A stretch of 64,000 nucleotides of DNA. Origin: a virus. The stretch covers positions 1 through 64,000 of the IMG/VR virus record IMGVR_UViG_3300024999_000081; one strand, given 5' to 3'. The notes beneath the pieces were generated by a model, which did no database searches, was not told the DNA's origin, and saw only the letters and a list, made by a program, of their open reading frames with translations. Below, one piece after another: positions 1 to 64,000 of the stretch (positions are counted from its first letter, which is position 1; every line of letters begins with the position of its first letter). The translations under genes were made by a program, and so were the position numbers.

Positions 1-2
1 GA

Positions 3-143
3 AACGTAGATATTAGTGGGTTTATTGGGCAAGTTTTTGACGCTAGACCATATTACAAAAAGAATATTGAAGTTAATTTTACCAAAGAATTTGGAGGAAA
101 TTATATTGTTTATGAAGGTGAATATGAAATAGTTGAGGAGTAA
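3..143 (+). CDS. 3' part of a hypothetical protein (runs in from left edge)
   Basis: Open frame NVDISGFIGQ...YEIVEE ending TAA 141-143. Confidence 0.6.
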   Translation, partial: NVDISGFIGQVFDARPYYKKNIEVNFTKEFGGNYIVYEGEYEIVEE

Positions 144-189
144 AATTTAACTTAAAATTGGAGTTCTAAGTGGAAGGAGGTTTGTATTA

Positions 190-360
190 ATGACAAATTA
201 TGAGAGAGTTATAAGTATGAATATTATTGAGATGGCTAAATTTCTTGCTAGAGTTGATTTATGTGAAAGGTGTATTCATAAAGAAGATGAAGCTAAATGT
301 TTTTCTGATAATACTGTTTGTTCTGAAGGAATTGTAAAATGGTTAGAACAAAAATTTTAG
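190..360 (+). CDS. Small Cys-containing phage protein (56 aa)
   Basis: RBS AAGGAGG; MTNYERV...CERC...C...C..GIVKWLEQKF; below ORF-track cutoff. Confidence 0.7.
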   Translation: MTNYERVISMNIIEMAKFLARVDLCERCIHKEDEAKCFSDNTVCSEGIVKWLEQKF

Positions 361-389
361 ATTTTAAAACATAAAGGAGAGTAAAATAA

Positions 390-620
390 ATGACTATATT
401 GACAAAGACAGTAATTTATTGTGATGAATGTGGATATGAAGAGCCTAATAATTATCACTATGGAATAAGAGATTGGATATTTGCTGTAAATAACTCAAAA
501 GAAGAATTCCATTTTTGCAGTATTGATTGTGCTAAATTTTTTGATGAAGAAAGAGAAGGGCTTACTCTTATCAAAAAGTTAAATAGTAAGGATGATGAAT
601 TTAGAAAATTGTTAAAATAA
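390..620 (+). CDS. Hypothetical Zn-binding protein
   Basis: RBS AAGGAG; CDEC and HFCSIDC motifs. Confidence 0.7.
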   Translation: MTILTKTVIYCDECGYEEPNNYHYGIRDWIFAVNNSKEEFHFCSIDCAKFFDEEREGLTLIKKLNSKDDEFRKLLK

Positions 621-651
621 TTTTAAATTAATTAGAAAGAAGGAATAAATT

Positions 652-1095
652 ATACTAATCAACAAAATTAAATCAGATGCTCTTATAGCTCGTAAGGCTC
701 GACAAACTGATACGGCCACATTATTAACAACTCTATATTCTGAAGCCTCTATGATAGGCAAGAATGCAGGAAATAGGGAATCTACAGATGCAGAAGTGTT
801 GCAAGTCATTGAGAAGTTTATTAAGAATGTAAATGAGATTCAAACAATTCTTTTGAAAAATAATAAAGATACAAGCAATGTTATTTCTGAGATTAAAGTT
901 CTGAGTAAGTATTTACCTCAGAAAATGAGCAGAGAGGAGTTAGAAAATGTTGTTAGAGATATCATTGAAGCGTTAAAAGATATTAATTCAGAAGTGCAAA
1001 TAGGTAAAGTTATGTCTGTATTGAAGAACTCCTATAGTGGGACTTATGATGGTAAGTTAGCTAGTGAAATTGTTAGAAAGGAGTTAGTGAATTAA
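652..1095 (+). CDS. GatB/YqeY domain protein
   Basis: TDAEVLQVI, EIKVLSKYLPQKMS, IGKVM, YDGK motifs; frame open upstream of 751 to ATT649/ATA652 behind RBS GAAGGA. Confidence 0.85.
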   Translation: MLINKIKSDALIARKARQTDTATLLTTLYSEASMIGKNAGNRESTDAEVLQVIEKFIKNVNEIQTILLKNNKDTSNVISEIKVLSKYLPQKMSREELENVVRDIIEALKDINSEVQIGKVMSVLKNSYSGTYDGKLASEIVRKELVN

Positions 1096-1097
1096 TT

Positions 1098-1451
1098 ATG
1101 ATATTAAGCAATGAGGAATTAATCAAATTAAAGGTTTTAATATTGGATGATTTGGATGAAGAAGATAATGATAATTGTATTGAATGTACTCCAGAAAATC
1201 CTTGCTGTAATCTAATTAGTGCATGTAATAAATATGGTTCATTTAATTTTATAGATGGAGCAATGGAAATGGTTAGAGATTTGTTTGATACTATTGAGAG
1301 TTTAAAAGATGATTTATTTAATGCGAGAATTATTGATAATTGCATAAACTGTAAAAACAGTGATAGGAAATTAGAAAGATGCCGTTTAGAAGGGGATGAG
1401 GAATTGGAATGTCTTTCAGATAATTATAGTTGGCATATTAGAAGGAAATAA
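1098..1451 (+). CDS. Cys-rich hypothetical protein
   Basis: ORF track; RBS AAGGAG. Confidence 0.65.
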   Translation: MILSNEELIKLKVLILDDLDEEDNDNCIECTPENPCCNLISACNKYGSFNFIDGAMEMVRDLFDTIESLKDDLFNARIIDNCINCKNSDRKLERCRLEGDEELECLSDNYSWHIRRK

Positions 1452-1527
1452 GTGGATAAAAGTTATTGAAATGACTATATGATTGGATTAAGAAAGAAAT
1501 TTAATAAAAGAAAGCAGGAATAAATAA

Positions 1528-2451
1528 ATGAGAGTAAAATTATTTACACATACAGATTTAGATGGAATAGGGTGTGCCATTATTGCGAAATTAGCATTTC
1601 CAACAGTAGATATTGAATATTGCAACTATGATGATGTAAATGAAAAAATCCTAAACTATGTGACAGCAGATGGATATAAGAATTTCGAATTAACATATAT
1701 CACAGATATTTCAGTAAATGAAGAAGTAGCAGAAATAATTGACGGTATTAATAAGCCAGAAAGTTTTGTGTTATTAGATCATCATAAAACTGCATTATGG
1801 TTGAATAAATACAAATGGACTTGTGTTAGTGAATACATTGATGAAAATACTAAACACAGTGGAACTGAAATGCTTTATCATAATATTATTAATTATTATA
1901 TTAACGAAGTGGAGTTTAGACATGTTGACTTGACAAATGCATTTGGTTTTGTAGAAATAGTTAGACAATATGATACATGGGAATTTAAGACTAAGTATAA
2001 TAATATTCTACCGAAACAAGTAAACGATTTGATGTATTTGCTAGGAAGAGATGAGTTTATTGATAATGCCATATATCAAATAATTATGTTGCATGAGTAT
2101 AAATTAACTGTAGATAATTTTATGTTACTGAAAAAGAATCAAGAGAAAATTGACAAATACATAGAATCAAAAGATAAATCAATTATTGTTACGGATATTC
2201 AAGGATATAAAGCAGGAGTTGTATTTGCTGAAAGATATTCTTCTGAATTAGGGAATAAATTATCTGAATTGCACCCTGAATTAGACTTTATTGCAATTAT
2301 TAACCCATCTCACTCAGTAAGTTATAGGACAGTAAAAGATGTTGATTTGAGTGTTATCGCTGGAGTGTATGGTGGGGGAGGGCATACTCAATCTAGTGGA
2401 AGTCCCATTAGTAAAGAAATGAAGAATAATATACTTGATTTATTGTTTTAA
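1528..2451 (+). CDS. DHH/DHHA1 phosphoesterase (NrnB/oligoribonuclease-like), copy 1
   Basis: HTDLDG, ITDIS, LLDHH, GGGH motifs. Confidence 0.9.
   Translation: MRVKLFTHTDLDGIGCAIIAKLAFPTVDIEYCNYDDVNEKILNYVTADGYKNFELTYITDISVNEEVAEIIDGINKPESFVLLDHHKTALWLNKYKWTCVSEYIDENTKHSGTEMLYHNIINYYINEVEFRHVDLTNAFGFVEIVRQYDTWEFKTKYNNILPKQVNDLMYLLGRDEFIDNAIYQIIMLHEYKLTVDNFMLLKKNQEKIDKYIESKDKSIIVTDIQGYKAGVVFAERYSSELGNKLSELHPELDFIAIINPSHSVSYRTVKDVDLSVIAGVYGGGGHTQSSGSPISKEMKNNILDLLF
2161..2385 (+). repeat. 225-bp direct repeat, copy 1 (identical to 9722-9946)
   Basis: Identical from ATAGAATCAAAAG to GGGGGAGGGCAT. Confidence 0.95.
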
Positions 2452-2482
2452 ACTAATATAAAATTAGAAAGAAGGAAATAAA

Positions 2483-2746
2483 ATGTTAGAACAAATCATT
2501 AAAGATGAAATCGAAACCATAATTCAAGAAAAAGGATTAACTAAAATTATTAAAGATGTTGTTCGCAGTAAAATGTCTAATGAAAATATTCAGAAAATAA
2601 TTGAGATAGAAATTGATAAGTTATTACCTGAAGCAATTTCAGAGAGTGTAGGTTATCAACTTTTAGATAATGGAGCAGTTCATAATATGGTTTATGTAAA
2701 ATTACAAGATATGGTTAGAGATAAGATTTCTGATTGGAAATTATAG
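2483..2746 (+). CDS. Hypothetical protein
   Basis: ORF track; RBS GAAGGA. Confidence 0.7.
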   Translation: MLEQIIKDEIETIIQEKGLTKIIKDVVRSKMSNENIQKIIEIEIDKLLPEAISESVGYQLLDNGAVHNMVYVKLQDMVRDKISDWKL

Positions 2747-2766
2747 AAAAAGGGGTGAAAAAAGCA

Positions 2767-2940
2767 ATGAGAAATCCAGATAGAATTGATGAGATTATTG
2801 AAGCATTGCGTGATTGTTGGAAACAATATCCTGATTTAAGACTAGGACAATTGATTTATAATCTAAATAAATTTGGAAATAGAGATGTGTTTTATCCAGA
2901 AGATGATAAGTGGCTAGAATGGATTAAAGAAGGTAAATAG
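2767..2940 (+). CDS. DUF1040/YihD-like protein
   Basis: MRNPDRIDEII...W..YPDLRLGQL...D.FY.ED; RBS AGGGGTG. Confidence 0.75.
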   Translation: MRNPDRIDEIIEALRDCWKQYPDLRLGQLIYNLNKFGNRDVFYPEDDKWLEWIKEGK

Positions 2941-2973
2941 ATGAATAAATAATATCAAATGGAGGGAATTGAT

Positions 2974-3630
2974 ATGAAGAAATATATTATCATATTAACT
3001 ATCGGAGCATTATTCGCTACAAATATTTATCTAAAATATCATAACTTATCAGTGCCAAAACCTATACCAACAGAGCAAACGCAAATAAATTTAGAAAATG
3101 ATTATTATCAAAAAGAAATTGACAGAGAGTTAGAACTTAAAAAGAAGATGCAAAATCCAACTATTATTAGGAATGAAATAAGAAAAGTCGGCAAATTAAC
3201 TAGCCTAGATGGTCAGTACAAATATCAAAGCAAAATAATTGATAAAGGATTTATGGACTTAACATTAAGGGAAATTACATTAGATTTTACTTATAACTTT
3301 GGTTTGGGAATGGATTTGCAATACATAACTGTATACAAAGTGGAAAATAAAACTGTATATATTAAGATACCCAAGAATCGTATTCAATTACATTACATAG
3401 AACTCAATGGGAATAGTCGAATCATAGAAGGTAAAAAGATGATACTGGTCAATCAATTTAGTCCTTCAGATACAGAGATATTAATGGAGCAATCACAGCA
3501 AAATGTTGTCAATATGATTGGTGCTGATAAGGGGTTATTCAATGATGCAATGATTAATATACAGGAACAATTGGAGAAATTGGTTTTGAGTTTGGAGTAC
3601 TATGAAAATGTTGTGTTTCAAGAAGTTTAA
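2974..3630 (+). CDS. Membrane-anchored DUF4230-like protein
   Basis: N-terminal TM; GKLTSL...GMDL..I...VYIKIP pattern. Confidence 0.65.
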   Translation: MKKYIIILTIGALFATNIYLKYHNLSVPKPIPTEQTQINLENDYYQKEIDRELELKKKMQNPTIIRNEIRKVGKLTSLDGQYKYQSKIIDKGFMDLTLREITLDFTYNFGLGMDLQYITVYKVENKTVYIKIPKNRIQLHYIELNGNSRIIEGKKMILVNQFSPSDTEILMEQSQQNVVNMIGADKGLFNDAMINIQEQLEKLVLSLEYYENVVFQEV

Positions 3631-3643
3631 GGAGGAAAATTAA

Positions 3644-3823
3644 ATGAATAATATCAAATTAAAATTGTTTTGGTTGTATGTTCAAACCAAACTATTCAAA
3701 TTGTTATCGATGCTTATTAAACTATTTGGGTGGATAGTAGTTGGATTGATATACACAATAATTTTCGGAGGAATATTAGCTTTGTTTGCTATACCAATTG
3801 TATTATTATTCAAATTAATTTAA
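3644..3823 (+). CDS. Small membrane protein (59 aa)
   Basis: RBS AAGGAGG; hydrophobic C-terminal half. Confidence 0.65.
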   Translation: MNNIKLKLFWLYVQTKLFKLLSMLIKLFGWIVVGLIYTIIFGGILALFAIPIVLLFKLI

Positions 3824-3841
3824 ATTTAGAAAGAAGGAATT

Positions 3842-4045
3842 ATGATGGAATATACAATGGAAAATAAAGTGAACAATGCTATTTTAGAAGAAAAGATTCA
3901 AAAAGCAAAGAAATTACTTTGGGAAAATGGATATGTTATCATAAAATTAACTAAAGCAATGAAAGATGATTTCGATGAATGTGATAGATTAGAAGGAGAT
4001 AAAGACTGCAGTAGTTGTTCTTGTAGCATATGTATTGTTGAGTAA
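3842..4045 (+). CDS. Hypothetical protein with Cys-rich tail
   Basis: DCSSCSCSIC; RBS. Confidence 0.7.
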   Translation: MMEYTMENKVNNAILEEKIQKAKKLLWENGYVIIKLTKAMKDDFDECDRLEGDKDCSSCSCSICIVE

Positions 4046-4072
4046 AACAAATAAAAGGAGAGAAATTAAATA

Positions 4073-4267
4073 ATGAAAGAATTTAAATTAATCCAATACA
4101 AAGAATGTCCTGCATGTGGATTCAATATTAAACTAGAAGTTAAATATGCATATGACAATAATTGGTGCCCTCATTGTGGTTTTGGTTACAAAGAAACAAT
4201 TCAAAGAAAAGAACCAGAATATATTAGTAGTGGATATGATAAAGCCGTTAGGAGTGGATTGTTGTAA
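4073..4267 (+). CDS. Zn-ribbon protein
   Basis: CPACG...CPHCG; RBS AAGGAG. Confidence 0.7.
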   Translation: MKEFKLIQYKECPACGFNIKLEVKYAYDNNWCPHCGFGYKETIQRKEPEYISSGYDKAVRSGLL

Positions 4268-4269
4268 TT

Positions 4270-4662
4270 ATGGATATAAATTATGATGAAATAGATGTCG
4301 AATGTAGACCAATGGTAAAATTATTTAATACTATTGGTCTAACCACAAAATTTAGTTGTCAGGGACATAATAATATTTTGCAGAATAGTTTTCAAATAAT
4401 CTTTGCTGATTTTATAAACGATGACGATATTGTAAATTTCATAAGTAAGTTTACAAATATTTACACACATTCTTCATTCCAAGGAAAATTCTTAAAATGG
4501 ATGCGAAAAATGAATGGTGAAATATCATCTAATTGGACATATGAAATTAGTTATGGAAATTATAAAACTAATATTAAGTTGGCAAAAATTGATTATAGTT
4601 TATTTATAAAATTATTAGAAGAATATGAAACCTTTGTTGAAGTATGGTTACGGGGCATCTAA
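4270..4662 (+). CDS. Phage protein with T-x-x-S-C-x-G-H motif
   Basis: ID.ECRPMV..FN.IGLTTKFSCQGH. Confidence 0.65.
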   Translation: MDINYDEIDVECRPMVKLFNTIGLTTKFSCQGHNNILQNSFQIIFADFINDDDIVNFISKFTNIYTHSSFQGKFLKWMRKMNGEISSNWTYEISYGNYKTNIKLAKIDYSLFIKLLEEYETFVEVWLRGI

Positions 4663-4707
4663 AATTAAATAAAAGACAAGTTCGAAGGAATAAAAAGGAG
4701 AAATTTT

Positions 4708-4848
4708 ATGTTTAATCCATTAAGATTATTATGTTACTTTAATATTCATAACTTTAAATTATTACAAATGAATGGTAAATACAATACCTTTTATTGCAAA
4801 TGGTGTGATGAAGAATTAGTGCAGAAAGTTAAAAGCAAAGAAGTTTAA
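4708..4848 (+). CDS. Small phage protein (DUF1660-like, 46 aa)
   Basis: RBS AAGGAG; LLCYFNIH...CKWC. Confidence 0.55.
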   Translation: MFNPLRLLCYFNIHNFKLLQMNGKYNTFYCKWCDEELVQKVKSKEV

Positions 4849-4853
4849 GACGA

Positions 4854-4946
4854 TTACTTAGTTAAATAATAAATCAATATGCCTACAAATGGAGTCGCAA
4901 TAATTAACAAACCTAAAATTATAATCACAATTCTTCTAATATTCAT
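4854..4946 (-). CDS. 30-aa single-TM peptide (type I toxin-like)
   Basis: MNIRRIVIIILGLLIIATPFVGILIYYLTK; upstream AAGAAGG; opposite to the surrounding operon. Confidence 0.5.
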   Translation of the reverse strand: MNIRRIVIIILGLLIIATPFVGILIYYLTK

Positions 4947-5231
4947 AGCATTATGCCTTCTTTATCTTTCTAATTAAAAAGACCTTGCAATAAAGCAAGG
5001 TTGGATGTAGGACGAGAATGAATTTAGTACGAGATTATCATATCCAAGTTAAGGATAATTATGCAAAGAAGAAAGAAGGAAAATCGTGGGTTTGTTTTGA
5101 TTGTTATTACAAGAAAGAATGTATGTATAAAAGAGATAAAGATTTACAAATAATTTTCAATATGTCTAGTTATCAAATCAATTTGTGATTTTAAGCTATA
5201 ATAAATTTATGTATAAACAAGAAATAATTAA

Positions 5232-5261
5232 TTGACAGAATAGACTTCATTGTGGTATCAT
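5232..5261 (+). promoter_or_regulatory. SigA-type promoter for ligase
   Basis: TTGACA-18-TATCAT with TG extension. Confidence 0.65.
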
Positions 5262-5314
5262 AAAGTAAGCACAAATGGAGTCTATATTTTTATAAGAAAG
5301 AAGGAGATAAAGAA

Positions 5315-7270
5315 ATGGAAAAGATTCAAAGAATCAAAGAACTCGTTAAACAACTCAACGTGGCTTGTGACGCTTATTATGTCAAGGATAACCCAATCAT
5401 GTCAGATAAAATTTACGACTCAATGTATGACGAATTAACGGCCTTACAGAACGAAACAAATTACATATTATCATCATCGCCGACCCAAAAAGTTCAGGGA
5501 AAAGTTTTAGATTCATTAAGAAAAGTACAACACACAGAACCGATGCTATCTGCTGAAAAATCAAAAGATATTAATAATGTTATTAAATTTATGGGTAATC
5601 AGGATTGTGTTTTGTCTTGGAAATTGGATGGGTTGACTTTAGTTTTACATTACAATGAAGGGAAATTACAACAAGCAGTAACCCGTGGTGGAGGTACAGA
5701 AGGCGAAGATGTCACCCATACCGTAAAAACATTTGCTAATGTCCCTCTTACAATTGACTATACTGGATATTTGGAAATTCGGGGAGAAGGTATGGTTGAG
5801 TTTAAAGAGTTTGAAAGAATTAATGAAGAGTTGGTTGCCAAAGGAGAAGAGGAATATTCAAGCCCTAGAAATCTAGCAGCAGGAAGTGTCCGTCAACTTG
5901 ACTCCGCTATTACCAAGAAAAGAAACTTGATCTTTATTGCTTTTGGTATTGTGAAATGTGATGAATGGTTCGCACATAAAATGAATCAATTTATGTTTCT
6001 AAAATCATTAGGGTTCACAGTTGTAGAACATACGTTGATTACTAAAAACGAAATTGTAATAGCAGTCGATTTCTATAAAACAAAAATAGAATCACTTCCA
6101 TTTCTTACGGATGGTTTGATTGTTGAATTTGATGACATCGCATATGGGAAAGCTCAAGGGGTAACTGGTCATCACAGTAAATCTTTATATGCACTCAAGC
6201 ATTCAGACGGTTCTTATGAGACGATTTTTAGAGGAGTAGAATTGAACACAACTCGTACAGGAATTGTTTCAATCACAGGATTATTTGATGAAGTAGATTG
6301 TGATGGGGCAAAAGTATCAAGAGCAAGTCTTCATAATTATGACATCTTTAAAGCGTTAGAATTAGGTGTATCAGACGTTGTAACTGTCTATCGGGCGAAT
6401 AGTGTGATTCCCCAGATCGAAGAGAATCTGACACGTTCTGGGACTTATAAAATTAATATGAAATGTCCTTCATGTGGAGGAAATATTGTAATAAGAGCAC
6501 CTAAAGTATCGAACTTTTTATTCTGTGATAATGATGACTGTCCTTCAAAATTGGTTAATAAATTTGTACATTATTGCTCTAAAAATGCTATGAATATTGA
6601 TGGATTTTCTGAGGCAGGAATTGAGTTATTTATCAATGAGGGATTCTTAAAGACATTTTCTGATATTTATGATCTTGAGCAGTACAAAAGTAGAATTGTT
6701 AAACTTGAAGGATGGGGAATAAAAAGCTACAAAAAGCTTATTGATGCAATTGAGAAATCTAGAATTGTTAAAATGGAAAACTTTCTTTATGCACTTGGAA
6801 TAAATAATGTAGGTCTTGGAGGTTCTAAGAGATTAACACAACATTTTAATAATGATATTATTAGGGTTATGCATGCCAGTGTAACTGAACTATTGCAAGT
6901 TGAAGATTTTGGACTTACTACAGCAAATAGCGTTTACAATTATTTTAGAAATAGAAATAATATTTATGAGATTAATAAGTTGTTAGTATTTACAGAGTTT
7001 AAGGAAGAAAAGAAAACGGAGGTATCTAATATGAATACTGTTTTTGCAGGAAAGAAACTATATTGCACCGGGAGTTTCGAGTCATACAAGAAAGAAGAAT
7101 TAAAAAACATTGTAGAAGGTCTAGGTGGAGAATTTGGATCAGGTTACGCAAAGTCCTTAGACTATTTGGTAGTGGGAAAATTGAAAGGTTCATCTAAAGA
7201 AGCAAAGGCATTGAAGGATGGAGTGCCTGTGCTTACAGAAGATGAGTTTTTAGAAATGATAGGGAGATAG
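5315..7270 (+). CDS. ligA: NAD-dependent DNA ligase
   Basis: KLDG adenylation motif, TRG, EIRGE, PRNLAAGS, Zn finger CPSC...C..DC, HhH repeats, C-terminal BRCT. Confidence 0.97.
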   Translation: MEKIQRIKELVKQLNVACDAYYVKDNPIMSDKIYDSMYDELTALQNETNYILSSSPTQKVQGKVLDSLRKVQHTEPMLSAEKSKDINNVIKFMGNQDCVLSWKLDGLTLVLHYNEGKLQQAVTRGGGTEGEDVTHTVKTFANVPLTIDYTGYLEIRGEGMVEFKEFERINEELVAKGEEEYSSPRNLAAGSVRQLDSAITKKRNLIFIAFGIVKCDEWFAHKMNQFMFLKSLGFTVVEHTLITKNEIVIAVDFYKTKIESLPFLTDGLIVEFDDIAYGKAQGVTGHHSKSLYALKHSDGSYETIFRGVELNTTRTGIVSITGLFDEVDCDGAKVSRASLHNYDIFKALELGVSDVVTVYRANSVIPQIEENLTRSGTYKINMKCPSCGGNIVIRAPKVSNFLFCDNDDCPSKLVNKFVHYCSKNAMNIDGFSEAGIELFINEGFLKTFSDIYDLEQYKSRIVKLEGWGIKSYKKLIDAIEKSRIVKMENFLYALGINNVGLGGSKRLTQHFNNDIIRVMHASVTELLQVEDFGLTTANSVYNYFRNRNNIYEINKLLVFTEFKEEKKTEVSNMNTVFAGKKLYCTGSFESYKKEELKNIVEGLGGEFGSGYAKSLDYLVVGKLKGSSKEAKALKDGVPVLTEDEFLEMIGR

Positions 7271-7287
7271 GATAAACCTATTTCCCT
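7261..7287 (+). terminator. Hairpin after ligA
   Basis: AGGGAGATAGG-ataaa-CCTATTTCCCT. Confidence 0.55.
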
Positions 7288-7511
7288 CCAAATATCGATT
7301 TTATCTAAGCACAGAAAGGAAGAAATAAAATGACAGATGAAAATAAGTTAATTGTAGAAATAGAAATGAGAAAGTATTATGGAGATAGATATTATGATGA
7401 ATATCACTATAATTCATTAACCGGAAGAGAGTTTGAAAAACTTAGAGAATTAATTTTTACTTGTATAGAAAAATGTAAACAAATTTAAACACGAAAGAAG
7501 GTTAAACAAAA

Positions 7512-7928
7512 ATGAATAAAATGGAACAACTCCTAAAAATGCAGCAACATTTCCAAAATCTAATAGATGAATATGGATGGGCTTCTCATTATGTAACATT
7601 AGATCAATATCACAATAATTTTCACACGCATGGATTACAAGAAAATTATGACCATCCTGATTTACAAATTACCTTGCCTCTTGATATGAATTCTTCTCAA
7701 GGTATTGCTATAAGAATTATTTCTGATATTAAAGAAGGAAAGTCTTTTGAAGTAGGACAGAAATATTATGGATATTTAAAAGAAGGTTATCCAATTGAAT
7801 TTAAACATTTTGTAGAATGTAATAGACAAGTTTTAAGAGTTTTATTGTGTGATCAGAATAAGAAAATGCCTAGTGAAAAAGGTTGTGATAAGTATTATAA
7901 GAAGCAGTTGGATATTTTAGATGATTAA
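7512..7928 (+). CDS. DUF4262-like protein
   Basis: I..YGWA..V...HTHGL...YDHPDLQI. Confidence 0.65.
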   Translation: MNKMEQLLKMQQHFQNLIDEYGWASHYVTLDQYHNNFHTHGLQENYDHPDLQITLPLDMNSSQGIAIRIISDIKEGKSFEVGQKYYGYLKEGYPIEFKHFVECNRQVLRVLLCDQNKKMPSEKGCDKYYKKQLDILDD

Positions 7929-7949
7929 GTTTTAAAAGGAGTAGAAAAT

Positions 7950-8186
7950 ATGAATACTAAATGGGTTGATTTTACAATTTTAGACTTAGTATGGGATGAA
8001 GAAACTGTTTTTACTCAAGAATATTTTGAGGAATACGTTAATGATAAATTTATTGCAGTCAAATTGAATGAAGATGGTAAACCTCTATATATTTGGACAG
8101 ATAGCTATTGTTTTATTATTACTACGTTTCGTAAGATAGCAATAGGAAGTCCTGCATTAATTGGAATACCGAGAAATCCAGAATAA
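7950..8186 (+). CDS. Hypothetical protein
   Basis: RBS AAGGAG; YIWTD...IPRNP. Confidence 0.7.
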   Translation: MNTKWVDFTILDLVWDEETVFTQEYFEEYVNDKFIAVKLNEDGKPLYIWTDSYCFIITTFRKIAIGSPALIGIPRNPE

Positions 8187-8240
8187 AAGATTTTCAATTC
8201 AATTACCAATTTGCTAGGAATTTAAAAGGAGAATTGAAGA

Positions 8241-9020
8241 ATGAATAAAAAAGATGTAGAATTAAATGAGATTCTTAAAACTATTAAAGAATCTATAGAT
8301 AAAGGATATGAACTTGAAATATCTATAGATTATAATAGTGAATTAAAGGATTTATCAGATAGTAAATTGTATACATCAGAAGAATTAAATAATATGAATT
8401 ACATAAGTTTTATTAGTGAAATATATAATCATTTTAGATCAATAGAAAGAGAACAATTATATGAATTCCAATCTGATTTAGATCATTATTTTGAGGAAGA
8501 TGTTAGTTTCCATTATAGATTATGTGCTATGAGGCCATTCGGAGGTAGTGCAGGGTATAAATACGGAGGTGGTTCTGGCACATTCTCTATGAGAATATTT
8601 TTAACCCAAAGAAAACTATTGCTACAACAACTTTCTAGTCTTTTTATCTTGCCAGATACTTATGAAGAAATAGGAAGAAATTTTATTATAAATGAACATC
8701 CATTTTGTTTAAATAACATTTCTACAGTTATAAAACATATCAAAAATACCATATATAAAAACATTGTTGGTAAGATAATTGATGAAAAATATTATGATAT
8801 TGAACAAAGACGGATAACTCTTGAGGACTTGAAAGAATCTGTTATTATAAATATTAAAACTAACAATTATGAGTTAGATGATTTTGAAATAAGTATTGAT
8901 GATGATTATGGAGATTTTTATTTTGTAATAAATGATAAATATTTAGGTGGCATTGTAAAACTTGTTCAGAGAAAAGAAGTAAAAACGGAGTATTATTTAG
9001 ATATTGAAGACATAGTTTAA
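8241..9020 (+). CDS. Hypothetical protein
   Basis: 259-aa ORF; RBS AAGGAG. Confidence 0.75.
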   Translation: MNKKDVELNEILKTIKESIDKGYELEISIDYNSELKDLSDSKLYTSEELNNMNYISFISEIYNHFRSIEREQLYEFQSDLDHYFEEDVSFHYRLCAMRPFGGSAGYKYGGGSGTFSMRIFLTQRKLLLQQLSSLFILPDTYEEIGRNFIINEHPFCLNNISTVIKHIKNTIYKNIVGKIIDEKYYDIEQRRITLEDLKESVIINIKTNNYELDDFEISIDDDYGDFYFVINDKYLGGIVKLVQRKEVKTEYYLDIEDIV

Positions 9021-9070
9021 ATGAACTAATTTTTGTTAATTTAAAACAAAGAAAGAAGGAGATTATATAA

Positions 9071-10024
9071 ATGAAAGTAAAATTATTCAACCACGTTGAT
9101 TATGATGCCGTTGGATGTGCAGTTTTAGCAAAACAAGCGTTTCCAGAATCACTAGTAGATATCGAATACTGTGATTATGATAATATTAATGAAAAGGTTG
9201 AGAATTTTTATATTGGTTCAGAAAAGAACAATTATGATATGGTGTTTATTACTGATATTTCAGTAAATGAAGAAGTTGCTACAATAATTGAATATTATAA
9301 AGATAAGACATATTATCCAGAAGTTATCTTACTAGACCATCACAAAACTGCTGAATTCCTAAATAAATATGATTGGTGTAAAGTAGTAGAAAATGTAAAT
9401 GGCGAAAAGACATGTGGAACATCTTTATTCTATTATTATTTAATGGAAAAAGGATTTTTACAAAATTCAAGATCGTGGAAATGGGATAGATGTTCTAATC
9501 TATATTCCTTTGTTGAATCAGTTAGAAAATATGATACTTATCTTTGGAAAACTATTTATAATGAAATTGAACCTAAAATGTGGAATGATTTACTTTACAT
9601 AATGGGAAGAGACAATTTCATTGAAAAGATCATGGATATTGTAGAATTTCAGCATGAGTTTGACTTTACTGGATTTGATTTAAAATTGCTTGAATATAAA
9701 CAAAGAGAAATTGATAGTTATATAGAATCAAAAGATAAATCAATTATTGTTACGGATATTCAAGGATATAAAGCAGGAGTTGTATTTGCTGAAAGATATT
9801 CTTCTGAATTAGGGAATAAATTATCTGAATTGCACCCTGAATTAGACTTTATTGCAATTATTAACCCATCTCACTCAGTAAGTTATAGGACAGTAAAAGA
9901 TGTTGATTTGAGTGTTATCGCTGGAGTGTATGGTGGGGGAGGGCATCCTAAAGCTTCTGGAAGTTCTATTGGAGATTACACAAGAAATGAGATTATTAAT
10001 TTAATGTTTGGCAAATCACAATAA
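9071..10024 (+). CDS. DHH/DHHA1 phosphoesterase, copy 2
   Basis: HVDYDA, ITDIS, LLDHH, GGGHPKASG. Confidence 0.9.
   Translation: MKVKLFNHVDYDAVGCAVLAKQAFPESLVDIEYCDYDNINEKVENFYIGSEKNNYDMVFITDISVNEEVATIIEYYKDKTYYPEVILLDHHKTAEFLNKYDWCKVVENVNGEKTCGTSLFYYYLMEKGFLQNSRSWKWDRCSNLYSFVESVRKYDTYLWKTIYNEIEPKMWNDLLYIMGRDNFIEKIMDIVEFQHEFDFTGFDLKLLEYKQREIDSYIESKDKSIIVTDIQGYKAGVVFAERYSSELGNKLSELHPELDFIAIINPSHSVSYRTVKDVDLSVIAGVYGGGGHPKASGSSIGDYTRNEIINLMFGKSQ
9722..9946 (+). repeat. 225-bp direct repeat, copy 2
   Basis: Identical to 2161-2385. Confidence 0.95.
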
Positions 10025-10042
10025 TTTTAAAGGAGCGTTATC

Positions 10043-10246
10043 ATGAGTTTGAAAATAATTAGAGTATGTGATTTATGTGATGATACGTTAGACGGAGAAT
10101 TAAATGATTCTTATTTAACTGTGAGTAGAGATTTAGAGTCTATACTTGATATCGAAGAAGGAACTGACATTTGTGAGATTTGTTTAAAAAGTATAAGACA
10201 AGTTGTACAAGAAAAAGTGACAGAAATTGCTGAGAGCAACCTTTAA
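10043..10246 (+). CDS. Zn-binding hypothetical protein
   Basis: CDLC...DICEIC; RBS. Confidence 0.7.
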   Translation: MSLKIIRVCDLCDDTLDGELNDSYLTVSRDLESILDIEEGTDICEICLKSIRQVVQEKVTEIAESNL

Positions 10247-10263
10247 AATTATGGTTTGAAAGG
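10240..10263. repeat. Best-conserved copy of the intergenic quasi-palindromic site family (putative recombination core)
   Basis: CCTTTAAAA-ttatgg-TTTGAAAGG, 8/9 arm symmetry, overlaps a stop codon; ~24 related copies. Confidence 0.6.
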
Positions 10264-10271
10264 ATGAAATT

Positions 10272-10538
10272 ATGGATTATTCACAAATGATAATAAAAAC
10301 AACTGAAGATTTTTCCTCTTTTAAAAATATAAATATAATTGGTGTTGATGTATTCGGGAATGAAGAGATTAAAGATGTTTTAAGACAATGTACTTATAAT
10401 AAATTTGATGATATGTTAGAATTTGAAATATTAAGTTTGTATGCAAAGCAAAATTATGAATTAAAATATAAAGAATATATGTACGATAGTCAAAATCGTA
10501 TTAAAACTTTTAAATATCACTTATATAAATTACTTTGA
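10272..10538 (+). CDS. Hypothetical protein bracketed by two core sites
   Basis: ORF track; sites at 10246 and 10538. Confidence 0.7.
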   Translation: MDYSQMIIKTTEDFSSFKNINIIGVDVFGNEEIKDVLRQCTYNKFDDMLEFEILSLYAKQNYELKYKEYMYDSQNRIKTFKYHLYKLL

Positions 10539-10570
10539 AAAGAACATTTGGTTGGAAAGGAGATTAAAAT

Positions 10571-10813
10571 ATGTGGTGTAGATATAGATTTAGAACAAAG
10601 TCAGTTGAAGATTATAGACCTTTAGTATTTAATCCGAAATACCCTTGGTGGTGTTCTGGTTATGGCGATGAATGTGCAATTATTGTTGCTTATCTACCAA
10701 CAACAGAACCTCTTTATGCTTATTGGGATGACGCTTATGATATTGATATGGAAGTGGTTAGTAAAATTGAATTCTCAAGTCGTTTTCAGAAACCAGATTA
10801 TTTTGAGGAATAA
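10571..10813 (+). CDS. Hypothetical phage protein
   Basis: RYRF...DYRP...YPWWCSG; RBS AAGGAG. Confidence 0.75.
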   Translation: MWCRYRFRTKSVEDYRPLVFNPKYPWWCSGYGDECAIIVAYLPTTEPLYAYWDDAYDIDMEVVSKIEFSSRFQKPDYFEE

Positions 10814-10832
10814 ATTAGAGGAAGTGTATAAA

Positions 10833-11189
10833 ATGATATTAAAATCAGGTGATTGTTTTCAAGGAGAAGTTGGTAAACCAAGTGGATTAACAGATGTTGA
10901 TGGTAACGAATTGTTTATAGGAGACGTTGTATTAGTTTTAAATCTTGATGATTATGATATATCACATAATCGCATTACATATCAAGGTGGCCTTAACTTT
11001 GTGTGTCAAAATAATAAAGATTGTGGTTATGATGAAGATATGTTTGTTATGGGAATTAAAGATTTATATCAAAATCATGATGGTGAAATCACTCAAGATG
11101 AAGAATGGAAAGTGTTTAAAGTAAAATCTTATAAACAAGTAGTTAATGGTGAGATATGGGGAGTTGTAAGAGCAGTAGACGAAAAGTAA
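10833..11189 (+). CDS. YopX-like protein
   Basis: SGLTDVDGNELFIGDVV resembles the YopX TGLKDKNGKEIYEGDIV motif. Confidence 0.55.
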   Translation: MILKSGDCFQGEVGKPSGLTDVDGNELFIGDVVLVLNLDDYDISHNRITYQGGLNFVCQNNKDCGYDEDMFVMGIKDLYQNHDGEITQDEEWKVFKVKSYKQVVNGEIWGVVRAVDEK

Positions 11190-11211
11190 AACCCTTGCTA
11201 CAAAGGGGTTT
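11189..11211. repeat. 23-bp companion motif (also 15290-15312, 34029-34051, reversed 46582-46604)
   Basis: AAACCCTTGCTACAAAGGGGTTT; 19/23 identical to the 34029 copy. Confidence 0.55.
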
Positions 11212-11270
11212 CAGAGGACGATAATTGACATGAAATTGCATTTTGATGGGTACTGGAGGTGAGATATATA

Positions 11271-11450
11271 ATGAAAGATAAACTCATGATTGAGTTAACT
11301 AAAGAGGAAATGAATGTTGTTAAGAACGGTATGTTATTAATTTTATCCCTCTCAAAAAGAGGGCAACTTGATTTAAAAAACAATGCGAAAGATTTATATG
11401 AAGATGTATATAATAAATTTGATTTACTATATGAAAATAAATGGCGTTAA
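11271..11450 (+). CDS. Hypothetical protein
   Basis: RBS GGAGGTG. Confidence 0.65.
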   Translation: MKDKLMIELTKEEMNVVKNGMLLILSLSKRGQLDLKNNAKDLYEDVYNKFDLLYENKWR

Positions 11451-11471
11451 GTTAAAGGAGGGAAATAATAA

Positions 11472-12533
11472 TTGAACACCACAATATTTTTACCTAAAAC
11501 TATTAAAGTTGGTTATCAAAAACGTTCTGATACATATACAGGTCAACTAGCTTATGTGATCTACTATGATCAAAAAGGGAAATTAAGAAAGGAGACATCT
11601 TGGAATAGTTGGAGAGATGATAAAATTGAACCACAAGAATATTCCAATGAACCAACTTCAGGGTTTGTATTAAATAAAAAGGTTGGAGACTACGTTTCAG
11701 ATTGGAATCATCGACAAGCATATGTAAGAGTTTATGATCCTCGTAACTTTGAATTTGAAATCACTATAGAAAACTTACTTTACATACTTGAAAATGCTAG
11801 TTCAATCAAAGGAAAGGGATTAGAAGGTGATTTTGTTTATGGTTGGGATGGGAAAGATTTAATTTTAATACCTGTAGAATCACCTGACTATAAAGAATTA
11901 AGTGATCTGAACAATTTAAGACACGAGAGAAAGAAATTTGATGGAAAGAATTTAATTTTAGGTGGTACATATAAATCTAATTCCAATAATGAATTAATTT
12001 ATTTGGGTAGATTTTATGAAAATAATGACGATGGCAAAGAAACAAAAACTTATTTCTTTTATAATAGAAACGTAAGTTGGAATAAAATTGTATCTATAAA
12101 ATCTTTATCAGGGAATATAATTGATATTATAGATGAAATTTGTGTAGAAGATTACGCTGATTTGATGGATGAATTATTAAAAGATAGTAAATATTCTGCT
12201 AGAGAACCTAAATATGATACTTATTTGGATTACACATTGGAAGAATTTAAAGCAAATTTAAAAGAAAATGCTTATTGGAGACATAAATATTTTACTCAAA
12301 TAGACAACAAATATGTAAAATATCAAATCGAAAGATACAGTGACTATAGTTGGCATTATAATTATAATAAAGATCAAAAAAATTATACTTATGATGTTTA
12401 TACTACGAATAAAAGACGTAGAGATGAGAAAATAATGGGGTCTGCTTCTCCAGAGCAAATATTCAATAAACTAAATCCAAAATACCTAGTAACATATAAT
12501 CAAAATAAAGAATTAATTAAGGAGTGGAAATAA
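11472..12533 (+). CDS. Large hypothetical phage protein
   Basis: 353 aa; TTG start with RBS AAGGAGG; VRVYDPRNFEFEITIENLL. Confidence 0.8.
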   Translation: MNTTIFLPKTIKVGYQKRSDTYTGQLAYVIYYDQKGKLRKETSWNSWRDDKIEPQEYSNEPTSGFVLNKKVGDYVSDWNHRQAYVRVYDPRNFEFEITIENLLYILENASSIKGKGLEGDFVYGWDGKDLILIPVESPDYKELSDLNNLRHERKKFDGKNLILGGTYKSNSNNELIYLGRFYENNDDGKETKTYFFYNRNVSWNKIVSIKSLSGNIIDIIDEICVEDYADLMDELLKDSKYSAREPKYDTYLDYTLEEFKANLKENAYWRHKYFTQIDNKYVKYQIERYSDYSWHYNYNKDQKNYTYDVYTTNKRRRDEKIMGSASPEQIFNKLNPKYLVTYNQNKELIKEWK

Positions 12534-12535
12534 AA

Positions 12536-12949
12536 ATGGCAAATGAAACAAACGTTTCAAACGATTCAAAAATTATGGAATTAAAGAAACAAATTGAAGA
12601 AAAGAAAGCAAAGTTAATCAAATCTCAAAAGTTTTCACCTATTACAAATAGTTCAATTGAATTAGATGGGGTAAGAACTAATATCCAAGTTCTTAATAAA
12701 GAACAATTAACTTATCTATTAGTTAAACTTAATTCATATGCAATATCTGCTAAAGAATTAGAAATTGATTTTGTTATCTCTGGTTATCATATTGTAGATT
12801 GGATTGCAGATATTAAATCTAAACTTGATTTTGTGAGTCGCAAAGAAGAAGAAAATAAACTAAAGGTTATGGAATCTAAATTACATCAATTACTTTCTAA
12901 TGAAAAGAAAGTTGAACTTGAAATTGATGAAATTATGAAGAATTTGTAA
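12536..12949 (+). CDS. Coiled-coil phage protein
   Basis: RBS AAGGAG; follows the previous gene. Confidence 0.75.
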   Translation: MANETNVSNDSKIMELKKQIEEKKAKLIKSQKFSPITNSSIELDGVRTNIQVLNKEQLTYLLVKLNSYAISAKELEIDFVISGYHIVDWIADIKSKLDFVSRKEEENKLKVMESKLHQLLSNEKKVELEIDEIMKNL

Positions 12950-13217
12950 TTAGAATAAAGGGAGGGTGTTAAATAATCCTCCCAGAAAAGATACACTCTG
13001 TCTTATGAAAGGAGAAATATAAAATGAACGATCCAAACGATTTTCAATGTGATATTTGTGGCAATACATTAACTTCAGAATCTTGTTTTTGTGATAAATG
13101 TAAATCATGGTTATGTAATGGTTGTGCATTTGAAGATGAATGTGAAGAAAAACAGGGTAAATAATATTTGAGAAAGGAAAAATTATGAATTGGTGTAAAA
13201 GTCCAAGGAAATAAATC

Positions 13218-13247
13218 TTGATTTTCTACATAGAAAAGGGGTATAAT
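13218..13247 (+). promoter_or_regulatory. SigA-type promoter
   Basis: TTGATT-18-TATAAT. Confidence 0.55.
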
Positions 13248-13313
13248 AAACACTAAATAAAGAAATAATATATCTTATCAACAAACTTCAAGAGAAGGGA
13301 GATAAGATATATT

Positions 13314-13547
13314 ATGACAACCATTCCAACGTCAAACGGTTATATTAAGTCATTTTTTGTTCTTGGAAATGAGTCAGGTAAAGCGTTTATCAATCATCAT
13401 AGTAGTAAAGTTTTAATTTCAGATCCAATGAAGTCAAGAATGTTTGATTCTTATAAGGATGCATTGGATTTTAATGTACAATTTAAAAATAATTATTCTG
13501 AAAAATTATTTGTATATCAGATTAGAGTTACAGTAGAATTGGTTTAG
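13314..13547 (+). CDS. Hypothetical protein
   Basis: ORF track; RBS AAGGGAG. Confidence 0.65.
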   Translation: MTTIPTSNGYIKSFFVLGNESGKAFINHHSSKVLISDPMKSRMFDSYKDALDFNVQFKNNYSEKLFVYQIRVTVELV

Positions 13548-13677
13548 ATTTTTAATTTTAGTTGAGGTGTAATATATAGAGTTAAAAATAAAATGTATTA
13601 CACCTTTATTTTTAGAAATAATTTAAAGACTATATTTGATGCTATATTGAATTGAATAAAATAGACAGGAGGAAATC

Positions 13678-14829
13678 ATGTTAACTTCATGTAAAGAAAA
13701 TCAATATCTTGTATTTTATCTTGATGATGGGAAAAATGTTAAATATAATTTATCAACAGGCGAAACTATTGGAAAACTTGGAAAACCAGTAAAAGATATT
13801 CGCACACAACTTAGAGGAAATGATTTACTACAAGTTATCAATTCATTTCAGGATAAAAATTATAGTAATTTCTTAAATTTTCTGGATAGAAATTTTATCA
13901 ATAAATCACATTCGGAAAAATATCATTACGGCAGCAGGGTAGATCGCATTACAAATATAGGTAGTTTCTTATCTAAAATTGAGAATTATAAATATCTTGA
14001 ACAATATTTTGCATGTGGGTTGAAAAAACTTGATCCTAAAATTAGATACAAATTAACTGAAATTCCAAAAAACCTAATTAAATTATGTAAAACGCATGAT
14101 ATTGAATTAAATAACAATTTAATAGATTCCTATAAATTAAGTCCAGATTTATTTTCTAACTTATTAAATTATGAATTTACAACTATAAACAAAATGAACA
14201 TTCAAGATATATTGTATTCAAATGAATATGGTAAAAACAAATTCGATCAATTAATAAAGACACATAATTACAAACCAACATCGTTATTACAATACATAGA
14301 TAATTTAATGACATTCGAGGCTTTAGATAACTTCCATTCAGTGGTTGGTGAGTTATTGGATTATTGCAACATGATGAGCAAAATAAGTCCAAAATATGAA
14401 AAGTATCCAAAGAATTTTTTAACAACTCATAAGATTGCCACAAGAAATTATACTCGTTTAATACAAAAGTTCGTAGAAGAAGATTTTAAAAAAGTTATTG
14501 ATCTAAAATTAGAGCATACATATGATAAGTTTAAAATTGTTTATCCTAAAACTACACAAGATATTAAAGACGAGGCAGTACAGCAAAATCATTGTGTAGC
14601 AAGTTATATACAAAATGTCATTGATGGTAAAACGCATATTTTATTCTTAAGGGATAAAAAAAATATTGAAAGGAGTTTAATTACATTAGAAATTAAAAAT
14701 TATAAAGTGGTTCAGGCCAGAGGAAAATTTAATAGAGACGTAACCAAAGAGGAACAAGGTGTTATTAATAAGTACAATGAAAAATTAAATAAAATTTATA
14801 ATAAAAGAAAAGAGGAAATAGCATGTTAA
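13678..14829 (+). CDS. PcfJ-domain protein
   Basis: C-terminal P.T..DI.DEA..QNHCVASY...ILFLR...TLEI...VQARG..N. Confidence 0.85.
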   Translation: MLTSCKENQYLVFYLDDGKNVKYNLSTGETIGKLGKPVKDIRTQLRGNDLLQVINSFQDKNYSNFLNFLDRNFINKSHSEKYHYGSRVDRITNIGSFLSKIENYKYLEQYFACGLKKLDPKIRYKLTEIPKNLIKLCKTHDIELNNNLIDSYKLSPDLFSNLLNYEFTTINKMNIQDILYSNEYGKNKFDQLIKTHNYKPTSLLQYIDNLMTFEALDNFHSVVGELLDYCNMMSKISPKYEKYPKNFLTTHKIATRNYTRLIQKFVEEDFKKVIDLKLEHTYDKFKIVYPKTTQDIKDEAVQQNHCVASYIQNVIDGKTHILFLRDKKNIERSLITLEIKNYKVVQARGKFNRDVTKEEQGVINKYNEKLNKIYNKRKEEIAC

Positions 14830-15263
14830 AAAATATTAATAAAATTGAAGTAGGTATGAGGGTAAAACAAATTAAGGAGTTACCACGATTTAATTATATC
14901 GGTACAGAATTTGAGGTAACTGAAATTGTAGATTCAGTTGTAATGTGTAAAAATGGAATGATGGGATTTGGTTTATCTGAAAATGATTTCTTTGCATATT
15001 TTGAATCTGTTAAATCTGTCGCCAAACAAGAAATTGAGTTTATGACGATTGAAATTGTCGATGGTATCAAGACTACTAGAAAAGGATTATTAACTCTTGT
15101 AGAGCTTCCTAATGGATCTCAGGGTGCGTCTAAACCATTGCCTCAAGATAAATATGATGCTCAAAGAGGATACGATATTGCATTTCTAAAAGCAGATATT
15201 AGAGCTGATGAAAAAGTAATTAAGATGAAGAAAAGAAAATTAGAAGAGTTAAGAAAGTTTTAA
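14823..15263 (+). CDS. Hypothetical phage protein
   Basis: Coupled to the pcfJ-like gene; RBS GAGGA. Confidence 0.75.
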   Translation: MLKNINKIEVGMRVKQIKELPRFNYIGTEFEVTEIVDSVVMCKNGMMGFGLSENDFFAYFESVKSVAKQEIEFMTIEIVDGIKTTRKGLLTLVELPNGSQGASKPLPQDKYDAQRGYDIAFLKADIRADEKVIKMKKRKLEELRKF

Positions 15264-15274
15264 GTAAAATATAG

Positions 15275-15326
15275 TATTGTGCTTTCTAGAAAACGTTGAT
15301 ATAAGCCACTTTTAGAAAGCACAATA
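15275..15326. repeat. 17-bp inverted repeat enclosing the companion motif
   Basis: TATTGTGCTTTCTAGAA ... TTTTAGAAAGCACAATA (16/17). Confidence 0.75.
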
Positions 15327-15369
15327 TAAGATAAAACGAATCTTTCAAGGGATAAGAAAGGAGAATATC

Positions 15370-15579
15370 ATGGCAGAATTTAAAATGGTTGATTTTGTTT
15401 GTTCGCTACAAATGCAAGTGAAGATTGAAGACAACGCTACAAATGAAGAAATTATTGATAGAATTGCAGAAACTTTTGAATTGGTTTGTGAATATGGATC
15501 AAGTGATTTTGATGAATCAGAAGAATTTTCAGCATACATAATCATGGATAATATACGGTTAATAGCAAGGGATAATTAA
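15370..15579 (+). CDS. Acidic hypothetical protein, bracketed by core sites
   Basis: RBS AAGGAG; sites 15334 and 15587. Confidence 0.7.
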   Translation: MAEFKMVDFVCSLQMQVKIEDNATNEEIIDRIAETFELVCEYGSSDFDESEEFSAYIIMDNIRLIARDN

Positions 15580-15634
15580 TCGAATCAAAAACTGATTTCA
15601 AGGGTAAATAATATAAGAAAGAAGGAAAACTAAA

Positions 15635-15928
15635 TTGAAGAAAATGCTTATTACTTTGTCATTAGGTTTGATTTTATCAGGAATCTTAACTGGATGTGGA
15701 TCAGTTTCATATACGCCTCCTCCAGTTCCATCTGTACCACAATTTTCTTTCCCTGCGGAAAGCACATATGGTTCTGTAATTGATGTTGATTATGAGAAAT
15801 CTGCCTTGGATTTTGTTGTGGTTAAATATCGAAAAGACGATGTATTAAATTTAGTCACGTATAAATTAGATTCAGTTCGAGGTTATACTAACTTAGAGTC
15901 AGTTATAACGATTCAAATCGGAAAATAA
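15635..15928 (+). CDS. Lipoprotein, bracketed by core sites
   Basis: Signal peptide with lipobox LTGC; sites 15587 and 15940. Confidence 0.75.
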   Translation: MKKMLITLSLGLILSGILTGCGSVSYTPPPVPSVPQFSFPAESTYGSVIDVDYEKSALDFVVVKYRKDDVLNLVTYKLDSVRGYTNLESVITIQIGK

Positions 15929-15976
15929 ATATTAACATGAAAAAAGAATTTTAATGGATTTAGAAAGGAAAATAAT

Positions 15977-16198
15977 ATGTTAACTATACCAGAAGGAGCT
16001 ATTGATATAAACTTAACAAATTTACAAATTGAAATTGGACAATATAGAAGGGCTGTAGAAACTTATTATAAAGCTCTTGGATTATATACATTAAAAGATG
16101 ATGCAGAAATTAATTCGTTAATGGAGATGAATCAGAAAATTATAAATTCAAAAAATAATTTAGTAAAAGCATGTCAACAATTTATTGATGAAGCCTAG
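15977..16198 (+). CDS. Hypothetical protein
   Basis: RBS AAGGA. Confidence 0.65.
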   Translation: MLTIPEGAIDINLTNLQIEIGQYRRAVETYYKALGLYTLKDDAEINSLMEMNQKIINSKNNLVKACQQFIDEA

Positions 16199-16217
16199 CA
16201 AAAAGGAGTTTTAAACA

Positions 16218-16457
16218 ATGCGTAGAGATCCAAAGAAACCATATACAATAAAAGGAATATACCCATTACTCTTTTGGCATAAGTGTGATATCTGTGGAGT
16301 TGAATTTAAAAGAGAATTTGGATGGAAAATTAACTATTCTACTATATCTAGAATTATATGTTATGAATGTGCAAGATTTCATTTTGATGTAGAGAGGTTA
16401 GCTTTGACATGGGGTGAGTCAGGATGTGATAAACCTAGTATAAGAATTGGTAAATAA
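16218..16457 (+). CDS. Zn-binding hypothetical protein
   Basis: CDICG...ICYEC; RBS AAGGAG. Confidence 0.7.
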   Translation: MRRDPKKPYTIKGIYPLLFWHKCDICGVEFKREFGWKINYSTISRIICYECARFHFDVERLALTWGESGCDKPSIRIGK

Positions 16458-16679
16458 ATGTACAGTTTTATTTGATGGAAATGAGTTGATTAATAATGAT
16501 TAGAAAAACTCCATACTTATGTGAAATGTGCAAGAAGCATTTTGACGAACCAAATGTTGTTAAAGAAAAACATTGTGAATATAACGTATGCCCTCATTGT
16601 AATAGCAAGTGGATTACACAACCATGTCATTGCACAAAATAATAATAATCATAACAAATGCAGTTTGAAAGGAGAATTT

Positions 16680-16943
16680 ATGCAAGAAGACATTATTTAC
16701 GTTGTCTATTTTGATGGAAAAAGATATGAAAAAGAAGGTTTAAAGATTGCTTACCTAAATAAAAGTTATGCAAAGCAAATTATTACTACTGAAGCTAAAA
16801 ATAAAGCCAAAGATAAGTATGATGAAGAAGTTACAAGTAAGGCGTTTAAATATTGGTATGAATTAACTGAGGAATTGCAAAGAGTGTTAATTAATGAAAT
16901 GAAAGAAAGATTTACAATTGTAGAATATAAACCATGTTTGTAA
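16680..16943 (+). CDS. Hypothetical protein (true start 16680)
   Basis: RBS AAGGAG before MQEDIIY. Confidence 0.7.
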   Translation: MQEDIIYVVYFDGKRYEKEGLKIAYLNKSYAKQIITTEAKNKAKDKYDEEVTSKAFKYWYELTEELQRVLINEMKERFTIVEYKPCL

Positions 16944-16973
16944 ATTTGGATGAATCATAATTAGGAGGATAGT

Positions 16974-17423
16974 ATGAATAAATTTAAAAATTGGTTACGA
17001 ATTAAACTAAGAGATTTTCTTGACATAGGAAACCTTGAATCTAATTTTAAAGATCATGAAACATTTAATAGTATCAGATTTGCAGATATTGAAAGTGATA
17101 TACATGATAAGTCTTCATATCTAAGAAAACTAATAAATAATTCTACAAACGATATTTCACATTGACAAGAATTTATAAATGTCTTACATAATACAATTGA
17201 AAATGTAGTACATATTGGTACGGATGTGGCTGTAAATCCTGATTATGGACGTAGTTGGGCAGTAGTGTGTATTGAGGGTAAATTAAATATAGTAAAGTTT
17301 GTAGATTTAGATAGAAGAGACGGAATGGAAGTTTTGAGATTCCTTAAACAATTTGAAGCAGGGAAACATTGTATAGATGCCCCTCATAAAGAATTTTTCT
17401 TAGAAGGTATTTTTAAATTTTAG
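16974..17423 (+). pseudogene. Phage gene interrupted by in-frame TGA at 17163-17165
   Basis: ORFs 16974-17165 and 17226-17423 share a frame and the intervening codons are open. Confidence 0.75.
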
Positions 17424-17468
17424 ATAGGTTAAAATCCAAATTTTCTGGGACTTTAGAAAGGAGTAATA

Positions 17469-17657
17469 ATGAATAAAGAATATATGCCACTGTATGTAAT
17501 TTATTATCATAATGAGATATCTGGAAAGTTTGAACCTTATCAAAGCGTATGTGGAATTACAGTTTTTTACATGGATATAAAAGATGCTAAAAAACAACTA
17601 AGAAAAATAACTAATTATCCAGAGAATTATGAAATAGTTGAATATGTAGCAAAATAA
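17469..17657 (+). CDS. Hypothetical protein
   Basis: RBS AAGGAG. Confidence 0.65.
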   Translation: MNKEYMPLYVIYYHNEISGKFEPYQSVCGITVFYMDIKDAKKQLRKITNYPENYEIVEYVAK

Positions 17658-17676
17658 AAGTAAAATTGAATAAAAA

Positions 17677-17723
17677 CTTGTAATTCTATAATAACTAAGA
17701 TATAATTATTGTAGAATTACAAG
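17677..17723 (+). promoter_or_regulatory. SigA promoter inside an 18-bp inverted repeat (operator)
   Basis: TTGTAA-17-TATAAT; CTTGTAATTCTATAATAA / TTATTGTAGAATTACAAG (17/18). Confidence 0.7.
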
Positions 17724-17749
17724 ATAAGAAAAGAGATGATACTTAATAT

Positions 17750-19105
17750 ATGGGTAATAGTTTAATAGCAGAAGGTAAACTCCAGTTTTATCCAACGGAG
17801 TTAAAAGAAACATATCGTATACTTGGACTATTGGGACGAATAAGTATTGACTATGTAAAGAAAGGATATCTCAAGGAATACATATATACAAAAGAACAAT
17901 GGAATGAATTTGCAATAAAATCGTTAGATAGTAATGTATCTATAGACATAATTCTATATGATCATTGGTTATTTTCAAATCAATACGAAATGATTAAAAC
18001 ATATTGTACCTATGAGATTGGATCTAAAAATACTAATAAAGTAGTTGTCACAGATTATTTTGCTGGCGAGGGGTTGTTTCTAGATTGTATAAAGACTTTT
18101 ATTCCATTAAGCTATAATAGCAATGACTTTCTATTAATTGCTAATGAAATCGAAGAACATCGTTACAATGTTATAAAAAATAATAAAAATATTGATGAAT
18201 GCTATAATTCTTCATTTGAGGAACTCCAAATTACAAGAATAAAGAATAGTGTATCACTCATGCTTTACAACCCTCCATATGGACAAACATTAACTACTGA
18301 TAATAGTGGAAAAACAATATCAATCAGAAATGTCAAACACTACCTTCAAATGATCATAAATAGACAGATTTTATACAACCCAACATCATCAAAAGATTAT
18401 AAATCTGGATATATGATTTTTGTCATAAGAAAAGACGATTTTTTGGATAGTTTGGATTTATTATCTCAACACTTTGATATTCTTAAAAACTCAATTTACA
18501 AAACAAATCAAGAAGAATATGCTAAATTCAAGCAATATATTTTCATTGCAAAACTCAAACGTAATCCATATGACTTTTCTAAATCAATTGACGCTCTCGA
18601 TTTTCAAAAACAATATAATGATGTAAAAGAAATAATCCTATCAGAACCAGAATTTAATCTCAGACAATACAACACATATCAATCCATGAATTACCCATAC
18701 ATCGACTATGACACAGCAAAAGAAAACAATAAATATATTGAATCTCCAACTACTCATATCAGTAAAAATGATTCCATATGGAAATGGGTCAAAGGAATTA
18801 CTGAGTTGAAAGATTTAGGTGAAGAAAAATTAGTTGTTCCTAAGCCATTGAAATTAGGTGAAATTAGTAATCTTCTAGCATCTGGAATGATTAATGGAGA
18901 AATATCATTAGAAGATGGTACTGGTAGACATGTAGCAATTGGAGGTACAAAGAGTATTGAGAAGAAAGAAATAAATAAATATAAAGATGAAAATGGAGAA
19001 AGTTATACTGAAACAAAAATTATTAAAATGAGCCTTCCTTATTTAAATGTTTTATGTTCTGACAATGGTCAATTAAAAATAAAAGAATTAGGAGATAATG
19101 AATGA
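17750..19105 (+). CDS. N6-adenine DNA methyltransferase-like protein (DUF6094-like)
   Basis: FYPT, motif I DYFAGEG, motif IV YNPPY, FKQY. Confidence 0.8.
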   Translation: MGNSLIAEGKLQFYPTELKETYRILGLLGRISIDYVKKGYLKEYIYTKEQWNEFAIKSLDSNVSIDIILYDHWLFSNQYEMIKTYCTYEIGSKNTNKVVVTDYFAGEGLFLDCIKTFIPLSYNSNDFLLIANEIEEHRYNVIKNNKNIDECYNSSFEELQITRIKNSVSLMLYNPPYGQTLTTDNSGKTISIRNVKHYLQMIINRQILYNPTSSKDYKSGYMIFVIRKDDFLDSLDLLSQHFDILKNSIYKTNQEEYAKFKQYIFIAKLKRNPYDFSKSIDALDFQKQYNDVKEIILSEPEFNLRQYNTYQSMNYPYIDYDTAKENNKYIESPTTHISKNDSIWKWVKGITELKDLGEEKLVVPKPLKLGEISNLLASGMINGEISLEDGTGRHVAIGGTKSIEKKEINKYKDENGESYTETKIIKMSLPYLNVLCSDNGQLKIKELGDNE

Positions 19106-21681
19106 TTCCATATCTACGAGCGACAGATAAAAATACTATCAATTGCAATGCTGATTTAATTATTCTTGATAATGGAGATCCAATATTAATTTCTTTATGT
19201 GATTTGCATATCAAAAACAGAAAAATATGTTCTGATATTATCTCTCATTCATATCATATCTCATTACGTGATAGAGAAGATATATTCTTTGAACAAACAT
19301 TATATGGCAGAGAAAATCATTATAGATATAAATCTGACAGGATGGATAATGATTTAACACATACAATTATTTATAATACAAAAATAAATGATTATTGTAT
19401 TAATTGGAATAATGAAGATAAGAATGAGATTATTACTAAGTATTTAAGGAATATTCATTATTTACCTGTGACTGCTGAGATTGTAAAAATGATTTTAGAT
19501 AAAGATGAAGAAACAAATGCTAAATATAAAAGTAATTATAGTAATTATGGATGTATTAGCGAATGTACTGTTTATACTAACAATCCTTTATATACTGATT
19601 TGAAGGTTTATAAAATCAATGTAACTTATTTTAAACAGAGTTTAAATGCTTTGACATTAGAAGGATATGAGGAAGATTTTGATTGGAATGCGATTGAAGA
19701 CATAGAAGAATACATTTTCGCTTTTCTTAGTCAGATTAAGGAAAGATTGAAGCAGAATGTTAGAGTTTTGTTTGATCCTAAGAATATTAATCAGAAAATT
19801 TTTGAAGGAAAAATGAAACCATTTGAAGGTCAAGTTCCAATTATTCAAGCAGGGTTAGAAGTTTTAAAAAGAAGTAGATTTGTTTATTTGGCTTGTCAAC
19901 AAGGTTTTGGGAAAACACTCACAGCAACAAAGATTAATCACTGTCACCTGTATCAAAAGAAACAAAATTATGTTACTTTAATTATGGTTCCAGCCATCAC
20001 ACTATCTCAGTGGAAAGATGAGATTAAAAACAGCATTGGTGATAAAGTTAATATTTACATAATTAAAAAGACATCTGAATTTATCCAAATTTATAATAAG
20101 ACTCAATTACAATTTGATAAACCTACATATTTTCTTGTAGGCAAAGAAACATTCAAACTTGATGCAAAAAGAGTATCTGGTGTAAATATTAGGACAATGG
20201 AAATCAAGCATAAAAAAGAGGTTCAAAGTGGTGGATATTATAGTTATTCGCAAATCAAAGAAGTCAAAGAGAAAATTACAATCGCATGTTGCCCAGACTG
20301 TGGAAGACCTTTGCAAAATGAATTGAGAAAAAAAGAAGATGTATTCTTTACTGAAAAAGATTTTCAAGGAAATCCTAAGAAATCAAATTATAAATGTTCT
20401 AATTGTGGTGCTGTATTATGGCAATCTACATATGACAAGACAAAGAAAAGTAGTTTAATAAGATTTATTAAAACTAAGAATATTCATTTTGATTCTGTCG
20501 GGATCGACGAAGCACATCAGAACAGAAATGGAGAATCGATTATCGGTAATTCTACTAGGACATTATTTAATTATGCTAAGAAAATATTGTTGCTCAGTGG
20601 TTCCAGTAACTCAGGATATAGTTCAAGTTTCCACAGTTTATTATTGGGATTAATACCAAATAAACTCAAAGCAAATGATGTTATGGAAATGGAAAAATTT
20701 ATTAAGACTTATGGAACATTAATGGCAGTCTCTAAAAAGAAAGATGGAGAATACTATCGTTCAGGTCGTAGTGAAATTAAAGATAGCGAATTCAAGGAGA
20801 TAGAAGGCGTGAATCCAATTTGCTTCGCAAAATACTTAGTTGAGAACTACATATTTGCCACATTAGATGATCTAGGAAAGGATTTGCCGGACTTAAATGA
20901 GTTCTATGTACCAATTAGTCAAACAGATGAAATGGAACGCTTAGAGAGGCATTTATGGGGAGAGATTAAGTCAGCAAACGCTTTCAATGCTAAAATGTAC
21001 GAAGATTCTATTGTAAAACATTATATTAATAATCCTTTTGACTGGAATTCTATTCCTATTAATCGTGGTGAAGAAAGTTATAAAGAAGTTCAACCAAGAT
21101 GTATTAGTGATTGTATTTTACCTAAAGAACAAAAATTATTAGATATTGTATTGCAAGAGGTTTCTGAAGGAAGAAAATGTTGTATATATATTGATTTTAA
21201 TAACGGTGGAGAATATATGCAATCTGATACAATTGCAAAAAGAATCGAGACTTTATTGACAAAAAATAATATTAAATGTTTTACATTGAAAGCATCAACG
21301 GCAACTTATGATAGAAAGGAATTATTAGACAAGAAGAAAGATGATTTTCAGGTATTAATTACGAATGCAAAATTAGTGGAAGTGGGATTAAATCTTATAT
21401 ACTTATCCAGTTTTATAAATTTCATGCCATCTTATCATTATGAAACTGTTGCTCAGAGCAATAGACGAGGATATAGGGCCAATAGCACACTAGAAAATAG
21501 GATTTATCATCTATATTATGAAAATTCATGCGAGAATGGGATTATTAAGAGATATCAACGCAAAATGGCTGAAGCACAAGCAATTGAGGGTAAATTTGAT
21601 GCTTGTTTGGAAGACGATGAGAGTATAAGAACTGCTAGTAAGTTGGGGAAGAAAATAAGTGAAGGAGTTAATATAAAGTAA
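19102..21681 (+). CDS. SNF2-like (SF2) helicase with Zn-ribbon insert
   Basis: QQGFGKT, DEAH, LLLSG, LVEVGLNL, QSNRRGYR; CPDC...CSNC; ATGA overlap with MTase. Confidence 0.85.
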   Translation: MIPYLRATDKNTINCNADLIILDNGDPILISLCDLHIKNRKICSDIISHSYHISLRDREDIFFEQTLYGRENHYRYKSDRMDNDLTHTIIYNTKINDYCINWNNEDKNEIITKYLRNIHYLPVTAEIVKMILDKDEETNAKYKSNYSNYGCISECTVYTNNPLYTDLKVYKINVTYFKQSLNALTLEGYEEDFDWNAIEDIEEYIFAFLSQIKERLKQNVRVLFDPKNINQKIFEGKMKPFEGQVPIIQAGLEVLKRSRFVYLACQQGFGKTLTATKINHCHLYQKKQNYVTLIMVPAITLSQWKDEIKNSIGDKVNIYIIKKTSEFIQIYNKTQLQFDKPTYFLVGKETFKLDAKRVSGVNIRTMEIKHKKEVQSGGYYSYSQIKEVKEKITIACCPDCGRPLQNELRKKEDVFFTEKDFQGNPKKSNYKCSNCGAVLWQSTYDKTKKSSLIRFIKTKNIHFDSVGIDEAHQNRNGESIIGNSTRTLFNYAKKILLLSGSSNSGYSSSFHSLLLGLIPNKLKANDVMEMEKFIKTYGTLMAVSKKKDGEYYRSGRSEIKDSEFKEIEGVNPICFAKYLVENYIFATLDDLGKDLPDLNEFYVPISQTDEMERLERHLWGEIKSANAFNAKMYEDSIVKHYINNPFDWNSIPINRGEESYKEVQPRCISDCILPKEQKLLDIVLQEVSEGRKCCIYIDFNNGGEYMQSDTIAKRIETLLTKNNIKCFTLKASTATYDRKELLDKKKDDFQVLITNAKLVEVGLNLIYLSSFINFMPSYHYETVAQSNRRGYRANSTLENRIYHLYYENSCENGIIKRYQRKMAEAQAIEGKFDACLEDDESIRTASKLGKKISEGVNIK

Positions 21682-21694
21682 TAAATAATATTTC

Positions 21695-21723
21695 TTGACA
21701 TTTATAATGGAATAATGTATTAT
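21695..21723 (+). promoter_or_regulatory. SigA-type promoter
   Basis: TTGACA-17-TATTAT preceded by AATAAATAATATTT. Confidence 0.7.
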
Positions 21724-21766
21724 TAGTATATGAATAATAAATAAAAATAAAGGAGGGATCACACAA

Positions 21767-22060
21767 ATGAAAAAACTACTTATCACATCAATTATTCCAA
21801 TTCTAATATTATCGGGCTGTGGTGCAAAATCAAATCAAATCCAAAAACCTCAAACACAACAATCTCAAGATCAAGACGATGATGAAGAAATGGGATGGTT
21901 TGAAGATGAAGTTTTGGATCTTGATGATTGGGGCGAAAGTAAACACAAGAAAGTAAAACCTAAGACAAATACAGGCACTTCTAACGTGACAAAACCATCT
22001 GCTAATACAAAATCACCTACAGTTAAATCTAAGACTGCTACAAGCAAAAAGAAGGGTTGA
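21767..22060 (+). CDS. Lipoprotein with acidic and basic low-complexity tail
   Basis: Lipobox LSGC; RBS AAGGAGG. Confidence 0.75.
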   Translation: MKKLLITSIIPILILSGCGAKSNQIQKPQTQQSQDQDDDEEMGWFEDEVLDLDDWGESKHKKVKPKTNTGTSNVTKPSANTKSPTVKSKTATSKKKG

Positions 22061-22106
22061 GAAGTAAGAAATAAATTATCTCTTTTAAATGAAAGGTGGT
22101 TAAAAA

Positions 22107-22355
22107 GTGGAAACGATTAATTTACAAGATAATCATAGAAAAGTTCTGAATAGCAAAATTACTAAAGCAATCAATTCTATACCAGATGAAACTATTCAAG
22201 AAATATTTTTAGATTATATTGCAAGCGAGATTGATAGTTTGTATTCTGAAAGTAATTTTCAAGACATTGTAGAATCTCAATTAAGAGAAATGATTAGAAA
22301 CATGTTTATTGAAAAAGGATTGCTAAAATCAACAAAAATTGAGGAGAGTATTTAA
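22107..22355 (+). CDS. Hypothetical protein
   Basis: GTG start; RBS AAGGTGG. Confidence 0.65.
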   Translation: METINLQDNHRKVLNSKITKAINSIPDETIQEIFLDYIASEIDSLYSESNFQDIVESQLREMIRNMFIEKGLLKSTKIEESI

Positions 22356-22358
22356 TTA

Positions 22359-22655
22359 ATGAAAAAGAAAATAGAATTAACTTATCTAACCCCTTTAGAA
22401 TTTATTGCTACATATACAAGAGAAGAATTTTTTAGAGGAGAGCATGATAGTGAAAGAAAATGGTTAGAAGAGGATGCAGGAATGCCTATATTAAATATTA
22501 TTGCAAAAATTACAACTGGTAATTATGATCAGTTTATTATGAAAACTTTTGATAAATTTGCTCCAAAGGTAGGGTTTTTATATTGTGGAGAACATGATAT
22601 ATTTCATGAATATGAAAAATGCCCATTCTGTCAATTAGGGATACGAGTTGATTAA
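22359..22655 (+). CDS. Hypothetical protein
   Basis: C-terminal C..H...CPFC. Confidence 0.65.
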   Translation: MKKKIELTYLTPLEFIATYTREEFFRGEHDSERKWLEEDAGMPILNIIAKITTGNYDQFIMKTFDKFAPKVGFLYCGEHDIFHEYEKCPFCQLGIRVD

Positions 22656-22676
22656 TAAAAATAAATATTAGGAGGA

Positions 22677-22952
22677 ATGCATAAGATGGAAGAATTAAAG
22701 TTATATAAATTTAATGATGGTGATTATGAGCATTGGATTTTAGCAAACAATCTTGTTCAGGCTATTGATTATTTTGTTCATGATTATTGTGGAGAGGATG
22801 AGTCTCAATTTGAATATGGATTTACTATTAGTTTAGTAGATGATGAAACATTAGATATTGAATTTGAGGATGAAGGGGAAAATACTTCTTGGAGAAAAAT
22901 CATGAATGAGTGTGAAGTTATACCAAATTGCATTGGAACAAATGTAGATTAA
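22677..22952 (+). CDS. Acidic hypothetical protein
   Basis: RBS AGGAGG. Confidence 0.7.
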   Translation: MHKMEELKLYKFNDGDYEHWILANNLVQAIDYFVHDYCGEDESQFEYGFTISLVDDETLDIEFEDEGENTSWRKIMNECEVIPNCIGTNVD

Positions 22953-23240
22953 TTTTCATATTTTTAGGAAGTTGCGATTCTAAGAATCAAGTTATAGGTT
23001 GGTTTCATGGTTCGTAACTTCCCATAAAAAGTCGATTTTAATGGAGTAGGAGGAGTAAAATGACAACAGTTAGAGATATTCAAAAAGATATTGCAGAATT
23101 ATTAATATTCATTGCTGAATTTTATAATTTTGACGATGACGCAGGATTAACTGATATAGCATCAAGACTATATCAAATCACAGATAAAATGTAAGTATAT
23201 TAAAAATTAGTTTGATGGCAAAGAAAGAAGGGAACTAAAA

Positions 23241-23852
23241 ATGGGAATGTTTGATGCCTTTTATGGAGAAGTCCAATGTCCACATTGCAGAGATGTTCAT
23301 AAATTTGAAGAACAAACTAAACAATATGATTGTATATTAGCAGAATTTCTTATTGGCGATTATGTAGAAAAGGGTAATGCTAATTTTACATATAAATTTG
23401 AGTGGTTTTGTGAAAAAGATAGAGATAAAACATTTGATATTGGTATTGCTTTCCACAGAGGACAAATAGTTAAATTTTTAGTGAATGAAGAAATAGAAAC
23501 TGTTAATCCTGAATTATTAGATAATATTAAAGATGGTTTAGGCAGAAGGTTACTTTATGAAAAGAAATGTAGAAAAGCTGATGGTATTCCCAAAGAACAT
23601 CTTGAGTATGAATTAAACCCATTGTCAGAAGGATATAAATTTATTGCTTTTGAAGTTGAATGGGAAGTTATAAAACTTTATAGGCAGAAAGAGCATTGGA
23701 TGTTTAATGGTATGGAATATTATTATGAAATTAAATCCAAGGAGCATGGGACGAGAATCATGCATGCTTCAAAAAGATTTTGGGATAGTGGTATGGAGAT
23801 TATAACTTTCAACCATGCCAATAAATATAAGTCTCTATATTTTGATGAATAA
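23241..23852 (+). CDS. Hypothetical phage protein, bracketed by core sites
   Basis: MGMFD...CPHC...QTK..DC; sites 23202 and 23860. Confidence 0.75.
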   Translation: MGMFDAFYGEVQCPHCRDVHKFEEQTKQYDCILAEFLIGDYVEKGNANFTYKFEWFCEKDRDKTFDIGIAFHRGQIVKFLVNEEIETVNPELLDNIKDGLGRRLLYEKKCRKADGIPKEHLEYELNPLSEGYKFIAFEVEWEVIKLYRQKEHWMFNGMEYYYEIKSKEHGTRIMHASKRFWDSGMEIITFNHANKYKSLYFDE

Positions 23853-23898
23853 TCCTAGCAAAATTCCATTTTATCGTACAAATAAGGAGGAAACAATA

Positions 23899-24279
23899 AT
23901 GAAAATTGAAATACAAACTTCTCAAATAAGTGAACAGTATATTAAAGACACATTTAGCCAATATACAGAAGTATATCAAATGCCTAAACTAATTAAAGGA
24001 AGATGCATATTTCATATGTATCCTTATCAAGATACAACAAATGAAGATGGTAGTTTAGTAGGATATAATGATGCAATGTTATTCAACTTACATATTTATG
24101 ATATTGAGAATATGAATGTTTGGAAAACAAGCAATAAAGATTCACTTGATATTGATGTTCCTTGTAAAATTAGGATATTCAAAGATTTGAGTACAATGGT
24201 AGTTATTGATGGTGGAGTTGAACTACATTCATTTCAAGCATTTGAAGTCTGTAAAATAGGAAAATATGATAGAATATAA
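23899..24279 (+). CDS. Hypothetical protein (true start 23899)
   Basis: RBS AAGGAGG. Confidence 0.7.
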   Translation: MKIEIQTSQISEQYIKDTFSQYTEVYQMPKLIKGRCIFHMYPYQDTTNEDGSLVGYNDAMLFNLHIYDIENMNVWKTSNKDSLDIDVPCKIRIFKDLSTMVVIDGGVELHSFQAFEVCKIGKYDRI

Positions 24280-24317
24280 AATAGTATATGAAGTGATTAG
24301 AAAGGAAGAAAACAACA

Positions 24318-24561
24318 ATGAAAATGTGGGCTTGTACTTATCAATATGAAGAAGATTATTTTCATGATTTTGCAAAAAATGATATTACATATGGAATTGA
24401 ACCTACTCAATTGCTACCAACAAAAAAAATTAGCAGAACAAATGATTGAAGATTTATTGAGTGATGATTATGTTCCTGTTGAAATTGAAATATATAGCTA
24501 TAAAGAGAAAGGTGTATTGTCTTATAGTATTGGTAGAGTGGATATGTGGGGCAGAAGATAA
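24318..24561 (+). pseudogene. Frameshifted small gene (extra A in A8 run 24422-24429)
   Basis: MKMWACTY...LLPTKK joins LAEQMIEDLL if one A is removed. Confidence 0.6.
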
Positions 24562-24583
24562 TGAATGGGAGGATGATGAATAA

Positions 24584-24901
24584 ATGGATATTCTAAACTT
24601 ACATACAAACGTATATGATTGTTACACCAACAAAGTAAAAGGAAATAAACTTCTTACATATGAAATGGTTCAGAAGAAACTCACCAGAAACTATCACTTA
24701 TCAAAGAAAGTAAAATTAGGTTCACAAGAATTATGCCTATATGGATGCCTTACCTTTCTAGTAAGTGAAAATTGTGTCTTATGGTTAAAGAATTACATAG
24801 GAACAGATACCTCTTGGTTTGTTAAGGATATCAAGAAGTACAACAAACTCAATGAGCAATTAGGAATTGACAATAATGCAAAAGAATTTAAACTTGACTA
24901 A
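24584..24901 (+). CDS. Hypothetical phage protein
   Basis: RBS GGAGG. Confidence 0.7.
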   Translation: MDILNLHTNVYDCYTNKVKGNKLLTYEMVQKKLTRNYHLSKKVKLGSQELCLYGCLTFLVSENCVLWLKNYIGTDTSWFVKDIKKYNKLNEQLGIDNNAKEFKLD

Positions 24902-24922
24902 ATATGAAAATAATTATATAAT
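24894..24922 (+). promoter_or_regulatory. SigA-type promoter
   Basis: TTGACT-17-TATAAT. Confidence 0.65.
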
Positions 24923-25286
24923 GAAAGAGGAATAATGAATTGGCTGAAATGATATTATCATATCTTAAAAAGGAAGCAGATAAAGAAGTTATAAGAAAAG
25001 CTAAAGCAAAAGAGCAAGATATAAGAGGATACATAATTGGAAGTGTTTATAAAACACAAAAGAAGCGAAGAAAGTATATGGGGAAGTAGGTGTATGAATA
25101 AATTTGAGTATAAATTAACTTTCAAATCTGATTCAGAGAATATTATTGAGATTTTAGATAATATTTCTGAGACAATTAGAATGGAATTATTAGATAAAAT
25201 AATTAATCCTATGCCGTTGATTACTATGTTAGAAGAAGATTAGAACGTATAATTTTTTTAAAGTAAAAAATAAAGGAGATAATTTT

Positions 25287-25556
25287 ATGAAAAGAGTTAA
25301 GGAATTAGAAAGAAAGATGAACAGAAAGATTTTTACTGTTCGTGGGTATTTAATAACTACAGATACAAATGATAAATATGTTTTGTGGGCAAAAAATATG
25401 GCGAATGCTTGTGAATTAGTTCCATTGAAGTTATGTAATGGAACAACTAATATTTATGAAATTGAAAATAAATATTGTAAACCTTATGATAAAACTCAAG
25501 GAAAACAATATGAGAAATCATTTTGGTATTATGGAAGAGTATATAAGGTATCATAA
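25287..25556 (+). CDS. Hypothetical protein
   Basis: RBS AAGGAG. Confidence 0.65.
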   Translation: MKRVKELERKMNRKIFTVRGYLITTDTNDKYVLWAKNMANACELVPLKLCNGTTNIYEIENKYCKPYDKTQGKQYEKSFWYYGRVYKVS

Positions 25557-25601
25557 ATACAAACAAACGACTCATTTATTGGTAAAAGAAAGGATATTAA
25601 A

Positions 25602-25805
25602 ATGAAATTAATTGGAACAGAAAACTTAGAAAGACAATTTACTATTTCAATTTCAGAAAGTGATTTAGGAACATTATTTTTAGCTTTAGGAAAATGTTCA
25701 GATATGGATATTAGAGAACACAGGGATGAATGTTATTCAGGATTAAAATACAATCCAGATGCTCTTGTAGTATACCAAGAAATAAGAAATATATTAGAAT
25801 CATGA
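25602..25805 (+). CDS. Hypothetical protein, bracketed by core sites
   Basis: RBS AAGGA; sites 25565 and 25805. Confidence 0.65.
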   Translation: MKLIGTENLERQFTISISESDLGTLFLALGKCSDMDIREHRDECYSGLKYNPDALVVYQEIRNILES

Positions 25806-26062
25806 AATTAAGATTTGCTGTGGAAAGGAGAATAAGTTACGTGTGATGAATTAGACAAACTAAGAAATAAAATAAGCAAACTAATTGTTGACAGAGATAA
25901 TTTAAAAGATGCCTTAGAATATTTATTAGACATGTATATTCAATTGGTTGATAATGCTTGCCAGTGCAAGAATATGTATTTTGATGATCCTACAGAATTA
26001 TGTCCATATTGTAATGCTAAAGAAGTATTAAAAGAGATTGAATAAAAAGGAGTGTAAAATTT

Positions 26063-26455
26063 ATGTCAATGTCCATAGGTGTAATTACTGGTTTTGTTGC
26101 TCTAGGTGGTTTAGGAATAGGATATTATATAATTAACTCCAAAAATACTAAAAGTAAAAAATCAGAAAAAGAAATTATCGTTCCATATACCAAACCAGCA
26201 CAAGAAAGAATTAAGTTTGCTAAAGTAAATACAGATATTAAAACTACACCAATTTCCACATCAACTACAAAGCAAACAAAAACACCTTCAAAAACTTCAA
26301 ATACTATTCGTAATCACAATACATATGATGATTTTTATCCTACATGTCATGATTATGGAAGTAGTTCTCATAGCAGTTCGTATGATTCTCATAGTTCTTG
26401 TGACTCTGGTAGTAGTGATTCAGGAGATTGCGACTGTGGTGGAGGATGTGATTAA
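26063..26455 (+). CDS. Membrane-anchored protein with Ser/Asp/Gly/Cys tail
   Basis: N-terminal TM; SSSYDSHSSCDSGSSDSGDCDCGGGCD. Confidence 0.75.
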   Translation: MSMSIGVITGFVALGGLGIGYYIINSKNTKSKKSEKEIIVPYTKPAQERIKFAKVNTDIKTTPISTSTTKQTKTPSKTSNTIRNHNTYDDFYPTCHDYGSSSHSSSYDSHSSCDSGSSDSGDCDCGGGCD

Positions 26456-26499
26456 TATCCTGCAAAAATTTTATAAAATTAGAAAGGAGAAATAATATC

Positions 26500-26700
26500 A
26501 TGAAAATAAGATTTAACAAATACGCATTAATTACAAAAGAAAGACCTATGAAGTTTATTGATGGAAACTGTAATACCACAGATAGAATAGAAGAGGCAAT
26601 GTTAAATGATTCTGAAATAATTGTGAATGACGTTTTAAAAACATTTGACAATCCAGAAGAGTTTGAAGTATTGCCAGTTAATATTACCTACGAACTGTAG
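26500..26700 (+). CDS. Hypothetical protein
   Basis: RBS AAGGAG. Confidence 0.65.
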   Translation: MKIRFNKYALITKERPMKFIDGNCNTTDRIEEAMLNDSEIIVNDVLKTFDNPEEFEVLPVNITYEL

Positions 26701-26729
26701 TTTTTAACGGTATTAGAAAGGAGTTAATT

Positions 26730-27017
26730 ATGGGATACACAACAAAATTTAATATTGGTGACATTGTATGGTTTGTGGAAGAAGAAATGGTATATGAAAA
26801 CAACTGTCCATGTTGTAATGGAAGATTGCCTAATTCTAAGGTAATGAAGTTTCATAAAACTACAGTTAAAGAAATATTTATTGGGAATGGATATAATAAA
26901 CCATACGAACAATATAATTTAACATATCCACGCAGTCTTTCTGCGAGCAAACTCTATGCAACTAAAAATGAGGCAGAAGAATCAATCAAAGCTTTAGATT
27001 ATAAAGGAGAGATATAA
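26730..27017 (+). CDS. Hypothetical phage protein
   Basis: TKFNIGDIVW...CPCCNG; RBS AAGGAG. Confidence 0.7.
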   Translation: MGYTTKFNIGDIVWFVEEEMVYENNCPCCNGRLPNSKVMKFHKTTVKEIFIGNGYNKPYEQYNLTYPRSLSASKLYATKNEAEESIKALDYKGEI

Positions 27018-27019
27018 AA

Positions 27020-27424
27020 TTGAAAAATAAAAAGTTAATTGCAGGTCTTTTGTGTATAGGATTATTATAAATCCCTTTAACTGGCTGTGGTCAAACTGAA
27101 GCAGATAAAGTATCTTACAATTTATCATTAGAGGCAGATAATTTCAATGTTGTGCGTCAACTTACAGTAATTAATTGTATTACAAGTGATGTATTGTTTC
27201 AAATGACAGGAAGAATATCTATTAAAGCTGATAAAGAAGATAACCAACTCGAAGTAACAGTAGAAGACGAAAATGGTAATTATCAAAAACATTTTGTAGG
27301 CTTATCAGATAATGTAACATATGTTGTTGAGCAATTGAGAAGTAAGAATGTTGATAAGTATAAATATACATTGAACTATAATCCTAAAATGTGGATTCCG
27401 ATTGGTGTGGATAAGATTGATTAG
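27020..27424 (+). pseudogene. Phage lipoprotein gene with in-frame TAA (27068-27070) in the signal peptide
   Basis: TTG start, LKNKKLIAGLLCIGLL*IPLTGC, in frame with ORF 27152-27424. Confidence 0.75.
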
Positions 27425-27461
27425 TAAAAGAAAATGTAATTAAGAAAGGAAGAAAATATTA

Positions 27462-27965
27462 ATGACAAGTCAAGAACAAAAAACCATAGATAAATTATAT
27501 CAATTAATGTCTGATATCCAAAAAGAGAATAATGAGTTTAGAAAACAAGTAAATGATCTCACCACTAAAATTAATACAAAATTAGAAACCAAACATCTTC
27601 CTATTACTTTAGAACAAGACATCTTATCTGTAGCACAACAATCAGTACAGAAAGCAATTCAAGAATCTATGACCAAGTACGATAGTCCTTTGATTAAACT
27701 TGTTTCTTCTGTGATAAATGAACATTCAATAGAGTTGAGAAAAATTATTTCAGATAGTTTTAATGAAGTAATCAAGAAAGAAGATTTTAAGCAATCAATT
27801 ATAGCAGGATTTTCACATAAAGTTGCTAGAAGTATTATCAGTAATAATGATGGATTATTTGATAAGGTGAGCAATGAATTAAAACAAGATGCTGTATTTA
27901 AGTCCAAGATGGCTTTAGCTGTAGCAAATGTTGTTAATGAGTGTTTAGAAAGAGGTAGTAAATAA
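27462..27965 (+). CDS. Helical hypothetical protein
   Basis: 167-aa ORF; RBS. Confidence 0.75.
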   Translation: MTSQEQKTIDKLYQLMSDIQKENNEFRKQVNDLTTKINTKLETKHLPITLEQDILSVAQQSVQKAIQESMTKYDSPLIKLVSSVINEHSIELRKIISDSFNEVIKKEDFKQSIIAGFSHKVARSIISNNDGLFDKVSNELKQDAVFKSKMALAVANVVNECLERGSK

Positions 27966-27966
27966 A

Positions 27967-28200
27967 TTGAGTTCATTCAGAAAAGAATTTAATACATATA
28001 CTTTGGAAGAATTAAAAGATAATGATTTTGGTTTTACTCTTAAAGAATCATTCGTCCATGAAGATGAAGTTAAAAGTATGCTTGACTCAATAGAAAATGG
28101 CGTAAATATTATCAAAGAAGGATTGGAGAGTATTAAAGGATTAAGCGAAATTGATGACATTTATACTATAGTAAAATTATTATCTGATAAATTATATTAA
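27967..28200 (+). CDS. Hypothetical protein
   Basis: TTG start; RBS GAGGT. Confidence 0.6.
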   Translation: MSSFRKEFNTYTLEELKDNDFGFTLKESFVHEDEVKSMLDSIENGVNIIKEGLESIKGLSEIDDIYTIVKLLSDKLY

Positions 28201-28635
28201 TTCTTGATTGAAGGAGGATTTTATGAATACGAATAAGTTAATCGTTAAACTTTTAATTCGTTGTCTTAAATTATTAATGGATATCAAAAGCGAACAAACT
28301 GGTTCAAATTATTCTTTTGAAAAAGAAAGTGAAACAATTAGAGAAGCTAGAAAATATATAGGTGATTAAATTAATTGGAAAGGAGAAAATAATTTGATGT
28401 AATTGAATTGAAGGGAGGTGAATTAATTTTGCGTACATTAGAAATATACTTAAAAAGTGGTCATACAATCAATGTAAAATGTAAAGATTGGTCTTTTCAA
28501 ACAGACGATGTTACAGGTGAATTCACTGGTTATAATTTTACAGACTTAGATAGTCCTTCAACATTAGAAATTGTACCTGCTCAAATTGTTGGTTATATTC
28601 AAATATAAATAAATAAAAATATAAAGGAGTTAAAA

Positions 28636-29217
28636 ATGAAACAAGTCAAAATATTATGGACATTTTTAATAGTATTCATGTTAGCACTTCAACCTATGAT
28701 TACATTAGCAAAAAGTTCTTCAACATCATCTAGCAGTAAACCTTCTACTTCTACTAGTACTTCAAAAAATTCTAATACAGCACCAAAAAGCTCAATTGAT
28801 TTAAGTAAAAAACCAACTTCGTCTGGCACTTCTACTTCATCAACATCGACTAGTGTGAGTAAAAGCGTACCTTCTACAAGTGGTTTAACAAGTACAACGA
28901 GTTCAAAATATATTCCACCAAGCAATACCACTGTAACAAAGAAAACATTTTTAGGTTCTACATATAGCAATGGCAATAGCACATCATTTCATTTTGGAGG
29001 AACACCTTATAATTATGGGTATCATCCTAGATTTACTCCTAGTTGGTATAGTCCTTATTGGTACAATCCATATTACTACATGCATCCTGCACCTGTAATC
29101 GTAACAAGTGGTGACTTTGGATTTAGTTTCTTGATTATGTTAATTATCTTAGGAGCAATTGGTTATGGAGTTTATAGATATATTAAGCGAAAAAATACTC
29201 TTGATGTTAAAAAATAA
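28636..29217 (+). CDS. Secreted/membrane Ser-Thr-rich protein heading the ter cluster
   Basis: Signal peptide, S/T-rich linker, Y/P/W-rich segment, C-terminal TM. Confidence 0.75.
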   Translation: MKQVKILWTFLIVFMLALQPMITLAKSSSTSSSSKPSTSTSTSKNSNTAPKSSIDLSKKPTSSGTSTSSTSTSVSKSVPSTSGLTSTTSSKYIPPSNTTVTKKTFLGSTYSNGNSTSFHFGGTPYNYGYHPRFTPSWYSPYWYNPYYYMHPAPVIVTSGDFGFSFLIMLIILGAIGYGVYRYIKRKNTLDVKK

Positions 29218-29239
29218 AAAATGTAAGGGGAGATTAAAA

Positions 29240-29951
29240 TTGATTAATTTAGTTAAAGGCCAAAAAATTGATTTAACCAAAGATAATCCAAATTTGCAAC
29301 AGGTTAATATGTGTTTGGGTTGGGACTCAATTAAAGAAGGTAAAAAGAAAACCAAAATTAAGAAAAAGGGATTCTTCAATACTTTAGGAGAAGTATTTCA
29401 AGGTAAAGCATCGTTAAGACAGGTGGTAGATAGTATAACTTCGTCTGCATCTAATGCAGTAGATGATATTATTGAATCACAACATCAATCTAATATTGAC
29501 ATTGATGCTTCAGCAATAGTTTTGCATAATGATAAATATATTAATGGTTCAAATGATTTAGTTTACTATGGTAATACACGCCATTATAGCGGATCAATAA
29601 ATCATTCGGGAGATAATTTAACTGGTGAAGGAGATGGAGATGACGAAATAATCAATGTTAACTTTAGCCAAAATTCCTTCAAATGTAAACAAAGTAGTAT
29701 TTGTAGTAAATATTTATGGTTGTCAAAGTAGGAAACAGCATTTTGGTATGATTTCAAATGCTTATATTAGAGTAGTTAATCCGTTAATTAATCAAGAACT
29801 TTGTAAGTTTGATTTAACCGACGACTATTCAAAACATACTGCTATTTATGTAGCTGAACTTTATCGACATAATGGCGAGTGGAAATTTACTGCTATTGGG
29901 GTTGGATCAAAAGATACATCAGTAAAGGATATGACACGTAAATATAGATAA
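29240..29951 (+). pseudogene. terD: TerD-family protein, +1 frameshift at 29663-29665
   Basis: INLVKGQKIDLTK, LGWD, DIDAS, HSGDNLTGEGDGDDE, then in the next frame FVVNIY...FG..NAYIR...YRHNGEWKF. Confidence 0.85.
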
Positions 29952-29991
29952 GTAATATATAAATTTAATAATTAAAGGAGAGATATTTAAT

Positions 29992-30570
29992 ATGATTAAT
30001 TTACAAAAAGGGCAAAAAATTGATTTGACAAAGGGGAACCCAAGTTTAAAAAAGGTTGTTGTAGCTTTAGGTTGGAGTCCTCAAACAAAAGTTGGAGAAC
30101 AATTTGATTTAGATGCTTCTGTATTCATGGGAAATTCTAATGGTAAATGCATGAAAGATGAAGATTTTATTTTCTACAATAATCTTAAACATTCTTCTGA
30201 GGCAGTTATTCATTCTGGGGATGATCATACAGGAGATGGAGAAGGTGATGATGAAGTCATTACTGTTGATTTTTCTAAAATGCCAATCAATATTGAAGAA
30301 TTAGATTTTATTGTAACAATTCATGATGCACATAATCGAAGAAACCAAAATTTTGGTCAAGTAAACGATGCTTATGTTAGGGTTTTAGATCCTGAACAAA
30401 ATAATATTCAATTATTAAAATTTGATTTAGGTGAAGATTTTTCCGTTGAAACAGCAGTATCAGTTTGTAAAATTTATCGTAAAGATGGAGAATGGAAGTT
30501 CTCTGCCGAAGGTGTTGGGTATGCTCATGGGTTAGATGGATTTGTTAGAGATCATGGATTAATGGCATAG
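29992..30570 (+). CDS. terD: TerD-family stress/tellurium resistance protein
   Basis: INLQKGQKIDLTK, FDLDAS, FIFYNN, GDGEGDDE, QNFGQV, YRKDGEWKF. Confidence 0.95.
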   Translation: MINLQKGQKIDLTKGNPSLKKVVVALGWSPQTKVGEQFDLDASVFMGNSNGKCMKDEDFIFYNNLKHSSEAVIHSGDDHTGDGEGDDEVITVDFSKMPINIEELDFIVTIHDAHNRRNQNFGQVNDAYVRVLDPEQNNIQLLKFDLGEDFSVETAVSVCKIYRKDGEWKFSAEGVGYAHGLDGFVRDHGLMA

Positions 30571-30592
30571 AGAAAGGAAGTAATAAATAATA

Positions 30593-31339
30593 ATGAATGA
30601 ATTTATAAACAATATTCTTATCAATCTACATCACTTCAATCTTGCGGAACTAAAAATGGTATTTCAAAGTCCTCAAGATATACTCCTGATACTTTCTCTA
30701 GTTGTTATGGAAGTTATCTTATCTGTTGATAATGCTCTTGTGTTGGCGATTATGGTGAAAAATCTTCCAAAGAAGCAACAAAAATTGGCGTTAACGTTGG
30801 GTATTGCTGGTGCTTATACATTTAGATTGATAGCAATTGTTCTTGGGGTATATTTAGTTAAGATTGCTTGGATTAAGTTGGTTGCTTCATTGTATCTTGC
30901 TTACATAGTGTTTAATTTCTTCAAAAATAAAGATGAAAATCACGATGAAGTCAATGATGCTTTGCAAAAAGGGTTGCTTGCAACAATCGTATCAGTAGAA
31001 CTAGCCGATATTGCTTTTAGTATTGATTCAGTAGTTGCAGCATTCGGAGTATCAGATATACCTTGGGTAATTCTAATTGGTGGAATGGTTGGTATTTTAT
31101 GCATGAGGGAAGTTGCTCAAGTATTTGTGAAATTAATCGAGCGTGTTCCAGAGTTAAATTATACTGCTCATATTTTAATTGGGATTGTTTCACTAAAAAT
31201 GTTTGTTGGTGTATTTGGTATCGAAGCCCCTGATTGGTTATTTTTAAGCACGCTATTTACTACTTTTATTGGTACATTCGTAGTTCATAGATTTAGAAAG
31301 TCATCGAATGGGAGTGGGACTAATGAAAAATACGTTTAA
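30593..31339 (+). CDS. terC: TerC-family membrane protein
   Basis: EVILSVDNALV, GIAGAYTFR, ELADIAFSIDSV. Confidence 0.95.
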   Translation: MNEFINNILINLHHFNLAELKMVFQSPQDILLILSLVVMEVILSVDNALVLAIMVKNLPKKQQKLALTLGIAGAYTFRLIAIVLGVYLVKIAWIKLVASLYLAYIVFNFFKNKDENHDEVNDALQKGLLATIVSVELADIAFSIDSVVAAFGVSDIPWVILIGGMVGILCMREVAQVFVKLIERVPELNYTAHILIGIVSLKMFVGVFGIEAPDWLFLSTLFTTFIGTFVVHRFRKSSNGSGTNEKYV

Positions 31340-31538
31340 TGCATTAAAGAAAATATTTCTAATCATGCTAGGTGTGATGTTAACATTTTTAGCAATAAAA
31401 TTAGCATTTTTCTTAGTGCCAATATTTATTAAAGCAACAATTGCGTTAGTAGTTATTCTTTGTATAGGTGGAGTTTTAGGTGTAGGTTATTTGATAAATA
31501 GATTAAGAATGGTTATGTTTAGGCGAGAGAGGGATTAA
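31323..31538 (+). CDS. Small two-TM protein
   Basis: Hydrophobic; overlaps the end of terC. Confidence 0.65.
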   Translation: MKNTFNALKKIFLIMLGVMLTFLAIKLAFFLVPIFIKATIALVVILCIGGVLGVGYLINRLRMVMFRRERD

Positions 31539-31601
31539 CTTTCCTCTCCAATCCCAACAAAATATCCGTTTGGTAGGAAATAAGAAAGGAAGAAAAATGT
31601 A

Positions 31602-31817
31602 GTGAACGAAAAAGAAATGATTGAGAAAATTAAAGAACTTGTTAATAGAAGATATAATGCTGTTAAATGTGGTTGGACAGAACAAAGATCAGAAGGAAAT
31701 TCTACAGATGTATTTCAAGATGGATATGATTGTGGAGAGTCTTCTGTTTTATATGAAATTGGAATTGTCCTTGACATGAAGTTGAAAGATCCAGAGGAAC
31801 AAGAGTATGATTATTAA
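31602..31817 (+). CDS. Hypothetical protein
   Basis: GTG start; RBS AAGGA. Confidence 0.65.
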   Translation: MNEKEMIEKIKELVNRRYNAVKCGWTEQRSEGNSTDVFQDGYDCGESSVLYEIGIVLDMKLKDPEEQEYDY

Positions 31818-32100
31818 TAACTCGATTATTGAATTTGCTAATGGAAGTAAAATTACTCCTCTAGAATCAACCACAAATAGTAGAGGATATAGAAAGGGTG
31901 TGTATTTTATGAGAGAGTCAATATCATTAGAGGATGGGAAATATGAGGTTATCTTTGATCAAAACGATAGAGTAAGTGAATTTTACGCTCTAAGATATGG
32001 TGAAGAGTGGAGAAGTCTTACAGGAGATAATATGGTTTTGTGTATGTTTCAGAGAATTAAAGAATTAGAAAATAAATTATTAGTTCATGGGATATCTTAA
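31807..32100 (+). CDS. Hypothetical protein with terminase-like N-terminal peptide; alternative start 31909
   Basis: IIEFANGSKI...NSRGYR; internal RBS AAGGGTG before MRESISL. Confidence 0.55.
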   Translation: MIINNSIIEFANGSKITPLESTTNSRGYRKGVYFMRESISLEDGKYEVIFDQNDRVSEFYALRYGEEWRSLTGDNMVLCMFQRIKELENKLLVHGIS

Positions 32101-32158
32101 AATGTTAGTTTGATAGAAGTATTTAAAATTAATTTAAAATAAAAGGGGATAAATACAA

Positions 32159-32422
32159 ATGAATAATATTAATGATACAGTAAAGATATTGCTAAATATC
32201 AACAATAATGATAAAGATGAAATAATTAATTACCATTCAAAATCAATAAAGCAATCAATATTAAATACATGCAATTTATCTGTTTTTCCTAATGAATTAG
32301 AATATATAGTAATTGAAATAGTTAAAGAAAAATTATCCTCTAAAAACCCAAAGAGTACATTTGAATATTTAAAAGAATATAAAAATGAATTAGATAATTT
32401 TAATTATGTTCAAATAATTTAA
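32159..32422 (+). CDS. Orphan gp6-like head-tail connector homolog
   Basis: VKILLNI...KDEII......I...ILNTCN...P.ELEYIVIEIV. Confidence 0.55.
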   Translation: MNNINDTVKILLNINNNDKDEIINYHSKSIKQSILNTCNLSVFPNELEYIVIEIVKEKLSSKNPKSTFEYLKEYKNELDNFNYVQII

Positions 32423-32709
32423 ATTATAATATAAATAGATGGCAAACACAAGAGTAACATTGATGCTCAATGAAGATAGGGTTAGATATTAGGATTTAGA
32501 AAATAATTTAAGAATAGAAAGGAGCAATATTAATGTTAATTCATTGTAGAAACTCGCTTTGCAAATATTATTGGGAAGACTCATGTACTATTATTTTAGA
32601 GAATAAACTTGTAGGACTTGATGAGAACGGTAAATGCGAAGAGCAAAGAGAAGGAATTAGCGATTGGTATAAAGAAGGATAATTTTATTAAATATAAAAA
32701 TAAAATTAT

Positions 32710-32738
32710 TTGACATTGGTATGATAATGGAGTATAAT
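32710..32738 (+). promoter_or_regulatory. Consensus SigA promoter
   Basis: TTGACA-17-TATAAT. Confidence 0.8.
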
Positions 32739-32776
32739 TATTATGAGTCCAGAAATTAGAGAAAGGAGAGTAAATT

Positions 32777-33187
32777 ATGAGAATATCAAATTTAACAAAC
32801 ATCTTCAAATCTATGCAAACCAAATTCCCAGTGGAAGAATGCATAGAAAAAGACAAGAAAGAAGAAGCAATGTATAATTCAAAAAATAAATATATCTGCA
32901 TGATTATAGACAAAAGATTTAAAGATAATATAGAATTAAAAATTATGACTCCTTACATATGGGTAGGAAACGAATCAAGATATTCAGGACATGAAGATTT
33001 TAAAGATTTTGTTGGTTATGGATGGATTGATGAAAATGGTCATTATATTGATAACTTTGAAAATCCAATACATGTTGTTGATAATGAAATTGTAATAGGA
33101 TTTGTGCCATATGAAGATAAAAATAGCGACGATCTAAAATTATGGGAAATATATGAGTTATTTTTAGAATATGTTGATTTACTTTAG
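32777..33187 (+). CDS. Hypothetical protein
   Basis: RBS AAGGAG. Confidence 0.7.
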   Translation: MRISNLTNIFKSMQTKFPVEECIEKDKKEEAMYNSKNKYICMIIDKRFKDNIELKIMTPYIWVGNESRYSGHEDFKDFVGYGWIDENGHYIDNFENPIHVVDNEIVIGFVPYEDKNSDDLKLWEIYELFLEYVDLL

Positions 33188-33400
33188 AACATTTGACTTA
33201 TTAAAGGAGGTGATTATATAAAATGCGAAAAGTAAGATTCCTTAAAGATTATAAATCATTCAAGAAAGACACATATAGAGTTATTATGGAAGAAACTGCG
33301 TTGCATTGTCGTATCCAAGTTAATTTAGATAGTGATGAGTTATATTGGTTACATAAAGCAGATTGTGGTGTTTTGTTTCAAGTGGTAGAGAGGAGTTAAA

Positions 33401-33628
33401 ATGCTTAATGTTTTAGAACTCAAACGATTATTATCTGACATCCCAGACAATGCAGTTATTTATATAGAAGCAGATCATGGACAACAATCAGAGCAAGCTG
33501 GAGATATATTAATATCAGATGATGAATTTGAAGATGGTGAAATACCTCATTATGGTGAAGATATTGGTTGGAAAGATATTTCTGAGTGCGATATAAGTTT
33601 AATTACTGCTGTATTGATTAGTTATTAA
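33401..33628 (+). CDS. Acidic hypothetical protein
   Basis: RBS GAGGAG. Confidence 0.65.
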   Translation: MLNVLELKRLLSDIPDNAVIYIEADHGQQSEQAGDILISDDEFEDGEIPHYGEDIGWKDISECDISLITAVLISY

Positions 33629-33662
33629 AGTCGAAAATAATTAAAAGAAAGTAGGAATAATA

Positions 33663-33935
33663 ATGAAAATGTTTAAAAAGAGTGTAGTAACCCCTTCCAT
33701 GATGATTGACAATGCAGTAGGTATTGTAGATAGTGCAGTAACCGCATTCAAAATTGCGGTTGCTAAAATAGATCAAGCCAATGAGATGTTAACTCAATCT
33801 AAAGAACAAAGCCAAGCAAAGATCGAAGCATTAGAACAAGAATTATTAAATCATAAACAAGTTAAAGAGGATGCTGAAGCAAAAATTAATTCACATTTAG
33901 AGTTAAGGGATAAATTAAGTCAATTTGTGATGTAA
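33663..33935 (+). CDS. Coiled-coil phage protein
   Basis: Heptad-rich; RBS AGGA. Confidence 0.7.
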   Translation: MKMFKKSVVTPSMMIDNAVGIVDSAVTAFKIAVAKIDQANEMLTQSKEQSQAKIEALEQELLNHKQVKEDAEAKINSHLELRDKLSQFVM

Positions 33936-34154
33936 AAATAACTACCTCAAGAAATTTTGATTTTATGGGGTTATTCCCAAAATGACAAAATATACAGGTT
34001 TTAAGTAAAAATCACTAAAATAGCCCTGTAACCGTTGCTACATAAGGGTTTATGGTCATTAAATAGGCATAAATAATTATGTTATATATGGCATCCTTTG
34101 AAAGTGGAATTTTATCTGGTTTATGTTTTTGTTAGAAGTAATAAATAATATTTG

Positions 34155-34183
34155 TTGACATGGTTTTGGTTGTATGGTATAAT
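34155..34183 (+). promoter_or_regulatory. Consensus SigA promoter of the replication operon
   Basis: TTGACA-17-TATAAT with TG extension, preceded by AATAAATAATATTT. Confidence 0.85.
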
Positions 34184-34354
34184 TATTAAGTAGGTTAAAA
34201 ATAAATAATATTTTAGAGAAAGGACTGATTGGTTGAAGAATAAAGGTAATTGTTGGAAACCTGTCAAGAGAAGCAAACCGCCTCCTTCTTTCAATATATT
34301 TTAATAGATCATGTGAATAATAAAATAAAAATATTGAAAGAAGGAATACATATA

Positions 34355-35602
34355 ATGGCAAAAGTTAAAGATGAACAATTAGGTCTAAAAAAAGGTAAAG
34401 CACAATTCCTACTCATCGGTGAAGCAAAAGTAAATGATTATACTTTCACAATGGATAAAGATACTACAAAATCAGATTGGGTTTGGAATCAAATGAATCT
34501 TGGTGTAGATTGTGGAAATGGAAATGTTATCTATTCAGATATGATGGGTGGTTACGGATCAGAAAGAGATAATGTAGTATATGTTCATGGTATAAAAGAA
34601 GTAGATGGTAAAAAACAAGAAGACTTTGATAATAAATTTACCATTGATTGGGACGATAGATTTGACGAAACAATTCTTGAATCTGTGGCAGACTCTTGTT
34701 TCATCAAAGTTGGTTTAGAAAAAGATACAAAAGATAAGACGTTCAAAAATAAATTTTTATCTGCCTATGATGCAATTCAATACATACAACAACATCTTGA
34801 AAATGGAATGGTAGTAAATGTTAAAGGAAAATTAAAATATCAAGCTTATAATGATAGTGTATCTATTAAGAAAGAAGTAAATTCTGTATTCTTATCAAAA
34901 GCAAAACCAGAAGAATATAAAGCAGTATTTACACAAACATTGCTTTGTGACGCAAATGCAGTTGGTAAATTAGATAGAGAAAAGGCATCATTTCCAATTA
35001 CAGGATATGTAGTTGATTATGTCGGTAAATACGATGGTAAAGAAATTAAGAAAACAGTTGCATTTACAAAGACATTTGAACTAGAAGTTGATAAGGCAAA
35101 ACCAGAAAATACAAAGAAACTTATTGCTAAATGTTTTGCTCCTGCTAAAAAAGGCACTCTTGTTGAAGTAACAGTAGAAGGAGAAATGCTTGAAGGGGCA
35201 AGTGTAGTAAGCATTACACTAGATGATCTTCCAGAGGATATTCGAGAACTTATTGAACTTAATGTTATCACAGAGGAAGAGGCTCTTAGTAAATGTGCAA
35301 TTGGTGGTAATAAAGAAAAAAGAATGCTTATTAAAAGACCTTTAATTACATTTGAAGGTGAAGGAGAAACAAAAGTTCCAATTTTGGCAATCAATAAAGA
35401 TAAATATAAAGAAAGTGATTTAGTTTTCCTTTCTCAATTTATTGAAGTTGAAGAAGAGAAGGAGGAAGAAACAGAAGATTTAGAAGAAAGTGTTACTGAG
35501 TTTGAAAAAGCATTAGATAAGAAAAAAGAAGATGATGATACTGAGGATGACGAAGAAATAGCAGTTGATGATGAAGCATGGATGAAATTGTTAGATGTAT
35601 AA
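34355..35602 (+). CDS. Phage ssDNA-binding protein (SPbeta YorF-like)
   Basis: Start MAKVKDE with RBS GAAGGA; OB-like VNVKGKLKY; long acidic tail; first gene of the replication operon. Confidence 0.65.
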   Translation: MAKVKDEQLGLKKGKAQFLLIGEAKVNDYTFTMDKDTTKSDWVWNQMNLGVDCGNGNVIYSDMMGGYGSERDNVVYVHGIKEVDGKKQEDFDNKFTIDWDDRFDETILESVADSCFIKVGLEKDTKDKTFKNKFLSAYDAIQYIQQHLENGMVVNVKGKLKYQAYNDSVSIKKEVNSVFLSKAKPEEYKAVFTQTLLCDANAVGKLDREKASFPITGYVVDYVGKYDGKEIKKTVAFTKTFELEVDKAKPENTKKLIAKCFAPAKKGTLVEVTVEGEMLEGASVVSITLDDLPEDIRELIELNVITEEEALSKCAIGGNKEKRMLIKRPLITFEGEGETKVPILAINKDKYKESDLVFLSQFIEVEEEKEEETEDLEESVTEFEKALDKKKEDDDTEDDEEIAVDDEAWMKLLDV

Positions 35603-35637
35603 TTAATAATTGTATATTAATATTTTCACAGGATAAA

Positions 35638-35660
35638 TCAGGAGGTTAAATTCCTCCTGA
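35638..35660 (+). terminator. Hairpin between SSB and ATPase genes
   Basis: TCAGGAGG-ttaaatt-CCTCCTGA. Confidence 0.55.
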
Positions 35661-35713
35661 TAATCACAATAATCATTTAAATAATAAAATAAATAATAAA
35701 GGGGATTAAATAA

Positions 35714-36694
35714 ATGGGATTTCAGAAAAAAGAAGAAGTATTAGCGTATGTAGGTGGTAAAGTATTAGCATTTGGGGCAACTGGGTCAGGAAAATCAACG
35801 TTTGCAGGTACATTTCCTAATATTAATTTAGTAGATAGTGAAGATGGTAATACATATTATCTTGAAAGTAATCCTAATATTATTGGAGTTATGCGTACAA
35901 CATCTGCATCTGAGGTTCAAGAAACATTAGATGAATTAAATGATGAGGAAGCATTAAAAGATTTTGATACTATTGCAATTGATAGTGGAACAAAATTATA
36001 TGAAAATATGCAAGCAGCGGCGTATGAAGTTGTTGAAAAAAGATCAAGAAAACAAATGAGAAAAGGTAAAGAAGTAGATATGGGAGACCTGGGTTTGGCT
36101 ACAAGAGATTGGGGTCATATTAAAAGATGGAATCAAGCTCTAAAAACAGCATATATTATATTTTCATCCCTCGGCAAGTGGGTAGTTGAAATTGCTCATC
36201 AAAAAGATATTTTCGATGATCCATCTTCTCTTAATAAAAAGAAAATTGGAGAAGCACCGGATTTAGCTAAGAAGGCAGAACATGATTTTGATATTGTACT
36301 TCAAATGTTTACTAAAGAAGATAAAGATGGTAATGTAACTTACTTTGGTAAAATTTATAAAGATAGAACTGGAGTAACCAAAAAAGGAGAGATCATTGAA
36401 AATCCTTCTTTTGAAATTTGGAGAGCAAAATGGGAAAGCACAAAGAAATTTGGAGTTAAAAAAGCATTAGACTTATCAGTAGGGGTAAGTAAAGACACTG
36501 AATTTATGGAAGCAGAAGATGAACAAGCAGAAGATGTTGCTAACCAAATTAAAGCATTACTAAAAACTAGTTCTGAAGAAAATCAAAAGAAGATTGGAAA
36601 GAAAATTAGAGACTTAGAAATCAATATCAAAGATTTAGTTAATAATGATATTGAAAAATTGAATCAAGTGTTAGAATTCGCCGAAATGCTGTAA
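35714..36694 (+). CDS. AAA_24/Sak4-like ATPase (YorG-like)
   Basis: GATGSGKST, DSEDG, TIAIDS, AHQK, KDRTG. Confidence 0.85.
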   Translation: MGFQKKEEVLAYVGGKVLAFGATGSGKSTFAGTFPNINLVDSEDGNTYYLESNPNIIGVMRTTSASEVQETLDELNDEEALKDFDTIAIDSGTKLYENMQAAAYEVVEKRSRKQMRKGKEVDMGDLGLATRDWGHIKRWNQALKTAYIIFSSLGKWVVEIAHQKDIFDDPSSLNKKKIGEAPDLAKKAEHDFDIVLQMFTKEDKDGNVTYFGKIYKDRTGVTKKGEIIENPSFEIWRAKWESTKKFGVKKALDLSVGVSKDTEFMEAEDEQAEDVANQIKALLKTSSEENQKKIGKKIRDLEINIKDLVNNDIEKLNQVLEFAEML

Positions 36695-36714
36695 AGATAC
36701 ACATATCTGATGAA

Positions 36715-36753
36715 TTAATAGGGATTATTGAACCAACCAATAATCCCTATTAA
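36715..36753 (+). terminator. Long hairpin
   Basis: TTAATAGGGATTATTG ... CAATAATCCCTATTAA. Confidence 0.6.
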
Positions 36754-36780
36754 TATCAAATTAATATTTGAGGTGATCAA

Positions 36781-37251
36781 ATGGAAGAGAAAATAACTAA
36801 AAAACAAGAGCAAGTCGAATGGTTAGAAATGTGTTCCTATATTTTTAAAGAAGTATTACAGTATGAAGAAGGTAAAAAATTTCCAAAATACTTAGCATTG
36901 AGGTTAAGGGGTTTACATGAAGGAAAGTTTATGGCAAATACAAAACAAAAACCACAAGCAAGTTATGATTATAAACTTATACTACTAACCTTTAAATTTT
37001 GTAAATATAGTATTCTTCAATATTTAGGCCCAAGCAGAGAGAAGATTAAAGATGAACGGCATTTAATAAATACCATAATGAGTTTTGTAGAAAATGAAAT
37101 AAATAATGTTGTATCAAGATTAAAAAATTCTAAGAAGGCAGAAGAAAAAACTATGAACATTGAATTAAATAATCAAGTACATGAAGGAGCTGAATATAAA
37201 CCAAAATCAAAAGATAAAAAGATTGATAAGGAATTGGAGGAATTATGGTAA
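36781..37251 (+). CDS. Replication-module protein (YorH-like)
   Basis: LRLRGLHEGKF; position immediately before the helicase. Confidence 0.65.
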   Translation: MEEKITKKQEQVEWLEMCSYIFKEVLQYEEGKKFPKYLALRLRGLHEGKFMANTKQKPQASYDYKLILLTFKFCKYSILQYLGPSREKIKDERHLINTIMSFVENEINNVVSRLKNSKKAEEKTMNIELNNQVHEGAEYKPKSKDKKIDKELEELW

Positions 37252-38781
37252 ATGGTTGTTGCTACAAAAACAAAGACAAAAACTACTGTTGCTAAAAAAG
37301 AAATAAGTCCTTATGAACAATTACTTATTGATGCTGTAAAAAAAGTAAAAGAGTTTAAATTATCAGCAGAAGCCAATATAACGTCTATATTTTTTAAGAA
37401 TCCAGAACTAATTTATTCTTATGATAATTTAACATTGCAAGATTTCTCCAATAATGAATGGAAAGTATTATTTACAATTGCTCACGATATTATCAAAAAA
37501 GAAAAGAAACAATCTTTAGATGAAATCACAGTTGGTTTATATCTTGAGAAACATGCTAAATTAAAGGTTAAATATGAGGACTATGGTGGATATGATACTA
37601 TTGAAAAAGCTAAAGAATATATAAAAGAAGAAAATATTAATGGATACGTAGATGAATTACATAAATGGAATGCAGTTTTAGGATTATTAAAAGCTAAATT
37701 TCCTGTATATGATCAACTTAGTAAATTTGCAGATATGAACGTAGAAGAGATATATGCTTATTATGAAACACACCTTAATCATATATTTATTAATGCGGAA
37801 GGAGATGTTACAAGTTACAATATAGCAGATGATATTGATAGTCTAATTGAAGAACTAAATGAAGGATTAGCTGTTGGATTACCTTATTATAATTTACCAA
37901 TGTTAACAAAAGAAACAGGAGGTATGTTATGTGGGAACATTACTCTAATAGGGGGATTATCAAATGTAGGTAAAACAACTTTTGCTAGAAATGCGATTCT
38001 TCAAAGTATCATTGATACTAATGAAAAGATAGTAATTATGTTAAACGAAGATGGTCTAAAGAAGTGGCAGCGCGAAATAATTGTGTATATTGCCAATAAT
38101 ATATTCAAATACGAATTGCAAAAATATATTGTTAGAGATGGCAAATATTCAGAAGAAGTAAAAGAAATATTATATAAAAGTGCTAATTGGTTAAAACAAC
38201 AAAAAGATGCAAAGTTAATTACTATTATACCTTTTAAAAGATGGTCTTCTGCGAATGCAATTAAAATAATGAAAAAATTCTCAAGCTTGAATGTTTATCA
38301 TTACATGATTGATACCTTCAAAAATGATGCAGGTAACGTACAAGATAATGCATGGTTGAGTATGATGCAAAGTATGGTAGATTTATATGATATCGTAAAA
38401 CCAGATGTAAAAAATCTACATCTAACCGCAACTTTTCAATTAGAAAAAGGTAAAACGGCAAGGCAAAGATACTACTCTCAGGATAACGTTGGATTGGCTA
38501 AGAACATTATTGATCCTGTTTCTACATGTCTTATGATTAGGAATTTATTTGAAGATGAATATCCTGATGGAAAGAATGCTTTAAAAGTATATAGATTAGA
38601 AGGTAAAAGGGGGTTAACGAAGATACCTGTAATATTAAATAAAGATAAAAATTATCAACTAATATTCATAGTTAAAAACAGAGAGGGTTCGGCAAATACA
38701 TTTCAGATTGTTATTGAACATAATTTATCGCAAAATACATTAAAAGAAATTGGAATTACCTCCGTACCAGTTGATTTTTGA
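37252..38781 (+). CDS. DnaB-like replicative helicase (YorI-like)
   Basis: GGLSNVGKTT, NE, YMIDTFK, TFQL, KNREG. Confidence 0.9.
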   Translation: MVVATKTKTKTTVAKKEISPYEQLLIDAVKKVKEFKLSAEANITSIFFKNPELIYSYDNLTLQDFSNNEWKVLFTIAHDIIKKEKKQSLDEITVGLYLEKHAKLKVKYEDYGGYDTIEKAKEYIKEENINGYVDELHKWNAVLGLLKAKFPVYDQLSKFADMNVEEIYAYYETHLNHIFINAEGDVTSYNIADDIDSLIEELNEGLAVGLPYYNLPMLTKETGGMLCGNITLIGGLSNVGKTTFARNAILQSIIDTNEKIVIMLNEDGLKKWQREIIVYIANNIFKYELQKYIVRDGKYSEEVKEILYKSANWLKQQKDAKLITIIPFKRWSSANAIKIMKKFSSLNVYHYMIDTFKNDAGNVQDNAWLSMMQSMVDLYDIVKPDVKNLHLTATFQLEKGKTARQRYYSQDNVGLAKNIIDPVSTCLMIRNLFEDEYPDGKNALKVYRLEGKRGLTKIPVILNKDKNYQLIFIVKNREGSANTFQIVIEHNLSQNTLKEIGITSVPVDF

Positions 38782-38807
38782 TAATGGAAGTAGGTGAAAA
38801 TAATTGA

Positions 38808-39848
38808 ATGACCTCTATTGAATTAAAACAATACATATTAGATAATAATAAACTACAAGAAATACTAAAATCCCTAGATTGTCATGGTATTAAGGAATAC
38901 ACCAAAGAATTAAGATGTGGATTGCCCAATCATACATCTAATAATAATATTGCAATAAATAAAGAAACGTTATCTACTAAAATATTTCAATCTGATAGTG
39001 AAATAATAAGAGGTGATCTGCTAACTTTAGTTATGACAATAAAAAATATTTCATTTCCAGAAGCAAATAAATATTTACATAAGTTACTTGGCTTAGAGTA
39101 CAAATTTAAAATAAAAGAAGATAAATCTGATAAAAAAGATCCATTGAACGTATTCAAGAAAGTTAAAAGAAAAAGATGTGTTGTTAATCTAGATGACATT
39201 GAGTTGTATGATGAAGGAATTATTAAAGAGTACATTCCATTACCTCACATTGATTGGATAAGAACAGATGGTATTCTACCATTTACATGTGAATTATTTA
39301 AAGTTGGTTATAGTGCAGATAAGAGAAGAATTACACTTCCTTGGCGTATATGGTATGGGGAAGAAAATGATTTTGCGGGTGTGATAGGGCGTACAACCAT
39401 AAAGGAATATTCCATGTTGGATATCCCTAAATATTTTCCATTGAAGAAGTTTCCTAAATCAATGCATTTATATGGATTACAAGAAAATTACAAAACAATT
39501 CAAGAGGCAGGTTATGTTTTGGTTTACGAATCTGAAAAATCAACATTAAAAAGACACAGTAGAAAAGATGGTACTGGAGTATCTATTGGTTCTCATTGTC
39601 TAAGCGAAGAGCAAGTAAAAATATTGATTGGATTGAACGTATCTGTGATTATAGCTTATGACAAAGATGTATCTTTACAATATATTCGTTCTGAATGTGA
39701 AAAATTTAAATTTATTAGACCAATATATTTTATATATGATAAATATGATTTGCTTGAAGATAAAATGAGTCCGGCAGACGCAAGTAATACTATTTTTAAT
39801 TATTTATTAAAACATAAAATAAAATATGATAAATCTGAACATAAATAA
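38808..39848 (+). CDS. DNA primase (DnaG/TOPRIM, YorJ-like)
   Basis: RITLPW, GVIGRT, PKY, LYGL, VYESEKS, IAYDKD, SPAD. Confidence 0.88.
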   Translation: MTSIELKQYILDNNKLQEILKSLDCHGIKEYTKELRCGLPNHTSNNNIAINKETLSTKIFQSDSEIIRGDLLTLVMTIKNISFPEANKYLHKLLGLEYKFKIKEDKSDKKDPLNVFKKVKRKRCVVNLDDIELYDEGIIKEYIPLPHIDWIRTDGILPFTCELFKVGYSADKRRITLPWRIWYGEENDFAGVIGRTTIKEYSMLDIPKYFPLKKFPKSMHLYGLQENYKTIQEAGYVLVYESEKSTLKRHSRKDGTGVSIGSHCLSEEQVKILIGLNVSVIIAYDKDVSLQYIRSECEKFKFIRPIYFIYDKYDLLEDKMSPADASNTIFNYLLKHKIKYDKSEHK

Positions 39849-39873
39849 TATACGAAAGAAGATTGATATAACA

Positions 39874-40583
39874 ATGAATAAAAAATTAGATGTTGAGTTA
39901 AAAGTTAATAAAAGTAAAAAATATATAAATGATTCAATATGGGAAACTAATAATTTTGGTAAGATTAAAATAATTGGTAAAATTGATAAATCACATTATC
40001 TAGTAGAATTTATAGATGATGGAACACAGGTAATCACTCAAGGAGGTTCTATTTGTGGTAAGACAGTTAAAAATCCATATTATCCATTAATTTATAATAT
40101 TGCATGTCTAGGAAGGATATCTCAATATCATTTTTTACATAAAAGATGGGAAAGTATGATAATGAGAATTTATGATAAAAATTGCAAAGCATATAAAAAT
40201 TACGGAGGAAGAAATATAGATATTGATTCAGAATTATTATGTTTTGAAAATTATGTTGAATATATTTCATCATTAAATAATTATAATGATTTAGTAAATA
40301 ATAAGAGAAAATATGATATTGATAGAATAAATAATGATGAAGGATATAAAAAAGGAAATATAAGGATAGCTACTCATTCTATAAATCAAAGAAATACTAG
40401 AAGTAATAATATTATTAAAATGAGTAAAGATAATGTAATCATAGATGAAGATATTATTATAAGATTAGTAGAAAAATATCCTCAATATGATTTAAGACAA
40501 GGTGGAATTAGTTTTGTCGTTAATGGAAATCAAAAATCACATAGGGTTTTACTTTTGAAAAAGTAGAAAAGGAGATAAAATAA
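39874..40583 (+). CDS. HNH homing endonuclease; 3' end frameshifted (G missing near 40545)
   Basis: W.SM..R...YKNYGGR.I...DIDRINNDEGY..GN.R.AT...N.RN; NUMOD-like KSHRGFTF restored by adding one G. Confidence 0.85.
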
Positions 40584-41738
40584 ATGAGAAAACAATTTGA
40601 AGAAATTAAATTAATAGCAAATAAATTAGATTGTGATGAGATTTACTCATGGTCAAAATATAATCAATATAAAGGAGATCCTTATACTTTTTACCTTAAA
40701 TACATCCTTAAAATCCCAGAGGATAGAAAGGATTCAATATATGGAGTATTAGGAAATGCTTCACATGATATATTAGAGAAATATTATAATAAAGAAATAT
40801 CATACACAGATATGATAGAAATATTTGAAGAAAAATTATTTGAATTTACTATTGGTAATCTAAAATATGATAGAAGTGATGAAGAAAAAAATAAAAAGAT
40901 AGGAAATAAATATGAATCATGTATGAGACACTTCTTTAAAAATCATCAACGAATACCTAATAAATTGAAATTAGAAGTATTTGTTCCCATAAAGATAAAT
41001 AATATATTAATTCAAGCTTATATAGATGCTATACATATGGAAAAAAGAGAAGATAAAGATATTTGCATAATTACAGATTGGAAAACAAGCTCTTTATATA
41101 AAGGGAAAAAGGTATTAAAGGAGCGTGGTCAGTTATTACTTTATAGTTATGGCGTTCACAAAAAACTAAACATACCAATGGATCAAATTATAGCTAGATG
41201 GGCGTTCCTTAAATATGTAGAAGTAGAATGTATGCAAGCAAATGGAAAATTAAAAAGTCGCATTATTGAAAGGAATTCCATAGGAAGTAGTTTATCGTCA
41301 AATGCTAAAATGTGGTTAAAGAAATTAGATAGTAAATTTTCAGAAGAACAAATTGATGATTATCTTAGTCAAATGGTAGTTGATAATTCTATAGATTGTT
41401 TGCCAGATGATGTTAAGAGTAAATTTGTAGTGAAAGATTGCTATGTTGAAATATCTTTAGATGATGAATCTATTCAAGAATTATTAGATGATATCGTGAA
41501 GACTGTTGAAGAGATTAAGCAAAAACAAGAAGAGTATAAATTAACATTGGATAATAAAATATGGTGGCAAGATGTTACTGATACAGAGAGTTATTTCTTG
41601 GCGAATTTAAATGGGTATTCGTCAGCGATTCATAAACCATATAGAGAATACCTTGATGCCTTGGGGATGTTTAAGGATAAAGAAAATAGTAAAGTTGATG
41701 AAAATGATCTTTCTTGGATGGAAGGACTTATGGATTAG
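40584..41738 (+). CDS. PD-(D/E)XK nuclease (RecB/AddB-like)
   Basis: YSWSK, LKY, GNASHDILE, E, YIDA, ITDWKTS, QLLLY. Confidence 0.85.
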   Translation: MRKQFEEIKLIANKLDCDEIYSWSKYNQYKGDPYTFYLKYILKIPEDRKDSIYGVLGNASHDILEKYYNKEISYTDMIEIFEEKLFEFTIGNLKYDRSDEEKNKKIGNKYESCMRHFFKNHQRIPNKLKLEVFVPIKINNILIQAYIDAIHMEKREDKDICIITDWKTSSLYKGKKVLKERGQLLLYSYGVHKKLNIPMDQIIARWAFLKYVEVECMQANGKLKSRIIERNSIGSSLSSNAKMWLKKLDSKFSEEQIDDYLSQMVVDNSIDCLPDDVKSKFVVKDCYVEISLDDESIQELLDDIVKTVEEIKQKQEEYKLTLDNKIWWQDVTDTESYFLANLNGYSSAIHKPYREYLDALGMFKDKENSKVDENDLSWMEGLMD

Positions 41739-41749
41739 GAGGAATGAGT

Positions 41750-44170
41750 ATGAATAATATTTTTTATGACTTCGAAGTATTCAAATTAGACTGGATGGTA
41801 GTATGTATCAATCAAACTACAAAAGAAAAAACACAAATTATAAACAATCCTGATGAATTACGTGAATTTTATGAGTTGCACAAAGAAGATATCTGGATAG
41901 GATATAATAGTCGTAATTATGATCAATACATACTTAAAGGAATTTTATTAGGTATGAATCCATACAAAATCAATAATGAAATTATTCTCAATGATAAAAA
42001 AGGTAATCAAGTAGTAAAAAAATCAAATACTTTTCCACTAAATAATTTTGATATTTCTACTGGTTTTCATAGTTTGAAACAATTGGAAGGATTTCTTGGA
42101 TCTAAAATCCAAGAGTCCTCAGTACCATTTACTATAAACAGAAAACTAACACCAGAAGAATTAGATGAAGTATTAGAATATTGTACACATGACGTTGAAC
42201 AAACAATTGAAGTATTCAATCATAGAAAGGAAGAATTCGACAGTCAATTATCTTTAATTCAAGCATTTAATATGCCAATGACTATGTTTACAAAAACAAA
42301 AGCACAACTTTCAGCTATTATTTTAGATTCACAAAAAACCGAAAGAAATGATGAATTTGAATTAACTATACCTGACACACTACTTATATCTGATAAATAT
42401 AAGTATATCGTGGATTGGTATAAAGTTAAAGAGAATATGAATTATAAGAAAAGCTTAATTACAGATGTAGCAGGGGTTCAACATGTATTTGCTTGGGGAG
42501 GAATTCATGGTGCAATACCAAATTATTCATATGAAGGAATTATACTTTGTTGTGATGTTGCATCTCTTTATCCTGCATTAATGATAGAATATGGTTTTGT
42601 AAGTAGAAATGTAAGTGATTCTAGTAAATACAAAGAAATAAGGGATACTCGTTTAAAATTAAAAGCAGCAAAAAACCCCATGCAATTACCTTATAAAATT
42701 GTTCTTAATGCTACCTACGGAGCAATGAAAGATGAATATAATAATTTATATGATCCTTTAATGGCTAATAATGTGTGCATTGCTGGACAATTATTATTAC
42801 TAGACTTAATAGATAAAATTGAGCCATTCTGTGAATTAATACAATCGAATACAGATGGTTTATTCCTTAAAATTAATAACATTGAAGATATTGAAAAGAT
42901 AAAAAACGTAGCAAAAGAATGGGAAATAAGAACAAGATTAGATTTAGAATGGGAAATATTTGATAAGATTTTTCAAAAAGACGTTAATAACTATATTATT
43001 ATTGATGCTAAAGGAAAGTATAAATCCAAAGGGGCATATGTAAAAAAACTAAATGCAATTGATTATGATTTACCAATTATTAACGATGCTTTAATAAATT
43101 ATTTTGTAAATGGTAAACAAATTGAAGATACTATTAATGAATGTAATGATCTTATCAAATATCAGAAGATTGTTAAAGTATCAAGATTATACCAACACGC
43201 TTTGTATGGAGATGTAAAAATAAACGAAAGAGTATTAAGAGTTTTTGCTAGTATGGAGGAATCATCCCCAGGAGTATTCAAAGTAAAAGGAGAAGATAAA
43301 ATTGAGAAAATAGGTAATACTCCAGAACATTGTTTTATTTACAATGAAGAAGTTTTACATGAAAGTATTCCAAAAGAATTGAATAAACAATATTATTTGG
43401 ATATGGCAAATAAAAGATTACATGACTTCTTAGACCCAAAAGTAAAGAAACAAAAATTACCAAGTGATATTAAATTTATAACTAATGCAATTAGAGATTC
43501 TATCTGTAATATTATTGATGAAAATCCGAATATTAATTTTATTGATTTATTAAATATTATCTTTGAAAATGTAAAAGTTAGTGCTAGACAAATAAATATT
43601 CTTATTATATTGAACTATTTTATTAATTATGGAAAAAATAAAAAACTTATGCAAATTCTTGATCTATATAATAAACATGGCAAACGTAAACAATTAAAAA
43701 TAAAGGATCTTGAAAAACTAGAAATAAAGGAGAATATATTAATAAAATATTCTCAAGATAAAACTGAAAACCAATATCGTAAATTAGATATGACTGGATA
43801 TATAAAAGAAGTGAGCGTGGAATTTGAAGATAAGGCATTGTCTATCAAAGAACAAATTAAGAATGAATTGGAATATGCTGATACGATTTTCACCACTTAT
43901 GAACAAGCTGGAGATAACTTCTATATTGTAATTGATTTAAAAAATACTGATAAATTTAAACCGCATGTAATTCTGAGACAAATCAATTCAGGAGAAGAAG
44001 TACGAACAAAAATTAAAGAAGCTACTATTTATATTGAAAATCCTTTTAAATTATTCTCTGTTTTGAAAGTGAGAGAATTTAACCATCAAAAGAAAAGTAT
44101 AATGATTGATGGTAAATGGGGAAAATCAAGTGAAACTGAAAAAATATTATTTGACTATGAGGTGTATTAA
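41750..44170 (+). CDS. DNA polymerase: family-B exo+pol core with a DnaE-like C-terminal extension
   Basis: Exo YDFE, GYNSRNYD, YCTHDV; PolB DVASLYP, KIVLNATYG, QSNTDG, DVNNY, KGAY; extra ~240 aa after KRLHDF. Confidence 0.88.
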   Translation: MNNIFYDFEVFKLDWMVVCINQTTKEKTQIINNPDELREFYELHKEDIWIGYNSRNYDQYILKGILLGMNPYKINNEIILNDKKGNQVVKKSNTFPLNNFDISTGFHSLKQLEGFLGSKIQESSVPFTINRKLTPEELDEVLEYCTHDVEQTIEVFNHRKEEFDSQLSLIQAFNMPMTMFTKTKAQLSAIILDSQKTERNDEFELTIPDTLLISDKYKYIVDWYKVKENMNYKKSLITDVAGVQHVFAWGGIHGAIPNYSYEGIILCCDVASLYPALMIEYGFVSRNVSDSSKYKEIRDTRLKLKAAKNPMQLPYKIVLNATYGAMKDEYNNLYDPLMANNVCIAGQLLLLDLIDKIEPFCELIQSNTDGLFLKINNIEDIEKIKNVAKEWEIRTRLDLEWEIFDKIFQKDVNNYIIIDAKGKYKSKGAYVKKLNAIDYDLPIINDALINYFVNGKQIEDTINECNDLIKYQKIVKVSRLYQHALYGDVKINERVLRVFASMEESSPGVFKVKGEDKIEKIGNTPEHCFIYNEEVLHESIPKELNKQYYLDMANKRLHDFLDPKVKKQKLPSDIKFITNAIRDSICNIIDENPNINFIDLLNIIFENVKVSARQINILIILNYFINYGKNKKLMQILDLYNKHGKRKQLKIKDLEKLEIKENILIKYSQDKTENQYRKLDMTGYIKEVSVEFEDKALSIKEQIKNELEYADTIFTTYEQAGDNFYIVIDLKNTDKFKPHVILRQINSGEEVRTKIKEATIYIENPFKLFSVLKVREFNHQKKSIMIDGKWGKSSETEKILFDYEVY

Positions 44171-46429
44171 TTGGCAAACAAAAATAAAATAATTTACGAA
44201 TTCAAAGGTGTTGTAGTCGCAAACCCCTATAATACTGACGATTATAAAATATATGCCTTAGAGGTTGATGATATTAAATACCCACATATAGCGAGAAATA
44301 CATATCAAAATGTTAGTATTTTAGGTAATCTGCCTGACTTAGAGATAGGTATAGAATATTCAGTAAAAGGCGAAGAAAAAGAAGGCAAGAATGGTATATC
44401 GTATAAGGTAATTAATATTGGAAGAGATATACCTAAAACAGAAACAGCAACTAGATTATTTTTACAAAGTATATTAGATAGTAATAGTCATGTTGATGAG
44501 GTAATGCGCGAATATCCTGATATTATTGATAGAGTTATCAATAATCGTTTAGATGACATTGACTTAAACAAACTCTATAATATTGGGAAAGTTAGATTCG
44601 AGGTTATTAAAAGAAAAATAATTGAAAACTTTGTATTAAGTGAGTTGGTCACGGAATTTAAGGGATTTATCGAATTCAAAATCTTAAAGGCATTATATGA
44701 TAAATATGGTTCAGTGGATAATATTAAAGAAAAACTTCAAAATGATCCGTACAAGTGCTTATGCGGTCTCTCACATACGGCCTTCAAAACAGCAGACAAA
44801 ATACTCCTTGAATTTAACAAAGACTGCATTGCAACAAAAGCTAAAGGAGAAGTCCCTCCAATTGATTTCACTTTCGATTTACAAACTTCTAGTCAAAGAC
44901 AAAAATCAGCAATCATGTTTTTACTAGAAGAAAATGAGAACGATGGTAATACAAAAATTGATATTAAAGTTTTAAGAAAACAATCCGAATCTTTAGCAAA
45001 AAAATGTATTGAACACTTTGTTAATATTATCAAGAATGATAAAGATATTCATTTTGATAAGGGGTTAAATACTGTTGCTTTAGAAGAAACATATCAAACA
45101 GAATTATACATTGCTAATAGAATTTTAGAAGGCTTGAAGGTGGATAATAAGTGGGATATTGATACTGAAAAATATAGAGATAATGGTGATATTGTTCTAA
45201 CTGATCAACAACATAAAGTTTTACCTATGGTGTGTAATTCTAATGTATGTATTCTCAATGGGTTTTCAGGAAGTGGAAAGTCAGCAACTACTAAATCAGT
45301 AATTGATATGCTCAAAGATAATAATAAGTCATTTTGTTTATTTGCACCTACGGGAAGAGCTGCAAAGGTATTATCAGAATTTACCAAAGAAAATGCATCT
45401 ACTATACATAGAGGGTTGGCTTATATGCCTCCAGATTGGGGGTATAATGAGGAACATAAATTACCTTATGATGTAGTGGCGGTAGACGAATTCGGGATGT
45501 GCGATGTATTTTTAATGAAACATCTTTTAGAAGCAATTGATTTTAGAAAAACTAAATTATTAATGATTGGAGATTCAAGTCAAATTCCATCTGTTGGAGC
45601 AGGAAATGCTTTCTATGACTTAATTAATTCAAACCTAATACCCATAATTTCTTTAACACAAATATTTAGATATGGAGAAGGAGGAGTCTTGACTGTAGCA
45701 ACTAAAACTAGAAATTGTGAAAAGTTTCTGGAATATTCTTCGAAACCGCAAGTATTTGGAAATGATAAAGGATATATGTTTGTTCCAATGCAACAAGAAA
45801 AAATAATTAAAAATGTTGTAGCTTTATATCAAAAATTATTGTCATCTGGAAATTTAAGAGAAGATATAATGATTTTATCTTCATATAATGTTGGAGATTA
45901 TGGAACAATTGCTATAAATAAATATCTACAACCTATCGCCAATCCTAATGTCACACAAAAAGGAATTAATGTTCAAATTGGTGAAACAAAGTTTTATGAA
46001 AATGATCTAATTATTCAAACAGTAAATAATTATAAAGCAATAAGATATAAAGATGGTTGGATAGACGAAGATGATAAAACATTTGTTGCAAATGGTGAGA
46101 TTGGTAAAGTAATTAAAATTGAATACGGCAAAGTAATTATAATGTTTGATGAATTGGTTGTTTATACTAAGAATGATTTATTAAATGTTAAGCTTGGATA
46201 TTCAATATCTACATTTAAAGCACAAGGCGGTCAGGCTAAAATAGTTATTATGATTACCCCTAAAGCTCATACCTTTATGCTTAATAGTAATCTTATCTAT
46301 GTTGCACAAACAAGGGCTAAACAAAAAGTATTTCATTTTGGAGAAAATGAGACAGTAAATAGAGCTATTAAAAAGAAAGCAGATTTTAATAGAAAAACCC
46401 ATCTTAAAGAATTATTGTTAAACTCTTAA
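44171..46429 (+). CDS. recD2: RecD2-like SF1B helicase
   Basis: DPY, F..AD, GFSGSGKS, APTGRAA, TIHR, VDE, IGDSSQIPSVGAG, LTQIFR, NGEIG, YVAQTRAK. Confidence 0.92.
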   Translation: MANKNKIIYEFKGVVVANPYNTDDYKIYALEVDDIKYPHIARNTYQNVSILGNLPDLEIGIEYSVKGEEKEGKNGISYKVINIGRDIPKTETATRLFLQSILDSNSHVDEVMREYPDIIDRVINNRLDDIDLNKLYNIGKVRFEVIKRKIIENFVLSELVTEFKGFIEFKILKALYDKYGSVDNIKEKLQNDPYKCLCGLSHTAFKTADKILLEFNKDCIATKAKGEVPPIDFTFDLQTSSQRQKSAIMFLLEENENDGNTKIDIKVLRKQSESLAKKCIEHFVNIIKNDKDIHFDKGLNTVALEETYQTELYIANRILEGLKVDNKWDIDTEKYRDNGDIVLTDQQHKVLPMVCNSNVCILNGFSGSGKSATTKSVIDMLKDNNKSFCLFAPTGRAAKVLSEFTKENASTIHRGLAYMPPDWGYNEEHKLPYDVVAVDEFGMCDVFLMKHLLEAIDFRKTKLLMIGDSSQIPSVGAGNAFYDLINSNLIPIISLTQIFRYGEGGVLTVATKTRNCEKFLEYSSKPQVFGNDKGYMFVPMQQEKIIKNVVALYQKLLSSGNLREDIMILSSYNVGDYGTIAINKYLQPIANPNVTQKGINVQIGETKFYENDLIIQTVNNYKAIRYKDGWIDEDDKTFVANGEIGKVIKIEYGKVIIMFDELVVYTKNDLLNVKLGYSISTFKAQGGQAKIVIMITPKAHTFMLNSNLIYVAQTRAKQKVFHFGENETVNRAIKKKADFNRKTHLKELLLNS

Positions 46430-46445
46430 ATTAATAAATAAATAT

Positions 46446-46475
46446 TTGACAATACGATACTCAACATGCTATAAT
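46446..46475 (+). promoter_or_regulatory. SigA-type promoter
   Basis: TTGACA-18-TATAAT with TG extension. Confidence 0.75.
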
Positions 46476-46729
46476 ATTCACAGATAGTAAATTAACTCTG
46501 AAACACAAATCCAACTCAAAAGAAGGCAAAAATTATGTAAATTTACATATTTAATCATTTTTACAATAATACCCAACCATACAACTCTACTACCACAACG
46601 ATTACAAAATTATAAAATCTCAAATTATCCCTTAAAATGTTCAACTTAAAGGATTATTAATTTAGGAGGTGATATAATGGAAGATTAAAACAATATAATT
46701 TACATTAATTTAAGGAGGTGAAAACAAAA

Positions 46730-46876
46730 ATGAACACTCAAAAAGTTATCAATCGCATCGACGGTCAATGGATTACCTGCTCTTCACAAGAATACAATTC
46801 CCAAGACAAAGTAAACTTCATGTTCAGCAAAAGTGATCTAACCAATACAACTACATATTACAAAAAGATTGGTTAA
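46730..46876 (+). CDS. 48-aa protein, paralog of 46998-47193
   Basis: RBS AAGGAGGTG; MNTQKVINRIDGQWITCSSQEYNSQDKVNFMF...YYKKIG. Confidence 0.7.
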   Translation: MNTQKVINRIDGQWITCSSQEYNSQDKVNFMFSKSDLTNTTTYYKKIG

Positions 46877-46997
46877 ATAATCATAATTTCAAAACACAAA
46901 TCATAAAATAATTATCATAATATCAGCAAGGATTTGATCACATAGATTATAAATACCACCAATCAAATTCTTGCTAAATTAAAAGAGGTGAATACAT

Positions 46998-47193
46998 ATT
47001 AAAATTCTACATGGCAGAGATGGCGATTGGATTCAATGTGACTTTGAAGAATATAAAAATAATTATACTGATAAAGTTAACTATGCATTTATTGTCGATC
47101 AAGATACCAATAGAGGTAATTATTTTAAAAAAAGTAATCATTGAAGTATTTGATAAGGAATCAGAAATTAAAAATGAGAGGATGGAAGATTAA
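46998..47193 (+). pseudogene. Paralog of 46730-46876; ATT start and apparent frameshift in the A7 run near 47130
   Basis: IKILHGRDGDWIQCDFEEY...DKVNYAF...YFKK; RBS GAGGTG. Confidence 0.5.
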
Positions 47194-47196
47194 TCT

Positions 47197-47400
47197 GTGT
47201 TCGATTTCTGCTTATGTGAATACTCCGATTGCATACAATCAATGGTATGTAGTAGATTCTTATATAAAAATTCTTCTAATCCTGTTTATATTAAATTTAA
47301 AAACATCTGTTCAAAAGATGACAATTGGCAATGGTTTTATGGAGATAGAAGTAAGATGATGGTTCAAGTAGAATTGATTGAAGATAAAGAAGGTGAATAA
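47197..47400 (+). CDS. Cys-rich hypothetical protein
   Basis: DFCLC...C.....CSRF; GTG start. Confidence 0.6.
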   Translation: MFDFCLCEYSDCIQSMVCSRFLYKNSSNPVYIKFKNICSKDDNWQWFYGDRSKMMVQVELIEDKEGE

Positions 47401-47406
47401 AAACAT

Positions 47407-47646
47407 TTGAGTGTTAATTTAAGTGGTGCAGACTTCAATAAATATTTTATCATCAAACAAGAAGATATGATTAAACATGCTTCAGAACAAGATAGGATAG
47501 ATTTAGCAAGAATACTTAAAAATATTAGAATCAGTAGATATAAATTCAATAAGAATACAGGAAATAAATATCTCGTTATTAATGTTGATGAGAGTTATGC
47601 AGAAGATGTTGTGGAGATTTTGAAGAAGAAAAATCATTGGAAGTAA
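47407..47646 (+). CDS. Hypothetical phage protein
   Basis: KYFIIK.ED...KYLVINVDE.YA. Confidence 0.7.
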   Translation: MSVNLSGADFNKYFIIKQEDMIKHASEQDRIDLARILKNIRISRYKFNKNTGNKYLVINVDESYAEDVVEILKKKNHWK

Positions 47647-47900
47647 TTGAAGGGAGGTGATACATATGGATTATGATTGTATGGACATTTTTGATGAAGT
47701 TAGAGAGTTGAAGGTATTGTTAGATAAATTCCCTAATTTAAACAAAGAAGAATGGGAGCAATTGAGAGTTTTAGCAAATAATATTAGTGTTGATGCAAAG
47801 AGTGTATTGTATGATTGGGGAAAGTAGACTCAATTAAAACAATCTTTTTAACCTATAATGACCTGTAAATACTAAAATAAAAATATTGGGGGATACATAA

Positions 47901-50900
47901 TTGACAAAAATGAATGATAATGTAGAAAAACTTTTAGAAAAAAGATATTACTTGAGAGATAATAATGATAATTTTACGGAACATTCATGGTCAGACATAT
48001 CTCAAAGAATCGCAAATAGTATTGCTCAAGCTGAAAATGAAAAGGATATTCCTTATTACATAAAACAATTTTATAATAAGATCAATGATATGGAGTTCAT
48101 TCCTTCTTCTCCGTGTATCTTTAACGCAGGAACACCTTCCCAATCATTGAGTTCATGTTTTGTAGTAGATATTGAAGATAATATTGAAGGTATCTTTTCC
48201 ACTGTTGCAGAATGTGCAAAGATTTTTCAAATGAGTGGCGGAGCAGGATTCTCAATGAGAAAGATTCGCCCCAAAGGTTCATTGTGCAAATCATCTGGTT
48301 CTAATGCTTCAGGAGTATGTTCTTTTATGCATGTTTTTAATGAAGTTGTAAATAGGGTTAAACAAGGAAATAAAAGAAATGGTGCATTAAAAATCGACCT
48401 ACCTTGTACTCATCCAGAGATTTTTGATTTTATTCACTCTAAAGACATTACTGAAGATTTAAAAAACATGAATATATCCGTTAGTATCACAGATGAATTT
48501 GTTAAAGCAGTAGAAAATAGCGAAGACTGGGATTTAAAATTCAATGGATTAGTTTATCAAACAATCAAAGCAATTGATTTGTGGAATGAAATTATGCTAT
48601 GCGCTTGGAAGACAGGGGAGCCAGGATTGAGTTATCAGTCCAATATGGATAAAGGAAATATGAATCCTCAATTAAATGAATCTGTATATGGTAATCCTTG
48701 TTTTTCTGGGGATATGAGATTACTAACTGTAGATGGGTATAAAACATTTGAAGAATTATCTGAAACAACAGTTAAGATTATTAATTCAAATGGAGATATA
48801 TCTGATAGTAATGTTTGGTGTAGTGGAGAGAAAGATACTATTGAATTAACAACCAGTAATAAGAAGAAAATTAGATGTACTCCAGATCATATTGTTATGC
48901 TGAACGATAATGAAGAATGTGAGATTCAATATGCTTTAAAGAAAAGAGTTATGCCATATCACGGAAAAACAAATGTTTCTAAAGATTTGTTTGTTCAATT
49001 AGGTTTCTTACAAGGAGATGGTGGCATTGGAAGAATTAATTCTGAAGCGCATCTTGGTTTAGAAATAAATATTGGAGAAAAAGATAAAGAAATATTTGAA
49101 TTATTTAATATTGTGCCTATTGATGGAAAAAAGGCATATTATACTAATGGATATAATAATACTTTAGTTAAGTATGGGTTTGACGGAAGTCCTTTGCCAG
49201 AAAGAGTATTTCCTATTACATATACTAATTGGACAAAAGAACAAAAATTAAATTTCTTAAAAGGTTGTTATTCTGCAAATGGTTGTGTGATAAAGACGCA
49301 TAGGATTTCTTATAAAACAACTTCTAAAGTATTCTCTTTGCAATTAAAAAAGGCATTAGAAGAGTTTGATATTGTTTCATATATTACTACCAATAAACCT
49401 ACAATGGTAAAGTTTACAAATGGTGATTATCTGTGTAAAGAAAGTTATGATATAAATATTGGTAGATTAGATGATGTAATTTTCTTCTATCAAAATATTG
49501 GGTTTATGCAACAATATAAAATAAATGATCTTGTAGATTTAATTAAACTAAAAAGCCCAAAAATAATGACCATGAAGCAGTTGGGAAAACAAAAGGTTTA
49601 TGACTTTTCAGAACCATTGACACATTGGGGAGTAGTAGAAGGATTAGTAGTACATAATTGTCATGAATATGTCAATATTCCATATTCTTCATGCAACTTA
49701 GCTTCGGTAAATCTTAAAAAAGTAATTGAACACAGCAAAGTAAATTGGTTTAAATTAAAAGAAAATATTGAATTAACTTTCAGATTCCTAGATGACATGA
49801 TTACCATGAATAGACTTCCTCTTGAAAAGATTAAAACTATTACACATCTAATTAGACCAATAGGGCTTGGGACAATGGGTTTTGCTCAATTACTATATGA
49901 ATTAAAAATACCTTATAATTCTCAAGAATGCTTAGACTTTATTGATGTGCTATATGGTTTTATTGAGAAAACGTGTCTTGAATACAATGTAAAACTTGGA
50001 AAAGAAAGAGGAATCTATCCTGCATGGAAGGGAAGTAAATGGGAAGAAGAAAACCTTGAAGTTAGATGCTCTAGTATGACTAGTATTGCTCCAAATGGAA
50101 GTATTGCATTTATTGCGGATACAACAGGGGGAATCGAGCCTCAATTTGCCCTTGTCTACAAGCGCAGAGACAAAGAAAATGATGAATATATGGTTGCAGA
50201 TAGTGTTTTCGAAAATTATCTCAAAGAGAATGGTCTTTACACAAAAGAGATATTAGATAAAATTAATGAAAATAAAGGTTCTATTAAAGGATTGGATAGC
50301 ATATTCACTCAAGAAATACAAAACATATTTGTAACTGCAAATGATATTTCACCAGAATGGCATGTGAAAGTATTAGCACAAATACAGAAATACATATGTT
50401 TAAGTATCTCCAAGACAGTCAATTTGCCAAATAATGCAACTATAGAAGATGTAGGAAATGTATATTTAATGGCAGCTAAATTAGGAATCAAAGGTGTTAC
50501 TGTATATCGCGATGGTTGCAGATCCAATCAAATATTAAGTGTTGGAGAAGCAACTGAAGAAATTCCTAAACAAGAATTTGTTTTTCCTGCTGAGACATTA
50601 AAATATGCACATGCTGAAAGATTCAAGGTTGATTCTGGATGTGGGAGTTTTTGGTTATTCTTATGTTTTGATGATAATGAAAATCTTAGAGAAATATTTT
50701 CTCAATCAGCAACTCAAGGAGGATGCCAAGGTTTAACCGAAGCATTATCAAGAATGACTTCGTTGGCACTGAAATCTAATATCCATCCTGAAGTAATTAT
50801 TGACCAACTTAAATCAGTTAGATGTCCTGTTAGTATGATGATGAGAAAGGAAAAAGGATTGGATTCTAGGTCGTGTGCAGATGCAATTGGTAATGCTATT

Positions 50901-51068
50901 AGAGATTTTATCAAAGGTAAAGATTTAAAAGTAGCAATAGTAAAAGAAACAAAAACCATTCAAATTGAAAATTCAGATTCAACTAAATGTCCTGAATGTG
51001 GTGCAGAATTAGGTATGACTGAGGGTTGCAGAACGTGTCCTAATTGCTTTTATAGTAAATGCTCATAA
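47901..51068 (+). CDS. nrdJ: Class II (AdoCbl-dependent) ribonucleotide reductase with intein
   Basis: LEKRY, F.PSSP..FNAG, LSSCF, GGAG, VKQG.KRNGA, GEPG, NP|C.E, CNLAS, RPIGLG, IAPNGS, ISKTVN, KGVTVYRDG; C-terminal TSCPD-like domain and Zn ribbon. Confidence 0.92.
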   Translation: MTKMNDNVEKLLEKRYYLRDNNDNFTEHSWSDISQRIANSIAQAENEKDIPYYIKQFYNKINDMEFIPSSPCIFNAGTPSQSLSSCFVVDIEDNIEGIFSTVAECAKIFQMSGGAGFSMRKIRPKGSLCKSSGSNASGVCSFMHVFNEVVNRVKQGNKRNGALKIDLPCTHPEIFDFIHSKDITEDLKNMNISVSITDEFVKAVENSEDWDLKFNGLVYQTIKAIDLWNEIMLCAWKTGEPGLSYQSNMDKGNMNPQLNESVYGNPCFSGDMRLLTVDGYKTFEELSETTVKIINSNGDISDSNVWCSGEKDTIELTTSNKKKIRCTPDHIVMLNDNEECEIQYALKKRVMPYHGKTNVSKDLFVQLGFLQGDGGIGRINSEAHLGLEINIGEKDKEIFELFNIVPIDGKKAYYTNGYNNTLVKYGFDGSPLPERVFPITYTNWTKEQKLNFLKGCYSANGCVIKTHRISYKTTSKVFSLQLKKALEEFDIVSYITTNKPTMVKFTNGDYLCKESYDINIGRLDDVIFFYQNIGFMQQYKINDLVDLIKLKSPKIMTMKQLGKQKVYDFSEPLTHWGVVEGLVVHNCHEYVNIPYSSCNLASVNLKKVIEHSKVNWFKLKENIELTFRFLDDMITMNRLPLEKIKTITHLIRPIGLGTMGFAQLLYELKIPYNSQECLDFIDVLYGFIEKTCLEYNVKLGKERGIYPAWKGSKWEEENLEVRCSSMTSIAPNGSIAFIADTTGGIEPQFALVYKRRDKENDEYMVADSVFENYLKENGLYTKEILDKINENKGSIKGLDSIFTQEIQNIFVTANDISPEWHVKVLAQIQKYICLSISKTVNLPNNATIEDVGNVYLMAAKLGIKGVTVYRDGCRSNQILSVGEATEEIPKQEFVFPAETLKYAHAERFKVDSGCGSFWLFLCFDDNENLREIFSQSATQGGCQGLTEALSRMTSLALKSNIHPEVIIDQLKSVRCPVSMMMRKEKGLDSRSCADAIGNAIRDFIKGKDLKVAIVKETKTIQIENSDSTKCPECGAELGMTEGCRTCPNCFYSKCS
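48699..49658 (+). mobile_element. 320-aa intein with LAGLIDADG endonuclease in nrdJ
   Basis: Starts CFSGD, block B CTPDH, LGFLQGDG and FLKGCYSANG, ends VVHN followed by Cys. Confidence 0.93.
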
Positions 51069-51095
51069 TAATAAAATGAAAAGAGGAAAATTAAA

Positions 51096-51698
51096 ATGAA
51101 TAAAGAACAATTAAAAGCTAAATATGGTGACGTAGAAGTATTTGTAGTAAGTAATGAATTAACAAAGGATTTTGATACATTTGTTGAATTAGATAAAGAT
51201 AATAAATATAGTGATATCTTTAATTCAGTAGGTAAATTTATTCCTCGATATGATGCAGAATTAAATCTTGAAAATCGTCAAATCATTCCTTATTGTTTAG
51301 TAAAATGTGGCGATAATTATTTTATTACTCGCAGACTTGAAGGTGATGCAAGACTCACAGGTAAATATTCTCTTGGTGTAGGAGGTCATTTAGAGCGCGT
51401 AGATGGAACAGATAATGATTATATTAAGTCTGGCATGATGAGAGAATTAGACGAAGAAATTGACATTAAGTCTAGTATTAAATCTATTGATCTAATTGGT
51501 ATGATTTGCTCAAATAATACAGAAGTTGACTCAGTGCATTTGGGTCTAGTGTATGTAGTGGAAGTTGCCGGATTAGATGTTAGTGTTAAAGAAACCGACA
51601 CTTTAGTTGGTGATTGGATTTCTAAAAATGATTTACTTAATTTTGAAGGAGAACTAGAATCTTGGAGTAAAATTGCTGTAGAACATTTTATTAAGTAA
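51096..51698 (+). CDS. Nudix hydrolase (YmaB/COG4112-like)
   Basis: QIIPY, SLGVGGHLE, GMMRELDEE, VHLG, LESWS. Confidence 0.85.
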   Translation: MNKEQLKAKYGDVEVFVVSNELTKDFDTFVELDKDNKYSDIFNSVGKFIPRYDAELNLENRQIIPYCLVKCGDNYFITRRLEGDARLTGKYSLGVGGHLERVDGTDNDYIKSGMMRELDEEIDIKSSIKSIDLIGMICSNNTEVDSVHLGLVYVVEVAGLDVSVKETDTLVGDWISKNDLLNFEGELESWSKIAVEHFIK

Positions 51699-51708
51699 AT
51701 AAAAACAT

Positions 51709-51742
51709 GGTAGTAGTAAGGTTTAATTTCCTTACTGCTACC
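51709..51742 (+). terminator. Hairpin after the Nudix gene
   Basis: GGTAGTAGTAAGG ... CCTTACTGCTACC. Confidence 0.55.
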
Positions 51743-51764
51743 TCATAAAAAGAAAGGATAAAAA

Positions 51765-52532
51765 ATGATAGGATTACAAGAATTAATTATAGAACGAAAA
51801 ATAATAATTACTCATTTAGCAAGGGAATTAGGGATTAGACCAGAACGTATTTGGGACTGGATTAAGAAGAATAAAGTTCCTAAAGATTGTTTAAGCATGT
51901 TAACAGATAAATTTAATGTAGGAGAAGAATATTTAAATAAAGTGGTAAATAATATCAATACATATCAACCAAAAAAATTTGGATTTTGCAATGAATACAT
52001 AATCGAAGGAAATATTACAAAATTAATTCTCAATAGGAAGAAAGGTGATAATTTAATTGCTTTAATAGACACTGAAGATTTGCAAAGATTGAAGGAGTAT
52101 GGTCGTACTTGGACCGCTAGTTATAGGGAAAATATAGATAATTATTATGTATCAACAAATATACGAGATAATAATCCAAATACAAAATCAAAGTATAAGT
52201 CAGTATTACTTCATCAATTTATTGCAGGAATGCCAGATAATTGTGTGGTTGATCATAGAAATTCACAATATACATTAGATAACAGAAAAGAAAATTTGCG
52301 TTCAACAGCATATAATAATAATTCTTCCAATAGAAAAGGAGCAAATAAAAATAGTAAAACAAGTGTACGAAATGTTTGTTATAATGGAGAAAAAACAGAG
52401 TATTGGGAACAATTTATGAGGAAAGGAGAAAGATTTAAATGGATATTCCCACTTGATCAATTTGAAGAAGCATGTAAATTTGCCGAAATAAAAAGAAAAG
52501 AAATATTTGGAGAATTTGCTGGTGAAGGATAA
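51765..52532 (+). CDS. HTH-HNH(-AP2-like) homing endonuclease
   Basis: N-terminal HTH LARELGI...IWDW; LIDTED, LHQFI, VDHRN, LDNRKENLR; C-terminal FGEFA. Confidence 0.85.
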   Translation: MIGLQELIIERKIIITHLARELGIRPERIWDWIKKNKVPKDCLSMLTDKFNVGEEYLNKVVNNINTYQPKKFGFCNEYIIEGNITKLILNRKKGDNLIALIDTEDLQRLKEYGRTWTASYRENIDNYYVSTNIRDNNPNTKSKYKSVLLHQFIAGMPDNCVVDHRNSQYTLDNRKENLRSTAYNNNSSNRKGANKNSKTSVRNVCYNGEKTEYWEQFMRKGERFKWIFPLDQFEEACKFAEIKRKEIFGEFAGEG

Positions 52533-52587
52533 ATAAAAATCCCATAAGCTAAACATTTCAAACCATTCTAACAGGAGGTAAAACAAA

Positions 52588-52998
52588 GTGAATAAACATA
52601 ACTCAGAACTATTAACCAAAGAAGAAATAGATAGTCTTCTACAAGTTCTTTCTGAAGGGTATCCCAAAGAAGAATCAAGTTCTATTAAAATCAATTATAA
52701 TCCAGTTAATAAGATGAAATTGATCACGGATATTATTGATAAGAATAGATATAGTGAAAAATATTTCTCATGGTGTATTGCTGATGAAATTAATCATATT
52801 TACAAAAATGCAGGAAAAGAATTTTCATCAATAAGTTTGGAATTTCTTAATAAGAATACACTAAATTTCTCTATTTCAGATGAAAAGGTAAAGTTATTTA
52901 CAAATATTTTTGATGATAATCCTGATCTTATACTTAATAAATCAGATTTAATAAGACTTAATATTATAATTCAAAAAATTATTGCACAAATGAAATAA
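52588..52998 (+). CDS. Hypothetical protein with FliM/FliY-like N-terminal peptide
   Basis: GTG start, RBS AGGAGG; SELLTKEEIDSLL. Confidence 0.65.
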   Translation: MNKHNSELLTKEEIDSLLQVLSEGYPKEESSSIKINYNPVNKMKLITDIIDKNRYSEKYFSWCIADEINHIYKNAGKEFSSISLEFLNKNTLNFSISDEKVKLFTNIFDDNPDLILNKSDLIRLNIIIQKIIAQMK

Positions 52999-53298
52999 AA
53001 TTAAAAGGAGAGAATGATCAATAAAAACATTAAATCCACAAAAGTCTGAAGAATTATGGAAAGAAATAAAAAACATTGAATATCTTGTTTCTAAATTAGG
53101 CGGTTGTGTTCAAAATCCAGACTTTGTAAACGAAGAAAATGCAGTAGAAAATTATAGATTTTTCTTAAATGATTATACAAAACTAATTGATAGATTGAGA
53201 ATTTTAAGAGAAAATATCGCAATATTACATGAAGATATTATTATAAATAATTAATATAAAGAGTATACTTTAATATATTAAAAGGAGTTACATCAAAA

Positions 53299-53646
53299 AT
53301 GAAACAATGTGTACATTTCGACAGTGGAGTTTGCTATTCACCTGATTGGGAAGAACCATATTCATTACTAAATATTTCATTAATTTATTTTTTCCTGTCA
53401 TTTAACTAATCCTCCTTAATAAATTCAATAATATCCATTAAGGCATAAGTTCTTAGAGCATCTTTATCTACATCAAATACATCCATTAACCATTGCTCTG
53501 TTTTGTGGTAATCGGTATTGCCATAATAAATAGTTTGAGGAATAATTGTTCTAATTCCAATATTACCTTGCCAATTTTTATATTTTACTTTGATTGAAGT
53601 AGTTGGAATATAATGAGGACATGAATTTTTATGATTTAACAAGCAT
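53299..53646. pseudogene. Cys4 + WYL-domain gene split by an inversion
   Basis: + strand MKQCVHFDSGVCYSPDWEEPYS joins - strand CLLNHKNSCPHY...YKNWQG..R.I.P...QWLM..D..K...RTYAL after re-inverting 53364-53646. Confidence 0.8.
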
Positions 53647-53752
53647 CCTTCTCCAAATCCAGATAGGTTTAAATTAAATAGACTTATTACAACTTGTAAG
53701 GACAATTCTAGGTGCGCTGAATGTTGGAAATTAGAACTGGAGGAAGAATTTA

Positions 53753-53977
53753 ATGAATAAACTACCAGAACCAAAATGGGATAAACCTCCTGTAAACAAT
53801 AATAAAATAAATATGGAAGATAAATTATTAGAATTAAAAGAACAATTCTGCAAATGGTATTGTTTAAATAAATCAACAGGAATTAAAGATTATGATGAAG
53901 AGATTTTAGATAAGCAATTCGTTTGTAAAATTTGTCAAATCACAGAGTATATAACTTTCATAAGAGATGAGTTATAA
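53753..53977 (+). CDS. Hypothetical protein
   Basis: RBS GGAGG; C..YC...CKIC. Confidence 0.65.
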   Translation: MNKLPEPKWDKPPVNNNKINMEDKLLELKEQFCKWYCLNKSTGIKDYDEEILDKQFVCKICQITEYITFIRDEL

Positions 53978-54245
53978 TGTTCACCATTTCGCTTAAATAA
54001 ACATAAAATAAAACAGACAGAAGGGAGGTGAATAAATAAGAAAGGAGAATAATTATGATGAAAGAATTAAAAGGATGGTTAATTAACGAAATAAATTCTA
54101 TCAATATAGATTATCATAATGAAAGTACCTATGCTTGGTCAAAAGGATATAAGAAATCTTTATTAGAAACTTTGGATACTATTAAAAGAATTGAAAAGAA
54201 TAAATCAAATACCAAGAAATGATAGTTTAAAAGGATGTGAAATTA

Positions 54246-54587
54246 TTGGCAAAAAACATAGTCGTTTATGGTTAAACTGTAGAAAAATCATTCAATAAAT
54301 TACAGGAATTACTTGACAATATGAATCCAAAAGATATTAGAAAAGTTATAAAAACGTCTCTTAATACTAGTATATTTACTATTGAATTAAATAATGGAGA
54401 TTACTACAAAGCAATAAGAGCAAGTGATAGTGCTAGAGGATATAAATGGCAGTATGCGTATATAGATAAGGATATTAATCGAGAATCACTTGATCATGTT
54501 GTTTTTTGTAAATTTATACCTGAGTATGGTACTGAAGATTATTATAATTATGATAAAAATTTTAAAGATTACTATGAGTGGTATTAA
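54246..54587 (+). pseudogene. Phage gene with in-frame TAA at 54273-54275
   Basis: TTG start LAKNIVVYG*TVEKSF, in frame with ORF 54321-54587. Confidence 0.65.
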
Positions 54588-54607
54588 ATAATAAAGGAGA
54601 ATAAATA

Positions 54608-55305
54608 ATGTCAATAAGAACTGAACAAATTGATGTGTCATTTAACCTAAAACTTAAAAAAGACCTACAAGAACATGAAGTTATTTGTTCTCACTGTAGA
54701 GGTACAGGACTTCAAGTAGATGATAATCCTTTTGGTATTAAAGAAGAAAATAGTAAAATTCATTTTCCATATAAACAACAAACCATTGTTGGTTGTCGAC
54801 ATTGTTATAATGGAGTTCAAAGTAAATGTTTATATTGTGATAAAATTCTTGATAGAGGAACTTCTAGATGTGATTGTAAACAGTCAAATTTAGAACGCAT
54901 TCAAGAACAATATGAAAAAGATGTAGATACATGGAATAAAGCAAAGAAAATATCTTATGAACAAGCAATAAAAGATAATATTATGATTTATATTGACAAT
55001 TATGATAAATATCTCATGGCTGAAAAATTAGAGGAATGGATAGAAGATAAAGAAAGTGAAGCAGACCAATCAATATGTCGTGAAGAATTAAGAGTTTATG
55101 GTACACAATCAATTGAATTATCTATGGACGCATATAAATTATTGAAGATGCTTGTAGTGATTTACATGAAGATGCAATGGATAATATCTCAGATGAAGAT
55201 CAAAAAGAACTTCAAGTATTATTAGATAAGTGGTGTGAAGAGAATAAACAAGGAACTACTACTTATTATGCTGATTTTAGTGTTGGGATATTATTAAGGA
55301 TGTGA
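54608..55305 (+). pseudogene. DnaJ-type Zn-finger phage protein, frameshift near 55137
   Basis: CSHCRGTG, CRHCYNG; continuation IIEDACSDLHEDA... lies in another frame. Confidence 0.7.
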
Positions 55306-55312
55306 TTAAACT

Positions 55313-55523
55313 TTGGAATCTTGGAAACATTGTGCTAAAACTTGGTATTGTATTGATATTTCATTAGCAATAAAAAATATTAAATATTAAATCTGGCTCT
55401 ATTGTAAAATGTAAAATAAATGATGAAGGTTATTTGTTTAATATTCCTGATAAAGTAAATCCAAATATAACTCCAGAAATGATTAAGAATGGAAAATGGT
55501 ATGTTTATACTTGGTCTGATTAG
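55313..55523 (+). pseudogene. Small gene broken by a 7-bp tandem duplication
   Basis: AATATTA-AATATTA near 55375-55390 shifts the frame. Confidence 0.5.
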
Positions 55524-55870
55524 GTTAATTAAAATAATGATTTTATTTGAAAGGAGTTAAACTTATGACAGCAGAAATTTATTATCATAATGAATTTGAA
55601 ATCATTTAATCTTTAATTATTATCAATAAAGGAGGAAACACCATAGATATTCTACTCTACAACTCCAAAGACGAAGTAGTAACCGCATACACCTCTAACA
55701 ATCATAATTATCAAAAACAATGACCAAATCGCAATTAAAGAAAGCAATAAAAACTACAAAGTTGTTGATATCAATAAGTATCGTGTTATGGGCAGAGAGC
55801 AGTATGTAGCATTGGAATTAAAAGTTATTAAATCATAAATCATAAAATAATTATTAAGGAGTGAAATAAA

Positions 55871-56257
55871 ATGCTTGATATAAATATTCTAATTACTCAA
55901 TTACAAGAGCAATTAGAATCATCTAATCAAGAGTTAGATAATATTAGAACAGAAATTCTTGAATTAGGAATTAAAAGAGACATACGTAAATCACACATCA
56001 AAGAAATTCAAAATCAAATTACGCAAATTCAAGCCGATCAATATGAAAAAGAAGCACAGAAGAGACTAATCAGAAAAGGATACACTTTTATTGGCAAGAC
56101 AGATAAAATGAATCCACAAGGAATTTATGCAGAATGTGACAAATGTCATCAGTATCTTTTATTGTTTGAATATGGAACTGGGATTGGTTCTACATATAAA
56201 GGCGTATGTCCTGAGTGTGATATTGTAATTGATTTCACTGATTATAAGAGTTGGTAG
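55871..56257 (+). CDS. Coiled-coil + Zn-ribbon protein
   Basis: CDKC...CPEC; RBS AAGGAGTG. Confidence 0.7.
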   Translation: MLDINILITQLQEQLESSNQELDNIRTEILELGIKRDIRKSHIKEIQNQITQIQADQYEKEAQKRLIRKGYTFIGKTDKMNPQGIYAECDKCHQYLLLFEYGTGIGSTYKGVCPECDIVIDFTDYKSW

Positions 56258-56524
56258 GAGGTTATTTTATTATGTATAAACAATGTAATATTATTGAATG
56301 TATACATAATCAAGCAAATTCAATTGCTTTATGTTTAGGATTAGGATTAGAAAAGTTGGATTGTGATTATATGAATGTTTGTTGGTTAAATCAAGATGTA
56401 CAATGCAATAGTCTTAATTGTTTAAAATATAAAGTATCTAAAGTGAAATAAGTAATATAAAATATTTTATTATTTCACTTTGCCGCATATTAATGAAATA
56501 AAATTTAAAAGGAGAATGATTAAT

Positions 56525-56719
56525 ATGAGAAATAATGTAAATATATTAAACAAAGAGATTTTAACCAAAGAGGAATTAGAAGCAAAACATTATGACAGAA
56601 TGATGGAATTCTTAATTGCTGATTTTGAGGGTAAAGATTTTAACGAGTGTGATATTATTCTTAGACAAATTATTAAGGTCGCATACGATTTGTTGAATGA
56701 ACCTGATGTTATGAAGTAG
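56525..56719 (+). CDS. Hypothetical protein
   Basis: RBS AAGGAG. Confidence 0.6.
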   Translation: MRNNVNILNKEILTKEELEAKHYDRMMEFLIADFEGKDFNECDIILRQIIKVAYDLLNEPDVMK

Positions 56720-56824
56720 AATTGATTTGAGAGCGACAGAAAGGCGTGTAGGTTGGATTAGAATTTTGTTCGGGTGGGAATTATTTGTGAATGGTTAGAT
56801 AGGCAAATTAGAGGAGGAATACAT

Positions 56825-57037
56825 ATGTTAGTAAAAATTGGAGACAAAATTTATGACTCTACTCAAGTCCCTATTTTATTAATATTTGATGCAAAAGAAA
56901 TTAAGGATATGCAAAATTTAGCAGACAACAATCATAAATATTGTTCATGTCCAGATGATACAGAGGAGAAAGATATTGTAGAATTTATGAGAACTGATGA
57001 TGTAGAAATTGAGATTACTGGTTATGTAAGGTATTAA
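56825..57037 (+). CDS. Hypothetical phage protein
   Basis: MLVKIGDKIYDS; RBS GGAGG. Confidence 0.7.
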   Translation: MLVKIGDKIYDSTQVPILLIFDAKEIKDMQNLADNNHKYCSCPDDTEEKDIVEFMRTDDVEIEITGYVRY

Positions 57038-57038
57038 A

Positions 57039-57067
57039 TTGACTTTGTGTATAAAGTAATATATAAT
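57039..57067 (+). promoter_or_regulatory. SigA-type promoter
   Basis: TTGACT-17-TATAAT. Confidence 0.7.
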
Positions 57068-57104
57068 ATCATTAGTTGGAATACATATAAAATAAATTGT
57101 AGAG

Positions 57105-57611
57105 GTGGTGAAAATTATAGCAAAGGGAAAAAGTTTATTGAGTCAAACTAGTAAACCAAAAAAACAAGATAAATATGACGAAACATCATCTATAGTAAAA
57201 GAATATGAATTTAATATAGATGATAGAGTTGTATTTTTAGGATTGGTTAGTGACTATAGAGGACTAGAATGTATAATTGTAAAAAGAACTATGAAAAAGA
57301 AGACAACGGATTATTATGCTGTAAAGTTCGATGATGGAAATGTAATTGAATCTGTTGTTTATGGGTTTTTAAGAACTCCTGAACAATATGAATTAGAGTT
57401 AGAAGAGCAAAAAAATAAAAACGAAGATGATCATAGTGATTTACCTGAAATTGAGTTAGAAATGATTAAACATGGGATAGAAAGTCATAAGAACTATCAT
57501 TCTTGTCTTTCACCATTAAATTTCCACTATATGGATTGTATTTCTTGTACTTATAAATCAAAATGTGTATACGAAAACAAATTTGATTATAAAAAAGCTA
57601 AATTTAATTAG
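57105..57611 (+). CDS. Hypothetical protein (SH3/KOW-like core, Cys tail)
   Basis: FNIDDRVVF...YAVKFDDG; CISC....C. Confidence 0.7.
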   Translation: MVKIIAKGKSLLSQTSKPKKQDKYDETSSIVKEYEFNIDDRVVFLGLVSDYRGLECIIVKRTMKKKTTDYYAVKFDDGNVIESVVYGFLRTPEQYELELEEQKNKNEDDHSDLPEIELEMIKHGIESHKNYHSCLSPLNFHYMDCISCTYKSKCVYENKFDYKKAKFN

Positions 57612-57625
57612 GAGAGGAAGATTAT

Positions 57626-57703
57626 ATGATTAAAGTAACATTATTAAATCCAGTGCAAATTAAAAATATATTTAAGGAATGGGGAGGAGATAAAAATAAT
57701 TAA
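57626..57703 (+). pseudogene. 5' stub of a displaced thyX-type gene
   Basis: MIKVTLLNPVQIKNIFKEWG; RBS/start region duplicated before 58483. Confidence 0.45.
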
Positions 57704-58442
57704 AGATAAAACAGGCGAAACTTCAGTAAATAAATTTGGATCATTATTAACAATTGTAAAATATAATAATGCAAGAAATATTATGGTTCAATTCGAGAAT
57801 GGATATGTTGTACCAAAAACAAGATATGAATTTTTCGTAAAAGGGAATATTACTAGTCCATATGATAAAACTGTCCATAATGTAGGATATTTTGGTGAAG
57901 GAGAATATAAATCAAGTTTTAATGGTAAACAAACAAAACAATATGCATATTGGCATCAGATGATGAATAGGTGTTATGCCTCATTTTATAATATAGAGGC
58001 ATATAAATATTGTACTGTTTGTGAAGAGTGGCATAATTATCAAGTGTTTGCTAAATGGTATGATGAGAATTATTATGAAGTACAAAACGAAGTCATGTGT
58101 TTAGATAAAGATATCTTAATCAAAGGGAATAAGATTTATAGTCCGGAGACTTGCGTTTTTGTACCTCAATATATAAATACTTTATTTATTAAAACATTAG
58201 AAAGAAAAAATGAATTACCAATAGGGGTTGTTTTAGATAAAAATAAAAATCGAAAGAAAAGGTATAGAGCTTCTGCTGATAAAATATTTATAGGAATGTT
58301 TGAAACTCCTGAAGAAGCTTTTAATGGTTATAAGAATGTCAAAGAATTACATATTAAGCAAGTTACAGATAAATATAAAAAATATATACCTAAAATATTG
58401 TATGATGCAATGTATAATTATAAGGTAGAAATAACTGACTAA
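57696..58442 (+). CDS. HNH-like homing endonuclease with AP2-like tail (ATA start likely)
   Basis: W..MMNRCY, VCEEWHNYQ.FA.W, LDKDIL..GNKIYSP.TC.FVP..IN, LPIGV, G.F.TPEEAF; frame open to ATA 57696 behind GGAGGA. Confidence 0.8.
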   Translation: MIKDKTGETSVNKFGSLLTIVKYNNARNIMVQFENGYVVPKTRYEFFVKGNITSPYDKTVHNVGYFGEGEYKSSFNGKQTKQYAYWHQMMNRCYASFYNIEAYKYCTVCEEWHNYQVFAKWYDENYYEVQNEVMCLDKDILIKGNKIYSPETCVFVPQYINTLFIKTLERKNELPIGVVLDKNKNRKKRYRASADKIFIGMFETPEEAFNGYKNVKELHIKQVTDKYKKYIPKILYDAMYNYKVEITD

Positions 58443-58482
58443 ATACATATGTAATATTTAATTAGAGAGGAAGATACTATAA

Positions 58483-59148
58483 ATGATTAAAGTAGAAAAT
58501 ATATCAGTTATGAATTTTGAAAATGCGATTAGAGGAATGAGAAATCCTCTAGAAAGTTGGGATCAATCAGATAGTTATTGGAAATATAACTCTGAGTTAA
58601 GAAGTGGAATGGAGTATATTATTGGCCCAAAAGATATGGAAGTTGCACTTAAACTTATTAAAGCTGGTTCAGATCACTCCAAATTCATTCGTCAAGTGTT
58701 TGTGTCAATGGATATAACCGCTCCTATGTCATGGTGGTGGGACTTCGATACATATAAGGTTTCTACAGTAAGAAATAGCACAAGTAGAATGCATAAATTA
58801 GGAACCAGATTATTAACAATTGATGATTTCAGTTATGATAATGAAGATGGAGAAATAAATATTACTCCATTGAGAAAATATGTAATGGATGATTTAAACA
58901 AACGAATAGTAGAATATCAACAACTCAAAGAAACAGATATTAAATCAGCAATGAAACTATGGAGAGAAATTGTATTTGATTCTCCTCAAAATTATAATTT
59001 TTTATCCACTTGGACTGGAAATTATGAAAATCTTAGAAATGTATATCATGGTAGAAAAAATCACAAGCAAAGAGAATTTCCTGATTTTTGTGAAGTAATT
59101 GAAGGATTGCCATATAGTCAATTAATTACTATTGAGAGGAAGAAATAA
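58483..59148 (+). CDS. Divergent ThyX-fold protein
   Basis: AIRGMRNP..SW..SDS, GSDHSKF.R, DITAP, DTYK, NS.S.MH, NYENL...Y..RK.HK; lacks the canonical RHR. Confidence 0.65.
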   Translation: MIKVENISVMNFENAIRGMRNPLESWDQSDSYWKYNSELRSGMEYIIGPKDMEVALKLIKAGSDHSKFIRQVFVSMDITAPMSWWWDFDTYKVSTVRNSTSRMHKLGTRLLTIDDFSYDNEDGEINITPLRKYVMDDLNKRIVEYQQLKETDIKSAMKLWREIVFDSPQNYNFLSTWTGNYENLRNVYHGRKNHKQREFPDFCEVIEGLPYSQLITIERKK

Positions 59149-59149
59149 T

Positions 59150-59671
59150 ATGGATATAATAATATTTGGTCAAATGGGGGCAGGAAAAAGCACTGTAGCA
59201 AATTATTTAAGAGATAAATATGGTTATTCTAAATTTTCTCTTGGTTCTAAGATACATAGTGAATGTAAAACACATGGAAATGAAACTCGAACAGAAATGC
59301 AAAGTTATGGTCAGGCAATGCGTAATATATTTGGAATTGATGTATGGTGTAATTATGTTAATAATAAGACATTTGATACAGACAGAGTAGTTATTGACGA
59401 TGCTAGACAACTCAATGAATACGATTACTTTAAGAATTTAGAATATCTAACGGTAGCAATTGTAGCAGATGATGATAAAAGAATCGAAAGACTTAAAAAT
59501 AGAGTTGGCTATGTTGTTGATCCTAATACTTTTAATCACGAAACTGAGGTTCAGGCTAGAGCATGTATTAATAAATGTGAAATAAAAATCTATAATAATT
59601 CAGACGATATTAAAGAATTAATTGAAGCAATTGAATATAAATTAGGTGAATATTTAGGAGGCAAGATTTAA
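59150..59671 (+). CDS. Deoxynucleoside monophosphate kinase-like P-loop protein
   Basis: GQMGAGKST, R..MQ..G..MR, VIDDARQLNE, HETE, IYNN. Confidence 0.8.
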   Translation: MDIIIFGQMGAGKSTVANYLRDKYGYSKFSLGSKIHSECKTHGNETRTEMQSYGQAMRNIFGIDVWCNYVNNKTFDTDRVVIDDARQLNEYDYFKNLEYLTVAIVADDDKRIERLKNRVGYVVDPNTFNHETEVQARACINKCEIKIYNNSDDIKELIEAIEYKLGEYLGGKI

Positions 59672-60096
59672 TGTATATTTATCTCGCTGGAGCATTAACT
59701 GTACATCATCGCAACAAAGAAATGCATAAAGCAACCAATTGGAGAAATATATTAGATACATGGGCAAACAACAATGATGTAGATACCTATAATCCTGCTA
59801 AAACATTTCTTAAAGAAATTAATCATACATATGATAGTCGAATGTGTGTTGACCAAAACGAATATTATTTGCATAAATGCGACATTATGATTGTTAATTT
59901 AGATGATATAGAATTTAGCCCAGGTACAATTTATGAATTAGTTAGATTTAAAGATATGAGAAAACCTGTTATTGCTTTTGGAAATAAACATTGGAGTCCA
60001 CATATTAATTCATGTATTTCAAATCATTGTGAAAATTTAGATGATGTAATAAAACTTATTTATAACATGTTTGATCAGGGAAACTTGGATATTTAA
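59671..60096 (+). CDS. Nucleoside 2-deoxyribosyltransferase / dNMP N-glycosidase family protein
   Basis: IYLAG, WR, YNP, CDIMIVN, SPGTIYEL, KPVI. Confidence 0.85.
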   Translation: MYIYLAGALTVHHRNKEMHKATNWRNILDTWANNNDVDTYNPAKTFLKEINHTYDSRMCVDQNEYYLHKCDIMIVNLDDIEFSPGTIYELVRFKDMRKPVIAFGNKHWSPHINSCISNHCENLDDVIKLIYNMFDQGNLDI

Positions 60097-60118
60097 TATT
60101 TATTAAAAGGAGAAATAA

Positions 60119-60553
60119 ATGAAAGAAAACTATAAAGAAATACATAAAATGTGTAATATGTGTGATAGAGCGAAGAATAGTTCTTGTAACTTCCCATGTA
60201 ATGATTATGCAGATTATATGTATAATCAATCGCTGAAAAACAATATCAATGATGATGTATCAGATGATTTATTGAAAAATAATAATTGTGTCAATGATAT
60301 ATCAGATTTTATTGAATATGATGTTTCTGATAATGAATGGATTAGGTTAATTAATAAAGAAATTCCCATTATAGATATACTAGATGAAAATGCTTTCTAT
60401 GAGTATCTTGAAACAGAAAATACAAGATATTGTAAACAAGAGGTATTGTGTCCTGAATGTAGAGGAAAACTTGTAGAGAAGATTGAATATGAAGAAATTT
60501 GGGGTAGTCGCAGGGAATCTGAGAGATACTTAATTTGTGAGAACGGATGTTAA
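60119..60553 (+). CDS. Cys-rich hypothetical protein
   Basis: CNMC...C..PC; CPEC...CENGC. Confidence 0.65.
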   Translation: MKENYKEIHKMCNMCDRAKNSSCNFPCNDYADYMYNQSLKNNINDDVSDDLLKNNNCVNDISDFIEYDVSDNEWIRLINKEIPIIDILDENAFYEYLETENTRYCKQEVLCPECRGKLVEKIEYEEIWGSRRESERYLICENGC

Positions 60554-60578
60554 AATAAAATTTTAGGAGGAATTCAAT

Positions 60579-61037
60579 ATGACAATGACAAAATATGAAA
60601 CAATGTGTGATACATATAAACATAAACAATTGGTAAATAAATATATGAATCAAGTAATAAAATCTTTATCAGAAAGAGCAATTAATCATGACAATTCAAA
60701 ATTAGAGGACGTAGAAGTTGATATTTTTACGGAATATACTCCTAAATTATCTAAATCAACATATGGGAGTGAGGAGTATTATCAATTTCTTAAAGAAATG
60801 AAACCTGCATTGGATCATCATTATGCTAAAAATTTACATCATCCCGAACACTACCCTAATGGAGTTAAGGATATGACATTGATTGATTTAATTGAAATGA
60901 TATGTGATTGGAAGGCATCTACTATGAGACACAATGATGGAAACATTTTGACTAGTATTGATAAAAATCAAGATAGGTTTGGTTATTCAAGTGATATGGC
61001 AGGGTGCTTTAAGAATACTGTTAAGTTGTTTGAATAG
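60579..61037 (+). CDS. HD-superfamily protein (DUF5662-like)
   Basis: H...V, HDNSK, HHY..N.HHPEH, EMICDW. Confidence 0.8.
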   Translation: MTMTKYETMCDTYKHKQLVNKYMNQVIKSLSERAINHDNSKLEDVEVDIFTEYTPKLSKSTYGSEEYYQFLKEMKPALDHHYAKNLHHPEHYPNGVKDMTLIDLIEMICDWKASTMRHNDGNILTSIDKNQDRFGYSSDMAGCFKNTVKLFE

Positions 61038-61064
61038 GGGGGGGATGTTAACAATCAGAATGAT

Positions 61065-61265
61065 TCATAATCTCTCCCTAATAACCCTATTTTTAAAATT
61101 TTCTAAATTAGGTTCTAAATTATTAAGAAAACTAGTTATTGCTATCTCTTTAGCAATAACTTTCATTCTTTCACTTACTGGGATTTCCATTTCTTCAACT
61201 GAATTAATTAATTCTAAATATGAATCTTTACATTCTTTTAGTTCCCATGTTTTTTGTCTTTGCAT
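61065..61265 (-). CDS. Hypothetical protein downstream of the origin
   Basis: RBS GGGAGGA on the minus strand. Confidence 0.7.
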   Translation of the reverse strand: MQRQKTWELKECKDSYLELINSVEEMEIPVSERMKVIAKEIAITSFLNNLEPNLENFKNRVIRERL

Positions 61266-61277
61266 TTAAATCCTCCC

Positions 61278-61449
61278 TGTGGATAACTCTCCTTCTAAAT
61301 GGTAATAATAGTAAGATATATACACCTTGTATTAGTTTCTTTTGTGAGTCTAAAATTTAGACTGGTCGGGTATAAAACTTAGACGGGTCAAGATTTTAGA
61401 CAGGTGTTTTCTGTGGATAAATAGCTATAAACCAGTATAAAAATTAGAC
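61278..61449. other. Putative replication origin: 4 iterons + 2 DnaA boxes
   Basis: GTnnAnAnnTTAGAC at 61348, 61370, 61387, 61435; TGTGGATAA at 61278 and 61412. Confidence 0.75.
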
Positions 61450-61464
61450 AGGTTGACATTTCAA

Positions 61465-61863
61465 TTACTCCCTTTCTTCCATCATTTTTTCATATAATTT
61501 ATCTGCACTAATTACCCCTTCTTTAAAAGATTGTTCAACAATTTCTGTCTCTTCTGAACATAGAAAAATCATCTTTTTGATATTGCCATTTACACCTGCA
61601 CTAGCTGTCCACACATAACCATTCTCTTCTAGCCAATTTAAACCATTGATACAAGATTGGCGAGATAGTCCTGTAAGTTTAATCAATTGAGATATACTGA
61701 TCCAATCTCCTGTCTTGGCAAAACCCCATGTTTTTCTAATCATCAATAAATAAACCTTTAAAGCAGAGAAATTACTTATTCTAGGTATTAACTCGTCAAA
61801 TACAATATTAGGGACTTCCATGTAATTCTTCTGTGGTTTTGGCAATCTAAACATGTTTATCAT
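61465..61863 (-). CDS. Short replication initiator (phage O-like winged helix)
   Basis: YMEVPNIVFDELIP...ALKVYLLMIRKTWGF.K..DWISISQL...TGLSR......L..LEE.G. Confidence 0.8.
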   Translation of the reverse strand: MINMFRLPKPQKNYMEVPNIVFDELIPRISNFSALKVYLLMIRKTWGFAKTGDWISISQLIKLTGLSRQSCINGLNWLEENGYVWTASAGVNGNIKKMIFLCSEETEIVEQSFKEGVISADKLYEKMMEERE

Positions 61864-61935
61864 CCTCTTTCAAGCAATAAAAATAGCAATGCTAGAGGAC
61901 TATACAAAAATTTCTTTTTTTGATATAATGAATAT

Positions 61936-62009
61936 ATAGAAATTTCATCTAGTCTTCTGGGTCTCCTAAAGCGATGTGTCGGCAAAACTCTACGCTTTAG
62001 GAGATTTTT
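61936..62009 (+). ncRNA. Putative countertranscript RNA 1, antisense to the rep leader
   Basis: Promoter TATACA-17-TATAAT with TG (61901-61929); terminator TCTCCTAAAGCG...CGCTTTAGGAGA-TTTTT; no ORF. Confidence 0.6.
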
Positions 62010-62154
62010 CATTTGCTTTATTAAGTTAATAAATCTAACTCAATAAAAAGTTGGCAGTATGTTCTTTTACACACTACCAACTTTTGACATTCTTTGTTTA
62101 ATTAATACCAAAATATAGACTTGATTTTTTTCTATATCTGACTATAATTAATAT

Positions 62155-62245
62155 CAAGAGCGTCAAGTAAATGTTGTGTTGGAACATTACTTGATCAAGA
62201 GCCTGTCAAGTCCTTGCAAGACATGATGGGCTTTGCTTATTTTAT
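62155..62245 (+). ncRNA. Putative countertranscript RNA 2
   Basis: Promoter TTGATT-16-TATAAT (62121-62148); stems TCAAGTAAATGTT/AACATTACTTGA and GAGCCTGTCA/TGATGGGCTT, then T-rich. Confidence 0.5.
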
Positions 62246-62268
62246 TGAGTTAATTTGTTAGAGTTATA

Positions 62269-62297
62269 TATTCGACACGCTATGTCAAATCTCCTTT
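62269..62297 (-). promoter_or_regulatory. SigH-type promoter with overlapping Spo0A box, pointing to rep
   Basis: Minus strand AAAGGA-18-GAAT; TGTCGAA at 62271-62277. Confidence 0.5.
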
Positions 62298-62313
62298 TAA
62301 GTATACATGAAAT

Positions 62314-62361
62314 TTGTCCACAGGTATATATGTCTAGAAAATTTTATCCACATGTGTATAA
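62314..62361. promoter_or_regulatory. Cluster of three DnaA boxes
   Basis: TTGTCCACA 62314, TTATCCACA 62344, TGTGTATAA 62353. Confidence 0.7.
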
Positions 62362-62392
62362 CTCATAAGGCCCAAATAAAAAACGAAAAAAT

Positions 62393-62424
62393 AAGCACTA
62401 TCTAAAATTAAATAGATAGTGCTT
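62393..62424 (-). terminator. Terminator of the coiled-coil gene
   Basis: AAGCACTATCTA-aaattaaa-TAGATAGTGCTT followed on the minus strand by T runs. Confidence 0.7.
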
Positions 62425-62447
62425 TTATAAATTCAACCAAATTCATA

Positions 62448-63269
62448 TCACCTGACATTCAGTGGCAACCATATTTTCTCCTTAATTTCTAATCTTTCAT
62501 TTTCTCTTTTCATCTCATTAATCCTATTATCACATTCATCTTTCATTTCTTGTCTCATTGCCCTTAATTCCAATATATAACTTTCTCTCAATTCATTAAT
62601 CTCCTTCAATCTATCCTGCTTTGATTCAACCAATTGCCCTTCTAAAAACACTGATTTATTCTCAGATTCCTTTAATTGAAGTTGCAAATACTTGTTAGAA
62701 TCTTCTAATTCACCAATTGAAAATTCTAATTCATCTACAGCCCCGATTCTTTTTCTCATTTCATCATTTTCTAACCTTAATGTTTCAATCAAATAATTTG
62801 AGTTATTATGTCCGGCCTCTAACTCAATATTTCTTTTGGATAAAGTCTCCGACTTATCTTCTGCTTCTTTTCTTGCTTTATCAGAATCCTTTTTGTTGTT
62901 TTCAGCAATATCAATTCTTTCTCTTAGAGAATCTAAAGTTGTTTTAAAATCATTTGTTAAAGTTTGAACTGTTTCCATATGGAATTTCTTTTGGTCTGCT
63001 TCACTACGAGTAATCTCTGTAAACATTTGAATTATACGTTCAGTGTGTTCTTTCATTTTCAACATGTTTGGAGTTATAAGTTCAGATATTCCACCTGATT
63101 CTGCTTCTAGTTGATCTTTCTTTAATCTTATTATATCTAAAAACAAATCTTTTGATTTCAAACCTGTACGAGCCTGAAGTGAATCCCATTCAGTTTTACC
63201 TTCTTCATTGTCTAACCGGATTGATAGGGTAGAAGAGGATGGTTTTCTTTGCTCTTCGGAATCGCTCAT
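62448..63269 (-). CDS. RHH-like DNA-binding + long coiled-coil protein (KfrA-like architecture)
   Basis: STLSIRL strand followed by two helices, then ~190 aa of heptads; RBS AGGAGG. Confidence 0.65.
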   Translation of the reverse strand: MSDSEEQRKPSSSTLSIRLDNEEGKTEWDSLQARTGLKSKDLFLDIIRLKKDQLEAESGGISELITPNMLKMKEHTERIIQMFTEITRSEADQKKFHMETVQTLTNDFKTTLDSLRERIDIAENNKKDSDKARKEAEDKSETLSKRNIELEAGHNNSNYLIETLRLENDEMRKRIGAVDELEFSIGELEDSNKYLQLQLKESENKSVFLEGQLVESKQDRLKEINELRESYILELRAMRQEMKDECDNRINEMKRENERLEIKEKIWLPLNVR

Positions 63270-63318
63270 TGATTAATTCCTCCTAAATTTGTTTTTGGAT
63301 TTTAGGTTATATGAAATA

Positions 63319-63382
63319 TGTTTACATTTTAGGTGGATATAACGGTAGGTTTACGTTGTTTACAAGTAAACATTTGTTTACA
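63319..63382. repeat. Five GTTTAC(A) repeats (one inverted)
   Basis: At 63320, 63349, 63358, 63366 (reverse), 63376. Confidence 0.6.
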
Positions 63383-63463
63383 TTATGATTTGTATTGATT
63401 ATATCAAGGATTATTGGATTAGGCAAGTAGGAGGATTTTATTCTTATGTCACATAAAAATGTG

Positions 63464-63492
63464 TTGCAAAGTGTGATATTAACCTATATACT
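63464..63492 (+). promoter_or_regulatory. SigA-type promoter of parM
   Basis: TTGCAA-17-TATACT; GTGTGAT/ATCACAC inverted repeat nearby. Confidence 0.65.
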
Positions 63493-63544
63493 AAGCTTAA
63501 CAGCATATCAATCATCACACTAAAATATTAAGGAGGAATTATAA

Positions 63545-64000
63545 ATGGTTCAAGTAATACCTATTGATACGGGCCGAAGTTCTACTAAACTTATAAATGG
63601 AGTGTCTTTTAGATCAGTGGTTGGTGAATGGCATCATAGAGAAATTTCTGATAATGAGGAATACGAAGTAATTATTGATGGTGAAAAGTATTTTGTTGGT
63701 CAGCTTGCCATAGATGAATCAATTGCCCCAGTGGAATTTAATACATCTTCGAAGATAACCAATGAGAACAAAGTCCTTTTTCTAACTGGTGTTGCTCTAT
63801 CGGCAGTTGAAAATGATGAAGATACTAGTCTTTTTGTTGTAACTGGTGTACCTGTTGATATGTTTAATGTGGCAACAAAGACTGCATTAGAAAACTTATT
63901 ATATGGAGAGTATAATATTAGAGTTAATGATAAACATATCAAGAAGTTATGTATTGATAGTGTTACAATTGTCCCTGAAGGGGTCGCAGCTTATCAATAT
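63545..64000 (+). CDS. parM: ParM/StbA actin-like partition ATPase (runs off the right edge; absent from ORF track)
   Basis: RBS AAGGAGG; IPIDTGRSSTK, YFVGQLA, VVTGVPV, IVPEGVAA. Confidence 0.88.
   Translation, partial: MVQVIPIDTGRSSTKLINGVSFRSVVGEWHHREISDNEEYEVIIDGEKYFVGQLAIDESIAPVEFNTSSKITNENKVLFLTGVALSAVENDEDTSLFVVTGVPVDMFNVATKTALENLLYGEYNIRVNDKHIKKLCIDSVTIVPEGVAAYQY

Follow-up and report, generated by a model that had tools for sequence, protein, structure and literature searches.

A family-B DNA polymerase core joined to a DnaE-type C-terminal tail in the replication module of a groundwater phage

Introduction

DNA polymerases of families B and C are built on unrelated catalytic folds, and a gene which seems to begin as one and to end as the other raises the question of what kind of enzyme it encodes and how the two parts came together. 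Such a gene was suspected in the window analysed here, a 64,000-nucleotide stretch (positions 1 to 64,000) of the IMG/VR virus record IMGVR_UViG_3300024999_000081, which originates from a groundwater phage. A first-pass annotation, made from the sequence alone, had proposed that a family-B (PolB) core had replaced the catalytic part of a family-C (DnaE) polymerase in place, leaving the C-terminal tail of the latter behind.

Results and Discussion

Gene and protein architecture

The gene lies on the + strand in an uninterrupted ORF, which runs from a TTG codon at 41714 to the stop codon at 44168-44170. Because the homologous proteins begin with MxxIFYDFEVF, the ATG at 41750 (or that at 41744) is favoured and, as far as sequence can tell, is likely the start codon. 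According to the ORF list and its translation, the whole gene thus extends over 41750..44170 (+; 806 aa plus stop), with ATG 41744 and TTG 41714 as alternative starts. All the peptides on which the initial proposal rested (KQYYLDMANKRLHDF, LDPKVKKQKLPS, DIKFITNAIRDSI, FIDLL, VSARQINILIILNYFINYGKNKKL, LSIKEQIKNELEY, YIVID and GEEVRTKIK) are present in the translation.

The 806-aa protein consists of two parts, a family-B core (residues 1-566) and a DnaE-like tail (residues 572-806), with a Lys-rich linker between them; the core is acidic (pI 5.5), the tail basic (pI 8.8). When the halves were compared separately, residues 2-566 matched phrog_1252 (DNA polymerase; E 8e-162), and residues 572-806 matched the C-termini of phage DnaE proteins, including residues 795-1032 of the DnaE (CST061) of Clostridium phage c-st (33% identity; E 1e-36 to 3e-34 in a small-database BLASTP). 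The homology of both parts is far beyond chance, and the suspected chimera was thereby confirmed. Structure prediction with AF2 was confident for the whole protein (pLDDT 90.4, pTM 0.73), with a sole confidence dip at residues 561-580, and for the tail modelled alone (pLDDT 94).

The family-B core

The core proper (residues 1-561; 41750..43432, +), which comprises the 3'-5' exonuclease, palm, fingers and thumb, was delineated from the phrog_1252 match, the full-length alignment with the polymerase of Paenibacillus phage Wanderer (563 aa; 56% identity), Foldseek and the PDB profile search. It can be aligned from end to end with stand-alone PolBs of 563-574 aa from phages and prophages. The exonuclease motifs, located at 41768..42196 (+) by alignment of relatives, satisfy the DEDD-type pattern, namely ExoI (DxE; D7/E9), ExoII (Nx2-3[FY]D; N53/D58) and ExoIII (Yx3D; Y144/D148). 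Across 54 relatives, fused as well as stand-alone, residues E9, N53, D58, Y144 and D148 do not vary, and D7 is conserved in at least 90%.

The polymerase motifs expected of family B (DxxSLYPS, KxxxNSxYG, DTDS and KxY) are likewise satisfied, the third one as a variant. Motif A, DVASLYPA (42554..42577, +), has the invariant residues D269, S272, Y274 and P275 and aligns with DFASLYPSI of Sulfolobus PolB1; motif B, KIVLNATYG (42695..42721, +), with the invariant columns K316, N320 and G324, lines up with the corresponding region of PolB1, KOD and Pol II. Motif C is represented by SNTDG (42845..42859, +; invariant columns N367, T368 and D369), which aligns with GDTDS of Sulfolobus PolB1 and retains the second Asp (D369), invariant across the family. 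The KxY motif, SKGAY, is conserved as well. Judged by these motifs, the core is catalytically intact, with both a proofreading exonuclease and a polymerase, enzymatic activity being inferred.

In agreement with this, the PDB profile search of the core returned family B exclusively, and the top Foldseek matches of the full-length model were all family-B enzymes (KOD, Tgo, Pfu, 9N and Pol alpha; E 3e-14 to 4e-12, probability 1.00), which bears out the claim that the N-terminal ~566 residues are a complete family-B polymerase. A search of the full-length protein against Pfam gave no match at E<=1. Compared directly, PF00136 (DNA_pol_B) scored 22.1 bits against the core, the cut-off being 23 (E 7.7e-5); the same model was matched by 11 of 15 relatives, with a best E of 3.3e-7.

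The closest known counterparts of the core are the stand-alone PolBs of phrog_1252, such as Wanderer gp63 (563 aa), those of Staphylococcus PI-Sepi-HH2 and Bacillus vB_BtS_BMBtp15, and the 571-576-aa prophage PolBs of Bacillus velezensis, B. amyloliquefaciens and B. rugosus. These share 54-68% identity with the core throughout, have identical catalytic motifs and, in the case of the Bacillus enzymes, are likewise placed after helicase, primase and PD-(D/E)XK nuclease genes. Unlike the window protein, they end exactly at ...KRLxDFL, as the first-pass annotation had stated, followed by a short Lys-rich stub at most, and no RecD2 gene stands behind them. In the window protein the corresponding sequence, KQYYLDMANKRLHDF, closes the PolB part at about residue 561. 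An HMM built from C-terminal fragments of DnaE tails (alignment A1, from which the query was excluded) separated the two forms completely: each of the 40 long PolBs was matched (E 1e-24 to 1e-76), the 80 short ones not at all.

The linker and the DnaE-type tail

The junction of the family-B and family-C parts is formed by the Lys-rich linker LDPKVKKQKLPS (residues 562-572; 43433..43465, +), which is the one part that the full-length model leaves at low confidence. In the junction alignment the stand-alone PolBs end here, and the fused forms run on into S[DE]IKF, which matches ..KG[LI]SSIK[YF] of DnaE; the linker takes the place of the initial ~28 HHH_6 positions.

The tail which follows (DIKFITNAIRDSI...FIDLL...VSARQINILIILNYFINYGKNKKL...LSIKEQIKNELEY...YIVID...GEEVRTKIK) opens with a helical, helix-hairpin-helix (HhH)-like subdomain (residues 573-645; 43466..43684, +), which is supported by the c-st DnaE alignment, by a match of the tail profile to the HhH region of Taq Pol III alpha (E 4e-17) and by the model, where four helices have pLDDT >95. 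The alignment with c-st DnaE begins at residue 795 of the latter, within its Pfam HHH_6 match (767-854). Pfam HHH_6 itself did not match the window protein, in which the first third of the domain is absent, and the hairpin glycines are not conserved across the phage tails in the tail alignment. A middle alpha/beta segment (residues 646-719; 43685..43906, +), conserved with phage DnaE tails and modelled with high confidence, ends in a conserved ..ELEY.. element (A1 consensus ExEYLGY) ahead of the C-terminal OB fold (residues 720-806; 43907..44167, +). The protein stops directly after this fold, which was recognised by VIA-align: model residues 162-250 match the OB folds of SSB, PriB and RPA (Z 6-6.8).

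The proposal that the tail is homologous to the HhH and OB end of DnaE from large Firmicutes phages found support in the sequence searches. Matches of a tblastn search against 50,697 phage records were solely DnaE C-termini (c-st DnaE at E 7e-15), and the proteins matched carry PHP, DNA_pol3_alpha, finger and HHH_6 domains. An exhaustive phmmer search gave 392 relatives, every one of them matched at its C-terminus; among the best 150, all those with classifiable upstream sequence are DnaE, except two PolB-fused fragments. The homologues include the DnaE of c-st (1032 aa), of D-1873, of Geobacillus virus E3 (GP96) and the split DnaE of Thomasclavelia TR-TP1. In the enzymes of the SPbeta YorL type (c-st, E3 and TR-TP1) the last ~235 residues correspond to the window tail and have the same build of HhH, middle segment and OB fold with no further C-terminal domain. 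The nearest DnaE tail found, P0011, is 45% identical to that of the window and lies on a contig of undetermined genomic context. For the clade of the window no almost identical sister phage was found that carries a DnaE core on such a tail, the best verified DnaE tail being 45-49% identical.

Structural evidence points the same way with less force. The only whole-model matches of the tail are C-terminal regions of cellular Pol III alpha, in which HhH and OB follow in colinear order over 177-194 aligned residues: Taq 865-1121 (2HPI; Z 7.0), M. tuberculosis DnaE1 836-1099 (7PU7; Z 6.5) and E. coli 825-1073 (5FKU; Z 6.3). Such Z values are modest and would be unconvincing without the sequence evidence, and Foldseek of the tail alone gave weak OB-fold matches only and no DnaE. 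The identity to the cellular enzymes is ~12%, and the window protein, in contrast to them, ends without a tau-binding domain behind the OB fold and shows no internal motif recognisable as clamp-binding; a by-eye reading of the tail revealed no convincing QL[SD]LF-like sequence.

Of the family-C catalytic part nothing was detected. The window protein, unlike the YorL-type DnaE, lacks the PHP, palm, thumb and fingers of family C: PF02811 (PHP), present in c-st, E3 and P0007-P0010, has no match in it, and palm/fingers (PF07733, PF17657) were found neither in the protein, nor in the 76-kb record to which the window belongs, nor in a CheckV-complete 178-kb relative. The latter also has no match to PolA (PF00476) or to a clamp (PF02768). 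As far as can be recognised from sequence, the B/C hybrid is the only DNA polymerase of this groundwater phage.

The replication module

The gene had been placed by the initial annotation where SPbeta-like phages have DnaE, and the comparison with c-st agrees: seven homologous genes are colinear around the polymerase slot, and the polymerases themselves belong to different families within a conserved gene order. In the c-st record the DnaE gene that fills this slot is annotated as a homologue of SPbeta YorL. Besides an AAA_24 gene (33% identity to c-st) and a homologue of CST057 (45%), the module includes a DnaB-like replicative helicase (37252..38781, +; phrog_19, E 5e-33; 57% identical to CST058, a YorI homologue), a primase (38808..39848, +; 52% identical to CST059, a YorJ homologue), a PD-(D/E)XK nuclease directly upstream of the polymerase (40584..41738, +; PF12705, E 7e-15; 44% identical to CST060, both 384 aa) and a RecD2-like SF1B helicase (44171..46429, +; AAA_30, AAA_19, UvrD_C_2, SH3_13 and HHH_RecD2; 46% identical to CST062). 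The last gene begins immediately behind the polymerase stop codon, without an intervening base, and CST062 likewise follows DnaE in c-st. The same slot, with helicase, primase and nuclease upstream and RecD2 downstream, is thus shared with the YorL-type DnaE. The flanks from helicase to RecD2 are 44-57% identical to those of c-st, which in its flanks is as close to the window as the deepest fused relatives are.

An HNH homing-endonuclease-like ORF (39826..40566, +; phrog_2081, E 1.5e-24), which c-st does not have at this place, is inserted in the module. Copies of it occur at other positions in loci L004 and L008, and in L013 the PolB gene is split by one.

Origin of the chimera and role of the tail

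The reading that we prefer, with a probability of about 0.8, is that the gene encodes a replicative polymerase and is a natural B/C chimera, in which a family-B core replaced the PHP, palm, thumb and fingers of DnaE in a c-st/SPbeta-like module and the tail was retained. The crossover would have fallen where the helix-hairpin-helix motif of DnaE begins; a short Lys-rich linker would then connect the new core in frame to the last ~235 residues of the resident DnaE (HhH, middle segment and OB fold). Descent of the tail from a c-st-like resident gene is plausible yet unproven, since the tail is 33% identical to that of c-st and the flanks 44-57%.

The closest known phenomenon is the in-situ swapping of whole DNA polymerase genes in Caudoviricetes, including the Spbetavirus clade, to judge from what was available of that study (Yutin et al. 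2024, Virol J, PMC11348598). There, as in the window, one polymerase family replaces another in a 61-185-kb SPbeta-like assemblage and the neighbouring gene order stays intact. The described swaps are A-B, A-C or within a family and concern a whole gene or several genes, whereas in the window only the catalytic part was exchanged; the available portion of the report contains no mention of a B-for-C swap, an intragenic crossover or a retained C-terminal module. Nor did a literature search, which did not cover all journals, turn up a PolB with a tail of the DnaE type. The chimera would extend in-situ swapping in two ways, by B-for-C replacement and by intragenic crossovers.

Why the tail should have been kept is a matter of inference. 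It may have been retained because it forms an accessory unit complete in itself. Most likely this would be a DNA tether, the HhH part of which holds the duplex while the OB fold holds the single-stranded template; that the tail binds DNA is deduced only from its homology and predicted fold, in the absence of biochemical or expression data. The HhH and OB domains of cellular Pol III alpha contact DNA, and a tether of this kind would give a clamp-less polymerase extra grip. A functional analogy is offered by phi29 polymerase, which is reported to be improved by C-terminal HhH fusions (PMC8313265; engineered chimeras are reviewed in PMC11339088). Like the window protein with its HhH-like subdomain, these combine a family-B polymerase with a C-terminal HhH module, in their case appended to strengthen the hold on DNA, and may work alike; unlike it, they are man-made, carry HhH repeats of the topoisomerase V type and have no OB fold, and the window tail is unassayed. 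Since such tether-enhanced polymerases would have a natural equivalent in this gene, it may attract practical interest as well.

The tail may in addition dock proteins of the resident replisome; the retention of replisome contacts, suggested from the outset, remains an inference only. That docking (to helicase, primase, nuclease, RecD2 or a host factor) rather than DNA binding is the main selected role of the tail is possible, but we consider it only tentatively. It would fit with the resident polymerase having supplied the tail while the catalytic core was swapped, and the tail alignment has no strongly conserved basic residues that stand out. A RecD2 gene lies immediately beside the tailed polymerase in clade A, the L058 type, c-st, L022, L030 and TR-TP1, and behind none of ~25 tail-less PolBs in comparable modules; many tail-bearing polymerases, on the other hand, have no adjacent RecD2 (L014 type, L113 type, E3, L033 and L034), and the predicted complex of the tail with the downstream RecD2-like helicase scored 0.00, which is no evidence either way. 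Tail-less PolBs also function beside homologous helicase, primase and nuclease genes, and the homologous domains of Pol III alpha, as noted, touch DNA. In favour of docking, the polymerase of another SPbeta-like swap was exchanged as one block together with helicase, primase and exonuclease, which suggests co-adaptation (PMC11348598, as far as the text was available). A tail is not strictly required by the core, since a PolB without one serves in Bacillus-type modules whose helicase, primase and nuclease genes come in the same order.

If the chimera is read as preferred here, the HhH-OB end of DnaE is an autonomous module, usable on two non-homologous replicases whatever their catalytic fold. 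It also gives a handle on the open question of what the C-terminal region does in clamp-less phage DnaE, as one tail can now be compared on two cores, and one core with and without the tail (the fused against the Bacillus prophage forms).

Distribution and evolution of the fusion

The hybrid had been expected to be highly unusual; the chimera is real, but it is no one-off, as it belongs to a sizeable uncultured family of at least 40 protein clusters (90% identity) found on independent contigs. Purifying selection acts on both parts (dN/dS 0.04-0.07 in the core, 0.12-0.17 in the tail). Their histories are decoupled. Group B cores are 70-72% identical to that of the window and the tails just 28-30% (59-76 bits), whereas the tails of clade A members with cores of 65-74% identity score 117-226 bits. 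This hints that cores were exchanged repeatedly.

It could be argued instead that the fusion arose only once, elsewhere, by domain accretion onto a PolB, and that dnaE slots received the gene ready-made; the tail would then not be the resident's own. The lower identity of the tail than of the flanks to c-st would agree with this, and the AU tests do not reject the fused forms as one clade, for cores (p 0.175) or for tails (p 0.675 and 0.143, the latter with the careful tree). Such a single origin nevertheless seems unlikely to us in view of the decoupling described above, and the tails of each group score higher with particular DnaE tails than with other fused groups. The careful ML tail tree joins the tails of clade A to the DnaE tails P0011, P0013 and P0032 (support 95/94), and a single fused clade was recovered in none of its 200 bootstraps. 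Moreover, the group B primases most resemble those of loci that carry DnaE (38-46%), their identity to the window primase being only 26-27%; a small identity matrix of the tails, computed alongside, mixes short HSPs and was set aside. Quick ML tail trees, in which the fused tails fell into 3-5 groups, were discarded and are not counted as evidence, because the likelihood of the constrained tree exceeded that of the free one.

In the core tree the tail-less Bacillus clade is nested inside the fused forms (AU p 0.175). Neither loss of the tail nor multiple gains can be regarded as established on such data, and the AU tests leave one versus repeated replacement unresolved. With this reservation, we lean slightly towards the view that the boundary before the DnaE HhH is a reusable joint, at which PolB and DnaE cores would have been exchanged more than once as cassettes onto the tails of recipient lineages, the tail rather than the core co-evolving with the replisome.

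Authenticity of the junction

A misassembly, which would have undone the proposed chimera, is contradicted by Logan contigs from two runs, which span the junction with zero differences. These runs are possibly the source samples themselves; the same fusion is present on IMG/VR contigs from other samples. The notion that the tail is a functionless leftover of recombination, or the junction an artefact of assembly, has nothing specific in its favour beyond the general possibility and the faster evolution of the tail than of the core (close relatives share 64-91% identity in the tail, 76-96% in the core), and it is effectively refuted already by a reading frame open in every relative, by the upkeep of the tail in all those clusters, drawn from several sources, by its low dN/dS and confident fold, and by a junction bridged in contigs of several samples as well as in the Logan contigs.

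Family-B core of the chimeric polymerase

The window, which has a low G+C content (26-32%) and belongs to a 76-kb IMG/VR virus record, occurs in public groundwater metagenome runs. Its polymerase gene is one plus-strand ORF ending at 44170 and encoding 806 aa from ATG 41750. The start is ambiguous (TTG 41714, ATG 41744 or ATG 41750); homologues support 41750, and the longest reading, from 41714, overlaps the nuclease stop at 41738. Every peptide quoted in the first-pass annotation was found in the translation. The AF2 model of the full-length protein has a pLDDT of 90.4, the linker being its sole low-confidence stretch.

The N-terminal part is, as had been proposed, a complete family-B polymerase. 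PHROG 1252 (DNA polymerase) covers residues 2-566 (E 8e-162), and ExoI-III, motifs A and B, the motif C variant NTD and KxY are conserved across 54 relatives, the motif residues being invariant except for ExoI D7 (at least 90%). Family-B polymerases were the only matches of the family profile in the PDB (Sulfolobus PolB1, E 1.6e-6) and the only top Foldseek matches of the full-length model (E about 3e-14), while Pfam PF00136 scored 22.1 bits on the core, just below the 23-bit cut-off. A tblastn search matched 1158 phage records. The best matches (54-56% identity over residues 2-566) were the stand-alone enzymes of Paenibacillus phage Wanderer, Staphylococcus PI-Sepi-HH2 and Bacillus vB_BtS_BMBtp15, and none covered the tail. 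The Wanderer polymerase (563 aa) aligns end to end with the window core.

A DnaE-type C-terminal tail

The remainder of the protein is a DnaE C-terminal module; the suggested relationship to phage DnaE C-termini was borne out by tblastn, BLASTP and phmmer alike. Alone, the 234-aa tail matches seven phage records, in each case at the very end of a protein annotated as DnaE. The phages (c-st, D-1873, Geobacillus E3 and Thomasclavelia TR-TP1) have DnaE proteins with PHP, DNA_pol3_alpha, finger and HHH_6 domains. Residues 795-1032 of the c-st DnaE CST061, up to its very end, align with residues 572-806 of the window protein (33% identity, BLASTP). When 1.8 billion representatives were searched exhaustively with phmmer, 392 tail relatives emerged, all matching C-terminally; among the best 150 of them, all with classifiable upstream sequence are DnaE (full-length, intein-bearing or split), save two PolB-fused fragments.

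The tail model (pLDDT 94) matches as a whole only Pol III alpha in the PDB, namely that of Taq (residues 865-1121, Z 7.0 over 177 residues), M. tuberculosis (Z 6.5) and E. coli (residues 825-1073, Z 6.3), the remaining structural matches being OB folds on the last ~90 residues. These modest Z values corroborate the sequence evidence and would be insufficient alone. In Taq Pol III alpha, the HhH region is also matched by the tail profile (E 4e-17), into which fragments brought some upstream DnaE sequence. Core and tail differ in charge, the former being acidic (pI 5.5) and the latter basic (pI 8.8).

Reality and spread of the fusion

Stand-alone PolB enzymes do end at KRLxDFL, as had been proposed, whereas the fused forms extend beyond it, via a Lys-rich linker, to PS[DE]IKF, which corresponds to DnaE ..KG[LI]SSIK[YF] at the start of the HhH motif. 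The fusion is neither an artefact nor unique. Logan contigs, possibly from the source samples, span the junction with zero differences, and IMG/VR contigs from several samples carry the same fusion. Among the 120 best core relatives, a tail HMM built from DnaE-tail fragments only, without the query, matches all 40 clusters of 773-822 aa and none of the 80 clusters of 556-621 aa. The core has a dN/dS ratio of 0.04-0.07 and the tail one of 0.12-0.17. The family is broader than the ~800-aa forms, since a more distant form of 849 aa, with a core ~48% identical and a tail matched by the HMM at E 1e-27, is present at 7989-10538 on four viral contigs of 69-135 kb (L058, L060, L062, L064); the next gene, from 10540, is RecD2-like (782-1118 aa). 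In groundwater runs, alternative Logan contigs with 18-23 differences per ~200 bases occur beside the exact sequence at 43102-43309 and 43714-43891, so closely related strains of the phage coexist in the sample.

The closest known case is in-situ polymerase swapping, with whole-gene A-B and A-C exchanges, Spbetavirus included (PMC11348598); in the text examined there is no B-for-C swap, and the words "C-terminal" and "fusion" are absent. No such chimera is mentioned in the searched passages of a PolB diversity survey (PMC7544198) and a survey of bacterial polymerases (PMC12926913).

Genomic context

The gene occupies the DnaE slot, as the first-pass annotation held, its neighbours being colinear with c-st: AAA_24 (33% identity), a CST057 homologue (45%), DnaB-like helicase (57%), primase (52%), PD-(D/E)XK nuclease (44%; 384 aa in both), the polymerase slot (33%, tail only) and RecD2-like helicase (46%). 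Homologues of SPbeta YorI, YorJ and YorL are labelled among these genes in the c-st record. The flanks of c-st resemble those of the window about as closely as do those of the deepest fused relatives (loci L035 and L063). A near-identical, CheckV-complete 178-kb contig contains no DnaE core, PolA or beta clamp, and the chimera is therefore its only recognisable DNA polymerase. No Pfam SSB (PF00436) match was found in this whole contig either.

The module also contains an HNH homing-endonuclease-like ORF (39826-40566, plus strand; phrog_2081, E 1.5e-24) between primase and nuclease. Related copies lie elsewhere in sister phages (L004, 3165-4037; L008, 2531-3388 and 5662-6303), and in an Izemoplasmatales MAG one copy (L013, 3281-3973) divides the PolB::tail gene into two ORFs. 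The large RNR subunit (1055 aa; 47901-51068, plus strand) is interrupted by a LAGLIDADG-bearing intein, judging by Intein_splicing and LAGLIDADG_3 matches inside Ribonuc_red_lgC; in the 178-kb relative it measures 740 aa.

One fusion event or several

Relatives of the window's own fused clade (clade A) have cores 73-74% and tails 47-51% (205-226 bits) identical to those of the window; in another group of fused relatives (group B) the cores are 70-72% identical and the tails only 28-30% (59-76 bits). The tails of each fused group score higher with particular DnaE tails than with other fused groups. Group B primases, only 26-27% identical to that of the window, are closest to those of DnaE-bearing loci (38-46%). 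A careful ML tail tree groups clade A with three DnaE tails (P0011, P0013, P0032; support 95/94), and a single fused clade is absent from all of its bootstrap trees; one quick tail-tree search was demonstrably poor. A single origin is nevertheless not rejected by AU tests, either for the tail (p 0.143, 0.675) or for the core (p 0.175). Given this mixed evidence, repeated cassette exchange is slightly favoured, yet unproven. Exchange of polymerase parts by recombination might be favoured by the module's mobile endonucleases.

Bacillus prophages of 84-173 kb (L039-L057 and, on a Bacillus rugosus contig, L010, 6397-11728) carry tail-less modules in yorI-yorL-like order: helicase, primase, PD-(D/E)XK nuclease and a 572-632-aa PolB, with no RecD2 after it. 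The prophage core is 66% identical to that of the window, the homologous helicase, primase and nuclease upstream only 26-33%; this shows that the core moves between module lineages.

Possible roles of the tail

The protein joins an intact PolB core to a conserved, folded DnaE-type HhH-OB tail in a phage without a clamp gene. In Pol III alpha, the HhH and OB domains contact DNA. Because of its homology with these domains the tail is inferred to act as a DNA tether; engineered HhH fusions of phi29 polymerase provide an analogy (PMC8313265). Docking of resident partners may be a further or an alternative role of the tail. A RecD2 gene adjoins many of the polymerases with a tail but no tail-less one, an imperfect association resting on phylogenetically non-independent observations.

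The PD-(D/E)XK nuclease ends (about 41690-41738) in an acidic, aromatic tip, ..DENDLSWMEGLMD, conserved in clade A as EEDLSWxxxL; in the tail-less modules of Bacillus this position is taken by ..DFDDLFG or DDDFDLFG. By its resemblance to the acidic C-terminal tips that SSB and T7 gp4 or gp2.5 use for partner docking, it could be a polymerase-binding peptide.
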